A stretch of 64,000 bases of DNA from an uncultured Clostridia bacterium (GTDB lineage Bacteria > Bacillota > Clostridia > Christensenellales > UBA1242): contig CAMRSX010000001.1 of assembly GCA_947053595.1 (NCBI GenBank), positions 86,356 to 150,355 on the forward strand, written 5' to 3'. The stretch's first letter is position 1; each line of letters opens with the position of its first letter. A program made the translations under genes and the position numbers. The notes beneath the pieces are model-generated. The model had not been told where the DNA came from. It saw nothing but the letters and a program-made list of their open reading frames with translations, and did no database searches. This document shows, one piece after another, positions 1 through 64,000 of this stretch.

Positions 1-617
1 TATTTTATTATATAATGTTTCATTTTGTTGTTTGCGACATATGCACGAGAGCGGCTGACGCCATGTTCTTTTGCTGTTTGACAAAATGGCTTGTCCCCAA
101 AATATTTTTCAAGAAAAATTTGTCCTGTTTTGTAAGAGATGCAATTTTTGTTGGTGATGTTATAATTTTTCACAACTGTTTTCACTTCTTCAAGCAAGTC
201 TTTGTCACCCAAATTCTTTTCCATGTCAACTGGATGGGAGAGGCGAGCGGCAGCTGAAAGTTTTTCAGTTGGATTTTTGGTTGTATCCTCGTGATGCCTT
301 TTCACATAAAGACCGACATTCGCTGGCAGCCTTGTTTTATATTTTTCAAAAGAGTCTGGATAATTCACTGCGGTGAGATATTCAAATGTGTCCGCAAGCA
401 AATCTTGAAATTGCTCTCTGTTAAGCTGTTGGCTTACGGCATAGTTTATTACTGCCTTTGCATTCAGTTTAAAGGTTTTCAGCTGAAGGACAAAAGGGCT
501 TCCTTGGCTATATTGCGCAAAAAGCTGCTGATATTCCTTTGAAGAGATGCTCTCTTCAGATGGGCTAAACCCATAGTTGAACACAACAAATTTTTCATAA
601 TCTTCTTTTATGTACAT
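1..617 (-). CDS. HTH protein with a sigma-70 region-4-like C-terminus; the 3' end runs off the window
   Basis: Own minus-strand translation. ATG at 617-615 is preceded by GAGGTAAAG. The product reads MYIKEDYEKFVVFNYGFSPSEE...CISYKTGQIFLEKYFGDKPFCQTAKEHGVSRSRAYVANNKMKHY and stays open to base 1, so it is absent from the ORF track. Confidence 0.5.
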   Translation of the reverse strand, partial: MYIKEDYEKFVVFNYGFSPSEESISSKEYQQLFAQYSQGSPFVLQLKTFKLNAKAVINYAVSQQLNREQFQDLLADTFEYLTAVNYPDSFEKYKTRLPANVGLYVKRHHEDTTKNPTEKLSAAARLSHPVDMEKNLGDKDLLEEVKTVVKNYNITNKNCISYKTGQIFLEKYFGDKPFCQTAKEHGVSRSRAYVANNKMKHYIIK

Positions 618-729
618 TTCTTTACCTCTTTGATTTTTATTATAATGCAAAACCAAGCCAATGTCAATAGGGTAATTTAACAAAAATTGTGTTTCTGCCA
701 ACACATAAGCTGTTTGTGTGCAAAATTCT

Positions 730-758
730 TTGCCTTTTTGTGGGTTTTGTTGTATAAT
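730..758 (+). promoter_or_regulatory. Sigma-A-type promoter candidate (TTGCCT, 17 nt spacer, TATAAT)
   Basis: Hexamers read directly at 730-735 and 753-758, upstream of the RBS AGGAGAGG at 781-788. Confidence 0.4.
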
Positions 759-791
759 TTTAATGTGTAAAAAATTTGCAAGGAGAGGTTG

Positions 792-2024
792 ATGCAAAAA
801 ACAAAAGACAACAATCTGATTGTGTTTAAGCCAAAGCGACAAAACTTTCATGAGTTGGAAGAAAAGACAAGGGCGGGCATCACGGTGTTTTCGGGGCAAA
901 TTTTTGCTTACAGAAACTGTAGGCTGGTGGATGTGCAAAGTGGCAACGTTTTGCTTTGTGACATCTTGGTGAAGGATGAGAAAATCTTTAAGATTGTTTT
1001 GCATGACGATGAAACAAGCCGAGAGCAGTTTTCTGATTGCGAATGCATTGATTGCAGATTTTGCTTGGTTATTCCGCCTTTTTACAACGCTTTTTATGAC
1101 AGCGTGAAGGCGTTTGAAAAGAGTTTTGATGTGCGGGTGGATGAAGACCTAAAACCTCTTGTGCAAGATTTGATGGGCTTGCAATGCAGTTTGAAAGGCG
1201 TGATTTATGTCAACGACATTTCAAAAGGTGAAGGCTTGCTTTTGGACAATTTTGTCGAACAGTCAGAGCAGCAGCTTGGCGAGTTTTGCAACCTTGCTGC
1301 CAAGACTGGTGAAAAGCTTTTTATGAAGGTTGGGCAAGATTTGCAAGAGCTTGGCGCAGTGGACAAGCAATATAAAAAACCGCTTGCCTATGTGTTGGAA
1401 GACTTTGGGTTTTTGGACAGAAATTCGCCCGTTGTTGTGGGCGGAAATTGCTTCGAGAAGGACGATTTGCAAATTTTTGCAAACTATGACACTTCGTTTG
1501 TGGTTTGTCCCTCTGAGGATGCCAGATTTGGCAGACGGCCAACAAATTTGATTTCACTAAAAAATCATGGCTTTGATGTTGGGCTTGGCAGTGGCTATGC
1601 CTTTGAGGTGGACTTCTTTGCGCTTATGCGCCAAATTTTGCAGGCGCAGCGGGGGATGTTTGAAGACGAAGAGTGCATCTGCGAAAAGGATGTGTTTGTT
1701 ATGGCGCTTGCGGGGGTTTATCGAAGCCGCGAGCAGTGCAGCATGGAAGAGGTTGTCAGCCTGAAGGAAGGCGATTTTGCCAACTTTGTGCTTTTGAGTG
1801 ACATTGGCCTTCCAGCCAAGGGGGTTTATGAAAGCGATTTATATTCCAACATCTTTAAGGCGCTTGTTTGGGGCAAAAGCAGCGACGACATTTTGATGAG
1901 CGTTGGAAACGGCAGAATTTTGCAGAAAGGCGGGCTTTGCCAAAGCCTGACAAGCGGTTTGACATATGAAGAAATGGCAATCAAAATTGCAGAAGAAATT
2001 AAATTAAGGAGAAAACAAAAATGA
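792..2024 (+). CDS. Amidohydrolase-superfamily (MtaD/SsnA-like) homologue with substituted metal ligands
   Basis: By-eye alignment to remembered MtaD. CLVIPPFYNAFYDS sits where LVMPALFNTHTHA occurs, and GLGSGYAFEVDFF sits where LGTDGAASNN occurs. ATG 792 follows AGGAGAGG; the track start 789 is TTG. Confidence 0.6.
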   Translation: MQKTKDNNLIVFKPKRQNFHELEEKTRAGITVFSGQIFAYRNCRLVDVQSGNVLLCDILVKDEKIFKIVLHDDETSREQFSDCECIDCRFCLVIPPFYNAFYDSVKAFEKSFDVRVDEDLKPLVQDLMGLQCSLKGVIYVNDISKGEGLLLDNFVEQSEQQLGEFCNLAAKTGEKLFMKVGQDLQELGAVDKQYKKPLAYVLEDFGFLDRNSPVVVGGNCFEKDDLQIFANYDTSFVVCPSEDARFGRRPTNLISLKNHGFDVGLGSGYAFEVDFFALMRQILQAQRGMFEDEECICEKDVFVMALAGVYRSREQCSMEEVVSLKEGDFANFVLLSDIGLPAKGVYESDLYSNIFKALVWGKSSDDILMSVGNGRILQKGGLCQSLTSGLTYEEMAIKIAEEIKLRRKQK

Positions 2025-4177
2025 CAATTCAGGAAAGATTATCAAGTGAATTTGGGCTTAGGATGGACTATAGCCAAAACATTATTGAGCTTATTGATGA
2101 AGGAAACACCATTCCTTTCATTGCCAGATATCGTAAGGAGATGCACGGCTCTTGTGACGACCAAGTGCTGAGAAATTTTGCCGACAGATTGAAATATTTG
2201 CGCAATCTGGACGACGAAAAAGCCAAGGTGGAGAAGGTCATCACCGAGCAAGGCAAATGGACGGACGAGCTTAAAAAAGCGTTGGAAGAGGCAATGACCT
2301 TGACAGAAGTGGAGGACATATATCGTCCATATAAGCCAAAGCGCAAAACGCGTGCATCGGTTGCCATTGCAAAGGGCTTGGAGCCACTGGCGGACATTTT
2401 GCAAGCGCAAAAGAAGGGCGTGGATTTGATGGAAGAAGCAAAAAATTTTGTCACCGAAGAAGTTTTGACGCCACAAGATGCCATTGCGGGCGCAAAGGAC
2501 ATCATTGCAGAGCGAATTTCCGACAGCGCTGAACTGAGAAAAGAGCTGCGTGAAATTTTGGCAACCAAGGGCTTTGTTTTTTGCACTCTGCTTGAAAACG
2601 AAGCAAATTTGACATATGAAACATATTCTGGCTTTAAGCAAGAAGTGAAAAACATTCCAAGCCATCGTGTGCTTGCCATCAATCGGGGCGAGAAGGAAAA
2701 GTGTCTGAAGGTGGAAATTCAGATTGATGAAAAACTCACCATTCCTGTGATTGAAAAGCACTTCAAAAAAGACAACGAAGCCACCAACACCATCATGGAA
2801 GAAACCATTGCTGACGCATATGAAAGACTGCTGTTTCCTTCGCTGGAAAGAGAGTGCAGAAACAACCTCACCGACATGGCAAACGAACAAGCCATCAAGA
2901 TGTTTGAGGTTAATTTGAAGCCGCTGCTTTTGGAATCGCCACTTAAAAACAACATCATTTTGGGCTTTGACCCTGGCTATCACAACGGCTGCAAAATTGC
3001 GGTTATTGACAAAAATGGCAGCGTTTTGGACACAACAGTGGTTTATCCAACACCTCCTCGCAGCAAGACGGAAGAGGCGCTGGAAAAGCTTAAGAGTATG
3101 ATTGAAAAGAACAATGTTGACATTGTGGCAATTGGCAACGGAACAGCTTCAAAAGAAAGTGAGATTTTTGTTGCAGAGCTTCTTAAACATGTGAACAGGC
3201 CGGTTTCTTATGCTGTTGTCAGCGAGGCGGGCGCATCTGTTTATTCTGCTTCCAAATTGGCGGCAGAGGAGTTTCCAGAATATGACGTCAACTTGCGAAG
3301 TGCGGTTTCAATCGCTCGCAGATTGCAAGACCCATTGGCGGAACTGATTAAGATTGATGTTAAATCCATTGGCGTGGGACAATATCAGCACGACATGCCT
3401 CAAAACCGCTTGACCGAAGTTTTGACGGGCGTGGTGGAAGACTGCGTAAACAGCGTGGGTGTGGATTTGAACACTGCCAGCCCAAGTTTGCTTTCTTATG
3501 TTTCGGGGCTTAATATGTCCATTGCCAAAAACATTGTGGCGCAAAGAAGCAAAAACAAGGGCTTCAAAAGCCGCGAACAGCTGCTGAGCGTGCCAAAGCT
3601 TGGGCCAAAGGCATATGAGCAGTGCGCGGGCTTCTTGCGCGTTGTGGGCGGAGAAAATGTGCTGGACAACACCGCAGTGCATCCAGAAAGTTATGACGCG
3701 GCAAGAAAGCTTTTGAAAATTTTCAGTCTCAGTGAAGAGGATGTGAAAAACAACAACCTCATCAACTTGCCAAAATATATTGAAGAAAGAGGGCAGAAGA
3801 AGGTGGCTGAAGAGTGCGGGGTTGGCGTGCCAACACTTTGCGACATCACCAGCGAGCTTTTGAAGCCGGGGCGAGATATTCGCGAAAGCATGCCAAAGCC
3901 AGTGCTTAGAAGTGATGTCATCCATTTGGAAGACTTAAAAGAGGGCATGGTGTTTTCTGGCGTGGTGAGAAACGTGGTGGACTTTGGAGCGTTTGTGGAC
4001 ATTGGCGTGCATCAGGATGGACTTGTGCACATTTCTCAGCTTTCAGACGCCTTTGTTAAGCATCCAAGTGATGTTGTTAAGGTGGGCGATGTTGTGGATG
4101 TTAAGGTGATGGCTGTGGACTTGGCAAAGAAGAGAATTTCGCTTACCATGAAAGGAATTGAAAAAGATGCAGAGTGA
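2021..4177 (+). CDS. tex: Tex-like transcription accessory protein (S1 RNA-binding domain at the C-terminus)
   Basis: 718 aa. It contains the IPFIARYRKE motif, a YqgF-like middle region and a C-terminal S1 domain (GMVFSGVVRNVVDFGAFVDIG). ATGA overlap with the upstream gene. Confidence 0.9.
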   Translation: MTIQERLSSEFGLRMDYSQNIIELIDEGNTIPFIARYRKEMHGSCDDQVLRNFADRLKYLRNLDDEKAKVEKVITEQGKWTDELKKALEEAMTLTEVEDIYRPYKPKRKTRASVAIAKGLEPLADILQAQKKGVDLMEEAKNFVTEEVLTPQDAIAGAKDIIAERISDSAELRKELREILATKGFVFCTLLENEANLTYETYSGFKQEVKNIPSHRVLAINRGEKEKCLKVEIQIDEKLTIPVIEKHFKKDNEATNTIMEETIADAYERLLFPSLERECRNNLTDMANEQAIKMFEVNLKPLLLESPLKNNIILGFDPGYHNGCKIAVIDKNGSVLDTTVVYPTPPRSKTEEALEKLKSMIEKNNVDIVAIGNGTASKESEIFVAELLKHVNRPVSYAVVSEAGASVYSASKLAAEEFPEYDVNLRSAVSIARRLQDPLAELIKIDVKSIGVGQYQHDMPQNRLTEVLTGVVEDCVNSVGVDLNTASPSLLSYVSGLNMSIAKNIVAQRSKNKGFKSREQLLSVPKLGPKAYEQCAGFLRVVGGENVLDNTAVHPESYDAARKLLKIFSLSEEDVKNNNLINLPKYIEERGQKKVAEECGVGVPTLCDITSELLKPGRDIRESMPKPVLRSDVIHLEDLKEGMVFSGVVRNVVDFGAFVDIGVHQDGLVHISQLSDAFVKHPSDVVKVGDVVDVKVMAVDLAKKRISLTMKGIEKDAE

Positions 4178-4316
4178 AGTTTGCCCAAAGTGTGCAACAA
4201 GTGCGGCTGAAATTTTGGAAACGGGCTTTGTTGGCTGCGAAAAGTGCTATGAGTTGCCGTCTGTTAAGGCAGCCGTGGAAAAGCTGTATGATGGCAAGCG
4301 TCACAAACAAATTTGA
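4167..4316 (+). CDS. mcsA: Mini McsA-like zinc-finger protein (49 aa), below the ORF-track size cutoff
   Basis: Own translation: MQSEVCPKCATSAAEILETGFVGCEKCYELPSVKAAVEKLYDGKRHKQI. The CPKC...GCxxCY pattern matches the second zinc-finger pair of remembered B. subtilis McsA. It overlaps the tex stop and lies immediately upstream of mcsB. Confidence 0.55.
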   Translation: MQSEVCPKCATSAAEILETGFVGCEKCYELPSVKAAVEKLYDGKRHKQI

Positions 4317-4365
4317 TTTGAACGCTTGTTTTTAAGCACTTTTCAATTTGAAAGAAAGGACAAGA

Positions 4366-5379
4366 ATGAACGAAAATTTTGAAAACATTGCAATTTCATC
4401 GCGAATTAGGCTGGCGAGAAATGTTTCTGGCTTCAATTTTTTCACGAAACTGACAAATGAAGATGACGCAAAACACATTGTGTCATCTCTTTCTTATGCT
4501 CTTTTGAAGTTTGGCGATTTTGACATCATCAAGCTTAAAAGTTTGTCACTTAACGAGTGCAATGCGCTTTTGGAGAGGCACATCATCAGCAAAGAGCTGA
4601 TTGAAAACAAAGACATCTCTGCTGTTGCGCTTTCGCCAGACGAACATCTCATCATTATGATGAATGAAGAAGACCACATAAGGGAACAATGTATGTGCAA
4701 GGGCTTCAACTTGTTTAGGCCATATCGCGAAATTAAGATGTTGGACGATTTGCTGCTTTCTCACTTGGATGTGGCATACAACGATTGTTTTGGCTTTCTC
4801 ACTTCCAGCCCTTCCAATTTGGGCACGGGAATGAGGGCGTCGGTGATGCTGTTTTTGCCAGCACTGGAGCGAAATGGCGACATTGAAATCATCAAGAAAG
4901 AAGCCAAATTGCTGAAGGCAACCGTGCGTGGGCTTTATGGCGAGGGCACGGCAACCTATGGCAGTTTTTATCAAATTTCCAATCAAAACACCCTTGGTAT
5001 GAGCGAAGAGGAAATCATTGACAGCGTGTCCGAATATGTATATCAAATTTGTCAGATGGAGCTTTCGGCAAGGGAGGACATCCTTTCCAGCAATCATGAT
5101 GAATTGGTGGATGAGGTTTGCAGAGCCTTTGGCACGCTTAAGGAGTGCACCCTTTTGAAAGAAAAGGAGATGATTGAGCTTTTGTCAGTTGTCAGATTTG
5201 GGGCTGCGCTTGGATTTTTGAAGATTTTGGATGAAAGAGAGTTTGACAGGCTTATGACCGAGCTTTGCAGTGCCAATCTGCACGAAATTGAAAATTTTTC
5301 TGTGGAAAAGAAGGAAGAACTTGTGCGAAGTGAGTATATAAATAAAAAAATAAGAGTTCTTGTCAAACGCGCCTTTTAG
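4366..5379 (+). CDS. mcsB: Protein arginine kinase McsB
   Basis: Motifs ISSRIRLARN, NEEDHIR and SPSNLGTGMRASVMLFLPAL. ATG 4366 lies 5 nt after AAGGA; the track start 4348 is TTG. Confidence 0.9.
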   Translation: MNENFENIAISSRIRLARNVSGFNFFTKLTNEDDAKHIVSSLSYALLKFGDFDIIKLKSLSLNECNALLERHIISKELIENKDISAVALSPDEHLIIMMNEEDHIREQCMCKGFNLFRPYREIKMLDDLLLSHLDVAYNDCFGFLTSSPSNLGTGMRASVMLFLPALERNGDIEIIKKEAKLLKATVRGLYGEGTATYGSFYQISNQNTLGMSEEEIIDSVSEYVYQICQMELSAREDILSSNHDELVDEVCRAFGTLKECTLLKEKEMIELLSVVRFGAALGFLKILDEREFDRLMTELCSANLHEIENFSVEKKEELVRSEYINKKIRVLVKRAF

Positions 5380-5418
5380 GTGTTTAAAAGTTTTGACAAA
5401 TAAATTGAGGAGGAGAGG

Positions 5419-7842
5419 ATGGCTTACAATAATGGTTTGTTTTCTGACAGCATTGAAAAGGTGATTAAAAATGCCAGCAAAATTGCACTGCGCTTTGGAA
5501 GCAATTTGGTGGGCACCGAGCATGTGCTGTATGGCTTGGTGAGCGTTTCTGACTGCACGGCTTCCAAGTTGTTGAAAGGCTACGGTGTGACAGAAAAGGC
5601 ACTTTTTGATGTGTTTGAAAAGTCTGCAAGTGGCATTTCGCTGTTTGGAAATGTGGAGCTTACGCCTCGCACCAAAGAGTTGTTTCAGGTGGCGCAGCAA
5701 ATTGCCATGGATTTGGGGCATTCGTTTATTGGCACCGAGCATCTTCTTTTGGCAATTTTGTCCAACAAAAGTTGTTATGCCACAAGAATGCTGGTGGACT
5801 TTTTTGCCGTGGATGTAGAGGAGGTGAAAATCAAACTGCTTTCTTCGCTGCAGATTAATGTTTCGCCAAAGGAAAGCAAAAAAACTGAAGAGCAATCGGG
5901 CAGCAGTTTGCCAGAAAAGTTGCTGGAAATGGGCAGTGACATCACACTGAAAGCACGTCAACACAAGCTGGACCCAGTGATTGGACGCGAAGAAGAAATT
6001 CAGCGCGTGATTGAAATTTTGTGCCGAAAAACCAAAAACAACCCTGTTCTGATTGGTGAAGCTGGGGTTGGAAAAACCGCCGTGGTGGAGGGGCTTGCTC
6101 AAGCCATTGCAAGCGGGGATGTGCCTGACGAAATCAGGGACAAAAGCGTGTTTTCTTTGGAAATTGGCGGGCTGATGGCAGGCACAAAATATCGCGGTCA
6201 GATGGAAGAAAAGTTGAAGGATGTGATTGAAACCATCATCGAAAGCGGAAACATCATTGTGTTTATTGACGAAATTCACACCCTTGCGCAGGCGGGCAGT
6301 GAAAAGGGTGAAACCAGCCCTTCGGATATGCTTAAACCATATCTTGCGCGTGGCGAGCTGCAAACAATTGGCGCCACCACCACGGATGAATATCGAAAAT
6401 ACATCGAAAAGGACAAGGCTTTGGAGCGTCGTTTTCAGCCAGTGATGGTGAATCCGCCTTCTGTGGAGCAGACCATTGAAATTTTGAAAGGGCTTAAGGA
6501 CACCTATGAGGCATATCACAAAATCATCATCTCAAACGAAGCAATTTGTGCTGCGGCAAATCTTTCGGACAGATATATAACCGACCGCAGTTTGCCAGAC
6601 AAGGCCATTGACCTTATTGACGAGGCGTGCTCGCGTGCCAAGGTGAATTTCACCTTAAAGCCACAAAAGGTGCGGGATTTGGAGGACAAAATCAAAAGTT
6701 TGTCTGCCAGCCGCGATGAGGCTTCGCTGCAAAGAAACTATGAAAAAGCTGCCAAGGTGCAGTCTGAAATCATCAATCTGGAAAACGAACTGCGCGCGCA
6801 GAACGACACCATTGTCAAAAAAAGCGGAAGTGGACAGATTGGCGAGAATGAAATTGCCGAGGTTGTTTCAAAATGGACGGGAATTCCGGTGACAAAACTC
6901 ACCGAGGGCGAAAAAGAAAAACTGTTGCATTTGGAAGAGATTTTGCACAAGCGCGTTGTGGGGCAGGACGAAGCAATCAACGCTGTTTCAAAGGCAATTA
7001 GGCGCGCCAGAGTGGGGCTTGCAGATGACAAAAGGCCGGTGGGTTCTTTCTTGTTTATGGGGCCAACAGGGGTTGGAAAGACAGAACTTTCAAAAGCCAT
7101 TGCCGAGGCGCTTTTTGACAACGAAAACAACATTGTGCGCATTGACATGAGTGAGTTTATGGAAAGCCACACTGTTTCAAAGCTGATTGGGTCACCTCCG
7201 GGCTATGTTGGCTTTGACGAGGGTGGACAACTGACAGAACAGGTGCGCAGAAAGCCTTACAGTGTGGTGCTGTTTGACGAAATTGAAAAGGCGCATCCAG
7301 AGGTGCTTAACGCACTTCTTCAAATTTTGGATGACGGGCGGCTGACGGACAGCAAGGGCAGAATGGTGTCCTTTAAAAACACCGTCATCATCATGACAAG
7401 CAACATTGGAGCAAACGAAATCAGGCAGCAAAAGCAGTTGGGCTTTGGCACTGACGCCAGCGAGAAGGTGGCAGAGCGTGACATATACATGGATGCTTTA
7501 AAAAAGAAGTTTAAGCCCGAGCTCATCAACCGCATTGATGTGATTTGCATTTTTGAAAGTCTTTCAAAGCAAAACTTGATGACCATTTCAAACATCATGA
7601 TTTCAAACATCAACAAGCGCCTTGCAGCCAAGGATTTGAAGTTGATTGTGGACAAGAAAGCCATTGATTTTATTGTTGCAAAGGGCAGCAACCTCATCTA
7701 TGGTGCAAGGCCGCTTAAACGCTTCATCGAGCAAGAACTTGAGGACAAAATTGCCGAAAAAATTTTGCTTGGCACATTGCCAGAGCATGGAACAATTGAG
7801 GTGGGCTTAAACGGATGCGAACTGACCTTTCAAACCAAGTGA
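5419..7842 (+). CDS. clpC: ATP-dependent Clp protease ATP-binding subunit ClpC
   Basis: 807 aa. It has an N-terminal Clp repeat, two AAA+ modules ([18 protein letters not shown]) and a UVR-like linker. Strong RBS GAGGAGGAGAGG. Confidence 0.93.
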
Positions 7843-7939
7843 CATTTTGTGTTTTTGATGAGAAATCGCTTTGAAAAATGGAAAGTTTTTGATAAAATGA
7901 ATATGTAAAAATAAAGCAAAATAAAAAAGGAGAAAAAGC

Positions 7940-8467
7940 ATGAAAGTTACATTTGTTGAGAAAAAATTTAAAATTGCAAAGCGCTTTAAGGATGTCATGG
8001 AAGAAAAGCTGGCAAAGTTGGACAAATATTTCAACGAAACAGCATCCGCAAGGGTGGTTTGCAGCAAGCAAGACAAAGCAGAAAAACTGGAAGTGACAAT
8101 TTCCATCAAGGGATTGATTTATCGCTCTGAAGTTTCCAGTTTAAATATGTATGAAAACATCGACCTTGCACTTCCAAAACTTGAGAAGCAAATTGTCAGA
8201 AACAGAGAAAAGGCCATCCAGAAAAAGCGCACGGCAGCCAAGGACTTTGGCTTTGAATTTTTGGAAGAATTGCCAGAGCTTAAACTGCCTGACATTTCCA
8301 AGAAAAAAGTGTTTGATTTGGACCCAATCACTCTTGAAGATGCCAAGGATGGCATCGAGCGTTTGGGGCACAATTTTTACATTTTTCTCAATGCTGAAAC
8401 TGGCAAGGTGAATGTGCTTTATCGCAGAAATGACAACAAATATGGCTTGATTGAAGTTAATTATTGA
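7940..8467 (+). CDS. hpf: Ribosome hibernation promoting factor (long form)
   Basis: 175 aa. It has an N-terminal RaiA/YfiA-like domain and a C-terminal dimerisation domain (NFYIFLNAETGKVNVLYRRNDNKYGLIE). Confidence 0.88.
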   Translation: MKVTFVEKKFKIAKRFKDVMEEKLAKLDKYFNETASARVVCSKQDKAEKLEVTISIKGLIYRSEVSSLNMYENIDLALPKLEKQIVRNREKAIQKKRTAAKDFGFEFLEELPELKLPDISKKKVFDLDPITLEDAKDGIERLGHNFYIFLNAETGKVNVLYRRNDNKYGLIEVNY

Positions 8468-8494
8468 TTTTTGTTTTTAAATTTCAAAACAAAA

Positions 8495-8529
8495 GCGCAA
8501 AAAAAATTGGTTAAAAAATTTTTTTGCGC
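8495..8529 (+). terminator. Hairpin downstream of hpf (GCGCAAAAAAA / TTTTTTTGCGC)
   Basis: Inverted repeat read directly. The stem is A/U-rich, so its strength is uncertain. Confidence 0.35.
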
Positions 8530-8636
8530 AATATTTTAGGGAAAAGTTTTATGTTTTTGAAAAATTTCACTGCTTTTTTTAGCGGTGATTTTTTGTTGTT
8601 TTTGATATTTTAAATTTTTTTGCGCAACATATTGTC

Positions 8637-9155
8637 ATGAAAAAGTTGATTTTTGGATTTTTTTGTTTGTGTTTGTGTGTTTTGGCGGTGGGTTGCGAAA
8701 GCGAAACCAAAATTTCCAGCGCTCACATAAGCAACATCACAGGCGCGCTTTCCACAAACTATGCCATCAAGGTGGTTTTGGATGATGACGACCGTGTGAA
8801 TGACAAATATGTTGGGCTTCAAATGCGCTCCAGCAAAGAAAACTTGATTTTAAAATTTGGAGAGGAGCTGGGCGATGATTACACCCTGACGCTGGAAAAA
8901 GCGGATTATTGGTATAATCTGACATATCTCATCAGCAAAACAAATGGCGTTGGCACAGAAGCGGGTTATTTGGACTATGAGGCATATGGTGACAGGGTGT
9001 TCAGATTCTCTGCAAATCAGGATGTGGAGTTGACCTTCCGCATGGTGGTGGGCAAGCCTAAGAAAAATGAATCCACCGGCGAGGAGATTTTGGTGCTTAG
9101 CGAGCCAATTTCCAAGGAGGTTACGGTTAAGATGAAAAAGGCAGAAGAGAAATAG
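8637..9155 (+). CDS. Lipoprotein of unknown function
   Basis: Signal peptide with lipobox: MKKLIFGFFCLCLCVLAVGC|ESE. Confidence 0.6.
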   Translation: MKKLIFGFFCLCLCVLAVGCESETKISSAHISNITGALSTNYAIKVVLDDDDRVNDKYVGLQMRSSKENLILKFGEELGDDYTLTLEKADYWYNLTYLISKTNGVGTEAGYLDYEAYGDRVFRFSANQDVELTFRMVVGKPKKNESTGEEILVLSEPISKEVTVKMKKAEEK

Positions 9156-9287
9156 AGAAATGATATGAAAAATTTCGCCCAATTTGGGCAATTTAAAACT
9201 TTTTAAACTTGATTTGCAAAATCTGCAAATCATTTTTATTTTCTTTGAAATTGTGATATGATATATTTAGTTTAAGGGAGAAACCAA

Positions 9288-9932
9288 ATGTTATCAATCA
9301 AAAACCTCAATTTGAAATATACAAAAGAGTTTTATGCGCTGGAGGACATCTGCTTGGAAGTTGAGCCGGGTGAAAGCGTGGCTTTTGTGGGGGAAGAAAA
9401 CAGCGGAAAAACAACTTTGCTGCGCGTGATTGCAAAGCTGGAGGATTTTGACAGCGGCGAAGTTTACATCAACAAAATTCCACTTAAAAAAGTGGATTTT
9501 AAGACAGACCTAAGCGTTGGCTATGTGCCATATTGCCCAGTTTTTCTGGAAAACAAGACGGTTTATGAAAATTTCAGATATATCCTAAACAAAAAGGGCG
9601 TCAAGCCGGCAGAAGCTGAACGGATGATTAACAACGCCATAATTGATTTTTCCATTGAAAAAATTCGCGATGAGAAAGTGAAAAACATCCGCAAGGAAGA
9701 CAAATACATTCTTTCGCTCATCAGACTTTCCTTCAGAAGGCTGGATTTGCTGTTGGTGGACAACATCTTTGACGAAATTTCGGATGTTTACATTGACGCC
9801 ATCTTAAGCCTGATTAAAAAAATGAAGGGGGCTGACACCACACTCATCTTGGCTTGCACAAGGCCAGAAATTGCAGAAAAGCTGTGCAAAAGAAAGTTAT
9901 ATTTCGAGCACGGCAGGGTTTCTGAAGAATGA
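9288..9932 (+). CDS. Orphan ABC-type ATPase-like protein with degenerate signature, Walker B and H-loop
   Basis: Walker A GEENSGKT is present. The LSGGQ position reads RKEDK, Walker B is LLLVDN (no Glu), and the H-loop position lacks His. No permease gene is adjacent. Confidence 0.6.
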   Translation: MLSIKNLNLKYTKEFYALEDICLEVEPGESVAFVGEENSGKTTLLRVIAKLEDFDSGEVYINKIPLKKVDFKTDLSVGYVPYCPVFLENKTVYENFRYILNKKGVKPAEAERMINNAIIDFSIEKIRDEKVKNIRKEDKYILSLIRLSFRRLDLLLVDNIFDEISDVYIDAILSLIKKMKGADTTLILACTRPEIAEKLCKRKLYFEHGRVSEE

Positions 9933-9941
9933 TTTTGCATT

Positions 9942-10481
9942 TCACATCTCTTCAAAGGTTGCAGGTTGCACGCTTTTTGAAGAGGTGTGATTTTTTGTTT
10001 GTGAAAAAGTGTTGTTTTGCATCATTTTGCCCAGCATCTCATTAAGCATGGGGTTGTTTTGCCCTTTCATAAGCCCGCCAGAAAGCAGTGATGACAGCAT
10101 GTTGCCGTCAGTTTTTCCTTGCATAAGCGAAACCATTTGCGCCAGTTTTTGTGCATCAAATTGCTGTGGGTTGAAGCCGCCAGAGGCGCCAGAGCCGTTG
10201 GATGAATTGGAGTTGTTGGCGCTGCTTGAATTGCTGGAAGTGCTTGAGTTGTTGAAAGCACCGGATGTGTTGGAAGGGTTGCCGCCAGAATTGTTGAACG
10301 AGTTGAAAAAATTTGAGGCATCTGAGCCGTTGGAAGATGCGGATTTTTGATTTGAAAAACCCCCTTCAAAGCTTTGTGCCTGCACCATGGCGGAAGGCTC
10401 TTCATTTCCTTTGTCCTTAAAAAACAGGGGCTCGGGATAATAAGAAAGCGGATTGTTTTGAAATTCATTTTTGTTGTTCAT
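9942..10481 (-). CDS. Ser/Asn-rich low-complexity protein; start uncertain
   Basis: The ORF spans 9942-10586. I chose the ATG at 10481 (MNNKNEF...), but no start candidate has a clear RBS. It has a long S/N/G tract followed by an M/L/G-rich C-terminus. Confidence 0.35.
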   Translation of the reverse strand: MNNKNEFQNNPLSYYPEPLFFKDKGNEEPSAMVQAQSFEGGFSNQKSASSNGSDASNFFNSFNNSGGNPSNTSGAFNNSSTSSNSSSANNSNSSNGSGASGGFNPQQFDAQKLAQMVSLMQGKTDGNMLSSLLSGGLMKGQNNPMLNEMLGKMMQNNTFSQTKNHTSSKSVQPATFEEM

Positions 10482-10528
10482 AACATATTTATATGCAACA
10501 TAAGCGCAATTTTTGATTTTCTTTTCGT

Positions 10529-10558
10529 TTGTCAAAAAAATGATGTCTGCCATATATT
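10529..10558 (+). promoter_or_regulatory. Promoter candidate (TTGTCA, 18 nt spacer, TATATT) with the ATG 7 nt downstream
   Basis: Read directly. The -10 box ends at 10558, the ATG is at 10565, and there is no SD sequence. Confidence 0.35.
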
Positions 10559-10564
10559 GAAAAT

Positions 10565-10825
10565 ATGAAATTGAGTGATATGCCAAAAGGCGAAAGAGAA
10601 GTCAAAACCACCGCAAAACAAAAAAACATCAACGAGGCTTATGAAGAGCTGAAAGGATGTTCTTCCGACCAGCTTATGCAAAGGTTGACAAACGAAATTC
10701 AAAATCAAAAAAACAGTGGAGTTTTTGATTATGACTCGCTGGTGTCTTCCATTGACAAAATCAAGATGTATTTGCCAGCAGCCACTTATGACAACATGAT
10801 TAAAATCATTGAGAGTTTGAAATGA
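10565..10825 (+). CDS. Small hypothetical protein (86 aa)
   Basis: The ORF overlaps the downstream S8 peptidase start by 4 nt (ATGA), suggesting co-translation. I recognised no family. Confidence 0.45.
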   Translation: MKLSDMPKGEREVKTTAKQKNINEAYEELKGCSSDQLMQRLTNEIQNQKNSGVFDYDSLVSSIDKIKMYLPAATYDNMIKIIESLK

Positions 10826-11964
10826 ATGTAAACAAAATTGATAGGCGACTTCTCAATGAGATTGCCATCCTAAACAGCGAAAAGAAATTTCCTTGTTTTG
10901 TGTTTTCATATTTCCCAAGCAAGACAAGAGAGGTTTTGAAAAAAAGAAATATACATATTGTGGATGAATATTTATTCATAAATTCTTTTTATTGCCTTGC
11001 TTCGCAAAAAGAGATTTTTTCGCTTTCAAATGTGGAGGCAGTTTGTTTTATTTCTTCGCTTTCTGTTGCAAACGCCATGATGTATGTTTCAAAGCAAATT
11101 TTGTCCACCTCTTCGCTGGACACAGGTGGGGAGGGCGTGGGCGTGGCGTTCATCGACACGGGTTTGGCGCCACACTGTGATTTTTTGCTGGGGAAAAATC
11201 GCGTGGAAGTTTTCAAAGATTTTGTTGCATCAAAAAAAGAGATGTATGATGATAACGGTCATGGCACTTTTGTTTGTGGAGTTTGTGCGGGAAGTGGCGC
11301 ACTAAGCAAATTCAAATTTTCTGGCGTGGCGCCACGTTGCAGAATTTTTTCGTTGAAGGCGTTGGATGGCAAGGGTGAGGCAAGCGCAAACAAAATTTTG
11401 GACGCCATGCAGTGGGTTTATGAAAATCACAAAAAGCACAACATTGGTGTGGTTTGCATGAGTTTTGGAAGCGAGCCGCTTGGGCGAAACGACCCCATCA
11501 TGCTGGGTGCTGAAGCATTGTGGAAGGACGGCGTGGTTGTGGTGGCGGCGGCAGGCAACAGTGGCCCAGAATATCAAACCATAAAATCGCCGGGCATCAG
11601 CAACCACATCATCACGGTTGGCGGCATTGATGACAACAGATATGACAATGCGTCATACAACAAAAAATATTTTGAGATTGCCAACTTTTCTTCGCGAGGG
11701 CCGGCGTTTAGAAGTGTGAAGCCAGATGTTGTTGCGCCAAGTGTGGACATCACCTCATGTGGAATAAGAGAGGCTTACACAACCCTAAGTGGAACTTCGG
11801 TTGCCACTCCAATGATTGCCGGCATTGCTGCGCTTTTGTTGGAAAAATTTCCAACTGCCACGCCAAAGCAAATTAAGAGCATGCTTTTGAAGTGCTGTCA
11901 GCCTCTGGGTTTTGAGATGTATCAAGAGGGATATGGCCTGCCATGTTTGGACAGGATGAAATGA
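10822..11964 (+). CDS. Subtilisin-like S8 serine peptidase with no signal peptide
   Basis: Catalytic triad contexts are VAFIDTGL (Asp), HGTFVCGV (His) and GTSVATPMIAG (Ser). Confidence 0.85.
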   Translation: MNVNKIDRRLLNEIAILNSEKKFPCFVFSYFPSKTREVLKKRNIHIVDEYLFINSFYCLASQKEIFSLSNVEAVCFISSLSVANAMMYVSKQILSTSSLDTGGEGVGVAFIDTGLAPHCDFLLGKNRVEVFKDFVASKKEMYDDNGHGTFVCGVCAGSGALSKFKFSGVAPRCRIFSLKALDGKGEASANKILDAMQWVYENHKKHNIGVVCMSFGSEPLGRNDPIMLGAEALWKDGVVVVAAAGNSGPEYQTIKSPGISNHIITVGGIDDNRYDNASYNKKYFEIANFSSRGPAFRSVKPDVVAPSVDITSCGIREAYTTLSGTSVATPMIAGIAALLLEKFPTATPKQIKSMLLKCCQPLGFEMYQEGYGLPCLDRMK

Positions 11965-11977
11965 AAAAGAAGTAATT

Positions 11978-13012
11978 TCACTTCTTTTCATGTTTTTCAA
12001 TTAAATTAATAATTTGTTCAACTGCATTGTTTTTTGCAGTTTTTTTCATGTTTTTTTGAATTTTTTCTTTGTTTTTGCAAAGATTTTCCAAACTTTGCTG
12101 CAATTTTAACAGATTGCATTCTTCCTCTTCCAGCATCAGAGCATAGCCTTTCTTTTGAAAAAGTTTGGCATTTTCAATTTGGTCGCCGCGCGAACAATTT
12201 TTGGAAAGTGGAACAAGCAGCATGGGTTTTGCAAGGGCAAGCAGCTCGTTAATCACGCCGCTGCCAGCGCGTGAGATGACAATGTCGGCGGTGGCAAAGA
12301 AGTCTTGAATGTTGGTGGCATAAGGGGTGAGGAAATAATCTTCATGCACAATTTTTTGAAAGTTGTTTTTTCCGCAGATGTGAATGATGTTGTATTTTTC
12401 CGTCAGTGCGTCAAGGTTTTCAAAGGTGAGGTTGTTTAAAAATTTTGCGCCCAAACTTCCGCCAAGCACCAGCACGGTTGGCTTGTTGGGGTTGTGCCCA
12501 AGGCGCAAGCTTTTGCCTTCAAACACTTGGCTTCTGATTGGCTGACCTGTGCAAACACACTTTTTGTTTTTTGCGCTCGTTTCCGGAAATGTGGTGCACA
12601 TTACGTCGCAACTGTGCAAAATGATTTTATTGGCAAGCCCAAAGGACAAATCGCTTTCGTGGCTGATGACGGGGATGCTCAGCTTTTTGCCAGCCATTGC
12701 CACGGGCACGCTGACAAAGCCGCCCTTTGAAAAGATGATGGAAGGGTCAACTTTTTTAAGCTCTTCCTTTGTTTGGCGAATGCTTCTTAAAAGCTTGATG
12801 GGAATAAGAAAATTTTTGAGTGTAAGTTTGCGCTCAAACTTTACGGTTGGAATTTCGTGAAAGGTTATGTTTGGAAAGTTTTTTAAAATCTCCTTTTCCA
12901 TTCCGTTTCCGCCAAAATAGTGGATGTCATATCCTTTCAATTTTTCTGCAACTGCCAAAGCGGGATATATGTGTCCCGCAGTGCCACCGCCACACAAAAC
13001 AATTTTCTTCAT
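11978..13012 (-). CDS. murG: UDP-N-acetylglucosamine-N-acetylmuramyl-(pentapeptide) pyrophosphoryl-undecaprenol GlcNAc transferase
   Basis: 344 aa. It contains GGGTAGHIYPALAVA and a C-terminal GT28 region (ISRAGSGVINELLALAKPMLLVP). Confidence 0.9.
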   Translation of the reverse strand: MKKIVLCGGGTAGHIYPALAVAEKLKGYDIHYFGGNGMEKEILKNFPNITFHEIPTVKFERKLTLKNFLIPIKLLRSIRQTKEELKKVDPSIIFSKGGFVSVPVAMAGKKLSIPVISHESDLSFGLANKIILHSCDVMCTTFPETSAKNKKCVCTGQPIRSQVFEGKSLRLGHNPNKPTVLVLGGSLGAKFLNNLTFENLDALTEKYNIIHICGKNNFQKIVHEDYFLTPYATNIQDFFATADIVISRAGSGVINELLALAKPMLLVPLSKNCSRGDQIENAKLFQKKGYALMLEEEECNLLKLQQSLENLCKNKEKIQKNMKKTAKNNAVEQIINLIEKHEKK

Positions 13013-13231
13013 GCCCTTTCCTTTTTTTTATATTTTATTTAAACCGCAGCAATATTATTCACAACGCGGGGCGGGCATGAACAAAATGGCAGTGGTGTGT
13101 TTGCAAGTTGTTGTAATTGCAAAAAGTGCTTTGTTAAAACAAAATGAATAAATATGCAAAAGCGTGAATAACAATGCAAACCAAAATTTGCCAAAAAATG
13201 CTTGATTTTATTTTTTTATATCTGCAAACTG

Positions 13232-13240
13232 TGCTATAAT
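13232..13240 (+). promoter_or_regulatory. Extended -10 element (TGcTATAAT)
   Basis: Read directly, about 49 nt upstream of the topoisomerase B-subunit start. Confidence 0.35.
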
Positions 13241-13288
13241 ATTTAAGAGAATATAAAAAAATCAAATAAAGTTGCATTGGAGTTTTTT

Positions 13289-15247
13289 ATGACAGAGAAA
13301 CATTATGATTCAAAAGACATTGTTGTTTTGGATGGATTGGATGCCGTCAGGCTGCGCCCCGGAATGTATATTGGCACAACAAGTGCGCGCGGCTTTCATC
13401 ACATCTTGTGGGAAATTGTGGACAACGCAATTGACGAAATTTCAAACGGCCATGGTGACACCATCAAGATTTTTTTAAATCAAGACGGCAGTGCCACGGT
13501 TGAAGACAACGGGCGTGGCATTCCGGTGGATATGCACCCAACGCTTCACAAAAGCGGCGTGGAGGTTGTTTACACCACTTTGCACGCGGGCGGAAAGTTT
13601 AACACAGAAAATTATAAGTTTTCTGGCGGTTTGCATGGCGTGGGGGCGTCGGTTACAAACGCGCTTTCAAGATGGTGCAATGTTGAGGTGAACAAGGGTG
13701 GCAAAGCCTATCTTGTGGAGTTTCATTCTTTTGAAGATGCAGAAGGCAAAGTTCACAGCGGCATTGCCAAGGCGCCTCTTAGGCAAATTGGCAAAACTTC
13801 TTCCACTGGCACAAAGGTGACTTTCTTGCCAGATGACAGAGTGTTTGGGCAACAAAGCTTCAATTTTGAAATTATCGCAAGGCGCGCCAGAGAGCTGGCG
13901 TTTTTAAACAAGGGGCTTAGGATTGTTGTTGAAGACAGGCGCACTGGCGAAGTGGACGAGTTTCACTATGAAGGCGGAACTGTGGATTTTGTGACATATT
14001 TGGTGGAAGGCAAAAATCCGCTGTTTAAAAAACCAATGTTTTTCCATGCGCAAAGCAAGATTGTGGATTTGGAGGTTGCTTTCATCTCCACGGATAGTTA
14101 CACCGAAAACACCTTTTCTTATGTCAACAACATTCCAACCACAGAGGGCGGAATGCACGAGATTGGCTTTAAGAGTGCGTTCACCAAGGCGTTTAATGAC
14201 TATGCGCGCTCCAGCAATCTGTTGAAGGAAAAAGAGCAAAATCTTCTGGGGGAAGATTTCAGAGAAGGTCTTGTGACGGTTATCAACCTGAAGATGAACA
14301 ATGTTCAGTTTGAAGGGCAAACCAAAACCAAGCTTGGCAACCCAGAAGCCAGAACAGAAGTGGAGACGTTGACCCTGACAGAGCTGGGCAAAATTTTGTC
14401 TGACAAAAAATTTACAACCATGACGGAAGTGATTGTTGAAAAGGCAAAGCAGGCGGCAAAGGTGAGGCTGGCTGCCAAAAAAGCCAAAGAGTTGACGCGT
14501 GCCAAAAACAATGCAGAAAACTTTAACCTTGTGGGCAAGCTTGCGGCATCCACCTCGCGTGACCGCGTAAACAGCGAGCTGTTTATTGTGGAAGGAGATT
14601 CCGCTGGTGGCTCTGCAAAACAAGGACGTGACAGAAAATATCAGGCCATTTTGCCACTTCGCGGAAAGCCGTTGAACGCCGAAAAGAAGAGGGTGGACCA
14701 AGTGCTGGCAAATGAAGAAATTCGCACCATCATCTCGGCACTTGACACTGGCTTTGGAGAGGATTTTGACTTGTCCTCGCTGCGATATAACAAGGTTATC
14801 ATCCTTTCGGATGCCGACCAAGACGGCGCACACATTCGTGCAATTTTGCTGACATTTTTCTATCGTTATATGAAACCGCTCATCATGGACGGGCATGTGT
14901 TTATTGGTCTGCCACCGCTTTATAAGGTTTATAAAAAAGACTTTGAAAAATATGTATATTCCGATTCCGAGCTTGCCGAAGCGGTTGCCAGCGTGGGCAA
15001 GGGATATATGATTCAGCGATATAAAGGTTTGGGCGAAATGAACCCAGAGCAACTTTGGGAAACAACCATGGACCCACAAAACCGCACGCTGATTCAGGTT
15101 ACCATTGAGGATGCCGCACAGGCGGAGAAGATGATAACCACGCTTATGGGCGACGCCATTGAAGAACGAAAGGCATACATTTCCGAACACGCAAATTTTG
15201 ACCGTGAAGACACCTTCATGAGAGATTATAAAAAAGTTGAAGCTTGA
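13289..15247 (+). CDS. Type IIA topoisomerase B subunit (GyrB/ParE family, ParE-like)
   Basis: Motifs: GHKL ATPase, [15 protein letters not shown] and [31 protein letters not shown] and [17 protein letters not shown] resemble remembered B. subtilis ParE more than GyrB. ATG 13289 lies 7 nt after GGAG. Confidence 0.85.
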
Positions 15248-18200
15248 AACAAGCTTTTGAAGATTTGAGGATTTTTATTGTGGACAAAGACAAACAGGAC
15301 GAATTTGAAAATCGAAAACCAATTCAGCCCATTGATGGACAGATGTGTTATGACGAGCTTCTTGTTGCCGAACAACCGGAGGAAGAGAGGCTTGTGGACA
15401 CGTCTGTTGCCGATGGACAAATGGACCTATGGAGTTTGGACATGCAGACATCCAAGCAAACGCAAGAGGTGCAGCTAAAGAAAGAAGAAAACAAGCAAAT
15501 TTTCTTAAAAGCTGAACAAAATTTGCAAAAAAACACCGAAAAATTGGCAAGAAATCCACAAAATGAAACTTTTGAAGTTGATGAAGAAGTTGATGAAACT
15601 GATGAAGAGTTTGAAGAAACTGAAAACATTGAAGAATTTAAGCAGCTCCAAAATTTGGATGAAAATGTGACAAATTGTAAGCAAAAGACAGCTGCACTTG
15701 AAGAAAATTTTGAAGAGGCTGAAGGTTTTGAAGAGGTTGAAGGAGAAGCTTTTGAAGATGCTCACACTGCCAGCCAAAGCAAAGACGAAAATTTTCAAAA
15801 AGAAAATCATGAGGAAGAGATGAAAGAAGAAAAGTTTGAAGAGATTAAGATGAATATTCAAGAAAATGAAACTTCGCCTCAGGGCAATGTTGAAGAAGTT
15901 AAGCCAAGCGCAAACTTGGGCGGGGGCTCTTTTGGTGGCAACGGTGTGCTTTTCAAGTCTTTGGAAGAAGTGCTGCACGATTCCATGATTCCTTACACCG
16001 AGCACGTTGTTTTGGACAGAGCGCTTCCAAGGGTGGAGGATGGCTTGAAGCCGGTGCAAAGAAGAATTTTGTATTCCATGCTGGAGCTTGGGCTCACCCC
16101 AGACAAGCCATACAGAAAGTCTGCAAGAATTGTGGGCGATTGCATGGGTAAATATCATCCACATGGCGACAGTTCGGTTTATGATGCCATGGTGAGAATG
16201 TCACAAGATTTTGTGCTGCGTGCACCACTGGTGGACGGGCACGGAAACTTTGGCTCGGTGGATGGCGACAGCGCGGCAGCAATGCGTTACACCGAAGCGC
16301 GCATGACACCGCTTGCAATGGAGCTGTTGCGAGACCTTGAAAAAGACACAGTTCGCTGGGGGCTGAACTTTGACGACACGCTTAAAGAGCCAGATGTGCT
16401 TCCGGGAAGATTTCCAAACTTGCTTGTGAATGGCGCATCTGGAATTGCCGTGGGTGTGGCAACCAACATTCCTCCTCACAACCTTGGCGAAGTGATTGAT
16501 GGCGTTGTGGCATACATCGACAAGCCACACATCAAACTGGACGAGATGATGAAAATCATCAAGGGACCAGACTTTCCAACGGGCGGCGAGCTGATTTTTG
16601 GCGACGGGCTGAAAAGCGCTTATGAAACAGGCAAAGGGAAAATCATCCTTCGTGCCAAAGTGGGAGTTGAGCAGAATGGTGACAAGCAAAGTCTTGTGAT
16701 AACCGAGTTGCCATATCAAGTTAACAAAGCGTTGCTTTTGCAAAAGATTGCCGAGCTGAAAGAGAAAAACAAAGACAAACTTTCTGTCATCAGCGAAATA
16801 AGGGATGAAAGTGACCGAAACGGCATGAGAGCGGTCATTCGCTTGAAAAAAGAGGCAAATGCCAAGAAAATTTTGGAGTTTTTGTTTCAATCCACCAATT
16901 TGCAAATTTCTTACGCCATCAACATGGTGGCAATCGCAGGTGGCAAGCCAAAGCTTTTGAACTTGCTGGACATCATTTCTTATTACACCGCATTTCAACG
17001 GGATGTGGTTGTGCGCAGAACGCGCTTTGACCTTAATGTGGCAAAAGACCGCGCACACATTGTGGAAGGGCTTTTGATTGCCATCAAAAACATTGATGCT
17101 GTCATCAAAATCATCAAAACATCGGCAAATGTTTCGGAAGCCAGAACCCGCCTTCGCGCCAAGTTTGGCTTGTCCGAAAGGCAAGCGCAGGCAATTTTGG
17201 ATATGCGCCTTGCAAGATTGGTGAATTTGGAAGTGACAAAGCTGCAAGAAGAACTTGCTGCACTCAAACAGCGCATCAAAGAATTGGAGGCAATTTTGGC
17301 GTCCAAAAAACTTCAGCTTGAAGTTGTCAAGAAAGAAATCTTGGAAATCAAGCGAAGATTTGGCTCTGCAAGACGTTCCATTGAATGCAAATCCACAGAA
17401 ATCAAACTTGCAAAAATTGAGGAGGTTGAGGACGGCAAGGATTATTTGATTGCTCTTTCTGCCGGCAAAACCATCAAGAAAGTGAGTTTGAAAAACTATT
17501 CCAAATCGTTGAAAACGCTGTCTGACGGCTCCACGCTGTTTGACATCCACACCAAGCTTTTGAAGGTTAAGGCAACTGACACTGTGCTGATTTTCACCGA
17601 CAGAGGCAACTGCGTGAAGATGCTGGTGGACAAGCTTCCAGAAAGCAAGTGGAGGGAAAAAGGTGTTACCCTGAAAAACCTTGATAAAGCCATTGACATC
17701 ATGGAAGTGCCAGTTGGCGTGTTGAAGGTGGAGGGGGATGGCGACATTGTCTTCTTCACACAAAAGGGCATGATTAAACGCACCACCGAAAAAGACACGG
17801 TGGTTGCAAAGACTTATTATCAAGCCATAAAACTGTCAAATGACGACAAACTTTTGGCGGTGGAGCATGAGGTTAAGGGCAAGACACTGCTTATGCTTTC
17901 AAAATCTGGCTTTGTTGTCAACTTTGACAAAAGCGAAGTGCCTTTGCAAGGCAGAGTTTCTGGCGGCGTGAAGGGAATCAACATTGAAGAGTTTGACAGC
18001 GTGGTGTTTGCTGCGCAAAACGTGGCGCCAGAGCTTTTGATTGTCACAGACAATGGCTTTGTTAAAAAAATCAATGCAATGCAAATTCCAATCAGTGCAA
18101 GATATCGCAAGGGCGTGAAATATGTCAACTTTGAAGGCAGTGGAAAAAGTGTGGCATATGTGGGCGCTTCGGCAAAATGTGTTGTGGACCAAGGGCTTAA

Positions 18201-18306
18201 GTTTGTCACTTTGGACAGCAAAAAATATGCAGTTTCTGACAGGCTCAGCAGCGGCCAAGAGGTTGTTTCAAAGAAGTTTTTGGGAATTTACACATTGGAA
18301 GATTAG
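15244..18306 (+). CDS. Type IIA topoisomerase A subunit (GyrA/ParC family, no GyrA box) with about 237 extra acidic N-terminal codons
   Basis: The conserved core starts near aa 238 ([41 protein letters not shown]). [20 protein letters not shown] is present. The first CTD blade has SKSLKTL where QRRGGKG would sit. The frame is open from a TTG that overlaps the B-subunit stop. Confidence 0.8.
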
Positions 18307-18318
18307 GCAATTTTTGAA

Positions 18319-18356
18319 TACCAGCCAAAATATTTGTTTTGGCTGGTATTTTTTGT
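18319..18356 (+). terminator. Rho-independent terminator
   Basis: CCAGCCAAAA-tatttg-TTTTGGCTGG followed by a T run. Confidence 0.75.
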
Positions 18357-18365
18357 CATTTTATT

Positions 18366-18393
18366 TTGATTTTTGTTGATTTTTGTATATAAT
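18366..18393 (+). promoter_or_regulatory. Promoter candidate (TTGATT, 16 nt spacer, TATAAT) with the ATG 7 nt downstream
   Basis: The -10 box is at 18388-18393, the ATG is at 18400, and no SD sequence is present. Confidence 0.45.
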
Positions 18394-18399
18394 ATTTTT

Positions 18400-21300
18400 A
18401 TGAAAAGAATGCTTTACATCATCATAACAACTTTCATGTCCATTTGCTTTGCTTTTGGGTGTGTGTTTTTTGTGGGAGATGCGTTAATTCCATCAATTCC
18501 TGTTTCCGAGGACACCAACAAAAATGGCGCTGATGAAGATGATAATCCTTTTCGTTTTGGCTATTGGACAAACTTTCATGCTGACAAATTTGCAGGAGGC
18601 AAAGGCACTGCTTCATTGCCTTATCAAATTTCCACTCCAGAGCAACTTGCACTGCTTTCTTATTTGATGAGGGAGAGCCCAGATTCCATTCCAGAAAACG
18701 GCGATTTATCGGTGAAATTTGCACATTATTCATTGATTGCGGATCTCGATATGCGTGACCATTATTGGATACCTATTGGACATGCAAATGAATTCACTTC
18801 CATTTCTGATTTAGGTAAGTGTCCAAATGTTTTCTATGGTTCTTTTGATGGTGGTGGACATACAATTTCTAATTTAAGATGTGAAATTAACAGAGCTGAG
18901 TGGAATAGATCGGATTATTTTGTAGATGCAAAGATTGCTGATGTTGGTTTGTTTGGTGCTGTGCTTGCAGCGGGACGTGAGCAGAGGATACATAATTTCC
19001 AACTTTATAATTCTTCTGTTTATGTTTATGGGGATTCTAATTATGGGAATACAGGAACTTTAATGGCAGCAATGGCATTAAATATTGGCGCGGTTGTAGG
19101 GATTTCTCCAAGCTGTATTGCCAAAGCGGCAAGTGCAGTAAAAACTGTTAGGCTTGAAAATATAAAAGTGGATGGTTTTAACATATATTTAACAAAATCC
19201 GAAAGAGAAATAACCGAGCATTATTTAAGAGCTGGGGGCATCATTGGTTTTACAAAGGGCAAGCAAACAGAGATTTCAAATTGCATGGTTTTTGGCGATT
19301 CTGAATTTTCTTATGTTTTTAATGGTGAAGAAACATCAATATATAATATGGCTTCAATTGGTGGAATTGTGGGTGAAGTTGACACCTATGTTAATACAAG
19401 TACTTATGTTAGCAATTGTTATAACAGCATGAATTTTATTATTATGAATAATACTAGTGGTGACGTTAAATTTTTTAAGCTTGGAATAGGGGGAATTGTA
19501 GGTGCTGTTATCAGTGGAACAGATTCTGGATTTAATGACATTGTTAAGGAAAATTCGACAAAACTCATAATAAACAGCTGTGCCAATGGTGGAAGAATTG
19601 ATTTGTCTTGTGCACCTTTGTCGGGAACATTTTCATTTTTTTCGAACATTACGGTAGCCAATAGTTCGGTTTATGCTAGTGGTTTGGGTGGAATTATTGG
19701 AACCTCAGTGCATGGAGAAGCTTTTTTTCAAACAAAATACAGAACTATTGAAGTGAATGAATGTGTAAATTATGGCACAATTGGGTGTGAAAGTTGTTAT
19801 ACCTATATGTATGTCTCTAATGATACATACAGAAGACGTTTTTCTCCAATTTCAATTGGAGGAATTGTTGGTGCTGGTGGAAGGTTTATGGGGCAGTCTC
19901 TTAATAACTTCCTAGGAGGAAAGAATGAACTGCAAGTGTCTTTATGCCTCAATTTTGGCAGAGTGGGACTTTGGACACTTGTTCCGGTTATGTATGGGCA
20001 GTATCACTATATTTATGTGGATGAACTTTATTTTGCAGGAGTTGGAGGCATTATTGGCTCTTGTGGTGTTGCAAAAGAATGTGTGAATTATGGAAAAGTT
20101 TTTGCATGTAACGTGCTGGACAAAAATGCTTGGGGTGGAATTGTTGGTGCTGGCGAAGTGGACCATTGCTTAAATTATGGTGATGTTAAAACAGTCGACA
20201 ACTATGTTGAATTTTTGAAAGGAAACTATACATATCAAAAAAATCATGAATTTATGGGTTATTATATTGATGCCGAAAACACGCCTTGCAATAACTGTAT
20301 TTTTGCAGAGGATATGGTTGAAGGAAGATATGACAGCAAAGCCGTAATGAGTATTTGGCATAACTCTGGCGGAGACTCGCTTTATCGCACACTTGATGAA
20401 AATGATATGGACGTTATTAGACAACTTAATTCAAGCTCAATAAGTGGATTTTATGTTTCAGATATTGGCCTTTATAAATATAAAACAGTAGTCATAAATG
20501 CGGGTGACGAAGATGAAGAATATTTTGATTATTATGCTTATGTTGTCCCAGATGGCTGCATCAATTTGTTGAATTTGTCTGCAAGTGTTGATGGAGAAGA
20601 TTATGCTGCTTTCAACACCAGCCTTGTGGGATATCACAGTGTTGGACTTGTCTCTAATGAACTTGTGATGGAAAGTTGGCCTGTAACAATTGATACAAGT
20701 GATAAGAAAACTTTCATGTTTTTGCTGGGGGCGGATTATTTATTTTCAAATCAAGCAATGGCTTATAAGTGCATTGCGGATTTCTCTGGAGGTCTTTTTG
20801 ACTATGGAGATGACTACTTGACACTTAAGGATGTAAGTTGTGACGCTGGTCTTACAGTTTCTATGACTTCAAACAGAGACACAGCAAATAAATTGAATGA
20901 TTATGTCATTTCTTCTATCAGAGGAATGACTTATAATCGAACAGCAAATATGAAGATTAACTTTGAAAGAAAGAAAATTCAGTTGACTTCTGCAAGCTTT
21001 TATATGGTGGACAATTATAAGCTTGATAGTAATCCTTCACAATCTTCACTCACTGAAATAACAGACATCTCCAATGTGGCAAAACATATTGAAATTAATG
21101 GGACTGGAATTACAGGAAAAACTTTATATACTGAATTTTTGCCTTATGAATATCAACTAATTGTTTCGCCTGTCACGGGCTATGCGCTGGTGGGCGTTGA
21201 CATTTGTTATTCTGGTGGAGTTTCGGTGCAAACAAATGCAGGTTATTATGGCTCTGGTGTCTTCACACTGATTGACAACAGAAACTGTGATAATATTCCA

Positions 21301-23607
21301 ATGCATATTGACAATGCAACAGCACATGGCGTGACTCCAGATTCATACAGAGCACAGGTTGGCATATGTGGCGGAAAGGCAAGTGAGCTGAATGGAGTTT
21401 ATTTGGGCGATGTGACAAGAGAATATGAAAATCCAAGCGCTGTAAATTTGGATGTAAAGAAAGTTTTTCCTGTTGGAAATGGGCATGTTTCACATCTAAA
21501 ATTCTTCTTCAGAAAACTTGACATTGCAATCAATTTTGAGGTTGAAGGTGAGAATGGGAATGTCACAAATACTTTCTTTATGGACAAGAATGGCGCAAGA
21601 ACAACATTTGATTACACATATGAAGCAGCTGATTGTGAAAATCCTGTTGTGTACAGCAACATCTTCTTATATAAAGCTTTAGGGTTGACTGATAAAGGCT
21701 TTGGATATAACTGGGTTGTTTATGACGAGGAAGACACTGCACTTTCATTCTTTGAAAGCGTGGCTGATGGTTATAAACAACAGGAGTTGGCAGGCATCTC
21801 ATATTCCAATTTCAACTTCAACATAATGCGGTTGATTAATGGAGAAAATGGCATCTTTATGGATGATGGCTCAATACACCCAGGAATAGGCAACACTTTT
21901 GAACAGGTTAACTTGAGCGTTGTGGCGGAGCCAATCACATTCACGGCAAGCTTTTATGCCTACACCAACACTGCACAAAACCTGAGTTATTATGGTGAGG
22001 CTTCGGAAAACTTTGCTGTCAATGATTTTCCTATCAATGATGACAGCGATGACAGCTTTGCCGAGCTTGTCAAAGGAGAAGGAAATCCACAAGCAGAAGG
22101 CGGATATTTCTTGAAAGAAGTTTTCTTTAGTGGAGAAATTTCCAACAACTTGCTGAAAGAAATTTCAATGAACGGACAGGACGGAAGTCTCACAACCATT
22201 ACAAATCCAACAAATTCGGATGTTTTGGCGTATTATTACAGCAAACTGAGCGTTTATCAAATTGGCAATGGCTTTGGAAGACCTACAAGCACCAGTAAGA
22301 CGTTGGATTTTGACGCAAGATTTTCTGTTGGAAACCTTAAGATTGTTGGCACTGTTGAAGGCGAAGGGCTTTCTGATGCAGACAAGCAAAATGTCAAAAT
22401 CAACTTTCTTGGCACAGACGGAGTTGGAATGGTTGCAAACTTTGAAGGCGAAACAACCTCCCTTTGCCGCAGCGATGTGGATTTGAGTTTTTCTGCAATT
22501 GACAACGCGATTTTCTTGGGCTGGTTTTTGAAGAGTGGGAATGGTGATGGTATACTGGCAGAATATGATGATTATGACTTTTATTATTCTCCAGCAATTG
22601 TTGGAAGTTATGACCCAGACGATAAAGACACATGGCCAACATTGAAAATTATTGCAAAATTTTTCAAGGCTGACTCAGGCACGCAACCACAATACAGCCA
22701 TGGCACATATCGCGTTTCCACTGCGCAGCACTTGCTTTGGCTTTCAAGCGCTGTTGCAAGAGGACAAAATTTTGAGAATGTTGTGTTTAAGCAAACAGCA
22801 GACATCAACATGTCTGGCGTGAGATTTGCACCAATTGGCTCCTACGCAAAGCCTTTTAAAGGTGTTTATGATGGCGGAAACTTCAGCATTTCAAATTTAA
22901 ACATTGATGTTGACATTTCTGCCGTAGGCTTGTTTGGATGCACCGAAGGGGCAACCATCAAAAACTTGATTCTGGAAGGCGGCCAAGTTAGGGGGCAGAG
23001 GGCTGTGGGTGCGTTTGTTGGTGAGGCAGCCAACACAACATTCAGCATGCTTTACAACCTTGGCTGCAAAGTTGAAACAACTGAGTGGGTGCCAATTGTG
23101 GACATTTACGGGCAATTTAACGAACAAGACCGCGAAAAATATGGCTTTGGAGGGATTGCTGGTTATGTCAACAGCGGCTATGGCAACAACAGTTTCGTTG
23201 GATGCTTCAGCTCTGCAACTGTGTTGGAAAACTCAAGCGAAGTTACTTTCGCTCCGCCAGATTGGGAAAATGAAGGTATTGAACGTCCAGACGAGGAACC
23301 TCCACAAACAGTTGTTGGCGGAGGCTTGATTGGTGTTGTTTCTGCTGGCGGCGCTTTGATTGACCAGTGCTATGTCAACATCAAAAAAACTGATGGCTCT
23401 GTTCAAGATTGTGAAATGTGGGGAGAGATTTGGTTTAATAAAGAAGCAAGCTTAAGCAATTCTTACTGCAACGGCACATATTATGGCGCAAGCCTTGAAG
23501 AGAGCAGCTCTTCGCCAGAAAATCTTTCAGACTTTTCAACCTATTGGGTTTTGATTGGCTCTGCTGGAAACAAGTCGGTTTATGGGCTTAAAATTTTCTA
23601 TTGGTGA
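18400..23607 (+). CDS. Giant secreted or anchored surface protein with N- and C-terminal GLUG-motif-like repeat regions
   Basis: N-terminal hydrophobic signal or anchor (MKRMLYIIITTFMSICFAFGC). GGIVG/GGIIG/VGLFG repeats recur. Two module openings, PYQISTPEQLALLSYLM and YRVSTAQHLLWLSSAV, are each followed by ...FxGxFDGGGHxISNL. The roughly 850-aa middle region matched no family. Confidence 0.65.
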   Translation: MKRMLYIIITTFMSICFAFGCVFFVGDALIPSIPVSEDTNKNGADEDDNPFRFGYWTNFHADKFAGGKGTASLPYQISTPEQLALLSYLMRESPDSIPENGDLSVKFAHYSLIADLDMRDHYWIPIGHANEFTSISDLGKCPNVFYGSFDGGGHTISNLRCEINRAEWNRSDYFVDAKIADVGLFGAVLAAGREQRIHNFQLYNSSVYVYGDSNYGNTGTLMAAMALNIGAVVGISPSCIAKAASAVKTVRLENIKVDGFNIYLTKSEREITEHYLRAGGIIGFTKGKQTEISNCMVFGDSEFSYVFNGEETSIYNMASIGGIVGEVDTYVNTSTYVSNCYNSMNFIIMNNTSGDVKFFKLGIGGIVGAVISGTDSGFNDIVKENSTKLIINSCANGGRIDLSCAPLSGTFSFFSNITVANSSVYASGLGGIIGTSVHGEAFFQTKYRTIEVNECVNYGTIGCESCYTYMYVSNDTYRRRFSPISIGGIVGAGGRFMGQSLNNFLGGKNELQVSLCLNFGRVGLWTLVPVMYGQYHYIYVDELYFAGVGGIIGSCGVAKECVNYGKVFACNVLDKNAWGGIVGAGEVDHCLNYGDVKTVDNYVEFLKGNYTYQKNHEFMGYYIDAENTPCNNCIFAEDMVEGRYDSKAVMSIWHNSGGDSLYRTLDENDMDVIRQLNSSSISGFYVSDIGLYKYKTVVINAGDEDEEYFDYYAYVVPDGCINLLNLSASVDGEDYAAFNTSLVGYHSVGLVSNELVMESWPVTIDTSDKKTFMFLLGADYLFSNQAMAYKCIADFSGGLFDYGDDYLTLKDVSCDAGLTVSMTSNRDTANKLNDYVISSIRGMTYNRTANMKINFERKKIQLTSASFYMVDNYKLDSNPSQSSLTEITDISNVAKHIEINGTGITGKTLYTEFLPYEYQLIVSPVTGYALVGVDICYSGGVSVQTNAGYYGSGVFTLIDNRNCDNIPMHIDNATAHGVTPDSYRAQVGICGGKASELNGVYLGDVTREYENPSAVNLDVKKVFPVGNGHVSHLKFFFRKLDIAINFEVEGENGNVTNTFFMDKNGARTTFDYTYEAADCENPVVYSNIFLYKALGLTDKGFGYNWVVYDEEDTALSFFESVADGYKQQELAGISYSNFNFNIMRLINGENGIFMDDGSIHPGIGNTFEQVNLSVVAEPITFTASFYAYTNTAQNLSYYGEASENFAVNDFPINDDSDDSFAELVKGEGNPQAEGGYFLKEVFFSGEISNNLLKEISMNGQDGSLTTITNPTNSDVLAYYYSKLSVYQIGNGFGRPTSTSKTLDFDARFSVGNLKIVGTVEGEGLSDADKQNVKINFLGTDGVGMVANFEGETTSLCRSDVDLSFSAIDNAIFLGWFLKSGNGDGILAEYDDYDFYYSPAIVGSYDPDDKDTWPTLKIIAKFFKADSGTQPQYSHGTYRVSTAQHLLWLSSAVARGQNFENVVFKQTADINMSGVRFAPIGSYAKPFKGVYDGGNFSISNLNIDVDISAVGLFGCTEGATIKNLILEGGQVRGQRAVGAFVGEAANTTFSMLYNLGCKVETTEWVPIVDIYGQFNEQDREKYGFGGIAGYVNSGYGNNSFVGCFSSATVLENSSEVTFAPPDWENEGIERPDEEPPQTVVGGGLIGVVSAGGALIDQCYVNIKKTDGSVQDCEMWGEIWFNKEASLSNSYCNGTYYGASLEESSSSPENLSDFSTYWVLIGSAGNKSVYGLKIFYW

Positions 23608-23619
23608 AGAAATTGAAAA

Positions 23620-23652
23620 AGAAGAATGACAACAATGTCATTCTTTTTTTGT
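23620..23652 (+). terminator. Rho-independent terminator
   Basis: AAGAATGACA-acaa-TGTCATTCTT followed by TTTTTT. Confidence 0.8.
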
Positions 23653-23786
23653 TTGTTCTAATTTGTTTTTTGGACAAATAGAATATTATTGAATATTCGA
23701 CAAGAGTGGACACAATTTTGGCAGTTCGGTCAAAATAAGCCTTGGGGAAAGTTCAACAAATTTATTAAAATAAAAGCGAGGTTTGT

Positions 23787-24551
23787 ATGCGGGCAATCGT
23801 TGTCAAATCAAGAACAATCAAAATCTTTTTAGCTTTGGTGGTGGCGGTGGTGCTTTTGACGGTTTCCATCAATGGAACTGCTGCGGCACAGGTGTATTTT
23901 GGATATTCCACGCGAAAGGTGCCAATTTATAATGTGGACACGCAAGAAAAGCAGATTGCAATTTCCTTTGACGCAGCTTGGGGTGCGGACAAAACGCAAG
24001 AAATTATTGACATTCTGAAGGAATATGACGCCACAGCAACTTTCTTTTTGGTGGGTTTTTGGGTGGATGATTATCCGCAGCAAGCAAAAGCCATTGCCGA
24101 TGCGGGGCTTGAAATTGGCACGCACTCCAACACGCATCCTGACATGGTGAAGCTGGACAGAAACACAATGAAAAACGAGTTGGAAACTTCCATGGCAAAA
24201 ATTGAAGAGACAACAGGTGTGAAACCAAGTTTGTTTAGGGCGCCATTTGGTTCTTACAACAACTCGCTTTTGGAAGTGGCAGAAAGCCTGAGCCTGAAAA
24301 CCATTCAGTGGGATGTGGACAGTTTGGATTGGAAAGGGCTTTCGGCAGGCGACATCTGCTCTCGCGTGATTTCAAGGGTTAAGAACGGCTCCATCATCTT
24401 GATGCACAACAATTCCGACCATGTTTTGGATGGCTTGAGATTGATTTTAAACCGATTGAAAATTCAGGGCTATAAGGTGACTGGAATTTCGGAGTTGATT
24501 TACGCAGACAACTACACCATTGACAGAAATGGGGTGCAACACAAAAATTAG
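23787..24551 (+). CDS. Polysaccharide deacetylase (NodB/PdaA-like), membrane anchored
   Basis: N-terminal TM segment. NodB motifs are FDAAWG, HSNTHPDM, RAPFGSY and LMHN. Confidence 0.85.
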   Translation: MRAIVVKSRTIKIFLALVVAVVLLTVSINGTAAAQVYFGYSTRKVPIYNVDTQEKQIAISFDAAWGADKTQEIIDILKEYDATATFFLVGFWVDDYPQQAKAIADAGLEIGTHSNTHPDMVKLDRNTMKNELETSMAKIEETTGVKPSLFRAPFGSYNNSLLEVAESLSLKTIQWDVDSLDWKGLSAGDICSRVISRVKNGSIILMHNNSDHVLDGLRLILNRLKIQGYKVTGISELIYADNYTIDRNGVQHKN

Positions 24552-24564
24552 GAGGGAGAATTTT

Positions 24565-25251
24565 ATGAGTTACGAAAATGTGAAAGAAGACATTGTGAAT
24601 TATGCCAGAATTGCGGGAAGGGTGATGTGTGAGCCTGTTAAATCACACGAAATTGACGGCGAAACTTTTTATGAGTTTATGGTGGAAGTTGACCGTCTGT
24701 CCGAAAACAAGGACACTTTGCCTGTCACCATTTCGGAAAGAACACTTTTAAGCGAAAAAATTGAAGTTGGTGATTTTGTGGAAGTGACAGGGGAATATCG
24801 AAGCTATAACAAGCTTTTTGGCGAGAAAAGTAAGTTGATTTTGAATGTTTTTGCCAAGGATTTTAAGCGCGTGACAGAAGCAGCCAAGCCAATTAATGAA
24901 ATTAAACTGACCGGCTTCATCTGTAAAGAGCCAATTTATCGCAAGACGCCGTTTGAAAAGGAAATTTGCGATTTGCTTTTGGCGGTGAACAGAGTGAGCT
25001 ATCACAAATCAGACTATATTCCTTGCATTCTTTGGGGAAGAAACGCGCGCTTTTTGGCAAATCAAAACATTGGCTGCAAGGTGGAGCTTTCTGGCAGAAT
25101 TCAATCCAGAGAATATAACAAAGTTGTTGACGGAGTCAGCACAAAAAATGTGGCATATGAAGTGTCTTGTCAGACGGTTTCAATTTTGGGCAATGTGGCA
25201 AATTTGTCTGGAAAAAAATCAATTTCTCAAGGTTTGGTTGCCAATAATTAA
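24565..25251 (+). CDS. Tandem OB-fold SSB-like protein without an acidic C-terminal tip
   Basis: Two SSB-like halves are present (IAGRVMCEPV...VEVTGEYRSY and LTGFICKEPIYRKT...ILWGRNARFL...VELSGRIQSREY). ATG 24565 follows GGAGGGAG. Confidence 0.6.
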   Translation: MSYENVKEDIVNYARIAGRVMCEPVKSHEIDGETFYEFMVEVDRLSENKDTLPVTISERTLLSEKIEVGDFVEVTGEYRSYNKLFGEKSKLILNVFAKDFKRVTEAAKPINEIKLTGFICKEPIYRKTPFEKEICDLLLAVNRVSYHKSDYIPCILWGRNARFLANQNIGCKVELSGRIQSREYNKVVDGVSTKNVAYEVSCQTVSILGNVANLSGKKSISQGLVANN

Positions 25252-25300
25252 GACAAAAAAGGATGTGGCACTATAGCAAAACACACGAGGCGCAGCCATA

Positions 25301-25329
25301 AAAAAACACCAATGTTTTGGTGTTTTTTT
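25301..25329. terminator. Bidirectional hairpin terminator (AAAAAACACCAA-tgtt-TTGGTGTTTTTTT)
   Basis: Read directly between convergent genes. Confidence 0.75.
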
Positions 25330-25349
25330 GATTTTGCGTTTGCTTGGTT

Positions 25350-25568
25350 TTAGTTTTTCTTCAAGTCTTCATCGCTGATGCAAAGCACCAAAATGCCGCC
25401 AATCAAACCGCAGAAGAATATATCCAAAATTCCCCAAACAGTCAACTCGCTTTTTGAAGTTGCTTTGTTAAGCTTGCTGAGCGTAATTCCGCCAAAAATC
25501 AAAGGCAAAATTGCAAAGCAGCCAAAAATCATTGCAAGAATGATAAACACTTTCGCAGCAGTTTTCAT
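25350..25568 (-). CDS. Small two-TM membrane protein (72 aa)
   Basis: MKTAAKVFIILAMIFGCFAILPLIFGG... follows AAGGAGGG. The track start 25604 lies upstream of the RBS. Confidence 0.6.
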   Translation of the reverse strand: MKTAAKVFIILAMIFGCFAILPLIFGGITLSKLNKATSKSELTVWGILDIFFCGLIGGILVLCISDEDLKKN

Positions 25569-25595
25569 GTTTCCCTCCTTATTAATAATATAAAT

Positions 25596-25624
25596 ATTAT
25601 ACAATATTCGACAATATTCGTCAA
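25596..25624 (-). promoter_or_regulatory. Promoter (TTGACG, 17 nt spacer, TATAAT) carrying Spo0A-box-like sites
   Basis: The minus strand reads TTGACGAATATTGTCGAATATTGTATAAT. A perfect TGTCGAA sits at 25613-25607 in the spacer, and TGACGAA at 25623-25617 overlaps the -35 box. Confidence 0.5.
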
Positions 25625-25659
25625 GTGAAAGAAATTTTTTTTAGAAAATTTTTTTGGTT

Positions 25660-25694
25660 GGCTTAAAAAAAAGAAAAAAGCCACGCTTGTGGCT
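25660..25694 (-). terminator. Rho-independent terminator of gpmI
   Basis: The minus strand reads AAGCCACAAGCGTGGCTTTTTTCTTTTTTTT immediately after the stop. Confidence 0.7.
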
Positions 25695-27197
25695 TTAAAA
25701 AAGTGGCTCGTCATATGTGGAAGGCTTTTCAATTTCCAAAAGTTTTAAAACCGTTGGGGCAATGGCGGAAAGAGATTTGCCTTTTTTCAGTTTGACCTTT
25801 TTGTTTTTTTCGCTAACCAAAATCACAGGAACAGGGTTGGTTGTGTGCTTTGTAAGTTTGTTTCCAGCATCGTCAAACATCTCTTCTGCATTTCCGTGGT
25901 CGGCAGTGATTATGCACTCTCCGCCAGCCATGAGGGTGGCAAGAGCAACGGCATAGGCTTGCTTTTCCACGCACTGAATGGCCTCTTTTGTGGCATTGAA
26001 GTTTCCAGTGTGTCCAATCATGTCTGGGTTGGAATAGTTAACCAAAATGAAATCATATTTTTGGCTTGCAATGGCATCAAGCACCTCTTGGGTGATTTCC
26101 ACCGCCCGCATTTTTGGAAAATCTGAAAAGTCTTTCACATTTATGCTGTCAATCAGCTTGCGCTCTTCGCCTTCATATTGTTTTTCAATGCCGCCATTGA
26201 AGAAGAAGGTGACATGAGCGTATTTGGTTGTTTCGGCAATGTGAAGTTGGGTTTTTCCGTTTTCAGAAAGCACACTTGCAAGATTGTCTTCCACCACTTT
26301 TGGCGGATATAGGGTGTTGAGATGTGCAAGTTTGTCAGAATATTGCGTCATGCAAGTGAAAAGAAAGTTGCAAAGTTTTGTTGTTTTAAACCCTTTAAAG
26401 TTTTCATCGGTGATGGCGGTGGTGATTTCACGCGCACGGTCAGAGCGATAGTTAAAGAAAATGAGGCTGTCGCCATTGCGAAGAGTGGCGTCTGGATTGA
26501 TTATGCTTGGCTCGACATATTCATCATAAACTCCATTTTCATAACTGGCATTGAGGGCTTCCTCAGCAGAGGAAAAATTTGTGCCTTTGCCTTCCACCAG
26601 CATTTGGTATGCCTTTTCAACGCGGTCATAACGGTTTTCTCTGTCCATGGCATAAACGCGTCCAATCAAAGTGCCAAACTTTGCGTTGGTGCCTTCAATT
26701 TGCGCCTCTGTTTGTTTGACAAAATTCAAGCCGTCGCGTATGCCAGTGTCGCGGCCATCCAAGATGCCGTGAATGTATATGTTTGCAATGTCGAAGTTTT
26801 TTGAAAACTGCAAAATGGCAAGAAGGTGAGAAAGTTGTGAGTGGATGCCGCCGTTTGACAGCAGCCCCATGATGTGCAGATTGCTTTTGTTCTTTTCCGC
26901 ATGTGTCAGCGCTTTGATGAGGGCAGCGTTTTCATAAAACTTCCCGTTTGCAATTTCGCTGTTAATCAGTTGCAAGTCTTGCAAAACCACTCTTCCGGCG
27001 CCAAGCGTGAGGTGTCCAACCTCAGAATTTCCCATGATGCCTTTTGGCAAGCCAACAGCTTCGCCACTGGCTTCAATAAGCGTGTGGGGATACATTTTTT
27101 TCAATTTGTCAAGGTTTGGAGTGCCTTGAGAGGTGATTGCATTTCCAAATGTTCCTTTCTTTTCTCCAAAACCATCCAAAATCACAAGCGTAACCAT
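25695..27197 (-). CDS. gpmI: 2,3-bisphosphoglycerate-independent phosphoglycerate mutase
   Basis: 500 aa. Motifs are VTLVILDGFG, NSEVGHLTLGAGR and ADHGNAE. Confidence 0.92.
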   Translation of the reverse strand: MVTLVILDGFGEKKGTFGNAITSQGTPNLDKLKKMYPHTLIEASGEAVGLPKGIMGNSEVGHLTLGAGRVVLQDLQLINSEIANGKFYENAALIKALTHAEKNKSNLHIMGLLSNGGIHSQLSHLLAILQFSKNFDIANIYIHGILDGRDTGIRDGLNFVKQTEAQIEGTNAKFGTLIGRVYAMDRENRYDRVEKAYQMLVEGKGTNFSSAEEALNASYENGVYDEYVEPSIINPDATLRNGDSLIFFNYRSDRAREITTAITDENFKGFKTTKLCNFLFTCMTQYSDKLAHLNTLYPPKVVEDNLASVLSENGKTQLHIAETTKYAHVTFFFNGGIEKQYEGEERKLIDSINVKDFSDFPKMRAVEITQEVLDAIASQKYDFILVNYSNPDMIGHTGNFNATKEAIQCVEKQAYAVALATLMAGGECIITADHGNAEEMFDDAGNKLTKHTTNPVPVILVSEKNKKVKLKKGKSLSAIAPTVLKLLEIEKPSTYDEPLF

Positions 27198-27279
27198 ATT
27201 TTCTCCTTTATTTTCATTTTAAATTTTAGACTTTTGCGCCAAAAATGTCAAATTAAAAGAAGAAAAAACTTTTCTTGTG

Positions 27280-27822
27280 TTATTTGCCTAAGTGCTCGTC
27301 AAATAGGTTGTCTTGAGGGATGGGCTCCGCCTTGGTTGGGGCGTCAAAAAAGTTGGAAGGTTGGCTTTGGGCTTGGGAAGGCATTGAAGTTTGCATGTTG
27401 GGGTTGTTGAACTGCGTGCTTTCAACTTTTTCAACCAGATTTACTTCTGTCTTCTTCTTTTGGGTTTTGGGGTTTCGCTTCCAAAACTGCCACCATTTTT
27501 TCTTTTTTGTTTTTTGTGGAATTTGCTCTTGTCCGGCCTCCACATTCACAACAGCGGGTTGTGCGTTTGCAGGCGTGGAAGAAGAAAGCTCTGCCTTTTG
27601 TTTTTTCTTTTTTCGTTCAAACACTTTGAAGGTGCCTTTGTTGACAATCACGCGCAAAACAAGATAAGCAGCCGCAACGCCAAAAAGAATGTAAATCAGG
27701 CGGGAGAAGATGCTTGCCTGATAGCCAAAAAGCCCTGCAATGAAATCATATTGCAAAAGACCAATCAAAAGCCAGTTGACGCAGCCGGCAAGTGTGAGAA
27801 TGAATGCAATGAAAGTTATCAT
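27280..27822 (-). CDS. DUF378-like small membrane protein with a long Lys/Gln-rich C-terminal tail
   Basis: MITFIAFILTLAGCVNWLLIGLLQYDFIAGLFG...VAAAYL follows AAAGGAG. After the two TM segments there are about 110 aa of K/Q/P-rich tail. The track start 27975 is an upstream extension. Confidence 0.6.
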   Translation of the reverse strand: MITFIAFILTLAGCVNWLLIGLLQYDFIAGLFGYQASIFSRLIYILFGVAAAYLVLRVIVNKGTFKVFERKKKKQKAELSSSTPANAQPAVVNVEAGQEQIPQKTKKKKWWQFWKRNPKTQKKKTEVNLVEKVESTQFNNPNMQTSMPSQAQSQPSNFFDAPTKAEPIPQDNLFDEHLGK

Positions 27823-27945
27823 AAAAAAAACTCCTTTTATGTTTTTGTTTTTATCGTTGTTATTATTGCAAAAAAACACAACAAATATCCCTGCACTATA
27901 AGCTTGTTTTGTGGAGAAAAGCGCGCAAGGCTCATATAAAAACTT

Positions 27946-28806
27946 GTGAAAGAATTTTTGATTTGTGACACGCACAACGATTTTTTAACCGAGCTTGCGC
28001 CAAGTGAGTTTGCCACATATGCCAAAAGGTGCAAACGAAGTGGGGTGGAAAGCATCTGTGCGTCATATTGGAGTACGCAGCGAAGAGCAAAGCACATTGA
28101 GGCAGAACTTGCAGAGCGCGCTGGCATTTTGCGTGAAAAAACCAATTTTTTGCTGCATATTGAAGATTTGTGGTGGGTTGAGAATGAAGAGGGTTTGAAA
28201 AATTTGCTGCGACATAAGCCTTTCTCATGTTCGCTGACATGGAATGATAAAAACGCGCTGGCAAGCGGAAGTGCAGCGGTTGGTGGATTGAGCGAATGGG
28301 GCAAAGCATGTGTGAAAGCACTTATGGATGCTGGCGTGGTGGTGGATGTGGCACACCTAAATCGGCAAAGTTTTTTTGAGGTGGCAAAGCTGGTGGGCAA
28401 AAATGTCTATTGCTCTCATGCTGGCTTTTATGGCGTCAGGCGACACAAAAGAAATTTGACAGACAAGCAAATTGACATGATTGTCAAAAGCAATGGCTTT
28501 GTGGGGCTTTTCTTTTTTGACAAATGTTTGAAGAAAAGAACGAAAGGGGATGAAACGACTTTTGGTGTGGCTGACATTGTGGAAAGCCTGTGCTATTTCA
28601 CTTCGCGCTGGGGCTTTGACAACATTGGCATTGGAACTGACTTTTTTGGCATTGAGAATCCGCCAGAAAGGCTGGCTGACTATGCTGATTTTCACAACTT
28701 GGCAGATGCACTTTTCTTGCGTGGATTTTCTTTGCAGCAGGTGAACAAAATCTTTTGCGAGAACTTTTGGGCGTTTGTGAAAAGAATTAATTTGGAAAAA
28801 GCTTAA
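27946..28806 (+). CDS. Membrane dipeptidase (M19 renal-dipeptidase family)-like protein
   Basis: ICDTHNDF N-terminal motif and VVVDVAHL. GTG start with no obvious RBS, so the start is uncertain. Confidence 0.65.
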   Translation: MKEFLICDTHNDFLTELAPSEFATYAKRCKRSGVESICASYWSTQRRAKHIEAELAERAGILREKTNFLLHIEDLWWVENEEGLKNLLRHKPFSCSLTWNDKNALASGSAAVGGLSEWGKACVKALMDAGVVVDVAHLNRQSFFEVAKLVGKNVYCSHAGFYGVRRHKRNLTDKQIDMIVKSNGFVGLFFFDKCLKKRTKGDETTFGVADIVESLCYFTSRWGFDNIGIGTDFFGIENPPERLADYADFHNLADALFLRGFSLQQVNKIFCENFWAFVKRINLEKA

Positions 28807-28812
28807 ATTTGG

Positions 28813-28841
28813 TTGACTTTTTCTTGTTTTTTGCATATAAT
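28813..28841 (+). promoter_or_regulatory. Near-consensus sigma-A promoter (TTGACT, 17 nt spacer, TATAAT)
   Basis: Read directly, about 100 nt upstream of greA. Confidence 0.6.
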
Positions 28842-28941
28842 ATTGTGGTTTAAAAATTTAAATTCAAAATAAGCAAAACCTTAGAAGGCCATGTTGGTCG
28901 TTTTTTTTGAATTTAATTCCATGAAATAGGGAGGTAACAAT

Positions 28942-29412
28942 ATGGAAAAACACTACCTTACACCAGAAGGAAAAGCACAACTTGAAGAAAAGTTGAACTA
29001 TTATAAAACTGTCAAAAGGCCAGAGGTTGTTAAGCGCATTGGCATTGCAAGAGAATTTGGTGACCTGTCTGAAAATTCTGAATATGACGCCGCAAAAGAC
29101 GAGCAGGCGCAGATTGAAGCACAAATCACAGAGATGGAAAACATCCTTTTGAACGCGGAAGTTATTGACAAGAAAAAACTGGACAGCGATGTTGTCAACG
29201 TTGGCTGCAAAGTGAAGCTTTATGACGAGGATTTTGATGAAGAAGTGATTTATCGTATTTCTGGCTCGTCTGAAAGCGACCCAAGAAATGGCGTCATCAG
29301 CAACGTTTCTCCAGTGGGAAAGGCGCTGATTGGACACAAAAAAGGAGAGTCGATTTCTGTTCAAACTCCGGGTGGCAGCACAATTTACAAAATCATTTCC
29401 ATTGAAATTTAG
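28942..29412 (+). CDS. greA: Transcription elongation factor GreA
   Basis: 156 aa. It contains LTPEGKAQLEEKLNYYKTVKRPEVVKRIGIAREFGDLSENSEYDAAKDEQ. Confidence 0.93.
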   Translation: MEKHYLTPEGKAQLEEKLNYYKTVKRPEVVKRIGIAREFGDLSENSEYDAAKDEQAQIEAQITEMENILLNAEVIDKKKLDSDVVNVGCKVKLYDEDFDEEVIYRISGSSESDPRNGVISNVSPVGKALIGHKKGESISVQTPGGSTIYKIISIEI

Positions 29413-29599
29413 TTGCATTTTGCCTTTAAAGCTTTGGCAAGCGCTTGTGATGTGTTTGTGTTGCGGTTTGAAGATTTCTTGCACCCTTTTGGCAGGGGAA
29501 AACATTGTTGCGGCGGCTTTGCCAGCAGTTTTGTGCGGCTTTTTGTGAGAAGATGTTTAAAGCAAATGAAATATTCCAATAATTTATTGGCAATTTTGT

Positions 29600-29627
29600 T
29601 TGCTTTTTTGTTTGTTTGTGGTATTAT
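29600..29627 (+). promoter_or_regulatory. Promoter candidate with an extended -10 element (TTGCTT, 16 nt spacer, TGgTATTAT)
   Basis: The -10 box ends at 29627 and the ATG is at 29637, which leaves a leader of at most about 3 nt and no SD sequence. Confidence 0.35.
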
Positions 29628-29636
29628 ATAAATAAG

Positions 29637-30560
29637 ATGATGTTTTTATATTCGTTAAAACTTTTTGGTTCAAATTGGGTTAAGGCTCTCAAATTTTTTC
29701 TTTTCTATGTGGTTGTTTGGGGGCTTTGTCTTGCACTGCTGGTGCCAGTGTTTTTTGCTTTTAAAGACATCGTTCTTGCATTTTTTAAAGATGCGCAACT
29801 GCTGAGTGCTTTCTCTGGGGTTTTTCAAGGGACTGTTGGCGTGGGGCTTTATAGCTTGATTGCAACGGCTTATGACATCATTGTTGCCGTTTTTGCTGCA
29901 GATGTTGGCTTGGCAGTTTATGGGTTGATTGTGTTGTTTTTCATTCTGCCATTTTTGCTTAATGTGGGAAAATATACTTTTTGTGAAATGCTTTATTCTT
30001 ACATGACAAGCAAAACACAAATTGGCTTCTTCAGCGCGCTGATGAGGGGGTTGAAAAAATCGCTGCTGTTTGCACTTGTGAAAACCATCTACAACTTGCT
30101 GTTGCTTGGGCTTGTTGTGGGCGCGGTGTATGCGCTGGGCTTGGTGAGCGATGCAACCTTTGTGAAATATCTGCTGCCACTTGTGCTGTTTGTGCTTTTG
30201 GTGTTGGTTTACACTTTCAATCAGTTGACTGTGCTTGGCTGGATTCCTGCAATCATTGTGTTTGACTGCAACGTGTTTTCGGGCTATCGCAGAGGAATTA
30301 AAGCGGTTGGCCGTCATTTTTGGACAACTCTTGGTACAACAACCATATATTTTCTTTTGTTCTGGTTGCTTGTGACGGTGTTTGGAATTTACACCATGGC
30401 TGTGCTTGTTCCACTTATGTCTGTGCTTTTGTGCGTTTATAACATGGTGGTTTTCTTCTTCAGTCAGGGCATGAGGTTCTATTTCAACAGTGCGCACATC
30501 CTCACTCCAAAAAAGTTGGAAGAGGTTGACAACATCAACAAAACAGCTTACATTTTGTAA
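29637..30560 (+). CDS. Polytopic membrane protein of unknown function
   Basis: About 6 or more hydrophobic segments. The track start 29616 (TTG) lies inside the putative promoter. Confidence 0.55.
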   Translation: MMFLYSLKLFGSNWVKALKFFLFYVVVWGLCLALLVPVFFAFKDIVLAFFKDAQLLSAFSGVFQGTVGVGLYSLIATAYDIIVAVFAADVGLAVYGLIVLFFILPFLLNVGKYTFCEMLYSYMTSKTQIGFFSALMRGLKKSLLFALVKTIYNLLLLGLVVGAVYALGLVSDATFVKYLLPLVLFVLLVLVYTFNQLTVLGWIPAIIVFDCNVFSGYRRGIKAVGRHFWTTLGTTTIYFLLFWLLVTVFGIYTMAVLVPLMSVLLCVYNMVVFFFSQGMRFYFNSAHILTPKKLEEVDNINKTAYIL

Positions 30561-30656
30561 GCCTTAAACACTTTTGTGTCTTAAAAAACTTTGCTTATTT
30601 AGGTGAAGGTTTTTTATGCCGTTTGGCATTTTTACATATTTTTTAAAGGAGATAAA

Positions 30657-32312
30657 ATGAATAATAAACTTAAAATCACCTTCTTGGGCGGGGTGGGTGA
30701 AATTGGAAAAAACATGACCGCTTTTGAATATAACAACGAGATTATTGTTGTGGATGCAGGGCTCACTTTTCCTGGCGACGATTTGCCGGGCGTGGACGTT
30801 GTCATTCCGGACATCACCTATTTGGTGAACAACAAAGACAAAATTAAGGCAATCATCTTGACGCATGGTCATGAAGACCACATTGGTGCGCTGCCTTTTG
30901 TTTTGGCGCAAATTAAGGCGCCAATCTATGCCACAAAACTGACGCTGGCACTGATTGAAAACAAGATGAAAGAACATCCAAAGGTGAACTATAAAGCCGT
31001 GACTGTTAAGCCAAAAAATGTGCTTAAGATTGGTGCTTTTTCTGTGGAATTCATCAAGGTTTCGCACTCCATTGCGGGCAGCCTTGCCCTTTGCATTTCA
31101 ACCCCTGCAGGCAATGTTGTGCATACGGGTGACTTTAAGATTGATTTTGAGCCAATTGACGGTGTGATGACCGACCTTCAGCGCTTTGGCGAGCTTGGCA
31201 AAAAGGGTGTCAACCTTCTGATGTGCGAAAGCACCAATGTTTGCCGCAAGGGATATTCCATGAGCGAAAGAAGTGTGGGACGCGCGCTTGACGAAATTTT
31301 TAAAAGTCATCCAGACAATCGTATTTTTGTGGCAACTTTTGCTTCCAACATCCACAGACTTCAACAGATTTTGAATTTGGCAGAAAAGTATGGCAGAAAG
31401 GTGGCGTTCACAGGCAGAAGTATGATTAACATCACCGATGTTGGCATGAAGATTGGTGAAATCACTTTCAATCGCGCAAACTTGATTGACATTGACAAAA
31501 TTGACAAATATGCAGACAAAGAACTGGTTATTGTCACAACAGGCAGCCAAGGAGAGCCACTTTCGGCACTCACAAGAATGGCAACTGGCGATTTTAAACA
31601 AATCAAAATTGGCACAAACGACCTTATTGTGTTTTCCTCTTCGCCAATTCCGGGCAACGAAAAGAGTGTTTATAATGTCATCAATTCGCTGTTCCAAAAG
31701 GGCGCTGATGTCATTTATGACGAGTTATCTGAAGTGCACGCTTCTGGGCACGCTTGCCAAGAGGAAATCAAAACCATTCATTCACTTGTTAAGCCTAAGT
31801 TTTTCATCCCAATTCACGGGGAATATCGTCACCTCAAGATGCACAAGCAACTGGCAATGACGCTTGGAATGGACGAGCGAAATGTCATTTTGCCAACACT
31901 GGGCGCGCAGATTGAACTGACTCCAAACAGCATCAAAAAGGTGGGCTTCACCATTGCGGGACAGAGGCTGATTGACGGCTATGGAATTGGAGATATGGAC
32001 AGCAATGTGCTGAGAGAAAGAAAACAACTTTCAGAAGACGGCGTTTGCGTGGTTGTGATGACCATAAACAATGTTTCTGGTGATGTTGTGGGCGACCCTT
32101 TTGTCATCACAAGAGGCGTGGTATATCAAGATGAGGCAGAGTCTTTTGTTCAAGACACACGCAACATGATTGTGGCATCGCTTAAAGAGCAAGATTTGCG
32201 TGGCTGTGACCCATCGGTGCTTAGAAACACCATTAAAAGAAGTCTGTCAAACTTCATTTTCAAGCGCACAAAGCGCAGACCTATGATTTTGACAATTGTG
32301 CATTTGGATTAG
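30657..32312 (+). CDS. rnj: Ribonuclease J
   Basis: MNNKLKITFLGGVGEIGKN follows AAAGGAG. It has the THGHEDHIG metallo-beta-lactamase motif and a beta-CASP region. Confidence 0.92.
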   Translation: MNNKLKITFLGGVGEIGKNMTAFEYNNEIIVVDAGLTFPGDDLPGVDVVIPDITYLVNNKDKIKAIILTHGHEDHIGALPFVLAQIKAPIYATKLTLALIENKMKEHPKVNYKAVTVKPKNVLKIGAFSVEFIKVSHSIAGSLALCISTPAGNVVHTGDFKIDFEPIDGVMTDLQRFGELGKKGVNLLMCESTNVCRKGYSMSERSVGRALDEIFKSHPDNRIFVATFASNIHRLQQILNLAEKYGRKVAFTGRSMINITDVGMKIGEITFNRANLIDIDKIDKYADKELVIVTTGSQGEPLSALTRMATGDFKQIKIGTNDLIVFSSSPIPGNEKSVYNVINSLFQKGADVIYDELSEVHASGHACQEEIKTIHSLVKPKFFIPIHGEYRHLKMHKQLAMTLGMDERNVILPTLGAQIELTPNSIKKVGFTIAGQRLIDGYGIGDMDSNVLRERKQLSEDGVCVVVMTINNVSGDVVGDPFVITRGVVYQDEAESFVQDTRNMIVASLKEQDLRGCDPSVLRNTIKRSLSNFIFKRTKRRPMILTIVHLD

Positions 32313-32731
32313 GGGCGAAAACGGGGCGAAAACTGCGCTGGGGTCTCATTTTCAAGCTGCGCTTGAAAAGTATCGCCTTAACGCTTGTTTTCGCCCACTT
32401 GGGACAGACACCAAAGTTTTTAAACGGCAGCACGCCTTGCAAAAAAGCAAGGCTAATGCCTAAAACTTTGGTTTCTCAACCCAGTCCTCTTCCCTGAAGG
32501 TGATTTTCATTTTTGCTTGCACGGGCAAAGCCCTTTGCAATGCAAAATTGAAAATTGGTTTTGGGAGATGAAAGCGAGTCTTTGCGGCATGCCAGCGCGT
32601 CATTCTGACCGAAGTGGAAGAATCTCGATGGCGGTGATTAGCCACGAAGGAGGGCGCTGCGAGTTGGGAAAGCGCTGTCATATTGAGCCGTGAGTGTGGT
32701 GTGCGTTGAAGTTTAAAGCAAAAGGTTTGTT
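32313..32731. repeat. GC-enriched, hairpin-dense non-coding spacer with nested inverted repeats and dispersed-repeat modules
   Basis: GGGGCGAAAAC occurs twice in tandem (32312-32333) and pairs with GTTTTCGCCC (32387-32396), enclosing TTTTCAAGC-tgc-GCTTGAAAA. CCAAAGTTTT (32411-20) pairs with AAAACTTTGG (32462-71), enclosing GCCTTGC-a6-GCAAGGC. Modules at 32599-32635 and 32674-32700 recur at 51289-51369. Confidence 0.6.
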
Positions 32732-33310
32732 ATGAAAGAAAAAGAGCAGTTTGTGGGGTTTGACCGATTTGAATATAAGCCAATCATCAGGCAAAGAAGC
32801 GAGTTGCTGCTGAAAGAGCTTGTGCAAACTCATCAGCCAAAGCGCATTTTGGAGATTGGCACTTTTATTGGCTATTCTGCCGCATGCATGCTGGAGGCCT
32901 TTGAAGGGGCGCACATCACAACTTTGGAAAAAGATGAAAAAAACTTTTTGGATGCAAAAGAGAACTTGAAGGTTTATGGCAAAAGAGCCAACCTTGTGCA
33001 TTGCGACGCATTTGACTTTTTGAGGGAAAATGTGGACAAAACTTTTGACTTGGTGTTTTTGGACGGCCCAAAAGGGCAATATATGAAATATCTTCCTTTT
33101 TTGAAACAGATGCTGCCAGTTGGCGGAGTGTTGATTTGTGATGATATTTTGCTGCATGGGCTTGTGAAAGGAGAGGAAAAGGTTGCACACAAACATCGCT
33201 CTATGGTGAACAACTTGCGAAAATTTTTGGATGACCTTGCGGCAGACGCCAATTTTGAAACCACTTTTTATGATTTTGAAGACGGCATCAGCATCAGCAT
33301 CAAGAGATGA
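32732..33310 (+). CDS. Class I SAM-dependent O-methyltransferase (family 3, YrrM-like)
   Basis: Motifs ILEIGTFIGYSA and FDLVFLDGPKGQY. Confidence 0.8.
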   Translation: MKEKEQFVGFDRFEYKPIIRQRSELLLKELVQTHQPKRILEIGTFIGYSAACMLEAFEGAHITTLEKDEKNFLDAKENLKVYGKRANLVHCDAFDFLRENVDKTFDLVFLDGPKGQYMKYLPFLKQMLPVGGVLICDDILLHGLVKGEEKVAHKHRSMVNNLRKFLDDLAADANFETTFYDFEDGISISIKR

Positions 33311-33312
33311 AA

Positions 33313-33339
33313 CGGCACACAAAGGTGCTGTTTTTTTTG
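33313..33339 (+). terminator. Weak hairpin followed by a T8 run
   Basis: CGGCAC-acaaag-GTGCTG followed by TTTTTTTT. Confidence 0.45.
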
Positions 33340-33341
33340 TG

Positions 33342-33370
33342 TTGACTATTTGATGGCTTTGTGATATCAT
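33342..33370 (+). promoter_or_regulatory. Promoter candidate (TTGACT, 17 nt spacer, TGaTATCAT)
   Basis: Read directly. About 45 nt downstream there is an A/T-flanked hairpin (33408-33439). Confidence 0.4.
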
Positions 33371-33457
33371 GTTTTTAATTGAGGTGGCAATAAAGCGCTG
33401 CAGGAATAAAAATAGGCTTTTTTTTGAGGAGCCTTTTTTGTTTGTTTGAAGATTTAT

Positions 33458-33486
33458 TTGTATTTATTGTCGTAATTTGTTAAAAT
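33458..33486 (+). promoter_or_regulatory. Promoter candidate (TTGTAT, 17 nt spacer, TGtTAAAAT) with the ATG 7 nt downstream
   Basis: The -10 box ends at 33486, the ATG is at 33493, and there is no SD sequence. Confidence 0.45.
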
Positions 33487-33492
33487 ATATGC

Positions 33493-34050
33493 ATGGGATT
33501 TGAAATTGAAATCATCAAATTTTTGCAGTCGGGCAGATGCCCTTTCTTGGATGTTTCCTTTCAGGTTGTTTCTGCTGTTGGCAGTGTGCTTGGGGTGGCA
33601 TTTTTGATTTTGCTGCTTGTTAGATTTGCGCCAAGGCTGTGCTTTTGGTATTTGTTTTCCTATGGGTTTGTGCTGTTGGTTGTGAGAGTGATGAAAGGTT
33701 TGGTGCAAAGAGTGAGGCCATTTAATGCCTCTGATGTCATTTTAAACATTGGCGACGCTGTGCAAGATTTCAGTTTTCCAAGCGGTCATGCGGCTTGTGC
33801 CACTGCCATTGCCATCTTTTTGGGGCTTTTGCTTTTTAAGTTTTTAAAAAGCAAGCGCGCAAGGGTGGGCGTGGTGATTTGCCTTGGCGTTTATGTGGCA
33901 CTGGTGTGCTTGTCACGAATGTATTTGGGAAAGCATTATTTGACTGACGTGCTTGCCGGTGTGGCAATTTCTGCCACTTTGTGTGTTGTGGGAATTTTGT
34001 TTATGAAATTTTGCCAAAAACTGAAGGAGAAAAGAAAAAATGAAAGCTAA
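33493..34050 (+). CDS. PAP2-family membrane phosphatase
   Basis: Motifs KGLVQRVRP, SFPSGHA and SRMYLGKHYLTDVLAG. Confidence 0.85.
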   Translation: MGFEIEIIKFLQSGRCPFLDVSFQVVSAVGSVLGVAFLILLLVRFAPRLCFWYLFSYGFVLLVVRVMKGLVQRVRPFNASDVILNIGDAVQDFSFPSGHAACATAIAIFLGLLLFKFLKSKRARVGVVICLGVYVALVCLSRMYLGKHYLTDVLAGVAISATLCVVGILFMKFCQKLKEKRKNES

Positions 34051-34477
34051 GATGGAAATTTTCAGCCTTGCGCAAACAGAGGCGCTGGCAAAAGCTTTTT
34101 CCGAGATTTTGAAGCCGCCAATGATTGTGCTTTTGGTGGGCGACCTTGGAAGTGGAAAAACCACTTTTGTGAAGAGTGTGGCGAAGGCTTTGGGCTGCGA
34201 CGAGCTTGTGACAAGCCCAACATTTACGCTGCACAACACCTATGAAGGCAAGTTTACAATCCATCATTTTGATATGTATCGGCTGTCTTCTGCCGAAGAG
34301 GCAAGGGCTGCTGGCTTTGCAGAATTTTTTGACAAGCGCACGCTGGATGGCGTTGTGTTTGTGGAATGGCCTGAAAATGTGGAAGGATTGTTTGGAAAAG
34401 TGGACTTTGTTGTGGAGATTTCAAAAATTTCGGACAGAAGAAGAGAGTTTGTGATTAGGGAGGCAAAGGGGCTGTGA
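34040..34477 (+). CDS. tsaE: tRNA t6A37 biosynthesis ATPase TsaE
   Basis: Motifs GDLGSGKTTFVK, SPTFTL and HFDMYRL. Confidence 0.88.
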   Translation: MKAKMEIFSLAQTEALAKAFSEILKPPMIVLLVGDLGSGKTTFVKSVAKALGCDELVTSPTFTLHNTYEGKFTIHHFDMYRLSSAEEARAAGFAEFFDKRTLDGVVFVEWPENVEGLFGKVDFVVEISKISDRRREFVIREAKGL

Positions 34478-35124
34478 TTTTGGCAATTAACACCGCGTTT
34501 ATGACGGCAAATTTGGCGCTTTGTTTGCCAGACGGCAAAGTGCTGAAAAGAGAGCTTGACGCAAACTGCAAGCACTCAGAAAATGTGCTGAGGGTTGTGG
34601 ACGAGTTGTGTCAGCAGGCAAACATTGACATTTTGCAAGTGGAAACTGTTGCGGTTGTCACTGGGCCGGGGTCTTTTACGGGGCTTAGGATTGGCACGGC
34701 AATTGCAAAAGCGCTGGGCTGCGCAAATGAAAAGATGAAATTTTTGGCATTGTCATCTTTGGAACTTATGGCATATAATGTTGTCAAGAAAGGCAGTTGC
34801 AAAGAAAAATTTGTTTGTGTGCTTAATGCACTTTCGGATTTGTTTTTTGTTGCATATTTTGATGAAAATGGAATAAAATTGAATGAAGAGAAGATGATTG
34901 ACCTAAGCGAGTTTGAGAAAATTGCGGAAAAGAAGTTTTCTCTGCAAGGCGATTTGGATGACGCTGGAACAAGCAGTATTTGCGTTGGCAGCGACGATTT
35001 GATTGAGTTTGCCATCAAAAAAGAAAAGGAAGGCGGCTTTTGCAAACTTGAAGACTTGGTGCCAAAATATCTGAGGTTGTCGCAGGCGGAAGATGCGCTG
35101 CTTAAAAAAAATAAAAAAAATTGA
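34474..35124 (+). CDS. tsaB: tRNA t6A37 biosynthesis protein TsaB
   Basis: ILAINTA... and VVTGPGSFTGLRIG. GTGA overlap with tsaE. Confidence 0.85.
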   Translation: MILAINTAFMTANLALCLPDGKVLKRELDANCKHSENVLRVVDELCQQANIDILQVETVAVVTGPGSFTGLRIGTAIAKALGCANEKMKFLALSSLELMAYNVVKKGSCKEKFVCVLNALSDLFFVAYFDENGIKLNEEKMIDLSEFEKIAEKKFSLQGDLDDAGTSSICVGSDDLIEFAIKKEKEGGFCKLEDLVPKYLRLSQAEDALLKKNKKN

Positions 35125-35182
35125 AAAACAGTTGACAACAAACCCCAAATATATGTAGAATACGATAAATAAAGGAGAAAGT

Positions 35183-35695
35183 ATGAAAAAACCTGTTTAT
35201 ATCAGATGCCCAAGATGCGAGCTTAACTATATTGAAAAGAAAGAAAAGCTTTGCAGCGTTTGCAAGGCAGAACTCTCTGCAAAGAAGGATGAGCTTATTG
35301 GCGATTTGGATTTGGAGCTTTGCCCAATTTGCAAAACAAACTACATTCAGCCCGACGAAATTATGTGCGCAACCTGTTTGAAAGAGCATCAGTCAGAAGA
35401 CAGCGACATCAACACAGATTGGGAGGAATATCTCAATCGTGACGAAGAAGAAGTGGTTTATGAAGACGAAGAAACTGGCGAGATGGCTTCGGTTACGGAC
35501 ATTGACGATGAAATCTTAGACGATGACGATTTGGAAACAGGCATTGGCTTTGATGACAAGTTGGACGACGAAGACGGCGACTTGGATGATTTGGACAGCG
35601 AACTGGATGATGAGTATGCAGACGAGCTGGACGATGACGACCTTGACGATGAGGATTTGGATGACGAAGATTTGGACGATGACGACGATTTTTAG
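35183..35695 (+). CDS. Double zinc-ribbon protein with a poly-Asp/Glu tail of about 100 aa
   Basis: CPRC...CSVC and CPIC...CATC are followed by DDDLETGIGFDDKLDDEDGDLDDLDSELDDEYADELDDDDLDDEDLDDEDLDDDDDF. Confidence 0.7.
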   Translation: MKKPVYIRCPRCELNYIEKKEKLCSVCKAELSAKKDELIGDLDLELCPICKTNYIQPDEIMCATCLKEHQSEDSDINTDWEEYLNRDEEEVVYEDEETGEMASVTDIDDEILDDDDLETGIGFDDKLDDEDGDLDDLDSELDDEYADELDDDDLDDEDLDDEDLDDDDDF

Positions 35696-35747
35696 TTTTT
35701 AAAGAGGGGCAGATGCTCTTCTTTTTTTAAGCAGCCAGCCTTATGGC

Positions 35748-38700
35748 TTATTTCTTTTTGCCTTTAGAGCTGGTTTTTGGATTTTTTTCCTTTGCATTGG
35801 AAGATGCTTCTTTTTGCGCTGAAGCATTTTTTGCACTTTTGCTTTCCGCTTTGTTAATTTTTTTGGAGGCTTTTTCCAACTCTCTTTGTTTTGCTTCTTC
35901 TTGAACATAGAATTTTCTTTCAAGGTTAAGCAAGAATTCAGGGGAGTGCATGTCATCAATTTGTTTGTTGAGAGAATCAATCTTCTCAGCGATGACAGTG
36001 CGTTTTTGTGCAAAGCGTTTGAATTCTCTGTCGGTGTCTTTTGAAACTTTGCCTTGGTCTTTTTCACGCAGTGCAACAACTTTTTGCTTGTGCTCAGCTT
36101 CGAGGCCGTCCAATTCTTTCTGGAATTTGTCGATTGTCTTCTTGATTTGTGCAACCTGAGCATCTCTTTCTTTTTCTGCCTTGCGCTTGATTGTCTGGAT
36201 GTGCAGGCTGTCTTTGCGGTCATAGCTTTCTTTCTTCTTGACTTCAATTTTCTTGATTTTGATTTTTCTCAAGAAGTAGCCAACAACTGCAATCACAATT
36301 GCAAGCCCAAAGATGATGGTTGGAATCATCAACCAATCAAAATTGGTTTTTGGTGTGTCAGTGTCTGTTTCCTCGTTATCGGTGTCGGTGTCGGAATCTT
36401 CACCGCCTTGCGAGTTTGAAACAAAAATTTTGTCTTGATTGACATCATATTTTTTGTCTTCAACAGCCGCTTTTGCTGCGTTGTATTCGTCCTCAGAGCT
36501 TTCAGCAAACGCAAAATCATAAATTGCCATTGCTCCGGCGGTTTCTTCGCTGTCGCAAACCAAAGTCATGCTGAGTTTTGCAGCTTTGGCCTCGGTTGCC
36601 TTGAAGTGCAGGGTGTAAGTGGAATATTCATCAGGGGACAAAAGCTGAGTTGCAAGCTCGAAGTCGCTCAGCCCAACAGATGCGCCATAGGCATAGTCTT
36701 TCTTTGGGTCTAAGTTTTCGGCTGCAAAGTGAGTTTTCAGATTGAAGGAAAGGGTGTAATATTTTTCAGCTTCAAGGTCCAATGTGAAGTTGGATTGCAA
36801 GTTGTAAGAGCCTTGGCCTTGGCTTTGAATGTAGAACACATTTTTGCTTTCTTCATCTTCAGCCAAATCAATTTTGAAGTGGCTGTTTTGCCCAAACTTA
36901 TCACTTTTCACAATGCCGCCACTCATTTTGCTGGCATCTCCGCTTGCCACAGAACCTTTGTAAGCAGGGGTGATGGACGCTGTTTCATCTGTGGAAGAGA
37001 TGTCGTTGGATGGCAGGTTGAGATAGAAATTTGTCATGTCCACAATCATTCCGGTGTCTGGTGTTTCTTCCACCGTTTCAAGTGTGAAGTTGTCAAGGAA
37101 GGCAAAACTGTGGTCGCCAGCTTTGATTGTGTCAAATTCAATTTCCAAATAAACTTCTGTTGCGCCGGAGAAGGACTTGAGATATATCTGTGCGTCTTTC
37201 CATTGGTTGTTGGAAAACAGTGCGTCTGAAGAGAACAGTTTGAAGCCATCTTTTCCATACACCGAAACTTTCAGATTGCTTTGGCTGGCAAGAGCATATG
37301 TTTTGAAGTTGAAGCCAAGCTTATAGTTGGTGTTTGCGCTGAGCGAGATGTTGCCAGATTTCAATTTTTGAGTGGTTTTTGTGATGTTGGCAAGCATCAT
37401 TATGTTGTCTGGGTCGGCAGTTGAATATATGTTGCCCGGATTGTCAAAAGAAGCCCAATAATATGGATTTTCTTCGTTGCTTACACCGTCATCTTTGTGC
37501 TGTTTGTAAAGCGATTTATATTCTTCATATTTTCCAGTGTTGATGACGCCGCCAAAGGTGATGCCGTTTCCAGCGGTGAGTTCCCAATCAGCAGGGGCAA
37601 ATGGTGCAGTGCCGTCGCTTGTGAATTGGATGTTGTTGAAGTTGCCATTTGCAATGGTTGGGGTGGTGGTTGATGCTGCCAGTTCAAGTTTGTTGGTTGC
37701 AGAAGCAAAATCTTCACTGGAAGCTTTTTCAACGCTGATGTTGTCAAACAGCACGCAGCCAGTGGATGCTTCGTCACTTTTGCCAAGTGCAAGCGAGATG
37801 TTGAAGGAAGAATCATAAAGCGCTCCGCCCTTCACAAAAAATTCAATGGTGCCATAGTTGTTGCGGAAGGCGTTGTCGGTGTTTGATGTCACGGCAGAGC
37901 TGGTTGCCTCGTCTGCAACAATATATTGGCTTTCAGTGAGGTTATTGTTTGAAAGCACATTTTTGTTTTCTTTAACCATCACATACACATTGCCGTTGCT
38001 GAGTTCGGAAATTTTGTAATTAACCTTGATTTTGTATATCTCATTGGCTTTGATGTCCACATCGTCAGAGGTGATTTTTACATGATTGTTGTTTGTCCAA
38101 AGGGCAAGGGCATATTTGTTTTCGTTGACAACCTTGATTTTTTCTCCGTCCAGTTCGAAGGAAACTTCGGCTGAAAGGTCGGAGCCAACAAAGTTATATC
38201 CCGTTGTGGATTTGAAATATTGTGCATTGCCAAGGTCGAAAACGCGGGCGTTTCCGCTGCACTGCTCTTCCAGCTTCCAATTTTTTGGAGAAACAGCGTT
38301 GCCATTAAAGATGCCTTCTTCAAAATCGAAGTTGTGATTTTCAAAATTGAGGGCAGTGTTTTGTGACAAGTCCACAAGTTGGGTGCAGTTTGTTTTGACA
38401 GTTTCAATGCTGCCGTCTTCGCCAACAAACTCTTGAGAATAACTTGCGCCATAGTGCTGATTGTAAGATTTCCAGAAGGCGTTTTCGCTGTATTGCACAA
38501 CGTGGCAATCGTCATAAAACACAACTCCGCTTACATTGGTGTCCTTGGAGCCCAGCCACAAATCCAAAGTTACAGTTTGGCTTTTTGCGCCAGTTGCCAC
38601 AAAAAACTGGAAGGTTGTCCAATTTTTGGAAGAAACTTGCAAATATTCCGCCTTAACAGGCTTGCCATCTTCGTCCTCCAGCCCGCTGAGATAAATTGAG

Positions 38701-39719
38701 CCAAAGGAAGAAGCGGAAATTGGGTCATATTCGGTTCGTGATTCGAAATATTCCGTTCCTGCCACAACTTTGAAGCTGCCGGTGGAGTTGTTGGAAGAGT
38801 TTGGCGTGAAAATGATGTTGCAGGTGTATGCTTTTGCGCCGTTTTTGATGTCAACCTTGTTGTCTCCTTCTTTTGGGTCTTGAATGTCGTCCACAGAAAC
38901 ATAATATGGTGTTTTGTCTTCGCCAATCAAAACGCCAACATATTCGCCATCTTCATAGAAGGCAGTGACTTCTTTTGCATAGAACTCTTCACTTGCGTTT
39001 CCGTTTGAAAGGTTGGTGGTGGCATAGGTGCCGTCGGCGTTTTTAACAAAGTCTTTATGCAGATAATAATATTTGCTTTTGTAAGAAAACGAGATGTAGT
39101 CTCCAAATTTTTTGACAGGAGCATTTTCGCTGCTGGTGGTGTAGCCAGTTTTGAAGATGCTTTCAGAGATGGAGATGTCGGCATCGATGTTGCCCTTGGA
39201 GTCATATGCTGTGTTGGATTTATAGTTGCTGTCACTTTTGAAAGAAACTTGAAAAGAATAATATGAATTTGCATCCAGTGTGACTGTGCTGGATTTATAA
39301 CCCTGTCTTGCAGAGGTGTAATCACCAGAATTGCTGGTTTTGGAGTTTATCATCATGACATATTTGTCTGAAGCCTTGGTGAGTGGGTTGCTGGAAAGAC
39401 GATATGTGGATGTCATGTAAGATTGAAAAGAACTTCCGGTGTTGATTACGCCGGCCGTGGTTTTGGAATCGTTCACCTGTCCTGTCCAGCCCGAAAGGGA
39501 GGTGGACAAAGTGTAAGATGAAGAGCTGGAATTGAAGTTGCTGTTTGTCAGGCTTAATTCCTTCACATAGCTTTTCACATAGCTTGCAGGGTTGCTTTCC
39601 TCTGCAGAGGCTTTGGACAAGGTTTGAAGCGCGCAAAGAGTGCTTCCCATTGAAGCAGGAAGAACGGCTGCACACGCAAGCCATGCCAATTTTCTTTTGA
39701 GTTTTTTAATCTTTTTCAT
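35748..39719 (-). CDS. 1323-aa type I membrane surface protein: signal peptide, repeated beta-sandwich-like modules, one TM segment, cytoplasmic Lys/Glu coiled-coil tail
   Basis: Signal peptide MKKIKKLKRKLAWLACAAVLPASMG. Module openings recur (LTNSNFN...GWTG, FENHNFDFEEGIF...NWKL, IANGNFNNIQF...DWEL). The TM segment is WLMIPTIIFGLAIVIAVVGYFL. The tail is about 200 aa and K/E-rich. Confidence 0.7.
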   Translation of the reverse strand: MKKIKKLKRKLAWLACAAVLPASMGSTLCALQTLSKASAEESNPASYVKSYVKELSLTNSNFNSSSSSYTLSTSLSGWTGQVNDSKTTAGVINTGSSFQSYMTSTYRLSSNPLTKASDKYVMMINSKTSNSGDYTSARQGYKSSTVTLDANSYYSFQVSFKSDSNYKSNTAYDSKGNIDADISISESIFKTGYTTSSENAPVKKFGDYISFSYKSKYYYLHKDFVKNADGTYATTNLSNGNASEEFYAKEVTAFYEDGEYVGVLIGEDKTPYYVSVDDIQDPKEGDNKVDIKNGAKAYTCNIIFTPNSSNNSTGSFKVVAGTEYFESRTEYDPISASSFGSIYLSGLEDEDGKPVKAEYLQVSSKNWTTFQFFVATGAKSQTVTLDLWLGSKDTNVSGVVFYDDCHVVQYSENAFWKSYNQHYGASYSQEFVGEDGSIETVKTNCTQLVDLSQNTALNFENHNFDFEEGIFNGNAVSPKNWKLEEQCSGNARVFDLGNAQYFKSTTGYNFVGSDLSAEVSFELDGEKIKVVNENKYALALWTNNNHVKITSDDVDIKANEIYKIKVNYKISELSNGNVYVMVKENKNVLSNNNLTESQYIVADEATSSAVTSNTDNAFRNNYGTIEFFVKGGALYDSSFNISLALGKSDEASTGCVLFDNISVEKASSEDFASATNKLELAASTTTPTIANGNFNNIQFTSDGTAPFAPADWELTAGNGITFGGVINTGKYEEYKSLYKQHKDDGVSNEENPYYWASFDNPGNIYSTADPDNIMMLANITKTTQKLKSGNISLSANTNYKLGFNFKTYALASQSNLKVSVYGKDGFKLFSSDALFSNNQWKDAQIYLKSFSGATEVYLEIEFDTIKAGDHSFAFLDNFTLETVEETPDTGMIVDMTNFYLNLPSNDISSTDETASITPAYKGSVASGDASKMSGGIVKSDKFGQNSHFKIDLAEDEESKNVFYIQSQGQGSYNLQSNFTLDLEAEKYYTLSFNLKTHFAAENLDPKKDYAYGASVGLSDFELATQLLSPDEYSTYTLHFKATEAKAAKLSMTLVCDSEETAGAMAIYDFAFAESSEDEYNAAKAAVEDKKYDVNQDKIFVSNSQGGEDSDTDTDNEETDTDTPKTNFDWLMIPTIIFGLAIVIAVVGYFLRKIKIKKIEVKKKESYDRKDSLHIQTIKRKAEKERDAQVAQIKKTIDKFQKELDGLEAEHKQKVVALREKDQGKVSKDTDREFKRFAQKRTVIAEKIDSLNKQIDDMHSPEFLLNLERKFYVQEEAKQRELEKASKKINKAESKSAKNASAQKEASSNAKEKNPKTSSKGKKK

Positions 39720-39848
39720 ATAACACCTTTTGCTTAAATTCTAACTTTCACATTTTAGCATATTTTTCATGAAATATCAAATAAATTCTATATTTTTAAT
39801 ATTTTTATTTAAAATAATTATATAAATTTTTTCTTAAGTGAGGTTGTA

Positions 39849-40238
39849 ATGAAGCAAAAGAAGCAAAATCAACAGAAGTTGACCTTCAAAAGCAAGCTTA
39901 TTCTCATGCTGTGCGGGGCAGTGATTGGCTTCATCAATGGTTTTTTTGGCGGAGGAGGCGGCATGGTGTGCGTGCCTCTCCTTGAAAAGGTTCTGCATCT
40001 GCCAAACAAATATTCTCATGCGACAGCAATCGTGGTTATTCTTCCAATTTCTTTCATAAGCGCAGTCATTTATTTTTTAAGCGGAAATTTGCAAAGCATA
40101 CCTTTTCTCACCGTTGGCGCTGGAGTGCTGGTTGGCGGAATTGTGGGAAGCTTTGCCTTAAAATTTTTGCCACCAAAGTTTGTGAGGGTGATTTTTGTGT
40201 TGGTGATGTTTGCAGGCGGAATTAGGCTGCTGTTTTAA
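39849..40238 (+). CDS. TSUP/TauE-SafE family transporter, 4-TM half-size protein (N-half)
   Basis: GFFGGGGGMVCVPLL motif and four hydrophobic segments. 129 aa. Confidence 0.7.
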   Translation: MKQKKQNQQKLTFKSKLILMLCGAVIGFINGFFGGGGGMVCVPLLEKVLHLPNKYSHATAIVVILPISFISAVIYFLSGNLQSIPFLTVGAGVLVGGIVGSFALKFLPPKFVRVIFVLVMFAGGIRLLF

Positions 40239-40260
40239 AACTTCTTTACAAGAAGGCAAG

Positions 40261-40369
40261 GCTGTGTTTGAAAGTTCTGCAAGGGCAAGAAATAAACTGC
40301 TGTTTGAAAATTTTGCAGAGCGAAAATTCTGATGCTGGTTGAAAATTTTTGCAGGGCAAGAGATTTCAG
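40261..40369. repeat. Three imperfect tandem repeats of about 36 nt in the spacer between the two TSUP halves
   Basis: Units are at 40261-40296, 40297-40333 and 40334-40369. They share the core CTG.GTTTGAAAaTTtTGCAgrGCrA. Confidence 0.7.
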
Positions 40370-40408
40370 CAGCAAAAAACTGCGGCAAGTGAAATTAAGG
40401 AGAGGAAT

Positions 40409-40771
40409 ATGACATATTTTTTTTATATTTTGGCAGGCTTTGTTTCGGGAATTTTTGGTGGTCTGGGCATGGGAGGCGGCACGCTGCTTATTCCCATTCT
40501 CACCATCTTTTTGGGGTTTGACCAAAAACTTTCGCAAGGCATCAATCTTTTGAGTTTTTTGGTGATGGCAATTTTTTCCATTTACATACATCATCGCAAT
40601 GGCTTTATTGTCACAAAAAATTTGATTTGGATTATCCCTTTTGGCATTGTTTTTTCCGTTTTGGGCGCCGTTTTGATGTCCTTTTTGCCATCCAAAATTT
40701 TAAAAATGGTTTTTGGCGTGTTTTTGTGCTGCTTGGCTGTTGTGGAGTTTGTGAAAGTATTTAAAAAATAG
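40409..40771 (+). CDS. TSUP/TauE-SafE family transporter, 4-TM half-size protein (C-half)
   Basis: MTYFFYILAGFVSGIFGGLGMGGGTLLIPIL follows AAGGAGAGG. The reading frame differs from the first half. Confidence 0.7.
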   Translation: MTYFFYILAGFVSGIFGGLGMGGGTLLIPILTIFLGFDQKLSQGINLLSFLVMAIFSIYIHHRNGFIVTKNLIWIIPFGIVFSVLGAVLMSFLPSKILKMVFGVFLCCLAVVEFVKVFKK

Positions 40772-40865
40772 TGACAAAATGCCGTTAAATAGTGGACAAA
40801 TTTTGTTTTTTATGCTATATTTAGTGTAGGAGAAATTCTAACTTAAAAACATAAGAGGTGCAAAT

Positions 40866-41036
40866 ATGGTTGACAAAAACAAATGTATCGGTTGCGGAAC
40901 TTGCGTTGCAATATGCCCAGTGGGCGCAATCAGTTTTGGCGCAGACGGAAAAGCGGAAATTGACAAAGCCAAATGCATTCACTGCGGGGCTTGTCAGGCA
41001 AGTTGTCCAGTTGAAGCAATTGACATCGACGCTTAA
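40866..41036 (+). CDS. 2x[4Fe-4S] ferredoxin (56 aa), below the ORF-track cutoff
   Basis: Own translation: MVDKNKCIGCGTCVAICPVGAISFGADGKAEIDKAKCIHCGACQASCPVEAIDIDA. It has two CxxCxxCxxxCP motifs. RBS AAGAGGTG. The track ORF 40858-41049 is in the wrong frame. Confidence 0.85.
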   Translation: MVDKNKCIGCGTCVAICPVGAISFGADGKAEIDKAKCIHCGACQASCPVEAIDIDA

Positions 41037-41070
41037 AACAAATTTTTGATAAACTTAAAAAGAGGTTGTT

Positions 41071-42552
41071 ATGGAAAACATTGCTTACATCAGCATGGAC
41101 GAAAAAAGAGTTAAGCTTTTGATTGTTCAAAGCCGAAATGGAAGATTCAGAATTTTGGAGGAAGTTGAAAACAGCTATGACTTGACAAACGACATTGTCA
41201 AAGATTGTCTTTTCAGCCCAAAATCCAAAAATGACTTGCTGAAGGTGCTTAATATTTATCGCTATACAATTGAAACCTTCAAAGTTGGAAAGATGATTGC
41301 TGTGGCTTCCAACATCATTGTTAAGGCAAGAAACTATCGGGGATTTTTGGATGAAATATACACCAACACAGGCATGAACTTTCTCATTTCAGGTGAGGAT
41401 GAGGTTGTCAAAAACATATATCTTTCTTGCATGGCAAAAATTGATGCTTCAAAGGGCTATATCTTAAACATCGGCTCTTATTGCACATACATCTTAAAAT
41501 TCAATCGCAGAAATGTGGTGGAATATAACACCATTTCTCTTGGATTTGCCAATTTGTCTGCAATGGAAGGCTCTTTTGATGACAAAGTGGCGTTGTTTAA
41601 GAAAGAACTCAAAAAATGCTCAATCATCAAAAATCATGAAGAGGACATTGTGGTTGGCTGCGGACCTTGCTTTATTGACATTGCAAGAGTTGCAAAAAAG
41701 CTGACGCGTTATCCTCTGGACATCGACAACAACTATGCGCTCACTTCTGCTGCAGTGGGCAAAGTTGTGGAATTTGCCACCAATCTTGACGCTGCAAAAG
41801 TGAAGAAAATCAAGGGGCTTGGAGATGAGGGCGCTGAAAGCATCAACGGAGGCTTGGCAATTGTTTCTGCAGTTTTTGACACAATCAAATTGGAAGAAGT
41901 TTGCATTTCAACAGCCAACGCACTGGAAGGTGTGGTGCTTTCCAATCTTGTGGGCACAGCAAATGAAAAATATTCTGACATGCTTCAAAACAGCCTTGAC
42001 AGTTTGTATGAATTCAGAAAAGAAGGGCTTGCCATCAACAGCCAAGTTTATGAAATGGCAATCTTGCTTTTCAAGCAACTGAAAGTTGTGCACAAACTGC
42101 CAAGAGTGTATGTTAAGCCTCTCAAAATTGCGGCATATATGTATGATTGCGGCAAGTTCATCAGCTTCACCGAAAATCAGAAACACGCATATTACACCAT
42201 TTTAAACTCCAACATTGCGGGGGCATCTCAAAAAGACATCTTGTTGGCAGCGCTTGCTTGCTCTTGTCAAAATTTGGACAACTTCAATTTGTCTGAAGTG
42301 ATGAAATATAAAGAAATTTTAACTGACGAAGATGTGGATGCAGTCAGAAAAATGGGAGTGCTTGTCAATCTGGCAGTCAATTTAAACGCTTCCAGAAAAA
42401 ATGTCATCAACGACATTATTTGCGATATCTTGGGGGACAGCATCATTATGAAAACTGTTGTCAGCAGTGACCCATCTTTTGAGATTATTCAGGCAATGAA
42501 AGCGTCTGAAGATTTCAGAAAGATTTTCAAAAAAAGCTTGCAAATCATCTAA
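41071..42552 (+). CDS. Ppx/GppA-family (ASKHA + HD) homologue with degenerate catalytic motifs
   Basis: Length and overall pattern fit Ppx/GppA. ISMDEKRVKLLIV replaces xDxGSNSxxLxI, NIGSYCTYIL replaces DIGGGSTE, and MYDCGKFIS replaces LHDIGK. Confidence 0.55.
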   Translation: MENIAYISMDEKRVKLLIVQSRNGRFRILEEVENSYDLTNDIVKDCLFSPKSKNDLLKVLNIYRYTIETFKVGKMIAVASNIIVKARNYRGFLDEIYTNTGMNFLISGEDEVVKNIYLSCMAKIDASKGYILNIGSYCTYILKFNRRNVVEYNTISLGFANLSAMEGSFDDKVALFKKELKKCSIIKNHEEDIVVGCGPCFIDIARVAKKLTRYPLDIDNNYALTSAAVGKVVEFATNLDAAKVKKIKGLGDEGAESINGGLAIVSAVFDTIKLEEVCISTANALEGVVLSNLVGTANEKYSDMLQNSLDSLYEFRKEGLAINSQVYEMAILLFKQLKVVHKLPRVYVKPLKIAAYMYDCGKFISFTENQKHAYYTILNSNIAGASQKDILLAALACSCQNLDNFNLSEVMKYKEILTDEDVDAVRKMGVLVNLAVNLNASRKNVINDIICDILGDSIIMKTVVSSDPSFEIIQAMKASEDFRKIFKKSLQII

Positions 42553-42676
42553 AAATGCCAACTTGTTGGGCAAAAACATTGTTTTTTGTTGATTTTTGCT
42601 TTCAAAAAGCGGCAATTTTTGCTGTGTTTTGCAGAAGGTTTTGTAACACATTTAAAAAACAAAAAAAAAGGATTGT

Positions 42677-43891
42677 ATGGAAGAAAAAAGAAGAAACAAC
42701 AGAATTCTTTGGGCGGTTTTGTTCGCTTTTATCACAGTGATGCTGTGTTATATGTTTGTTGTTTTATATTTCTTTTACATCTCTCCATTCAACATCTCTG
42801 CCAAGATTGGCTTTTGGCCGTTTTTGTCTGATAAGGCAATTGCCCAAACATATCTTGATGCCACAGTGCAAATTGATTTCACAGCGCACAGCGAAGAAGG
42901 CTTTGAGGATGTGAATGTCAGCGTTGTGGGGGTGAACATAAGAAAAGACGGTTATGTTGTTGCGCCTTACAGCGAACTGAAAGATTGCGATGAAAACACC
43001 AAGTTTAAAATCAACACCAATTCTGGTGCCGTATATGGCGGCAAGCTTTTATACAGCGATGTAAACTATAATGTTTCGCTTTTGAAGTGTGAAAACATTG
43101 ACAGCACAGAACAAATTAAATTGCCTTATGTTCAGGTGGCATCAAAAAATCAGCACATAAGTGAAAATGTGATTGCGGTTTCTTCTCCGCTTTTTGCAAA
43201 AAATTATTGGAAAGGCAAAGTGTCCGACCCAAGCAAGTTTTGCATGATAAGCCCAGAGAAGGTGGGCGGCTTTGATGTTGTTGATTTTGTGCTTGAAAAT
43301 TGTTTCAGCGTTCAGCTGGCAGATGATTTTTCTGGCGGAGCAATTTTGGATAAGTCTGGCATTTTGCTGGGGCTGTCTTACAAAGAAAAACTGGAAGATG
43401 AAACATATTGCGCCATTCCGGTTGACGGCATCAGGCTGTTTTTGGACGATGTTGTGAAATGCTATGAAAACGCACAAACTTATGACAACAATCTGGTGAA
43501 AAGCATTGTTGGCTTTGATGCAGCCGAGCTTTATTGCTTTATGGAAAGCGGCTCGATGTCTGACGGGGATGACAACTTTTTCTATTTCAATGGAGGGTGG
43601 CAGCCATACACCGATGCCATTGTTGCATATCGACAAACTTGGAATTTCAACACTGGCAACTTGCACGACTATTTTCTTTTTGAAGATTTTGTTTTTGGAG
43701 ATGTTGTGATTGCAAGAGAGAATGTGATTGGGCGCATTGTCAATTTGAAGACAAAGAAAAGCTTTGTCATCAACACCAAGCTTGACTTGTTTGAGGCTCT
43801 TTATGCTGCAAATGACGGCGAGCATCTTGAAATTTTTTATCAGCCTGCTGGAAGTGGAGACAACTGGCAAAGCGCTGTTGTGGCAGTTTAG
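42677..43891 (+). CDS. Membrane-anchored S1C (HtrA/trypsin)-like protein lacking the expected His and Asp
   Basis: N-terminal TM segment. GYVVAPYSEL sits where GYIxTNxHVV occurs, NVSLLK where DLAVLK occurs, and DDFSGGAILDKSGILLGLS where NPGNSGGPLxNxxGxVIGIN occurs. Confidence 0.5.
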   Translation: MEEKRRNNRILWAVLFAFITVMLCYMFVVLYFFYISPFNISAKIGFWPFLSDKAIAQTYLDATVQIDFTAHSEEGFEDVNVSVVGVNIRKDGYVVAPYSELKDCDENTKFKINTNSGAVYGGKLLYSDVNYNVSLLKCENIDSTEQIKLPYVQVASKNQHISENVIAVSSPLFAKNYWKGKVSDPSKFCMISPEKVGGFDVVDFVLENCFSVQLADDFSGGAILDKSGILLGLSYKEKLEDETYCAIPVDGIRLFLDDVVKCYENAQTYDNNLVKSIVGFDAAELYCFMESGSMSDGDDNFFYFNGGWQPYTDAIVAYRQTWNFNTGNLHDYFLFEDFVFGDVVIARENVIGRIVNLKTKKSFVINTKLDLFEALYAANDGEHLEIFYQPAGSGDNWQSAVVAV

Positions 43892-43900
43892 GAGGAAAAT

Positions 43901-44902
43901 GTGAGAAAAATTAAGTTTGCCATTGAAATGGGCGGTGGGAACACTTGCATTTATGTGAAAGGCGAAGGCTTGGCTTTGAAAGAGCCAACACTGATTGCTG
44001 CCGAGCCAACAGAGGATGGCTACAAAGTGATTGCCATGGGCATTGATGCCAAAAAACTTGTTGGCAAAACCAAAGAAAATGTGGAAATCTTCACACCAAT
44101 TCCTTATGGCGAAAACTCAAATTTTGAATATTCTGTCATTTTGCTTAAGCACTTTTTAAGCAAGGTTGGCTTCCGTCCGCACGAGGACAACGCAATTTTT
44201 ATTGTACCTTGCGGGCTGAGTGTGCACGAAAAAGAAAACCTTTTGAATGTCTGCGAAGGGGCAAACATAGTTCATGTGGATTTCATTCCTTCTGTGCTTT
44301 GCTCTTGCGTGGGTGAGGGAAGAAACATTGACAGCTCTAAAGTGAACATGGTTGTGGACATTGGCGGCACAGCAACCGAAATTGCTGTGATTAATATGTC
44401 TGGCATAATTAAGGGGGCAACACTGGGAATTGGCGGGAAAAGAATTGACGCTGCAATTGTCAACTTTTTGGCATACACCCAAGGCTTTGTGATTGGGCTT
44501 CCAACGGCTGAAACGTTGAAAAACGAAGTTGGAAGTTTATATCCAAACGACACCCTAAACATGGAAATTACTGGCGTGGACGCCACCAGCAAAACGCCGC
44601 GCAGCATTGTGATGCTTTCGTCCGACCTCAGAAAAGCAATCGAGCCATTTTACAGCGAAATTGTGCGCGCCATTGACACCACAATAAACACGCTTCCGCC
44701 GGAAATTGTGGCAGACATCATCAACAACAAAATTTTGATTGTTGGAGGCTGCTCTAAGCTGCAGGGGCTTTCTGATTATTTCAAGAAAAACCTGTCATAT
44801 CCAGTGGAGTTTTCGGAAGATGTGGAAAATGTCACCATTCTTGGTGCGGGCAAATTGCTGTGTGACGCTCAGCTTTTGGAAGGCATAATTGACAACCTAT
44901 AA
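43901..44902 (+). CDS. Divergent MreB/Mbl-family actin-like protein
   Basis: 333 aa. Matches are AIEMGGGNTCIYVKG (phosphate-1), VVDIGGTATEIAVI (phosphate-2) and IVGGCSKLQGLSDYF. GTG start lies 9 nt after the upstream gene. Confidence 0.7.
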   Translation: MRKIKFAIEMGGGNTCIYVKGEGLALKEPTLIAAEPTEDGYKVIAMGIDAKKLVGKTKENVEIFTPIPYGENSNFEYSVILLKHFLSKVGFRPHEDNAIFIVPCGLSVHEKENLLNVCEGANIVHVDFIPSVLCSCVGEGRNIDSSKVNMVVDIGGTATEIAVINMSGIIKGATLGIGGKRIDAAIVNFLAYTQGFVIGLPTAETLKNEVGSLYPNDTLNMEITGVDATSKTPRSIVMLSSDLRKAIEPFYSEIVRAIDTTINTLPPEIVADIINNKILIVGGCSKLQGLSDYFKKNLSYPVEFSEDVENVTILGAGKLLCDAQLLEGIIDNL

Positions 44903-44928
44903 AAAAACACCTGACAAGGTGTTTTTTT
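44899..44928. terminator. Bidirectional hairpin terminator, left copy of a perfect 30-bp direct repeat
   Basis: ATAAAAAAACACCTGACAAGGTGTTTTTTT. It includes the TAA stop of the MreB-like gene. Confidence 0.8.
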
Positions 44929-44942
44929 ATAGGGTTTTTAAA

Positions 44943-45314
44943 TTAAACTCTAATCACACATTCACACAGCTCTATCGCCCTTTTGACTCTTTCAGTATAC
45001 GATAATTTCATGCAAAACACATCAGGTGCCAAAAATACAAGCGAAATTTCTTTATGTGCCAGTAAAAAGTTTGCATATTCCCATTCTGTAATGGATGGGG
45101 CTTTTATTATTTTAATGGTAAAAAAGTATTTATTTTTTAAGTCTTTTAATTCCCATAAACAATCGTGCCAAGTGTTTGAAAGCTTTTGAGGAAATAAAAT
45201 AAAGCACTTTATCTGTCTACTCTTTAATAATTTTATTATTTCAAGTCTAAATTCAGAAAGCATTATGTCTTTATTATGAGCCTCTTTACAAATTAACAAA
45301 CAATTTTTAAACAT
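44943..45314 (-). CDS. Orphan 123-aa protein of unknown function
   Basis: ATG lies 6 nt after GGAGG. MFKNCLLICKEAHNKDIML... has no TM segment or signal peptide and is Cys-rich at both ends. I recognised no family. Confidence 0.6.
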   Translation of the reverse strand: MFKNCLLICKEAHNKDIMLSEFRLEIIKLLKSRQIKCFILFPQKLSNTWHDCLWELKDLKNKYFFTIKIIKAPSITEWEYANFLLAHKEISLVFLAPDVFCMKLSYTERVKRAIELCECVIRV

Positions 45315-45414
45315 CTTTAACCTCCAGTTTAATAATTATATTTATTATAACAGAACACTATAAATATGTCAATACATCTGCGCATATATAGCGTATTACG
45401 CCAATGATTTTTTA

Positions 45415-45443
45415 TTGTTAATATTTATGCGTAGAAATATAGT
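45415..45443 (+). promoter_or_regulatory. Promoter candidate (TTGTTA, 17 nt spacer, TATAGT) for the cassette XRE gene
   Basis: Read directly. It is flanked by related motifs GCGCATATATAGCG and GCGTAGAAATATAGTCG, which are possible operators. Confidence 0.4.
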
Positions 45444-45475
45444 CGCAATTATGTGGCATAATAAGGAGGATGCAA

Positions 45476-45718
45476 ATGGAAATTAGTGCAGCAGTTTTGA
45501 AAAGGGTGGAACAACTTTTGAAGGAAAAGAAAATGACATTTTATGCCTTGGAAAACAAATCATCAATTCAGCACGGCACCATGTCTGCTTTTCGTTATGG
45601 AAAAACAAAAAACATAACCTTGCGAACAATAATGCAACTTTGCATAGGCTTGGATATGTCTTTAACAGAATTTTTGGAAGACCCAATTTTCAAATTTGAG
45701 AATTTCAATTTGGAATAA
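45476..45718 (+). CDS. XRE-family helix-turn-helix transcriptional regulator (80 aa)
   Basis: MTFYALENKSSIQHGTMSAFRYGKTKNITLRTIMQLCIGLDMSLTEFL. The second ATG lies 6 nt after AAGGAGG. Confidence 0.8.
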   Translation: MEISAAVLKRVEQLLKEKKMTFYALENKSSIQHGTMSAFRYGKTKNITLRTIMQLCIGLDMSLTEFLEDPIFKFENFNLE

Positions 45719-45744
45719 AAAAACACCTGACAAGGTGTTTTTTT
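45715..45744. terminator. Bidirectional hairpin terminator, right copy of the 30-bp direct repeat
   Basis: Identical 30/30 to 44899-44928. It includes the TAA stop of the XRE gene. Confidence 0.8.
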
Positions 45745-45746
45745 TG

Positions 45747-46049
45747 TTAGGACAGGATGAATTTCATCAGGGCTTCTTTCTTTTCTTGAGGCAACACCTT
45801 GATGAGATTGTATAACTCTTTGTCTTTTTGATATGTTTGAAAATTGTCGGCAAAAAATTCTTCGGCTGTCACTGCAAGTGCGTCGATGATTGTCAGCAGC
45901 ACGCTGGATGGAAGATTGAAATTATAGCATTCCAATTTGCCAATATAGTTGTTGCTTTTGCCAATCATTTGGCTTAATTCTTGAGCAGTCATGCCTTTCT
46001 TGTTTCTGAAATAGCTTATTCTTTGTGCGATATCCTTAACTTCCACCAT
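45747..46049 (-). CDS. XRE-family helix-turn-helix transcriptional regulator (100 aa)
   Basis: MVEVKDIAQRISYFRNKKGMTAQELSQMIGKSNNYIGKLE follows AGGAGAAAT. The track start 46127 is an upstream extension. Confidence 0.8.
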   Translation of the reverse strand: MVEVKDIAQRISYFRNKKGMTAQELSQMIGKSNNYIGKLECYNFNLPSSVLLTIIDALAVTAEEFFADNFQTYQKDKELYNLIKVLPQEKKEALMKFILS

Positions 46050-46279
46050 ATTTCTCCTATTCTTATATTTTAATCCACAGATGCTGCTTTCCGTGGGAAT
46101 GACATGGTATAAATATTGTCCATGCACGCCTGTTTTTCTTATGCAAAGCTGAAGAGGAAGAATGTTTGCTGTTTGGAATTGGTTAATTGAGTTTTTTCGA
46201 CAAAAATTGTGATTTTGTGGTGGCTTGACACTTGGCGATGACGCTGTTTTGGTTGTAAAATGTTGTTAGGAGCATGTTT

Positions 46280-47071
46280 ATGGCACGAAAAATTGTTGTC
46301 ACAAGTGGAAAAGGCGGGGTTGGCAAAACCACCGTTTGTGCAAACCTTGGAGTTTATCTTTCAAGGCTGGGCTTTAGGGTTGTGTTGATGGATGTGGACA
46401 TTGGGCTTAATAATCTGGATGTGATTATGGGTTTGGAGAGGCAGGTTATTTTTGACATAACCGATGTTGTTTCTGGCAAGTGCAGGGTGAGGCAGGCGCT
46501 GCTTCAAGACCCAAATTATCCTTCGCTTTATCTTTTGCCGTCTTCCCACACTTACAAATCCAGCAAAATCACAGGGGAACACATCAAAAACATCATTGAC
46601 ATCATCGACCACTCGTTTGATTATATCTTGATTGACTGCCCTGCTGGGGTTGAAGCGGGCTTTCATCGTGCGGTTTACCCTGCCAGTGAGGCGTTGGTTG
46701 TGGTGACGCCACATCTTTCGTCCATTCGTGATGCAGACAAGGTGGTGGGGCTTTTGACGGAGTATAACATTGAAAGCAAGGGATTGGTGATTAATCGCAT
46801 GCGAGGGGATTTGCTTATGTCTGGCGAGATGATGAACATTGAAAGCATTGTCAAGGCCATGGGGGTGCCTCTTTTGGGCGTGATTCCAGAAGATGACGAA
46901 GTTGGAAAGATGTCCGGTGACGGAAGAATTATGAAAAATTGCGAAAGTGCAAGAGCCTTCACGTTATTGTCTGAGAACATACATAACGGAAGCAAAAAGA
47001 TTTTTGATTGCACTTACAAATATCGCGGTTTGGTGGGATATATGAAGAGGAACATCAAGAAAATGGTTTGA
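46280..47071 (+). CDS. minD: Septum site-determining ATPase MinD
   Basis: IVVTSGKGGVGKTT and a C-terminal amphipathic helix (GLVGYMKRNIKKMV). ATG 46280 lies 7 nt after AGGAG. Confidence 0.9.
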   Translation: MARKIVVTSGKGGVGKTTVCANLGVYLSRLGFRVVLMDVDIGLNNLDVIMGLERQVIFDITDVVSGKCRVRQALLQDPNYPSLYLLPSSHTYKSSKITGEHIKNIIDIIDHSFDYILIDCPAGVEAGFHRAVYPASEALVVVTPHLSSIRDADKVVGLLTEYNIESKGLVINRMRGDLLMSGEMMNIESIVKAMGVPLLGVIPEDDEVGKMSGDGRIMKNCESARAFTLLSENIHNGSKKIFDCTYKYRGLVGYMKRNIKKMV

Positions 47072-47253
47072 ATAAATTTGTGTGACAAAGGAAGACGGCG
47101 GCGCTGGTGATGTGAAAGGCTGTTTGACCTTGGAGAAAAATTACGAACTGGCGCAAGCGGTGCGCAAAAACTGAAAGCGGAAAGCAGCAAGGTGGAAAAG
47201 TGAGGCGCTTGCGGCTGAAGACACTTGGAATTTAACTTTTTTTGGAGGAAAAA

Positions 47254-47466
47254 ATGCAGAGAATTAATGAGCTTTTGATTAAGGATAAATTCACCAATTT
47301 GGAGCAAGTTGCAGAGATTTTGAAGGAAGAAGTGACGCCCATTGCCAGAAACTTTTTCTTGCTTTCTGACGAGTTGGCGGTGAGGTTTCACAGGCAAGGC
47401 GACAACTTTGTGTTTAACATTGAAATTGAGGCAAGCAGGGTGAAGCCATTTGGAAACAGGCTGTAA
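47254..47466 (+). CDS. Small protein, possibly MinE-like but lacking the N-terminal membrane-targeting segment
   Basis: ATG follows GGAGGAAAAA. QRINELLIKDK resembles MinE ERLKLILIQDR, and LEQVAEILKEEVTPIARNFFLLSDELAVRF resembles the remembered MinE helix-strand pattern. An in-frame TAA upstream excludes a longer N-terminus. Confidence 0.4.
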   Translation: MQRINELLIKDKFTNLEQVAEILKEEVTPIARNFFLLSDELAVRFHRQGDNFVFNIEIEASRVKPFGNRL

Positions 47467-47498
47467 AAAAACAATGCAAACGCATTGTCTTTTTTTTA
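47465..47498 (+). terminator. Rho-independent terminator
   Basis: ACAATGC-aaac-GCATTGT followed by CTTTTTTTT. Confidence 0.75.
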
Positions 47499-47589
47499 TT
47501 TTCAATCAAGCCCCAGCAAGTTTTTGAGTTTTGAGCAAAGGGGCGAGAGATGGTGCTTTTTTTGTTTTCTTTTTGTCTTGCGAAAAAGG

Positions 47590-48423
47590 TCAGACAAAAT
47601 AAACCATTCCATAGCAGTTTGGGCCGGCGTGTGTGCCAACAACGCAGCCAATTTCGTGGATGTGTTTTTCTTCCTCTTCAACGCCAAGCGCGGTTGCATA
47701 TTTGTCTAAAAAATTGGTGATGAGTTGTGGATTTGCAGAGTGTCCAAAATATATTGGATATGCTCTGTTTCGTTTGTTGGCAAGTTCCACCATAAATTCG
47801 TTGGCTTTTTCACCAATTTTTTTTGCGATGTTGTTCACCTTTCCGCCGTCAAGCGAGATGATTGGCTTGATTTTAAGCGCAGAGCCAGCAATGTAGCTGA
47901 CAGTTGAAAGTCTTCCGCCCTGTTTGAGGTATTTTAAATCGCCCACAACGGCAACAAGGCGAATGGTGCCTTTCAGCCTTTCCAATTCTGCAACCACCTC
48001 GTCTGGCGTTGCGTTTTTGTGAGAGTTGATGTATTTGACAATTTCAATGATAAGCGCGCCCTCGGCAAAGGTGGTGACGCGGCTGTCACAGATGTGCACA
48101 TTTTTCATTTGAAGGCTTTCAACCGCATTTTTTGCCTGAGAAATTGTGCCAGCAAGGTTGGACGAAATGACAATGGTCAGCACAAACCAATCCTCCTTGT
48201 TCACATATGGGGTGAGGGCGGTTTCTAATTTATATTGATTTGGCTGGCTGGTTTTTGGAATGATGCCCGTCTTCAGCTTTTCATAGAACTCGTCGTTTGG
48301 AAGCCCTTCTGGAAACAACTCTCCATTGAAGTTAACCTCAATGGGAAGAATTGTGATGTTGTTTTTTTCTGCAAATTGCTTTGGCATGTCAACAGAAGCC
48401 TCGGTTATGATTTTGTAGTTCAT
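47590..48423 (-). CDS. DegV-family fatty-acid-binding protein
   Basis: MNYKIITEASVDMPKQFAEKNNITILPIEVNF follows AGGAGA. The first 114 codons of track ORF 47590-48765 are an artefactual extension. Confidence 0.85.
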   Translation of the reverse strand: MNYKIITEASVDMPKQFAEKNNITILPIEVNFNGELFPEGLPNDEFYEKLKTGIIPKTSQPNQYKLETALTPYVNKEDWFVLTIVISSNLAGTISQAKNAVESLQMKNVHICDSRVTTFAEGALIIEIVKYINSHKNATPDEVVAELERLKGTIRLVAVVGDLKYLKQGGRLSTVSYIAGSALKIKPIISLDGGKVNNIAKKIGEKANEFMVELANKRNRAYPIYFGHSANPQLITNFLDKYATALGVEEEEKHIHEIGCVVGTHAGPNCYGMVYFV

Positions 48424-48523
48424 AAAAATTTCTCCTTTCTTTATGTTGTTAATAGCACTGCCTATATAAAATAATTGTAACAAAAATTGCCAAATTCTGC
48501 AAATGATTTTCCTTTCTTGCAAG

Positions 48524-48553
48524 CGCAAAAGAAAAAAGGGCTGTGGTGCCCTT
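48524..48553 (-). terminator. Rho-independent terminator after the permease gene
   Basis: The minus strand reads AAGGGCACCACAGCCCTTTTTTCTTTT. Confidence 0.7.
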
Positions 48554-50258
48554 AGTTTTTCTTGAACAGTTGTTTTGTGAAGTTGTATAAAAGCCCCACA
48601 ACAATTGTGTAATACACAAGCGAGATGAAGAAGTTGCCATGTGCATAAAGCTTGGTTTGCAAGAAGCCGCCCGTCATTGTGCCGCCACCCAAAAATGCTG
48701 TGATGTCTGCGTGGATGAAAGGGAAGAGGCAATATGCAAGAAAGCCATTTAGGAAGATGTTGCAAACGGTGGCTGCAGCAAACAGCACAAGTGCAACGGC
48801 AAAGGTGATTTCAAACTTTCTGGAAATGTTCATCAAAAAGATGGTGATGACAACATAGAACACAACTTGAAATTCAATTCCAATCACCTTGATGAGCATA
48901 AACAAGAATGGATGGATGGTGTAAGGCGACGACAGGTTGAACACTGCCAAAATGCCCTCTGTTGCAATGGTGTGAAAGATGAGCGACCAAATGAAGTTGA
49001 AGAACAAGAACACGCCAAGAATGAAAACTGTTGACAACACAATCGCCAAAAACTTTGCTGCAAAAACTTGTCCAAAGCGAACGTCTTGTGACAAGATGAT
49101 GTCCATTTTGCCGTTGCGACGGTCTTGTCCAAACAATTTGTAAGCGCAGAAAATTCCAAAGATGATTGTGAAAAAACCAATTATGCTCATCAAAAAGTGG
49201 GTGTTGTCATAGGCGGTTATCTGCGCTGACGCCGTGTTGAAATTTAGTGGAATTTGATAGTTGGTGTAATATAGGCTTTCATCATTCAAAAAGAAGTTGA
49301 TTTTGGTGATGGCAAGTTTTGTTTCTTCTGGCACAATTGGGTGATAGTGATATAAATTCTTCAGCGACTTTAGGTGCTTGTCATTTTTTGCAAAGTTGTT
49401 AAGCACCAGATATGCTTCGCTGGCAATGCCCATTTTTGCGCTTTCCAATGTGAGCTTATAGTTGGTTATCAGCCTTGTCATGCTGTCGGCATATGTCACA
49501 TCGCTGCCAGAAACCATGCTGGCAATGGAAACCATCTCTTCATAAATTTTGTCGCGTTTTGCTTCTGCCTTGGCAATATATTCGCTTTCAAACCTTTCCA
49601 GTTCGCCGCGGTCGATGTCAAACCTGTGCACTTGGGAGGTGATTATGGTGTTTAGAAGTTCAAAGTGGCTGAGGTTGCTTAAAAGCTGGTTGAGTTTTGT
49701 GGCAATGTCTGCATTGTCAGCAAGAATGTTTTCAAACTGTTGGCAGATGCTTTCAAGATTTGCAAAGGATTCTTCCAGAAAAAAGACATTGCTTTCAAAT
49801 TCTTCCAAATCTTTGAAATATTCAACAAAATTCTTTAAAGAATTGACGGCACTGTGAATTTCGTCAATGTTGTTTTGCTCGATATACACCGAGTGTTGAG
49901 GGTCAATCTTATATTTTTCAAGCTCATATTTTATGTCAACAAAGTTGTTGTTGATGTTTGTTAGCGTGGCAAAATCTTGGCAGGTTTTTTGAACAAATAT
50001 GTAATTTTTTGCTTCGTCCAAAATTGCGTTAAGTGAGGTTTTTGTGTCAAGCTGCGGTGAGGAGGAATTGAAACCCTGAAAAATTTCGTGAGTGGTTTGA
50101 CCGCTTACAACGGCAGAATATTCAGGCACAGCAGGAATTTTGTAGGTTGCTCCCAAAATTAAACACCCAACCAACACCACAAGCATGGTGACAAGAGAAA
50201 ATGGGTTGAGTATAAGACGCTTGAAGTCATAAGAGGCAATCTGAAAAATTTTCTTCAC
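48552..50258 (-). CDS. ABC-2-type permease-like membrane protein with a large helical extracytoplasmic domain
   Basis: One N-terminal TM segment, a soluble region of about 300 aa, then 5 C-terminal TM segments. The GTG start shares one base with the ATPase stop (TAGTG). Confidence 0.6.
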   Translation of the reverse strand: MKKIFQIASYDFKRLILNPFSLVTMLVVLVGCLILGATYKIPAVPEYSAVVSGQTTHEIFQGFNSSSPQLDTKTSLNAILDEAKNYIFVQKTCQDFATLTNINNNFVDIKYELEKYKIDPQHSVYIEQNNIDEIHSAVNSLKNFVEYFKDLEEFESNVFFLEESFANLESICQQFENILADNADIATKLNQLLSNLSHFELLNTIITSQVHRFDIDRGELERFESEYIAKAEAKRDKIYEEMVSIASMVSGSDVTYADSMTRLITNYKLTLESAKMGIASEAYLVLNNFAKNDKHLKSLKNLYHYHPIVPEETKLAITKINFFLNDESLYYTNYQIPLNFNTASAQITAYDNTHFLMSIIGFFTIIFGIFCAYKLFGQDRRNGKMDIILSQDVRFGQVFAAKFLAIVLSTVFILGVFLFFNFIWSLIFHTIATEGILAVFNLSSPYTIHPFLFMLIKVIGIEFQVVFYVVITIFLMNISRKFEITFAVALVLFAAATVCNIFLNGFLAYCLFPFIHADITAFLGGGTMTGGFLQTKLYAHGNFFISLVYYTIVVGLLYNFTKQLFKKN

Positions 50259-51235
50259 TATTCTTCCTCCTTAAAATAAGGGGCAAGATTTGCCAAAACT
50301 TTCTCTGTCTTTTTGTTGAGATAGCCCGCTCTGTAAAGGGCAATGTTGTTTTTGGTGACCAGCCGCACAATTTGGGCGGTGATGTCTTCGTCTGCTTCAA
50401 ACAGCACATTCAGCCCCATAAGCTTGACAGGAAGAGAAAAGTTGTCCACAATCAATTTTCCTGCAAAGTGAGGATATTTCACCTTTATGAAGGCGTAAGT
50501 TTGCAAAGCGTCGATGTCAGAAAAATCTTGTTTGTCCATGAACTTTATGATTTCTCGATTTTCCATGAAGGCAACGCGGTCACACTCTGCCTCAATGCTT
50601 TCAAAAACTTTGGCTGTCATGATGATGGTTGTGCCTTGCGCTTTAATGTCAGCAATGGCACTTTTGATGAGGTTGTAACTTTCCTCTGGAACATCTTTGA
50701 AAGGTTCGTCCAACAAAAGCAGTTTTGGCTCTGTCAACAAGGCAAGCGCCAAGCCCATCAGCTTTTTTTCGTGATATGACAAAAACAACACCCTTGTGTG
50801 CAACTTGTGGGCAAGGTTGAATCTGTTGAGAATGCGAATGATTTTTTCTTTGTCATGACTTTCGTTGAGAGAGGAGAGAAACTTGAGGTTTTCATAAACC
50901 GTTTGATATTTGAAAAACACAGGAGGGTCAAAACACGCAGAAACGGTTTTCAGCACCTTCTTGTTGTTGTATATATCCTTTCCTTCAATGTAAACCTGCC
51001 CTGGGTTGATTGGCAGCGAGCCAGAAATGGCTTTGATGAGGCTGGTTTTTCCTGTTTTGACATCTCCAAGCAGGCCTAAGCACTCACCTTTTTGCAAAGA
51101 AAAGGTGACATTTTTAACCAAAAAGCGGTCTTTAATCAGCACCGAAAGGTTTTTCACTTGCAAAATTGGCTTTTCCTCTGCTGCTTGTGCTTTGTTTATT
51201 TCTTCCATAATATATATTATATCAAATAATTTCAA
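50258..51235 (-). CDS. ABC transporter ATP-binding protein (atypical signature LSYHEK)
   Basis: Walker A GDVKTGKT and Walker B LLLLDEP. The start could be the ATG at 51208 (MEEINK...). Confidence 0.75.
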   Translation of the reverse strand: MKLFDIIYIMEEINKAQAAEEKPILQVKNLSVLIKDRFLVKNVTFSLQKGECLGLLGDVKTGKTSLIKAISGSLPINPGQVYIEGKDIYNNKKVLKTVSACFDPPVFFKYQTVYENLKFLSSLNESHDKEKIIRILNRFNLAHKLHTRVLFLSYHEKKLMGLALALLTEPKLLLLDEPFKDVPEESYNLIKSAIADIKAQGTTIIMTAKVFESIEAECDRVAFMENREIIKFMDKQDFSDIDALQTYAFIKVKYPHFAGKLIVDNFSLPVKLMGLNVLFEADEDITAQIVRLVTKNNIALYRAGYLNKKTEKVLANLAPYFKEEE

Positions 51236-51275
51236 AATTGTAAAGAGTTTTTTTTTGTGGAGAAGGCAGGTTTAA

Positions 51276-51395
51276 CACTGGCGCATCGGCTGTCATGTTG
51301 AGCCGCCACAACGGACTTCCTTGACGGAGTGGCGTGTCGAAACATCTCGGGTGCAATTGAAGAATCTCGCTGGCGCTCACGAATGGGCAGGGGAG
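51276..51395. repeat. GC-rich intergenic element sharing modules with 32599-32700 and 47147-47213
   Basis: GCTGTCATGTTGAGCCG (51289-51305) matches GCTGTCATATTGAGCCG (32674-32690). GAAGAATCTCG.TGGCG (51359-) matches 32617-. ACTGGCGCA (51277-85) matches 47147-55. Confidence 0.6.
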
Positions 51396-51397
51396 AA

Positions 51398-51424
51398 TAA
51401 AAAAAACACCAAATCTTTGGTGTT
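51398..51424 (-). terminator. Hairpin terminator (AAAAAACACCA-loop-TGGTGTTTT family)
   Basis: Read directly, just downstream of the 51425 stop on the minus strand. Confidence 0.65.
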
Positions 51425-51958
51425 TTAATCGGTGTTTATGAGGTTGTCGAAAATGTATTCATATATGTTTGGTGCGCTCTGTCGCCACTTTTTGCAGGCT
51501 TCTTCTGCCGATTGTCTTGTTGGAGCCTTCACTTGAATTTCAAAAAGAGGAGTGGAAATCAAACTTTCATATATGCGCATGGTGACAATGTATGAGCCGT
51601 CTTCGGCGTCGGTGTAGTTGGCATAATATTCTTGCGATTGCTTTATATTCAGCCTGTTGGTTTTGCAATAGTCGGTGATTTCGTCGCGCAGGTCGTTTGG
51701 AATGCGTTTATAAAAATATGACAAGCAGTCGCGTCCTTCAAAGGTGAGGGTGTAGCGCATTTCTTTTTCTTTGCATTCTGTTTTGTAAATCAGTTTGGCT
51801 TCGGAAAGTTGATACAGCAAATCGAGGCAGTCCATATAGTTCACCCAACTGTTTTTGACGGCGCACATTTCAATGACAGAGTTTTCTGTCAGAGGCATTT
51901 CCATTTTGTCCAAACAAAAGAGAATGATTAATTTGTTGGTGACTGCATCATAATCCAT
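51425..51958 (-). CDS. DUF4364-like putative winged-helix protein
   Basis: MDYDAVTNKLIILFCLDKMEMPLTENSVIEMC follows GGAGAAAAGAA. The family assignment is from memory only. Confidence 0.5.
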   Translation of the reverse strand: MDYDAVTNKLIILFCLDKMEMPLTENSVIEMCAVKNSWVNYMDCLDLLYQLSEAKLIYKTECKEKEMRYTLTFEGRDCLSYFYKRIPNDLRDEITDYCKTNRLNIKQSQEYYANYTDAEDGSYIVTMRIYESLISTPLFEIQVKAPTRQSAEEACKKWRQSAPNIYEYIFDNLINTD

Positions 51959-52137
51959 TTCTTTTCTCCAATTAAAAATCAATATATGTTAACATTTCAG
52001 ACAAAAAAAAGCAAATTTTTTATGCTTGTTTGCAAATTTATTTGCTTTTTTTGAGTTTTGTGCTAATATTGTTATGAAGAAGTTTTTGCGCTTTTGCAAT
52101 TTTTTGCAAGTGCAGAAAAAAGAAGGTTTGGAGGTTT

Positions 52138-52968
52138 ATGGTGGAAGCAAAAAACATCTTGGAAGTTCAAAAGTTTGTGCTTGAGTGCAATGATATGTTA
52201 AGCGGCAAATTTCTTGACCTTGGCAAGAGGCTGGACAAGTTTCTTTCGGTGATGACAAAAAGTGAAGACATAATTGAGTTTTTGGGAGAGTGTCTTGAGG
52301 GCTTTGATGACGAAAAAGAGTTTGAAAAAGCTTTCAGCTATGACAAAAAAACTGGCGTTGTGAAGATTGACATTCCAACAGATGACAAGCAAAAACTTGC
52401 ACTTTTCACCACAATTTTCAACAACATTTCCACGCAAAAGTTGAATGTCAACAAATTTTTGGACACATATTTTCAAGACAAAAAGCTCACCTCAATGGCG
52501 TGCTTTTTGGAAAAGATTGTCAGGCCTTTCAGAGATTTGATTTGCAAATATTTTGAAGTTAAGCAGACGGTTTCGGCAGAGGATGTCAAAAAGCAAGCTG
52601 AAGTTGCAAAAGAAGAGTTGGCGCAGCAAGAAAAAGAGGCAGAAGAGGCTCGCTTTCCCGGGTTGGAAGAGCTGCTGAGGAAACTTTCTTCCACCTGCAA
52701 TCAAATTCTTGCGCTTTTGAAGTTTGAAAAGAAGCGCACAGATGTTTTGGACGATGTGGAGTTTGTGGTGGATTCCATCCTCAGCGCTTGTGAAAAGAAA
52801 GACCTTATGGTTATTAATGGACTGGTGATTGGGCTTAACTATGTTTCAAAAAAGTTTAAGAACATCAAGCATCTTGTGGAAGAGCTTAACAGCCTGATTT
52901 ATGACTATTATGAATTTTTGGCGGGCGAGGGTGACGAAGATGAAGCTTTGGAAGAAGAGGATGAATAA
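52138..52968 (+). CDS. Helical hypothetical protein with an acidic C-terminus
   Basis: RBS GGAGG. 276 aa, ending in GEGDEDEALEEEDE. I recognised no family. Confidence 0.55.
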   Translation: MVEAKNILEVQKFVLECNDMLSGKFLDLGKRLDKFLSVMTKSEDIIEFLGECLEGFDDEKEFEKAFSYDKKTGVVKIDIPTDDKQKLALFTTIFNNISTQKLNVNKFLDTYFQDKKLTSMACFLEKIVRPFRDLICKYFEVKQTVSAEDVKKQAEVAKEELAQQEKEAEEARFPGLEELLRKLSSTCNQILALLKFEKKRTDVLDDVEFVVDSILSACEKKDLMVINGLVIGLNYVSKKFKNIKHLVEELNSLIYDYYEFLAGEGDEDEALEEEDE

Positions 52969-52990
52969 GTCCTCTTTTTTTTCTTTATGA
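52958..52990 (+). terminator. Hairpin (GAGGA-tgaataag-TCCTC) followed by a T run
   Basis: Read directly. It overlaps the stop codon. Confidence 0.5.
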
Positions 52991-53012
52991 ATTTTTTTCT
53001 TTATGAATTTTC
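52981..53012. repeat. 16-bp tandem duplication (TTCTTTATGAATTTTT x2)
   Basis: Read directly in the intergenic T-rich tract. Confidence 0.6.
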
Positions 53013-53083
53013 TTTTTTTTACGGTTTTGTTTTTGAATAAATTATCTCAACATTTTTCATACTAAGGCAAAAGAGGTGACAAG

Positions 53084-54508
53084 TTGAGCGTTGAGAAAAT
53101 TCTTGAAAGATATAAAAAGCAGCTTCACAATTCCGTGGACATTGCCGACCGCATGATTGACGTTGGCGGCGTGAATGTGGGGTTTATTTATCTTAAAAGC
53201 ATAACGGACAGTGCGCTTTTTGCCGAAGCAATTTTTGAGCCAATTTCACGCTTTAAGCAAACTCTGACCTTTGAAAACTTGAAGCAAATTGTGAAAGCGA
53301 ACGATGTTTCCACCATTCAGCAAGCAGAGGTTTTGGAAAACATTCTTAAAGGCGCTGTGGTGATTTTTATTTCCAACAGCCAAGAGATTCTTGCCATTGA
53401 CATCATGAAATATTCCACGCGCGTGCCAGCCGAGCCACCAACTTCGGCGGTTATCATGGGTCCGCGTGAAGGCTTTACGGAAGATTTTCAAACCAACATC
53501 TCGCTGCTTAGGCGTCGCTTTCACAGCGAGCAGCTTGTGTTTGAAAGTTTGGCTGTTGGAAGCATCACGCAAACCAAGGTGACTGTGGCATACATTGAGG
53601 GCATTGCAGACAAAAGCATTGTTAAAGAGGTGAAGAAAAGAATCAAAAAAATTAAGATTGACGGGGTTGTGGACAGTTATTATTTGATTTCGCTTTTGTC
53701 AAACAGACCAAACTCTTTTTTGAAGCAGGTGGGAACTGCAGAAAAGCCGGATGTTATTGCTGCAAAAATGCTGGAAGGGCGTGTGGCAATCATTGTGGAC
53801 AACTCGCCCATTGTGCTTACTGTGCCATTTGTGTTTTTGGAAGATTTGCAAAGCAGCAACGATTATTACACAAATTACATATATTCTTCTTTAATTCGCA
53901 TTGTCAGGGTGATTGGGCTTTTGCTTTCTTCCATTGGGCCGGGCATATACATTGCCTTGCAGCTTTTTCATTACAACATTTTGCCAATCAAATATCTCAT
54001 CACCATTGCAGACACCACGCAGCCCATTCCTTTTCCACCTTTCATTGAAATTTTGTTCATAACTTTGCTGTTTCAGGTGTTGTATGAAGTGAGTTTGCGC
54101 TTGCCAAGTTATCTTGGTCTTGCAACATCGGTTGTGGGCGCGCTGATTTTGGGTGACACGGGCGTTAAGGCGGGGTTGCTTTCGCCGCCAACCGTCATTG
54201 TTATGGCCATTGCAAAAATTGCGCTTTACACCGTGCCCGAGCAATCCGCACAAATCACAATTGTGCAATATGTTTTCATTGTGCTGGGGGCATCGCTGGG
54301 CATCTTGGGCATCATTGGCGGGATGATTTATCTTCTTGCCTATGCCAATTCGGTGGAAAACTTTGGCACGCCTTTTCTTGCACCTTTTTCTCCTTTCATT
54401 TTGTCTGACAACAAGGATGGAATGTTGAAAGTGCCTGTCAATCAGATGAAAGAGCGGCCGAAATCGTTTAGTAATGAAGAAGAGGAAAGAATGGATGAAA
54501 GTGCTTGA
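53084..54508 (+). CDS. Spore germination receptor A subunit (GerA/GerKA family)
   Basis: 474 aa. The soluble N-domain (VGFIYLKSITD, PAEPPTSAVIMGPREGFTE) is followed by 5 TM segments. TTG start follows AGAGGTG. Confidence 0.88.
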   Translation: MSVEKILERYKKQLHNSVDIADRMIDVGGVNVGFIYLKSITDSALFAEAIFEPISRFKQTLTFENLKQIVKANDVSTIQQAEVLENILKGAVVIFISNSQEILAIDIMKYSTRVPAEPPTSAVIMGPREGFTEDFQTNISLLRRRFHSEQLVFESLAVGSITQTKVTVAYIEGIADKSIVKEVKKRIKKIKIDGVVDSYYLISLLSNRPNSFLKQVGTAEKPDVIAAKMLEGRVAIIVDNSPIVLTVPFVFLEDLQSSNDYYTNYIYSSLIRIVRVIGLLLSSIGPGIYIALQLFHYNILPIKYLITIADTTQPIPFPPFIEILFITLLFQVLYEVSLRLPSYLGLATSVVGALILGDTGVKAGLLSPPTVIVMAIAKIALYTVPEQSAQITIVQYVFIVLGASLGILGIIGGMIYLLAYANSVENFGTPFLAPFSPFILSDNKDGMLKVPVNQMKERPKSFSNEEEERMDESA

Positions 54509-55589
54509 CAAAAACATAAACGCATGGCAACTGGGGATTATGCTTTTCATCCTTCTGTTTGCCAACAAAATTTTGGTGTTGCCATCCTTGCTTTTTGAAG
54601 GTGCAGGCTTGGAGGCAGTCTTTATTCCTGTGCTGTTTTTTGTGCTGGAAATGGGGCTTTTGTTTCTTTTTTACAAACTCAAAACAAAGCATCCCGCACA
54701 AAGCTTTTCTTTTCTTTTGAAAAATCGCTTTGGAACGCCTGTGCAAGTGGTGGCATTTGTTTTTCTGTGTGCATATTTTCTTTGCAAGGCTGTGCTGCTT
54801 TATAATGTCACATACATCTTTTTCAGAAATGTGGTTTACAAAGATTACAGCAGTTTTCTGTTTTTGTTTTGCTTCATTCCAATCATGAACCACCTTGCCA
54901 TTTCGGGCTTGAGGGTGATGGGCAGAACCATGCAGCTGTTTTTCCCTTTCATGCTGACCATTGTGCTGTTTTGTTTGGTGGTGGGCGTGTTTGGCATCAA
55001 CTCGTCGGTGTTGATGTTTTCAAAACCCTTTGCAGAAATTGCGCTGACTGCGGCAAAGCACATCTCTTCTTTTGGAGATGTTGTGCTGGTGTTTGTAGTT
55101 ATGCACCGCGTGCAAATCAAGAAGGGTGAGTGGAAGGTTGTGTTTTCTTTGGTGACGCTTGCTTCTGTGCTGGTTTGCCTCATCACTGTCATCTTCATTC
55201 TGTCTTACACTTACACTGCCTTTATGCACCCTTATGCCATTTTTGAGATTATGAGCTATGTGAAAGAATATGGCGGGCTGGGCAGAATTGATGTGGTTTC
55301 CATGGTGGGCATCATTGTGTTTGCTTATTTTCATTTGGCAATTTATTTGAAGGCTTTCATGCTGTGTTTTAAAGAGGTTTTTCCAAAGATTAATCCGCTT
55401 TACAGCGTGCTGACTTTCAACCTTGCCTTTCTTTTGATTGTGGGATTTTTCATTTTAAACCTTGAGCAAGCCGTAAGCTTTGCAGAGAAAATTTTGCCTT
55501 ATTTTGCAATCATCCCTTTTGGTATTGTGCCAATTTTGAGTGGACTTTTGTTTTTGATTAAAAAACGAAAAGAGGTGAAAAATGAGTGA
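54495..55589 (+). CDS. Spore germination receptor B subunit (GerAB/APC-like permease)
   Basis: 10-TM pattern beginning INAWQLGIMLFILLFANKIL. It overlaps the end of the A subunit. Confidence 0.85.
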   Translation: MKVLDKNINAWQLGIMLFILLFANKILVLPSLLFEGAGLEAVFIPVLFFVLEMGLLFLFYKLKTKHPAQSFSFLLKNRFGTPVQVVAFVFLCAYFLCKAVLLYNVTYIFFRNVVYKDYSSFLFLFCFIPIMNHLAISGLRVMGRTMQLFFPFMLTIVLFCLVVGVFGINSSVLMFSKPFAEIALTAAKHISSFGDVVLVFVVMHRVQIKKGEWKVVFSLVTLASVLVCLITVIFILSYTYTAFMHPYAIFEIMSYVKEYGGLGRIDVVSMVGIIVFAYFHLAIYLKAFMLCFKEVFPKINPLYSVLTFNLAFLLIVGFFILNLEQAVSFAEKILPYFAIIPFGIVPILSGLLFLIKKRKEVKNE

Positions 55590-56871
55590 AAAGCAATCAA
55601 AAATAGCAAAAAAATATGAAAATTTCATGAAAAAGCACTATTATTTGTGCGCAATCACCAAAACACCAATGCTTTTGGTGTTTTTAACCATTGCCGTTCT
55701 TTTTGGCTTTAAGGCGCTTTCAATGCCTTCGGAAGTGAACAGATATGCCGTTGTGACGGCGGTTGGAATTGACCTTTCGGATGATGAAGACAAGATGTAT
55801 GAAGTGTCGGCGCTGGTTTTTGTGCCCATTGCCGAACAAGGCTTTTCAGAGTCTTACAAGATGATTTCGTCCGAGGGAAGAAGTGTGTCTGAAGCCATGG
55901 ATTTCATTGGGCTGCATCTGGGGCGCGAAACGGGGCTTTCGCACATTAAGTTTATTGTTTTGAATGAAGATTTGCTGATGGACGATGTTTCAAAATTTTT
56001 GGATTATCTCACGCGAAACATTCATCTTTCGTCCAGCACAAAGTTGATTACAACCGATGTCTCTGCCAAAGATTTTATTTCTGCTGCGCAAAATTTGGAC
56101 AGCGAAAGTTCCATTAAAGTGAGCGAAATCATCACCTACAACAGAAGATATATCTATGCCACTGACAGCTCGCTGGAAACATTTTTTAAGGGCACCTTTG
56201 GACCAACAAAGGTTGGTTTGATGTCCAAACTCACCGTCAAGCCCGGAGAGGGCGAGGGGCTTTCTGCTGCGCAAACGGACGGGCAAACTGCCTCTCAAGG
56301 TGGCGGCGCAGGTGGCGCGGGACCAAAGACAGAAATTGTGAACGACGGCGAAACTGTTGTGTTTAAGGAGGGAGTTTCAAAACTCACCCTCACTGGCGAG
56401 CAACTTAAGAAAGTGAACTTTGTGCGTGGGAACTATAAATCTGGCTCCATTGAAATTGACCACGTGACAGACAAAGATTTAAACGACGCCAGAGTTGTGT
56501 TTGAAGTTTTTGGAAAAAAGCTTAACTTTAAGGTTAAATATGAAAACAATGTGCCGGTGATTTACATTGACACCAGCTTGACGCTGAGAATTTCTGAAGT
56601 GGAAAACAGCGGGAAAAGCCCTCAGCAAAATGTGGAGCTTTTTGTCATCACTCCAAAGACAACCGACATGATTGAAATGAAGGTTAAGCGCTCTATGTCT
56701 GAGGGCTTGGAGATTATGCGTGACAATCAGTTGGATATGGGGGATTTTTACACCATGCTTTCCAACAACAATCGCAAAGAGTTTAAAAAGTTTTTGGAAA
56801 CCTTGGAAGACCCAGAAGATTACTTAAATCACATTGTATTTAAGGTGAGTGTGAAGGTGTATTCTAAATAA
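55582..56871 (+). CDS. Spore germination receptor C subunit, Ger(x)C family, with a TM anchor instead of a lipobox
   Basis: VVTAVGIDL... and a Ger(x)C-like C-terminal domain. The N-terminus LLVFLTIAVLFGFKALSMPSE has no Cys. Confidence 0.8.
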   Translation: MSEKQSKIAKKYENFMKKHYYLCAITKTPMLLVFLTIAVLFGFKALSMPSEVNRYAVVTAVGIDLSDDEDKMYEVSALVFVPIAEQGFSESYKMISSEGRSVSEAMDFIGLHLGRETGLSHIKFIVLNEDLLMDDVSKFLDYLTRNIHLSSSTKLITTDVSAKDFISAAQNLDSESSIKVSEIITYNRRYIYATDSSLETFFKGTFGPTKVGLMSKLTVKPGEGEGLSAAQTDGQTASQGGGAGGAGPKTEIVNDGETVVFKEGVSKLTLTGEQLKKVNFVRGNYKSGSIEIDHVTDKDLNDARVVFEVFGKKLNFKVKYENNVPVIYIDTSLTLRISEVENSGKSPQQNVELFVITPKTTDMIEMKVKRSMSEGLEIMRDNQLDMGDFYTMLSNNNRKEFKKFLETLEDPEDYLNHIVFKVSVKVYSK

Positions 56872-57026
56872 GCAAAGCTTTGGAAAAGTTTAGAAAGATT
56901 GTTTTATGACAATTTTTCTTTTTGTATAGAAAAAATTTTGTTTTGTGCAAAAAAAACTTTGTGACGAATTGTGACATAAAATTTTTTGTTTTGTTTGTTT
57001 TATTATTTGTTTTATTTTTTTGTTTG

Positions 57027-57035
57027 TGATACAAT
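57027..57035 (+). promoter_or_regulatory. Extended -10 element (TGaTACAAT) upstream of ftsH
   Basis: Read directly. The upstream sequence TTTGTGACGAATTGTGACA contains a TGACGAA motif. Confidence 0.3.
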
Positions 57036-57087
57036 GGGCTTGTATTATATGGGCAGATTTGCCACTTGAAAGTTTTAAGGAGTTTGT

Positions 57088-59436
57088 ATGAACGAAAAAA
57101 AACAGAGCGGTTTTAAGATTGGTTGGATTGTTGCGCTTCTTGTTGCTGTGCTTTTGCTGGCTCTTTTGTTTGTGGATTTTGGAAATCATGGCAAAGAGCT
57201 TTCTCAAGCAGAAGTTTTTCAAATTATTGACGGAACATATCGTGATGAAGAAGGTGACAGCAAACAAGCGGTTTACATTTTCTATAAAAACGGCACGGGC
57301 TATATTCTTGTTCAGGGTTCTGAAATTAAAGAAAGTCAGGTGCCAAGCTATGCGGATTTTTGCTTTAAATATGACGCCTCTGGTGCTGACGGATTTTTGA
57401 GAGATTTGAGGCAGGCGTGTGACGAAATCAACGCTGGCAGCGGAAGCATTGTCATCAAATATCAATATGCTCCTGCGGGCATCAGCGTTTGGGATGTGCT
57501 TGTGCCAATTCTTTACATTGGCTTTGCAATTTTTGTGTTCTTTATGCTTTATCGCATGATTGCAGGTGCCAACAAGGGAGCAATGACTTTTGGAAAAACA
57601 AAAGTGAAGTCTTATCAAATGACAAAAGTGAAGTTCTCTGACATTGCAGGCATGGACGAAGAAAAAGCAGAATTGCAAGAAATTGTGGAATTTTTGAAAA
57701 ATCCTAAGAAGTTCACCGACCTTGGTGCTCGCATTCCAAAGGGCGTTTTGCTTGTGGGCAGGCCGGGAACAGGAAAAACCTTGCTTGCAAGGGCGGTTGC
57801 AGGCGAAAGCAAGGTGAAGTTCATTTCCATAAGCGGCTCTGACTTTGTGGAGATGTTTGTGGGTGTGGGCGCTTCACGCGTGCGTGATTTGTTTGACCAA
57901 GCCAAGAAAAACAAACCTTGCATTGTGTTTATTGACGAAATTGACGCCGTTGGCCGTCAGCGTGGAGCTGGGCTTGGAGGCGGAAATGATGAAAGAGAGC
58001 AAACCCTCAACCAGCTTTTGGTTGAAATGGACGGCTTTGAGCCAAACGAGGGCATCATTGTTTTGGCTGCCACCAACAGAAGCGATGTTTTGGACCCAGC
58101 GCTTATGCGTCCGGGCAGATTTGACAGACAAGTTTATGTTCATGTGCCAGATGTTAAGGGCAGAGAGGGCATTTTGCGCATCCATGCCAGAAACAAACCT
58201 TTGGATGAAAGCATTGACTTCAATGTGTTGGCAAGAATTACAACCGGCTTCACTGGCGCGGACATTGAAAATATGCTTAACGAAGCAGCCATTTTGGCGG
58301 CACGTGCGGGCAGACCAAAAATTGTTATGGAAGACATCACCGAAGGCATCAACAAGGTGATTATGGGGCCTCAAAAGAAAAGTCTGTTGTTGACAGAAAA
58401 AGAAAGAAAACTGACGGCTTATCACGAAGCTGGTCACACCATTGTTGCCAAAAAGATGAAAAATTGTGAGGATGTGCAAGAAGTTTCCATCATTCCACGC
58501 GGGAATGCGGGTGGTTACACCATGAGCCGTCCTGAAAATGACGATTCCACAATGTCTTACAGCAAGGCTTGCGACACCATTGCCATGAGCATGGGCGGAA
58601 GAATTGCAGAAGAAATTGTGTTTAAGGACATCACAAGCGGGGCTTCGTCTGACATCCAGCACGCCACAAAACTGGCAAGAGCAATGGTGTATGATTGGGG
58701 CATGAGCAAAAAAATCGGCTTCCTTGCGCTGGGTGACAACACTCAGGTGTTTATTGGAAGAGATTATCAAACCAAAAACGACTTCTCTGAAAAACTGGCT
58801 GGTTTGGCAGATGAAGAAATTCAAAATATTTTGAATTCCAACTATAAACGCGCGAAGGATGTTTTGACGGAAAATGTTTCAATGTTGCATGAAATGGCAA
58901 AACTTTTGCTGGCAAGAGAGACAATTTATAAAGAAGAAGTTGACATGATTTTGGCAGGCAAGAAGACAGAAGAGATTGTCAAGATTATGGAAGAGCGTGA
59001 AAGAAAGCAAAAACAAAAAGAACTTCGCTTGAAGGCAGAAAAAGAAAAGCTGGAAAAGTTGGAGAACTTTAAGAAAAAGATTGCTGAAGGTGAAAACCTC
59101 ATCAAAATGGGCATCATCACAGAGGAAGAGCTGACCCAACTTAAGATGGAATATGTTGAGTTTCAGAAAAAACTGAACGCCATTGTTGAAGAAAACCTTG
59201 AAAGTGAAGAAGGGAAAAAAGGCAAAGAGGACGCTGCAGCAGGTGAAAAGAAGACGCCAGAAAAGAAAGCGGCTGCCAAAAAGCCAGCCACAACAGCAAG
59301 CAAGGTGCAGCCAAAGAAAAAGGCAGAAAGCAAACCTGAAGCCGAGGCAAAGCCTTTAAGCAAAGATTCTGAAATTCAAGAAGAGAAGAAGACAACCAAA
59401 ACATCAAAGCCAAAAATTGACAAGAAGGATGAGTGA
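57088..59436 (+). CDS. ftsH: ATP-dependent zinc metalloprotease FtsH with a C-terminal extension of about 160 aa
   Basis: Motifs [17 protein letters not shown], the SRH region and HEAGH. The extension holds a coiled coil, a SHOCT-like [16 protein letters not shown] segment and a K/E/P/A-rich tail. Confidence 0.92.
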
Positions 59437-60239
59437 AATTGATGGAAGAAAACAATAATTTGCAAGCAGAGGTTGCGCCAGAAGAGAGCGCGCCAACAGA
59501 AAATGCAGAAAAAATGGTGAAGAAATCAAAAAAGAGTGTGCATTCACAGGCAGAAACTGTGGACGAAAGCACACTGAGTGAAGACGAGCTTTATGCAAAA
59601 ATTCAAACGGAAAAGCTTCTTAAAAGAAAGCAAACCAAAAAAATTGCCACACTTTCGGGCTTGTGCGTGGCAATGGTGTTGGCAGTTTGCCTCATCATTT
59701 TGGCGGCAGTGCCAATCAGCCTGAAGCCAAGCTGCATCAAAAGCGGATTTTATGATGTGAAACTTTATGCTGGCAGCAGCGCACCTGCAGTTTTTGTTGA
59801 AGGTGAAGAAGAGTTTGACGCGTTTTTGAAATATTACAGCAAATCTTTCAGCCAAACTTGTCTTGCAGCAATGTTCAATGGCGGCATGGGCACATACAAC
59901 ATTGACGAGCAGCATGTGAAGGTGGATGAAAGGAATGTGCTTTCAAAAGTTAAAGAACTTGCAGGCAGCGGCAACAACCTTGTGAGGCTGGGCTTTGACG
60001 AAGAAAGACATCTGACAAAAAAGAACGGAAGAACTTATCATTCCATATACAGCAACAGCCGTTGGGACGGAGTGCTGAAGTTTGACGAAGCCTATTTTGT
60101 TGTCAATCAAGAAAAGGGTGTGAAAAACACCAGCGTTTATATTGTGGCAGAATATCCAGACTATGGAACTTGCTTGGTGATTTTGACAGTTAAGGCGGAC
60201 ACCAGCATCCTTTATGAAGCTTGGGACAAATTGGTTTGA
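59433..60239 (+). CDS. Single-pass membrane protein of unknown function
   Basis: A GTG overlaps the ftsH stop; ATG 59442 is an alternative start. The TM segment is IATLSGLCVAMVLAVCLIILAAV. Confidence 0.55.
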   Translation: MKLMEENNNLQAEVAPEESAPTENAEKMVKKSKKSVHSQAETVDESTLSEDELYAKIQTEKLLKRKQTKKIATLSGLCVAMVLAVCLIILAAVPISLKPSCIKSGFYDVKLYAGSSAPAVFVEGEEEFDAFLKYYSKSFSQTCLAAMFNGGMGTYNIDEQHVKVDERNVLSKVKELAGSGNNLVRLGFDEERHLTKKNGRTYHSIYSNSRWDGVLKFDEAYFVVNQEKGVKNTSVYIVAEYPDYGTCLVILTVKADTSILYEAWDKLV

Positions 60240-60294
60240 TTGAAAACGAAAACCACAAAAATTTGAAAAATTGTTGAAAACTTTTGAAAAACAA

Positions 60295-60323
60295 TTGACA
60301 TACTTTTCTTTTGGTGATATAAT
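60295..60323 (+). promoter_or_regulatory. Consensus sigma-A promoter (TTGACA, 17 nt spacer, TGaTATAAT)
   Basis: Read directly upstream of the rplJ leader. Confidence 0.7.
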
Positions 60324-60329
60324 GAGGAA

Positions 60330-60502
60330 GCAATTTAAAAATCTTCCTAAGACCGCAAGTGCTTTTTTAAGCGTAAACACAGCCGTGTGCTTGCCGAGGA
60401 AAAGTATGGTGATGAATTTTTATCTCTGTGACTTTTCCGTGGGTTACAGAGATTTTTTTATGCAAAACAAAACGCAAAATCTTATAAAAGGAGGCAAAAA
60501 TC
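60330..60502 (+). promoter_or_regulatory. Ribosomal protein L10 leader (autoregulatory attenuator RNA)
   Basis: The position between promoter and rplJ fits. It ends in the hairpin ATCTCTGT...ACAGAGAT followed by TTTTTTT (about 60431-60467), as expected for the Firmicute L10 leader. The fold was not modelled. Confidence 0.55.
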
Positions 60503-61018
60503 TTGAGTGCAAATTTGGAAGCTAAAAAAATTGTGGTTGAAGAAATCAAAGAAAAGTTTGCAAGGGCAAAAACAATTGCTTTTGTGGACTATCGCGGCTT
60601 GACTGTTGCTGAAGACACTGCTCTTCGCAAGAAGTTTCGCGCTTCTGGATGCGACTATAAGGTGTATAAAAACCGCTTGATGCTGAAGGCGTTAACCGAC
60701 CTTGGCATTCAGTGCCCAGCAAGCCAGCTTGAGGGAACAACAGCTGTTGCTTTGGGATACGCTGATGAAGTTGCTCCTGCAAAAATTGTCTGCGACACAA
60801 TCAAACAAACAAACAAAATGTCAATCAAGTTTGGCATTTTGAACGGAGTTAGCGTTGACGCTGCTTCAATTGAAGCATTGGCAAAACTTCCATCAAAGGA
60901 AGAGTTGATTGCAAAGCTTCTTGGAACTTTGAACAACACTGCAGCAAGTTTGTGCAGAGTTCTTTCAGCCCCAACGCGTGGGCTGGCAATTGCTTTGAAC
61001 GCAATTGCAACAAAGTGA
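60503..61018 (+). CDS. rplJ: 50S ribosomal protein L10
   Basis: TTG start follows AAAGGAGG. The protein contains FVDYRGLTVAEDTALRKKFR. Confidence 0.93.
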   Translation: MSANLEAKKIVVEEIKEKFARAKTIAFVDYRGLTVAEDTALRKKFRASGCDYKVYKNRLMLKALTDLGIQCPASQLEGTTAVALGYADEVAPAKIVCDTIKQTNKMSIKFGILNGVSVDAASIEALAKLPSKEELIAKLLGTLNNTAASLCRVLSAPTRGLAIALNAIATK

Positions 61019-61108
61019 GTGAACAACAACACTTTGCAAACATCGCGTAAATAACAAAAACAAAACACGCACCTTTGGTGCAAAAAAAATTAAAGGAGAA
61101 AAAATAAA

Positions 61109-61489
61109 ATGGCTGATATTAAAAATCTTGTTGAAGAAATCAAAAAATTGACAATCGTTGAAGTTTCTGAGCTTGTTAAAGCTTTGGAAGAAGAATTTGG
61201 CGTTAGCGCTGCTGCACCTGTTGCAGTTGCTGCTGCACCTGCTGCTGGCGGAGCTGCTGCTCCTGCAGAAGAAGAGAAGAGCGAATTTAACCTCTTCTTG
61301 AAAGAAGTTGGCGCAAACAAAATTGGCGTCATCAAAGTTGTGAGAGAAGTTACTGGTCTTGGACTTTCTGAAGCTAAGGCAATTGTTGACGGAGCTCCTG
61401 CAATGGTTAAAGAAAACGTTCCTGCTGCTCAAGCTAAAGAATTTGAAGCTAAGTTTAAAGAAGCTGGCGCTGTTGTTGAATTGAAATAA
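61109..61489 (+). CDS. rplL: 50S ribosomal protein L7/L12
   Basis: An Ala-rich hinge is followed by [27 protein letters not shown]. Confidence 0.95.
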
Positions 61490-61548
61490 TCTCATTTTTG
61501 AATTTAAATCATTTTCAACAAAAAGAGATATGAAGATTTTGCGTAATC

Positions 61549-61580
61549 AAAAAAACACATCCAAAAAGGTGTGTTTTTTT
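61549..61580 (+). terminator. Hairpin terminator (AAAAACACATCC-a5-GGTGTGTTTTTTT)
   Basis: Read directly. The stem has one mismatch. Confidence 0.6.
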
Positions 61581-61718
61581 GTTGCTTTTGTGTTGAAGTT
61601 TATGTCTGCTGCTTTGTTGTTTTAGGGCTTAGATATTTTTTGTGCTTATGCTTTAGATTTGTTTTTATTTGGCTTTTTTGGTTTGCCTCAAAAGGCTTTG
61701 GAAGGGGATGACAAGGGC

Positions 61719-62744
61719 TTATTGATATTGCTCCAGCGCTTCAAACAAATCCTTCTTGAATGCGGCAACATCAATGTCCATGCAAATTGTGGCATTTTTG
61801 TTTGCGCTTTCAAAATTGGTGTCAATATATCCATAATCCTCAGTTTTCTTTTCCAACTTTTTATATTTTCTGCTGGCTTTGGAAGGGTTCTTTGTTGTGC
61901 TGGAGGATGTCCAGTTTTCAGAAGAAGCAGCCTTTTCTTTATTTTTACTTGGCAGAGAATAATATTTAATTTGGATGTTTGTCTGCTCGGTTTTGAAATG
62001 TTGTGGGTGGGTGAGATAATAAACCGCGCAGGCGTCATGCACGGCGGCGCCAAGGTTGCCAACATGAAAGTCACGATATCCATCAAACATCTTGGCATAT
62101 GTTTTGCCAAGTTGATTTGTGCGCTTAAAGCGCGCAATGTCCTTTTTGTCAAGATATGCAATGTGCCCAAGTTCCATTGGAACCATGACAATTTTCACGC
62201 CGCTTTGAAAAATCACTTCGGCAGCTTCGGGGTCATAGCCCGCGTTGAAAGATTTGTATGGCTTGCCATAAATCTTTTCTTTTGTGCCGCTTTCAAACAC
62301 AATCTCTTCAATTTTGTCAAGGCAGTCTGGGTGCTGGATTATCAGTTTTGCAATGTTTGTCATTGGCCCAATTGCAACAATTGTGGTTTTTCTTTTGCTT
62401 TGTTTAAGCGTTTGATAAATGACATCGCAAGCTTCTCCTTCAACAGGTTTATACGCTTGAGTTTTTCTGTTGAAAGTATAGTTTCCAAGCCCGCTTTCGC
62501 CTTGTGCGCCAAGGGCGTAGCCAGCCTTTCTTTTGATGGGCTGCGTTGCACCTTGCACAACTGGAATGTTTGCGCCTAAAAGCTCCACCAAATGCAGGGC
62601 ATTGGAGGTGATGTTTTCAATTGGACCGTTTCCGCCAGCGGAGGAGATGAGCACGATGTCAAGTTCTTTTCGCTTGAGTGCATACATCAGCGCAATGGCG
62701 TCGTCCACGCCAGGGTCGGTGTCGATTATTATTCTTTTTTTCAT
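61719..62744 (-). CDS. Inosine-uridine-preferring nucleoside hydrolase family protein with a Ser/Lys-rich insertion of about 40 aa
   Basis: IIIDTDPGVDDAIALMYAL N-terminal motif. The insertion SLPSKNKEKAASSENWTSSSTTKNPSKASRKYKKLEKKTED lies near the C-terminus. Confidence 0.85.
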   Translation of the reverse strand: MKKRIIIDTDPGVDDAIALMYALKRKELDIVLISSAGGNGPIENITSNALHLVELLGANIPVVQGATQPIKRKAGYALGAQGESGLGNYTFNRKTQAYKPVEGEACDVIYQTLKQSKRKTTIVAIGPMTNIAKLIIQHPDCLDKIEEIVFESGTKEKIYGKPYKSFNAGYDPEAAEVIFQSGVKIVMVPMELGHIAYLDKKDIARFKRTNQLGKTYAKMFDGYRDFHVGNLGAAVHDACAVYYLTHPQHFKTEQTNIQIKYYSLPSKNKEKAASSENWTSSSTTKNPSKASRKYKKLEKKTEDYGYIDTNFESANKNATICMDIDVAAFKKDLFEALEQYQ

Positions 62745-63010
62745 GTTTTCCTCTCGTTTTTTGTGAAATTATAGCAAAATTATACAATATTTTTTGCATA
62801 AATCAAAGCAATTTTTGGGCTTTGATTTTTTCTTGCCACTTTTGTTGCACGTAAAACAATATTTTTTTCGCTGTTTCAGCACATTTTTTTGTTTTTGCCA
62901 AAGAAAAATTTGCAAAATTTGAAGTCAACAAAATGACAAAAAATATGTCAAAAGTGTCAGTTTTTAAACAATTTTCTTATGCTATTCTTTAGGTGTTAGA
63001 AGGAGCCGTT

Positions 63011-63319
63011 ATGCAAGTTAAAAGCCGTGTTCACAGTGGAGTTTTGTATGTTCTTCTTTGCGGAGAATTGGACGAACACTCTGCATCTTACACCCGAATT
63101 ACATTGGATGAAATTTTTGACAAGCCCAAGTTCTCAAAGATTGTCATTGACCTTTCAGAGCTAAGTTTTATGGACTCCACGGGCATTGGGGTTTTGATTG
63201 GGCGATATAAACGCATGAAGGACAGGCGTATCCCAATTTACATCACCAATCCGTCCGCCCATGCAGAGAAGATTTTTAAGTTGACGGGACTTTATGACAT
63301 TATGCCCAAAATTGTGTGA
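63011..63319 (+). CDS. spoIIAA: Anti-sigma-F factor antagonist SpoIIAA (STAS domain)
   Basis: MQVKSRVHSGVLYVLLCGELD and FMDSTGIGVLIGRYK (phosphorylatable Ser context). ATG follows GAAGGAG. Confidence 0.88.
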   Translation: MQVKSRVHSGVLYVLLCGELDEHSASYTRITLDEIFDKPKFSKIVIDLSELSFMDSTGIGVLIGRYKRMKDRRIPIYITNPSAHAEKIFKLTGLYDIMPKIV

Positions 63320-63390
63320 AAGCCCAAGATTTTGTTTGTCGCACAAATCTTTTGCTGATTTTTTAAGTTAAGAAATGAAGGAGTTTTTTT

Positions 63391-63837
63391 ATGAAATATT
63401 CAAATTTTATGGAAGTGACATTTAAGGCCTTGTCGGTGAACGAGGGGTTTGCCAGAGTTTGTGTTGCATCTTTTTGCGTGCAGCTTAATCCTTCTGTGGA
63501 CGAAATTACAGACATCAAGACGGCTGTTTCTGAGGCGGTGACAAACTGCGTTGTGCATGGCTATCCAAATTCTGTGAAAGGGGATGTGATTTTGCGCTGC
63601 GAGCTGGAGGACAATGTTGTGACAGTGACAGTGTCTGACAAAGGCGTGGGCATCAAGGACATTGAAAAAGCCAGAGAGCCATTTTACACCTCCAAGCCAT
63701 CTGCCGAGCGCTCTGGAATGGGCTTCACAGTTATGGAAAGCTTTATGGATGAAGTTCAGGTGACCAGCAATTCTTTTGGCACAAGTGTCAGAATGACAAA
63801 AAAAATAAGCGTTGCTTCCAACGCTTTGGTGGGTTGA
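63391..63837 (+). CDS. spoIIAB: Anti-sigma-F factor SpoIIAB (serine kinase)
   Basis: Motifs VSEAVTNCVVHGY, DKGVGI and ERSGMGFTVM. Confidence 0.9.
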   Translation: MKYSNFMEVTFKALSVNEGFARVCVASFCVQLNPSVDEITDIKTAVSEAVTNCVVHGYPNSVKGDVILRCELEDNVVTVTVSDKGVGIKDIEKAREPFYTSKPSAERSGMGFTVMESFMDEVQVTSNSFGTSVRMTKKISVASNALVG

Positions 63838-64000
63838 GTGCTGGGGCAAGAAGAAACTCTTGACCTAATCAGAAAAGCTCAGGCTGGCGACGAGGGCGCA
63901 AAGGAAACCTTGGTCAACGAAAATTCTCCGCTTATTAAAAGCGTCATTCGTTGGTTTAAGGACAAGGGCATTGAAAACGACGATTTATATCAACTTGGTT
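63838..64000 (+). CDS. sigF: RNA polymerase sporulation sigma factor SigF (5' part; runs off the window)
   Basis: Own translation from a GTG abutting the spoIIAB stop: VLGQEETLDLIRKAQAGDEGAKETLVNENSPLIKSVIRWFKDKGIENDDLYQLG. It matches sigma region 2 and the operon context. Confidence 0.8.
   Translation, partial: MLGQEETLDLIRKAQAGDEGAKETLVNENSPLIKSVIRWFKDKGIENDDLYQLG

Follow-up and report, generated by a model that had tools for sequence, protein, structure and literature searches.

A palindromic putative terminator present twice around a divergent XRE80–orf123 gene pair in the mreB-like/minD gap of an uncultured Clostridia bacterium

The repeated terminator hairpin and the genes around it

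In the window analysed here, by which we mean the whole 64-kb stretch of DNA, the interval between an MreB-like gene and minD contains two copies, T1 and T2, of the 30-mer ATAAAAAAACACCTGACAAGGTGTTTTTTT (Table 1). They are identical at 30 of 30 positions and lie 816 bp apart, and the window has no other perfect direct repeat of 22 nt or more; a search of the 64 kb for a third copy with up to three mismatches found none, the expectation from shuffled sequences being zero. The 30-mer is a palindrome that carries a TAA in each arm, one per strand. In T1 the TAA at 44900-44902 is the stop codon of the MreB-like ORF and in T2 the TAA at 45716-45718 is that of XRE80. The perfect 30-bp direct repeats, each with a stop codon and a hairpin, that were described in the first-pass annotation are therefore real, and both strands of each copy fold. 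The same annotation had stated that the cassette between the repeats has no inverted ends, which is strictly untrue: since the 30-mer is palindromic, its two copies double as inverted repeats. The loop, GACA in both copies, is 4 nt long, so that the match is 30/30 when they are read as direct repeats and 26/30 when they are read as inverted ones.

Table 1. Annotated features of the mreB-like/minD interval (positions in the window)
Feature	Position	Strand	Description
MreB-like gene	43901-44902	+	333 aa; Pfam MreB_Mbl, E=2e-69; stop codon inside T1
T1	44899-44928	both	predicted bidirectional intrinsic terminator; would serve mreB (+) and orf123 (-)
orf123	44943-45314	-	123 aa; positional counterpart of the YpsA/SLOG partner genes of L034 and L042
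orf123 promoter	45344-45372	-	TTGACA-17-TATAAT; 12/12 match to the sigma-70 consensus
Operator-like sites	45379-45433	.	in the divergent promoter region; TGCGCATAT and TTATGCGTA with a spacing of 46 bp
XRE80	45476-45718	+	80 aa (82 aa with start at 45470); Cro/C1-type HTH
T2	45715-45744	both	predicted bidirectional terminator between convergent XRE80 (+) and XRE100 (-)
XRE100	45747-46049	-	Pfam HTH_3 regulator
minD	46280-47071	+	Pfam CbiA/ParA; 81-93% identity in relatives; conserved right neighbour of the gap

The calculated fold energies on the two strands are -23.9 and -21.9 kcal/mol for T1, which lies within an extended palindrome (44896-44933) whose 17-bp arms match perfectly, and -13.7 and -12.3 kcal/mol for T2, with arms of 12 bp. 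The corresponding z-scores range from -3.1 to -7.4, and none of the shuffled sequences folded equally well. Both copies combine a stable stem-loop with a U-tract on both strands and convergent gene 3' ends, which lie 0-14 nt from the hairpins; they are predicted bidirectional intrinsic terminators. A comparison with Rfam gave no significant family, the weak matches to RNAI and STnc370 being below the gathering scores and driven by the hairpin. Elsewhere in the window, the terminator at 25300-25329 has 11-nt arms, AAAAAAACACC and GGTGTTTTTTT, identical to those of the 30-mer around a different centre, and the one at 61549-61578 has similar arms; this type of arm is thus recurrent in the genome. 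The complete 30-mer is not a common stand-alone terminator, a possibility that the first-pass annotation had wished to see checked by counting: its 24-nt core is absent from the GTDB representative genomes, the JGI metagenomes and IMG/VR.

The DNA between the two terminators is, as previously noted, more AT-rich than its surroundings. The 786-bp interior has an overall GC content of 0.30, as against 0.444 for mreB and 0.451 for minD, and between 45100 and 45400 this falls to 0.24, compared with 0.42-0.47 in the flanks; the 13 G+C counted earlier by hand in 45181-45240 proved correct.

The XRE80–orf123 pair and its neighbour XRE100

XRE80 belongs to the HTH_26 family (PF13443; 41.9 bits, the cutoff being 22; E=1.2e-10). 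Its homologues in the same mreB-minD gap of two related species, designated L042 and L034, are 79% and 66% identical to it, respectively. Those found in metagenomes are 31-48% identical, and six of the nine closest (34-44%) adjoin a YpsA-like gene; no viral relative was found. In the divergent promoter region the -35 and -10 hexamers of the orf123 promoter, the latter preceded by a TG that the promoter scan also marks, keep their positions in both L042 and L034. The first of the two operator-like sites abuts the -35 hexamer. The same motifs (TGCGCATA-type) occur in L042 with the 46-bp spacing kept, and related motifs are present in L034; we infer that these are putative XRE80 binding sites.

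The 123-aa product of orf123 had been called an orphan, and with respect to the family databases it remains one: there was no match in Pfam (even at E<=1), PHROGs, PADLOC or NCBIfam, and both word-indexed and full HMMER searches (5.8 billion clusters, 1.84 billion representatives) retrieved only the protein itself. It nevertheless probably belongs to the YpsA/SLOG group. BLASTP gives marginal matches to the genes that are the partners of the XRE80 homologues in L042 (E=0.013) and L034 (E=0.13), and hhalign against a profile of seven partner sequences aligns 100 columns colinearly (E=0.036), with YTERVKRAIELCECVI placed on ITERNKQMVDCSHFIV. Members of this profile match PF06908 with E-values of 2.8e-22, 3.4e-13 and 3.7e-7. 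The L034 and L042 partners are homologous to each other (E=6e-8) and are linked to Pfam YpsA via more distant copies of the module; no sequence in the PDB matched the L034 partner. The single-sequence AF2 model of orf123 (pLDDT 63, pTM 0.56) has a Rossmann-like beta-alpha-beta-alpha arrangement, for which Foldseek reports generic Rossmann-like and HUP folds alone (best E=0.022). Judging from the alignments, orf123 seems to be without a motif of GHR type at its N-terminus and without its C-terminal third. These marginal similarities, together with its position, suggest that orf123 is probably a C-terminally truncated, degenerate member of the YpsA/SLOG family.

The second regulator, XRE100, is in the mreB-minD gap of none of the relatives examined (L002-L040), and in a strain represented by the contig L041 it has suffered a 22-bp frameshifting deletion. 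A homologue with 40% identity is found on another contig (L050), directly 3' of XRE80-like and YpsA-like genes. The possibility that XRE80 and XRE100 are paralogues was ruled out, there being no similarity between the two.

The mreB-like/minD gap in related species

Orthologues of the MreB-like gene were found in 39 species (70-85% identity), and in all of them a hairpin terminator follows the gene. The distance from this gene to minD, whose conserved upstream motif begins near 46190 in the window, is 109-226 bp in approximately 26 of the 39, as opposed to 1378 bp in the window. The comparison across relatives that was proposed in the first-pass annotation thus reveals an enlarged interval. 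The terminators behind mreB are species-specific, the orthologous ones differing between all species, although two at the orthologous position (L011 and L027) resemble the 30-mer (83-84% by blastn over 29-32 nt, with T2 as query). Since the relatives with a short gap have behind mreB a terminator particular to each species, T1, on the left, is on these comparisons the native mreB terminator. The empty site that had been predicted, mreB–terminator–XRE100, was seen in no relative, and XRE100 itself is an extra gene. Among the relatives' own insertions in this gap we saw no terminator duplication, and their longer empty gaps contained no remnants of the module. A search for strain-level variants (an empty site, the opposite orientation or circles) retrieved two fragments of the species, L001 and L041, both of low coverage. 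Exact-protein look-ups with the MreB-like protein, orf123, XRE100 and a 99-aa variant of XRE100 from an 18.4-kb Logan contig gave no match, and a protease search found no conspecific genome, the next match being 50% identical; the species is rare.

In L034 and L042, however, the gap is occupied by a counterpart of the cassette: an XRE gene divergently paired, via the conserved promoter region, with a gene of approximately 135-153 aa. The pair is inverted relative to the window, giving the layout mreB, terminator, convergent XRE, promoter region, SLOG gene and then minD, with one terminator common to mreB and XRE and no flanking repeat. Three assemblies of the L034 species, each independent of the others, agree in this layout and display no polymorphism. 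The view of the cassette as an isolated arrival is therefore not tenable, homologous XRE, promoter and partner filling the same gap in both species. The first-pass annotation had also considered that the two genes might recur in all relatives between flanks that have diverged, which would have meant an ancient, non-mobile arrangement. This is partly the case for the XRE gene and the promoter region.

In nucleotide sequence the XRE gene and the promoter region are approximately 71% identical between the species, compared with approximately 80% for the flanking core genes. These values indicate that the XRE–SLOG module is an old resident of the gap and no recent arrival. The divergence of the XRE protein (79% identity to L042, 66% to L034) follows that of MreB, which is 83% identical to L042 over the C-terminus and 74% to L034 over the full length. 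A rough tree puts the window beside L042 (a placement made from 212 aa) and L034 in a basal position, which would make the orientation of the module in the window the derived one. The module is carried by 3 of approximately 42 species; in view of this and of the lack of remnants in the empty gaps, vertical descent needs several clean losses. The insertions at this one site may instead have been independent in each species.

Possible origins and comparison with known systems

The first-pass annotation had seen in the locus the footprint of an insertion or recombination event at a terminator. The enlarged gap and the uncommon repeat agree with this, but the inverted resident module of L034 and L042 and the lack of an empty site do not. 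The reading we lean towards, with somewhat less than even confidence, is a local rearrangement of the resident XRE–SLOG module, which was probably flipped with duplication of the palindromic terminator, and not an autonomous or new mobile element. A lineage-specific break and repair, or a recombination at the terminator hairpin, would have flipped or re-inserted the module and doubled the palindrome. The 30/30 identity of T1 and T2, while orthologous terminators differ between species, implies that the duplication was recent and lineage-specific. In its most economical version the event would have inverted the module, one of the two breaks being staggered over the hairpin and then filled in. 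Against a simple inversion of this kind, the terminator carried along should present a TGTC loop in T2, and GACA is found; since the flipped loop is predicted and both copies have GACA, the plain staggered-break inversion was rejected as the primary model. A staggered inversion would need the 4-nt loop to have been flipped or converted afterwards, an ad hoc step, although such loop changes do occur: a duplicated terminator in L047 has a flipped loop (AA/TT). Each of the origin models in fact needs one ad hoc step. At present, T1 would end the mreB and orf123 transcripts and T2 those of XRE80 and XRE100, the two perhaps insulating the islet from the cell-shape and division genes, and XRE80 would repress the strong orf123 promoter.

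A non-autonomous mobile cassette seems to us an unlikely alternative to such a local rearrangement. An 816-bp circle (one 30-mer, orf123 and XRE80) would have recombined with the chromosomal mreB terminator by a Campbell-type route, either with the help of a recombinase supplied in trans by the host (of Xer-like, HUH/Y1-like or other type) or through RecA acting on the 30 bp; or else a fragment would have been captured in a cruciform-length staggered cut that, once filled in, left a palindrome-length target duplication. The repeats are indeed perfect, including the asymmetric loop, as att-type or target-duplication products predict, and they cover essentially the whole palindrome. In the circle the 30-mer would be both the terminator common to convergent XRE80 and orf123 and the source of the XRE80 stop codon. 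The AT-rich interior fits this scheme too, as do the patchy occurrence of the module, its two orientations at one site across species and the distant copies of the XRE–YpsA module in L043 and L046, which adjoin a serine recombinase and an IS200-type transposase, respectively. Weighing against it, the occupied sites in L034 and L042 show a single terminator without repeats; a circle bearing a species-specific terminator presupposes a prior duplication; no second copy of the module was found in the 64 kb or in the public collections searched; the divergence of XRE parallels that of the hosts; and the three L034-species assemblies are without polymorphism. The cassette has no recombinase (its content is orf123 and the HTH protein alone, in agreement with the earlier remark that it lacks a transposase or integrase), and neither a Y1 transposase nor a serine recombinase homologue was detected in the 64-kb window. 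Moreover, arm-only pairing in the orientation of the window would give opposite loops, and Campbell integration through the arms, which predicts the flipped loop, was discarded as a primary model. Capture of a blunt fragment was discarded as well, because the conserved XRE C-terminus and the stop codon would have to be rebuilt by an improbable coincidence. Searches for a phage or plasmid DNA match gave none. Among the established classes, a classical transposon or IS was rejected for want of a transposase and because the 30-bp repeat is a host terminator (the criteria being a transposase gene, terminal inverted repeats and a target duplication of 2-14 bp), and an Xer dif-module array because there are two 30-mer copies in the window and none in the collections searched, the L034 and L042 modules having one terminator. 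An integron cassette was rejected because the hairpin is a perfect stem of 30-38 bp, the GTTAGGA beside T2 departs from the R' consensus GTTRRRY at its last base and there is no cassette array. As regards IS200/IS605-type elements, the perfection of the 30-mer hairpins and the host stop codons within them speak against membership, the search for a Y1 homologue having covered the 64-kb window.

It is decidedly doubtful that T1 and T2 were once two different terminators that became identical, by short-patch gene conversion of the centre of an A7CACC...GGTGT7-type terminator between XRE80 and XRE100, the module having inverted separately via the complementary arms of two hairpins with the loops left in place. 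The terminator at 25300-25329, with its identical 11-nt arms, and the similar one at 61549-61578 speak for such a history, and, reasoning from the sequence, recombination between arms would invert the module while leaving the loops and the arm-embedded stop codons untouched. Conversion of a 6-8-nt patch with 11-12 nt of flanking homology would be rare, however; the two copies also agree in the AT that lies left of the A-tract, there is no sign of an intermediate and the prior presence of a second such terminator is left unexplained by the model. A broader and frankly speculative idea, to which we give little credence, is that palindromic terminators act as attachment or target sites for recombinase-less cassettes: a hairpin cruciform or a host recombinase would permit a cut at the base and a fill-in that duplicates the palindrome, and the XRE–SLOG pair would shuttle or flip at the mreB terminator in these gut Clostridia. 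Finally, it is extremely improbable that the locus is an assembly artefact, in which a separate small molecule or a strain variant was joined to the chromosome contig at the common 30-mer. The window does come from a metagenome-assembled genome. The short contig L001 ends 5 nt inside the right repeat, but its coverage is approximately 2x and its ends are uninformative. An independent 869-bp SPAdes contig from a different sample, L041 (ERZ14651023), runs through XRE80-T2-XRE100-minD with 97% identity to the window over the aligned span, the mismatching columns being mostly those of the one 22-bp deletion. The right junction is therefore genuine and not an artefact of assembly; this support is confined to the right junction. 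The usual final k-mers of metagenome assemblers exceed 30 bp, so the flanks on both sides of a repeat of this length would be read-supported.

If the local rearrangement is the true history, the locus would be an ordinary case of micro-evolution at a hot spot between genes, in gut Clostridia that are uncultured and have small genomes: an accessory regulator–effector pair would have been flipped, and the doubled host terminator would keep the convergent gene pairs insulated. The combination of an HTH_26 repressor with a divergent YpsA/SLOG gene recurs in several Clostridia-like metagenome contigs, and in three species it occupies the mreB-like/minD gap. The duplication amounts to almost exactly one palindrome; further examples of this at other loci would suggest a cut-and-fill mechanism directed by hairpins, of which we are aware of no account for gene insertion in bacteria.

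Of the systems with which the locus may be compared, ordinary bidirectional intrinsic terminators share with the 30-mer its perfect stem-loop, the A-tract on one side and T-tract on the other, and the convergent stop codons; what sets it apart is that it recurs unchanged after 816 bp and has the stops embedded in its arms. Integron attC sites and IS200/IS605-derived, palindrome-associated elements similarly have hairpin boundaries, which are recognised as single strands, and cargo without a recombinase of its own. However, attC sites are imperfect hairpins of 57-141 bp with extrahelical bases, next to intI, and the ends of IS200/IS605 are subterminal hairpins, likewise imperfect, which have specific cleavage tetranucleotides and make no duplication, whereas the 30-mer is a perfect stem of 12-17 bp and the search of the window revealed no Y1 transposase. 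Inversions made by staggered breaks with fill-in leave duplicated sequence at their breakpoints (Ranz et al. 2007, PMC1885836); the documentation is from Drosophila and not from bacteria. Here, likewise, a segment is inverted relative to its homologues and has the breakpoint sequence at both ends, but that model predicts inverted copies, and the direct 4-nt loop of the window requires an extra step. The plasmid dif (pdif) modules of Acinetobacter, which are moved by the host XerC/XerD (PMC6449649), are also small gene modules, often of regulators or toxin-antitoxin systems, with no recombinase of their own, bounded by partly palindromic sites of approximately 28 bp and occurring in both orientations. 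An 11-6-11 reading of the 30-mer is possible, as it is for any 12-4-12 hairpin, but the 30-mer resembles an ordinary terminator and nothing in its sequence marks it as an Xer site; and there is here one chromosomal module with two sites, where pdif modules are carried on multi-module plasmids. With respect to gene content, YpsA of Bacillus subtilis, a member of the SLOG superfamily, is described as a cell-division inhibitor if overproduced (PMC6459960). orf123 falls under every family threshold, and a pairing with a divergent XRE repressor, as in the module, is not known from the B. subtilis ypsA context. On the side of resemblance, the partner genes of XRE80-type regulators match Pfam YpsA, orf123 is colinear with these partners, and the module lies between a cell-shape gene (mreB-like) and a division-site gene (minD).

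The repeat and the genes it encloses

The 30-mer copies T1 and T2 flank, on the left and right, a divergent gene pair lying between an mreB-like gene and minD (see Table) in an uncultured gut Clostridia MAG. The first-pass annotation had described perfect 30-bp direct repeats, each containing a stop codon and forming a bidirectional hairpin, around an AT-rich interior, and this description holds in all respects: the two copies match at 30/30 positions, the MreB-like ORF is closed by TAA at 44900-44902 and the 80/82-aa HTH ORF (XRE80) by TAA at 45716-45718, both T1 and T2 fold into hairpins on either strand, and the interior has 30% GC (down to 24% in 200-bp windows) versus 44-45% in the flanking mreB-like and minD genes. 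The repeat is non-random. No other perfect direct repeat in the 64 kb reaches 22 nt; no further match at up to three mismatches occurs in the window, and none is expected by chance. Because the 30-mer is a palindrome, T1 and T2 are also inverted repeats of each other (26/30), their direct orientation being betrayed solely by the 4-nt loop GACA. The longer palindrome around T1 has 17-bp arms, that of T2 12-bp arms. Two other window hairpins, 25300-25329 and 61549-61578, are terminator-like and of the same style; the former has 11-nt arms (AAAAAAACACC / GGTGTTTTTTT) exactly those of the 30-mer around a different centre.

Table. Features of the mreB-minD interval in the window, and occupants of this gap in relatives
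Feature	Location	Strand	Remarks
MreB/Mbl-family gene	43901-44902		left flank of cassette
T1	44899-44928		ATAAAAAAACACCTGACAAGGTGTTTTTTT
Palindrome around T1	44896-44933		perfect
orf123	44943-45314	-	123 aa
Promoter TTGACA-17-TATAAT	45372..45344		perfect consensus, facing orf123
XRE80	45476-45718	+	Cro/C1 HTH_26 protein
T2	45715-45744		ATAAAAAAACACCTGACAAGGTGTTTTTTT
XRE100	45747-46049	-	HTH_3 protein, unrelated to XRE80
minD			right flank of gap
Ser_hydrolase gene	L004 (7012-7554), L010		
246-aa gene	L016 (7075-7815)	opposite	no Pfam match
AT-rich non-coding DNA	L005, L017, L018, L031		300-360 bp

In another strain of the same species, sampled in ERZ14651023 (contig L041), one T is missing after T2 and a 22-bp deletion frameshifts XRE100 (L041:480-520; window 45973-45994). 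That XRE100 is already broken in another strain suggests that the islet is under weak selection.

The mreB-minD gap in related species

We compared 39 species representatives, labelled Clostridia, Christensenella, Catabacter or Candidatus Caccovivens, whose MreB-like gene is 68-85% identical to that of the window. The order Ppx, trypsin-like protease, MreB-like, minD, minE-like is found in 32 of the 39, and in about 26 the mreB-minD gap measures 109-226 bp, versus 1378 bp in the window. In every one of the 39 the mreB stop is followed by a hairpin terminator specific to the species, and those of L011 (GACCTGTCAAGGTC) and L027 are similar to that of the window (CACCTGACAAGGTG). T1 is therefore the native mreB terminator. 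Since XRE100 is present in none of the relatives' gaps compared, the empty site originally proposed (mreB-terminator-XRE100) is seen nowhere. The gap varies in content from one species to another (see Table), and mreB-minD synteny is lost in 6 of the species with downstream sequence. Neither a duplicated terminator nor flanking repeats were found around the occupants listed in the Table for the relatives. A motif of the type TTGACAAAAAT.. / AAA(T/A)NAGACA upstream of minD (window about 46190-46215) is conserved in nearly all of the relatives' gaps and may serve the min operon as a promoter or regulatory site. In relatives, the trypsin-like protease encoded just before the mreB-like gene (window 42677-43891) reaches only 29-50% identity, compared with 64-85% for its neighbours Ppx and MreB-like; it is evolving unusually fast.

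The gene pair has counterparts at this site: the only two close database relatives of XRE80, in L042 (79%, a 1528-bp contig) and L034 (66%), both lie with a partner gene inside the mreB-minD gap. Their layout is mreB -> terminator <- XRE / divergent promoter region / 135-153-aa gene -> minD and, for the L034 species, recurs in 3 independent assemblies; compared with the window, the pair is turned round, there is a single terminator and XRE100 is absent. In L042 the mreB and XRE stops sit in the A- and T-tracts of this one common terminator, as they do in T1 and T2. All three share a homologous divergent promoter region, including the -35 and -10 of the partner-gene promoter, and the TGCGCATAT and TATGCGTA sites have a spacing of 46 bp in L042 as in the window. 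In each of the three the module is 10-14 GC points below its flanks.

In a rough neighbour-joining tree built from Ppx, MreB and MinD, the window sits beside L042, a weak placement since L042 contributes only 212 aa, and L034 branches at the base of a large clade in which no other member has the module. XRE divergence parallels that of the core genes, and between species the module DNA is about 71% identical versus about 80% for the flanks, which indicates an old resident and no recent import. Given the tree and this history, the orientation common to L034 and L042 would be ancestral and that of the window derived. That T1 and T2 are identical, although orthologous terminators differ between all species, implies either that the duplication is recent and lineage-specific or that the copies have evolved in concert.

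Possible origins of the arrangement

The initial observation of the repeat was right, but the comparative data weaken the inference of a cassette with a mobilisation mechanism that could not be named. We rank first, at somewhat below even probability, a local rearrangement of the resident module. Its inversion, with a staggered break across the hairpin and subsequent fill-in, would account for the flipped module, the second terminator and the preserved mreB-terminator and XRE-terminator junctions; however, this model predicts a reversed T2 loop, which is not seen, and would require a later loop flip or conversion. In L047, which carries tandem XRE-gene cassettes, duplicated terminator copies do differ by a flipped AA/TT loop. 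Ranked second, and rather unlikely, is a genuinely mobile cassette, either a circle bearing the 30-mer inserted Campbell-type or one mobilised in trans: circle insertion accounts for the perfect direct repeat, but presupposes an earlier duplication of a species-specific terminator, and the single-terminator sites of L034 and L042 lend it no support. Less probable still is convergence or conversion, in which two terminators sharing an arm type recombined arm to arm and underwent gene conversion, conceivable since identical 11-nt arms recur at 25300-25329. If a fragment was captured in a staggered cut as long as the cruciform, the target duplication would have the length of the palindrome, but the conserved C-terminus of XRE and its stop codon would have to be recreated by chance, unless terminator homology joined the ends. 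None of these four models is clean. An artefact comes last and is highly improbable; the right junction is real, as an 869-bp contig obtained independently from a different sample (L041) spans XRE80-T2-XRE100-minD.

The feature is best filed as a lineage-specific rearrangement in which a terminator was duplicated, at a variable spot between genes, and which involves a recurrent XRE-YpsA/SLOG gene pair. A residual possibility, which would be novel, is that the hairpins of terminators serve as sites of cut-and-fill insertion. In the tandem cassettes of L047 (500-2444), the repeats bracket different HTH genes: one repeat is 68 nt long (500-567 and 1374-1441, 99% identical), the other, which bears a terminator, 61 nt (1179-1239 and 2384-2444, 90% identical), with the loop flip inside this direct repeat.

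The partner gene and its relatives elsewhere

The partner genes of L034 and L042 are homologues of each other (E=6e-8). Scanning metagenome contigs with a degenerate pattern gave 16 more distant XRE80 relatives (31-48% identity); a homologue of the L034 partner adjoins the XRE gene in 6 of the 9 closest (34-44%), divergently in 5/5 contigs with ORFs listed. Three of these partners match Pfam YpsA (SLOG), at 2.8e-22, 3.4e-13 and 3.7e-7. The product of orf123 had been called an orphan, and indeed it has no match in Pfam, PHROGs, PADLOC or NCBIfam and only itself in two very large protein searches, but it aligns marginally with the L042 partner (BLASTP E=0.013) and with a 7-member partner profile (hhalign E=0.036 over 100 columns). 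These alignments are colinear, including the conserved ...TERN..MVD.S..V motif region, and orf123 apparently lacks the C-terminal third. From them, a Rossmann-like single-sequence structure model (pLDDT 63) and its position behind the conserved promoter, we infer that orf123 is a truncated, degenerate YpsA-like gene.

T1 would end the mreB and orf123 transcripts, and T2 those of XRE80 and XRE100. XRE80 probably binds both candidate TGCGCATA-type sites, repressing the consensus orf123 promoter, and likely represses its own promoter too. The SLOG-family partner would be the effector in intact modules; in the window it looks decayed.

Two of the more distant XRE-YpsA modules have a mobile-element gene beside them, a serine recombinase in L043 (2-505; Resolvase, E=4e-27) and a Y1 transposase of the IS200 type in L046 (835-1296; E=1.7e-38), which suggests that mobile elements carry the pair in other lineages. 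In L051 (4419-4699), an array of six G+C-rich units of about 42 nt, spaced at 47-49 bp, lies downstream of an XRE80-like gene. The four genes of L050:1130-2659 are a YpsA-like gene (-) followed by XRE80-like, XRE100-like and second XRE80-like genes, all +, so that both window regulators are linked to a SLOG gene in an unrelated genome; as the XRE100-like gene (40% identity, E=2e-19) comes immediately after the first XRE80-like one, XRE100 may belong functionally to the same system. Finally, B. subtilis YpsA is described as inhibiting cell division when overproduced (PMC6459960), which makes the location of the module between mreB-like and minD suggestive at most.
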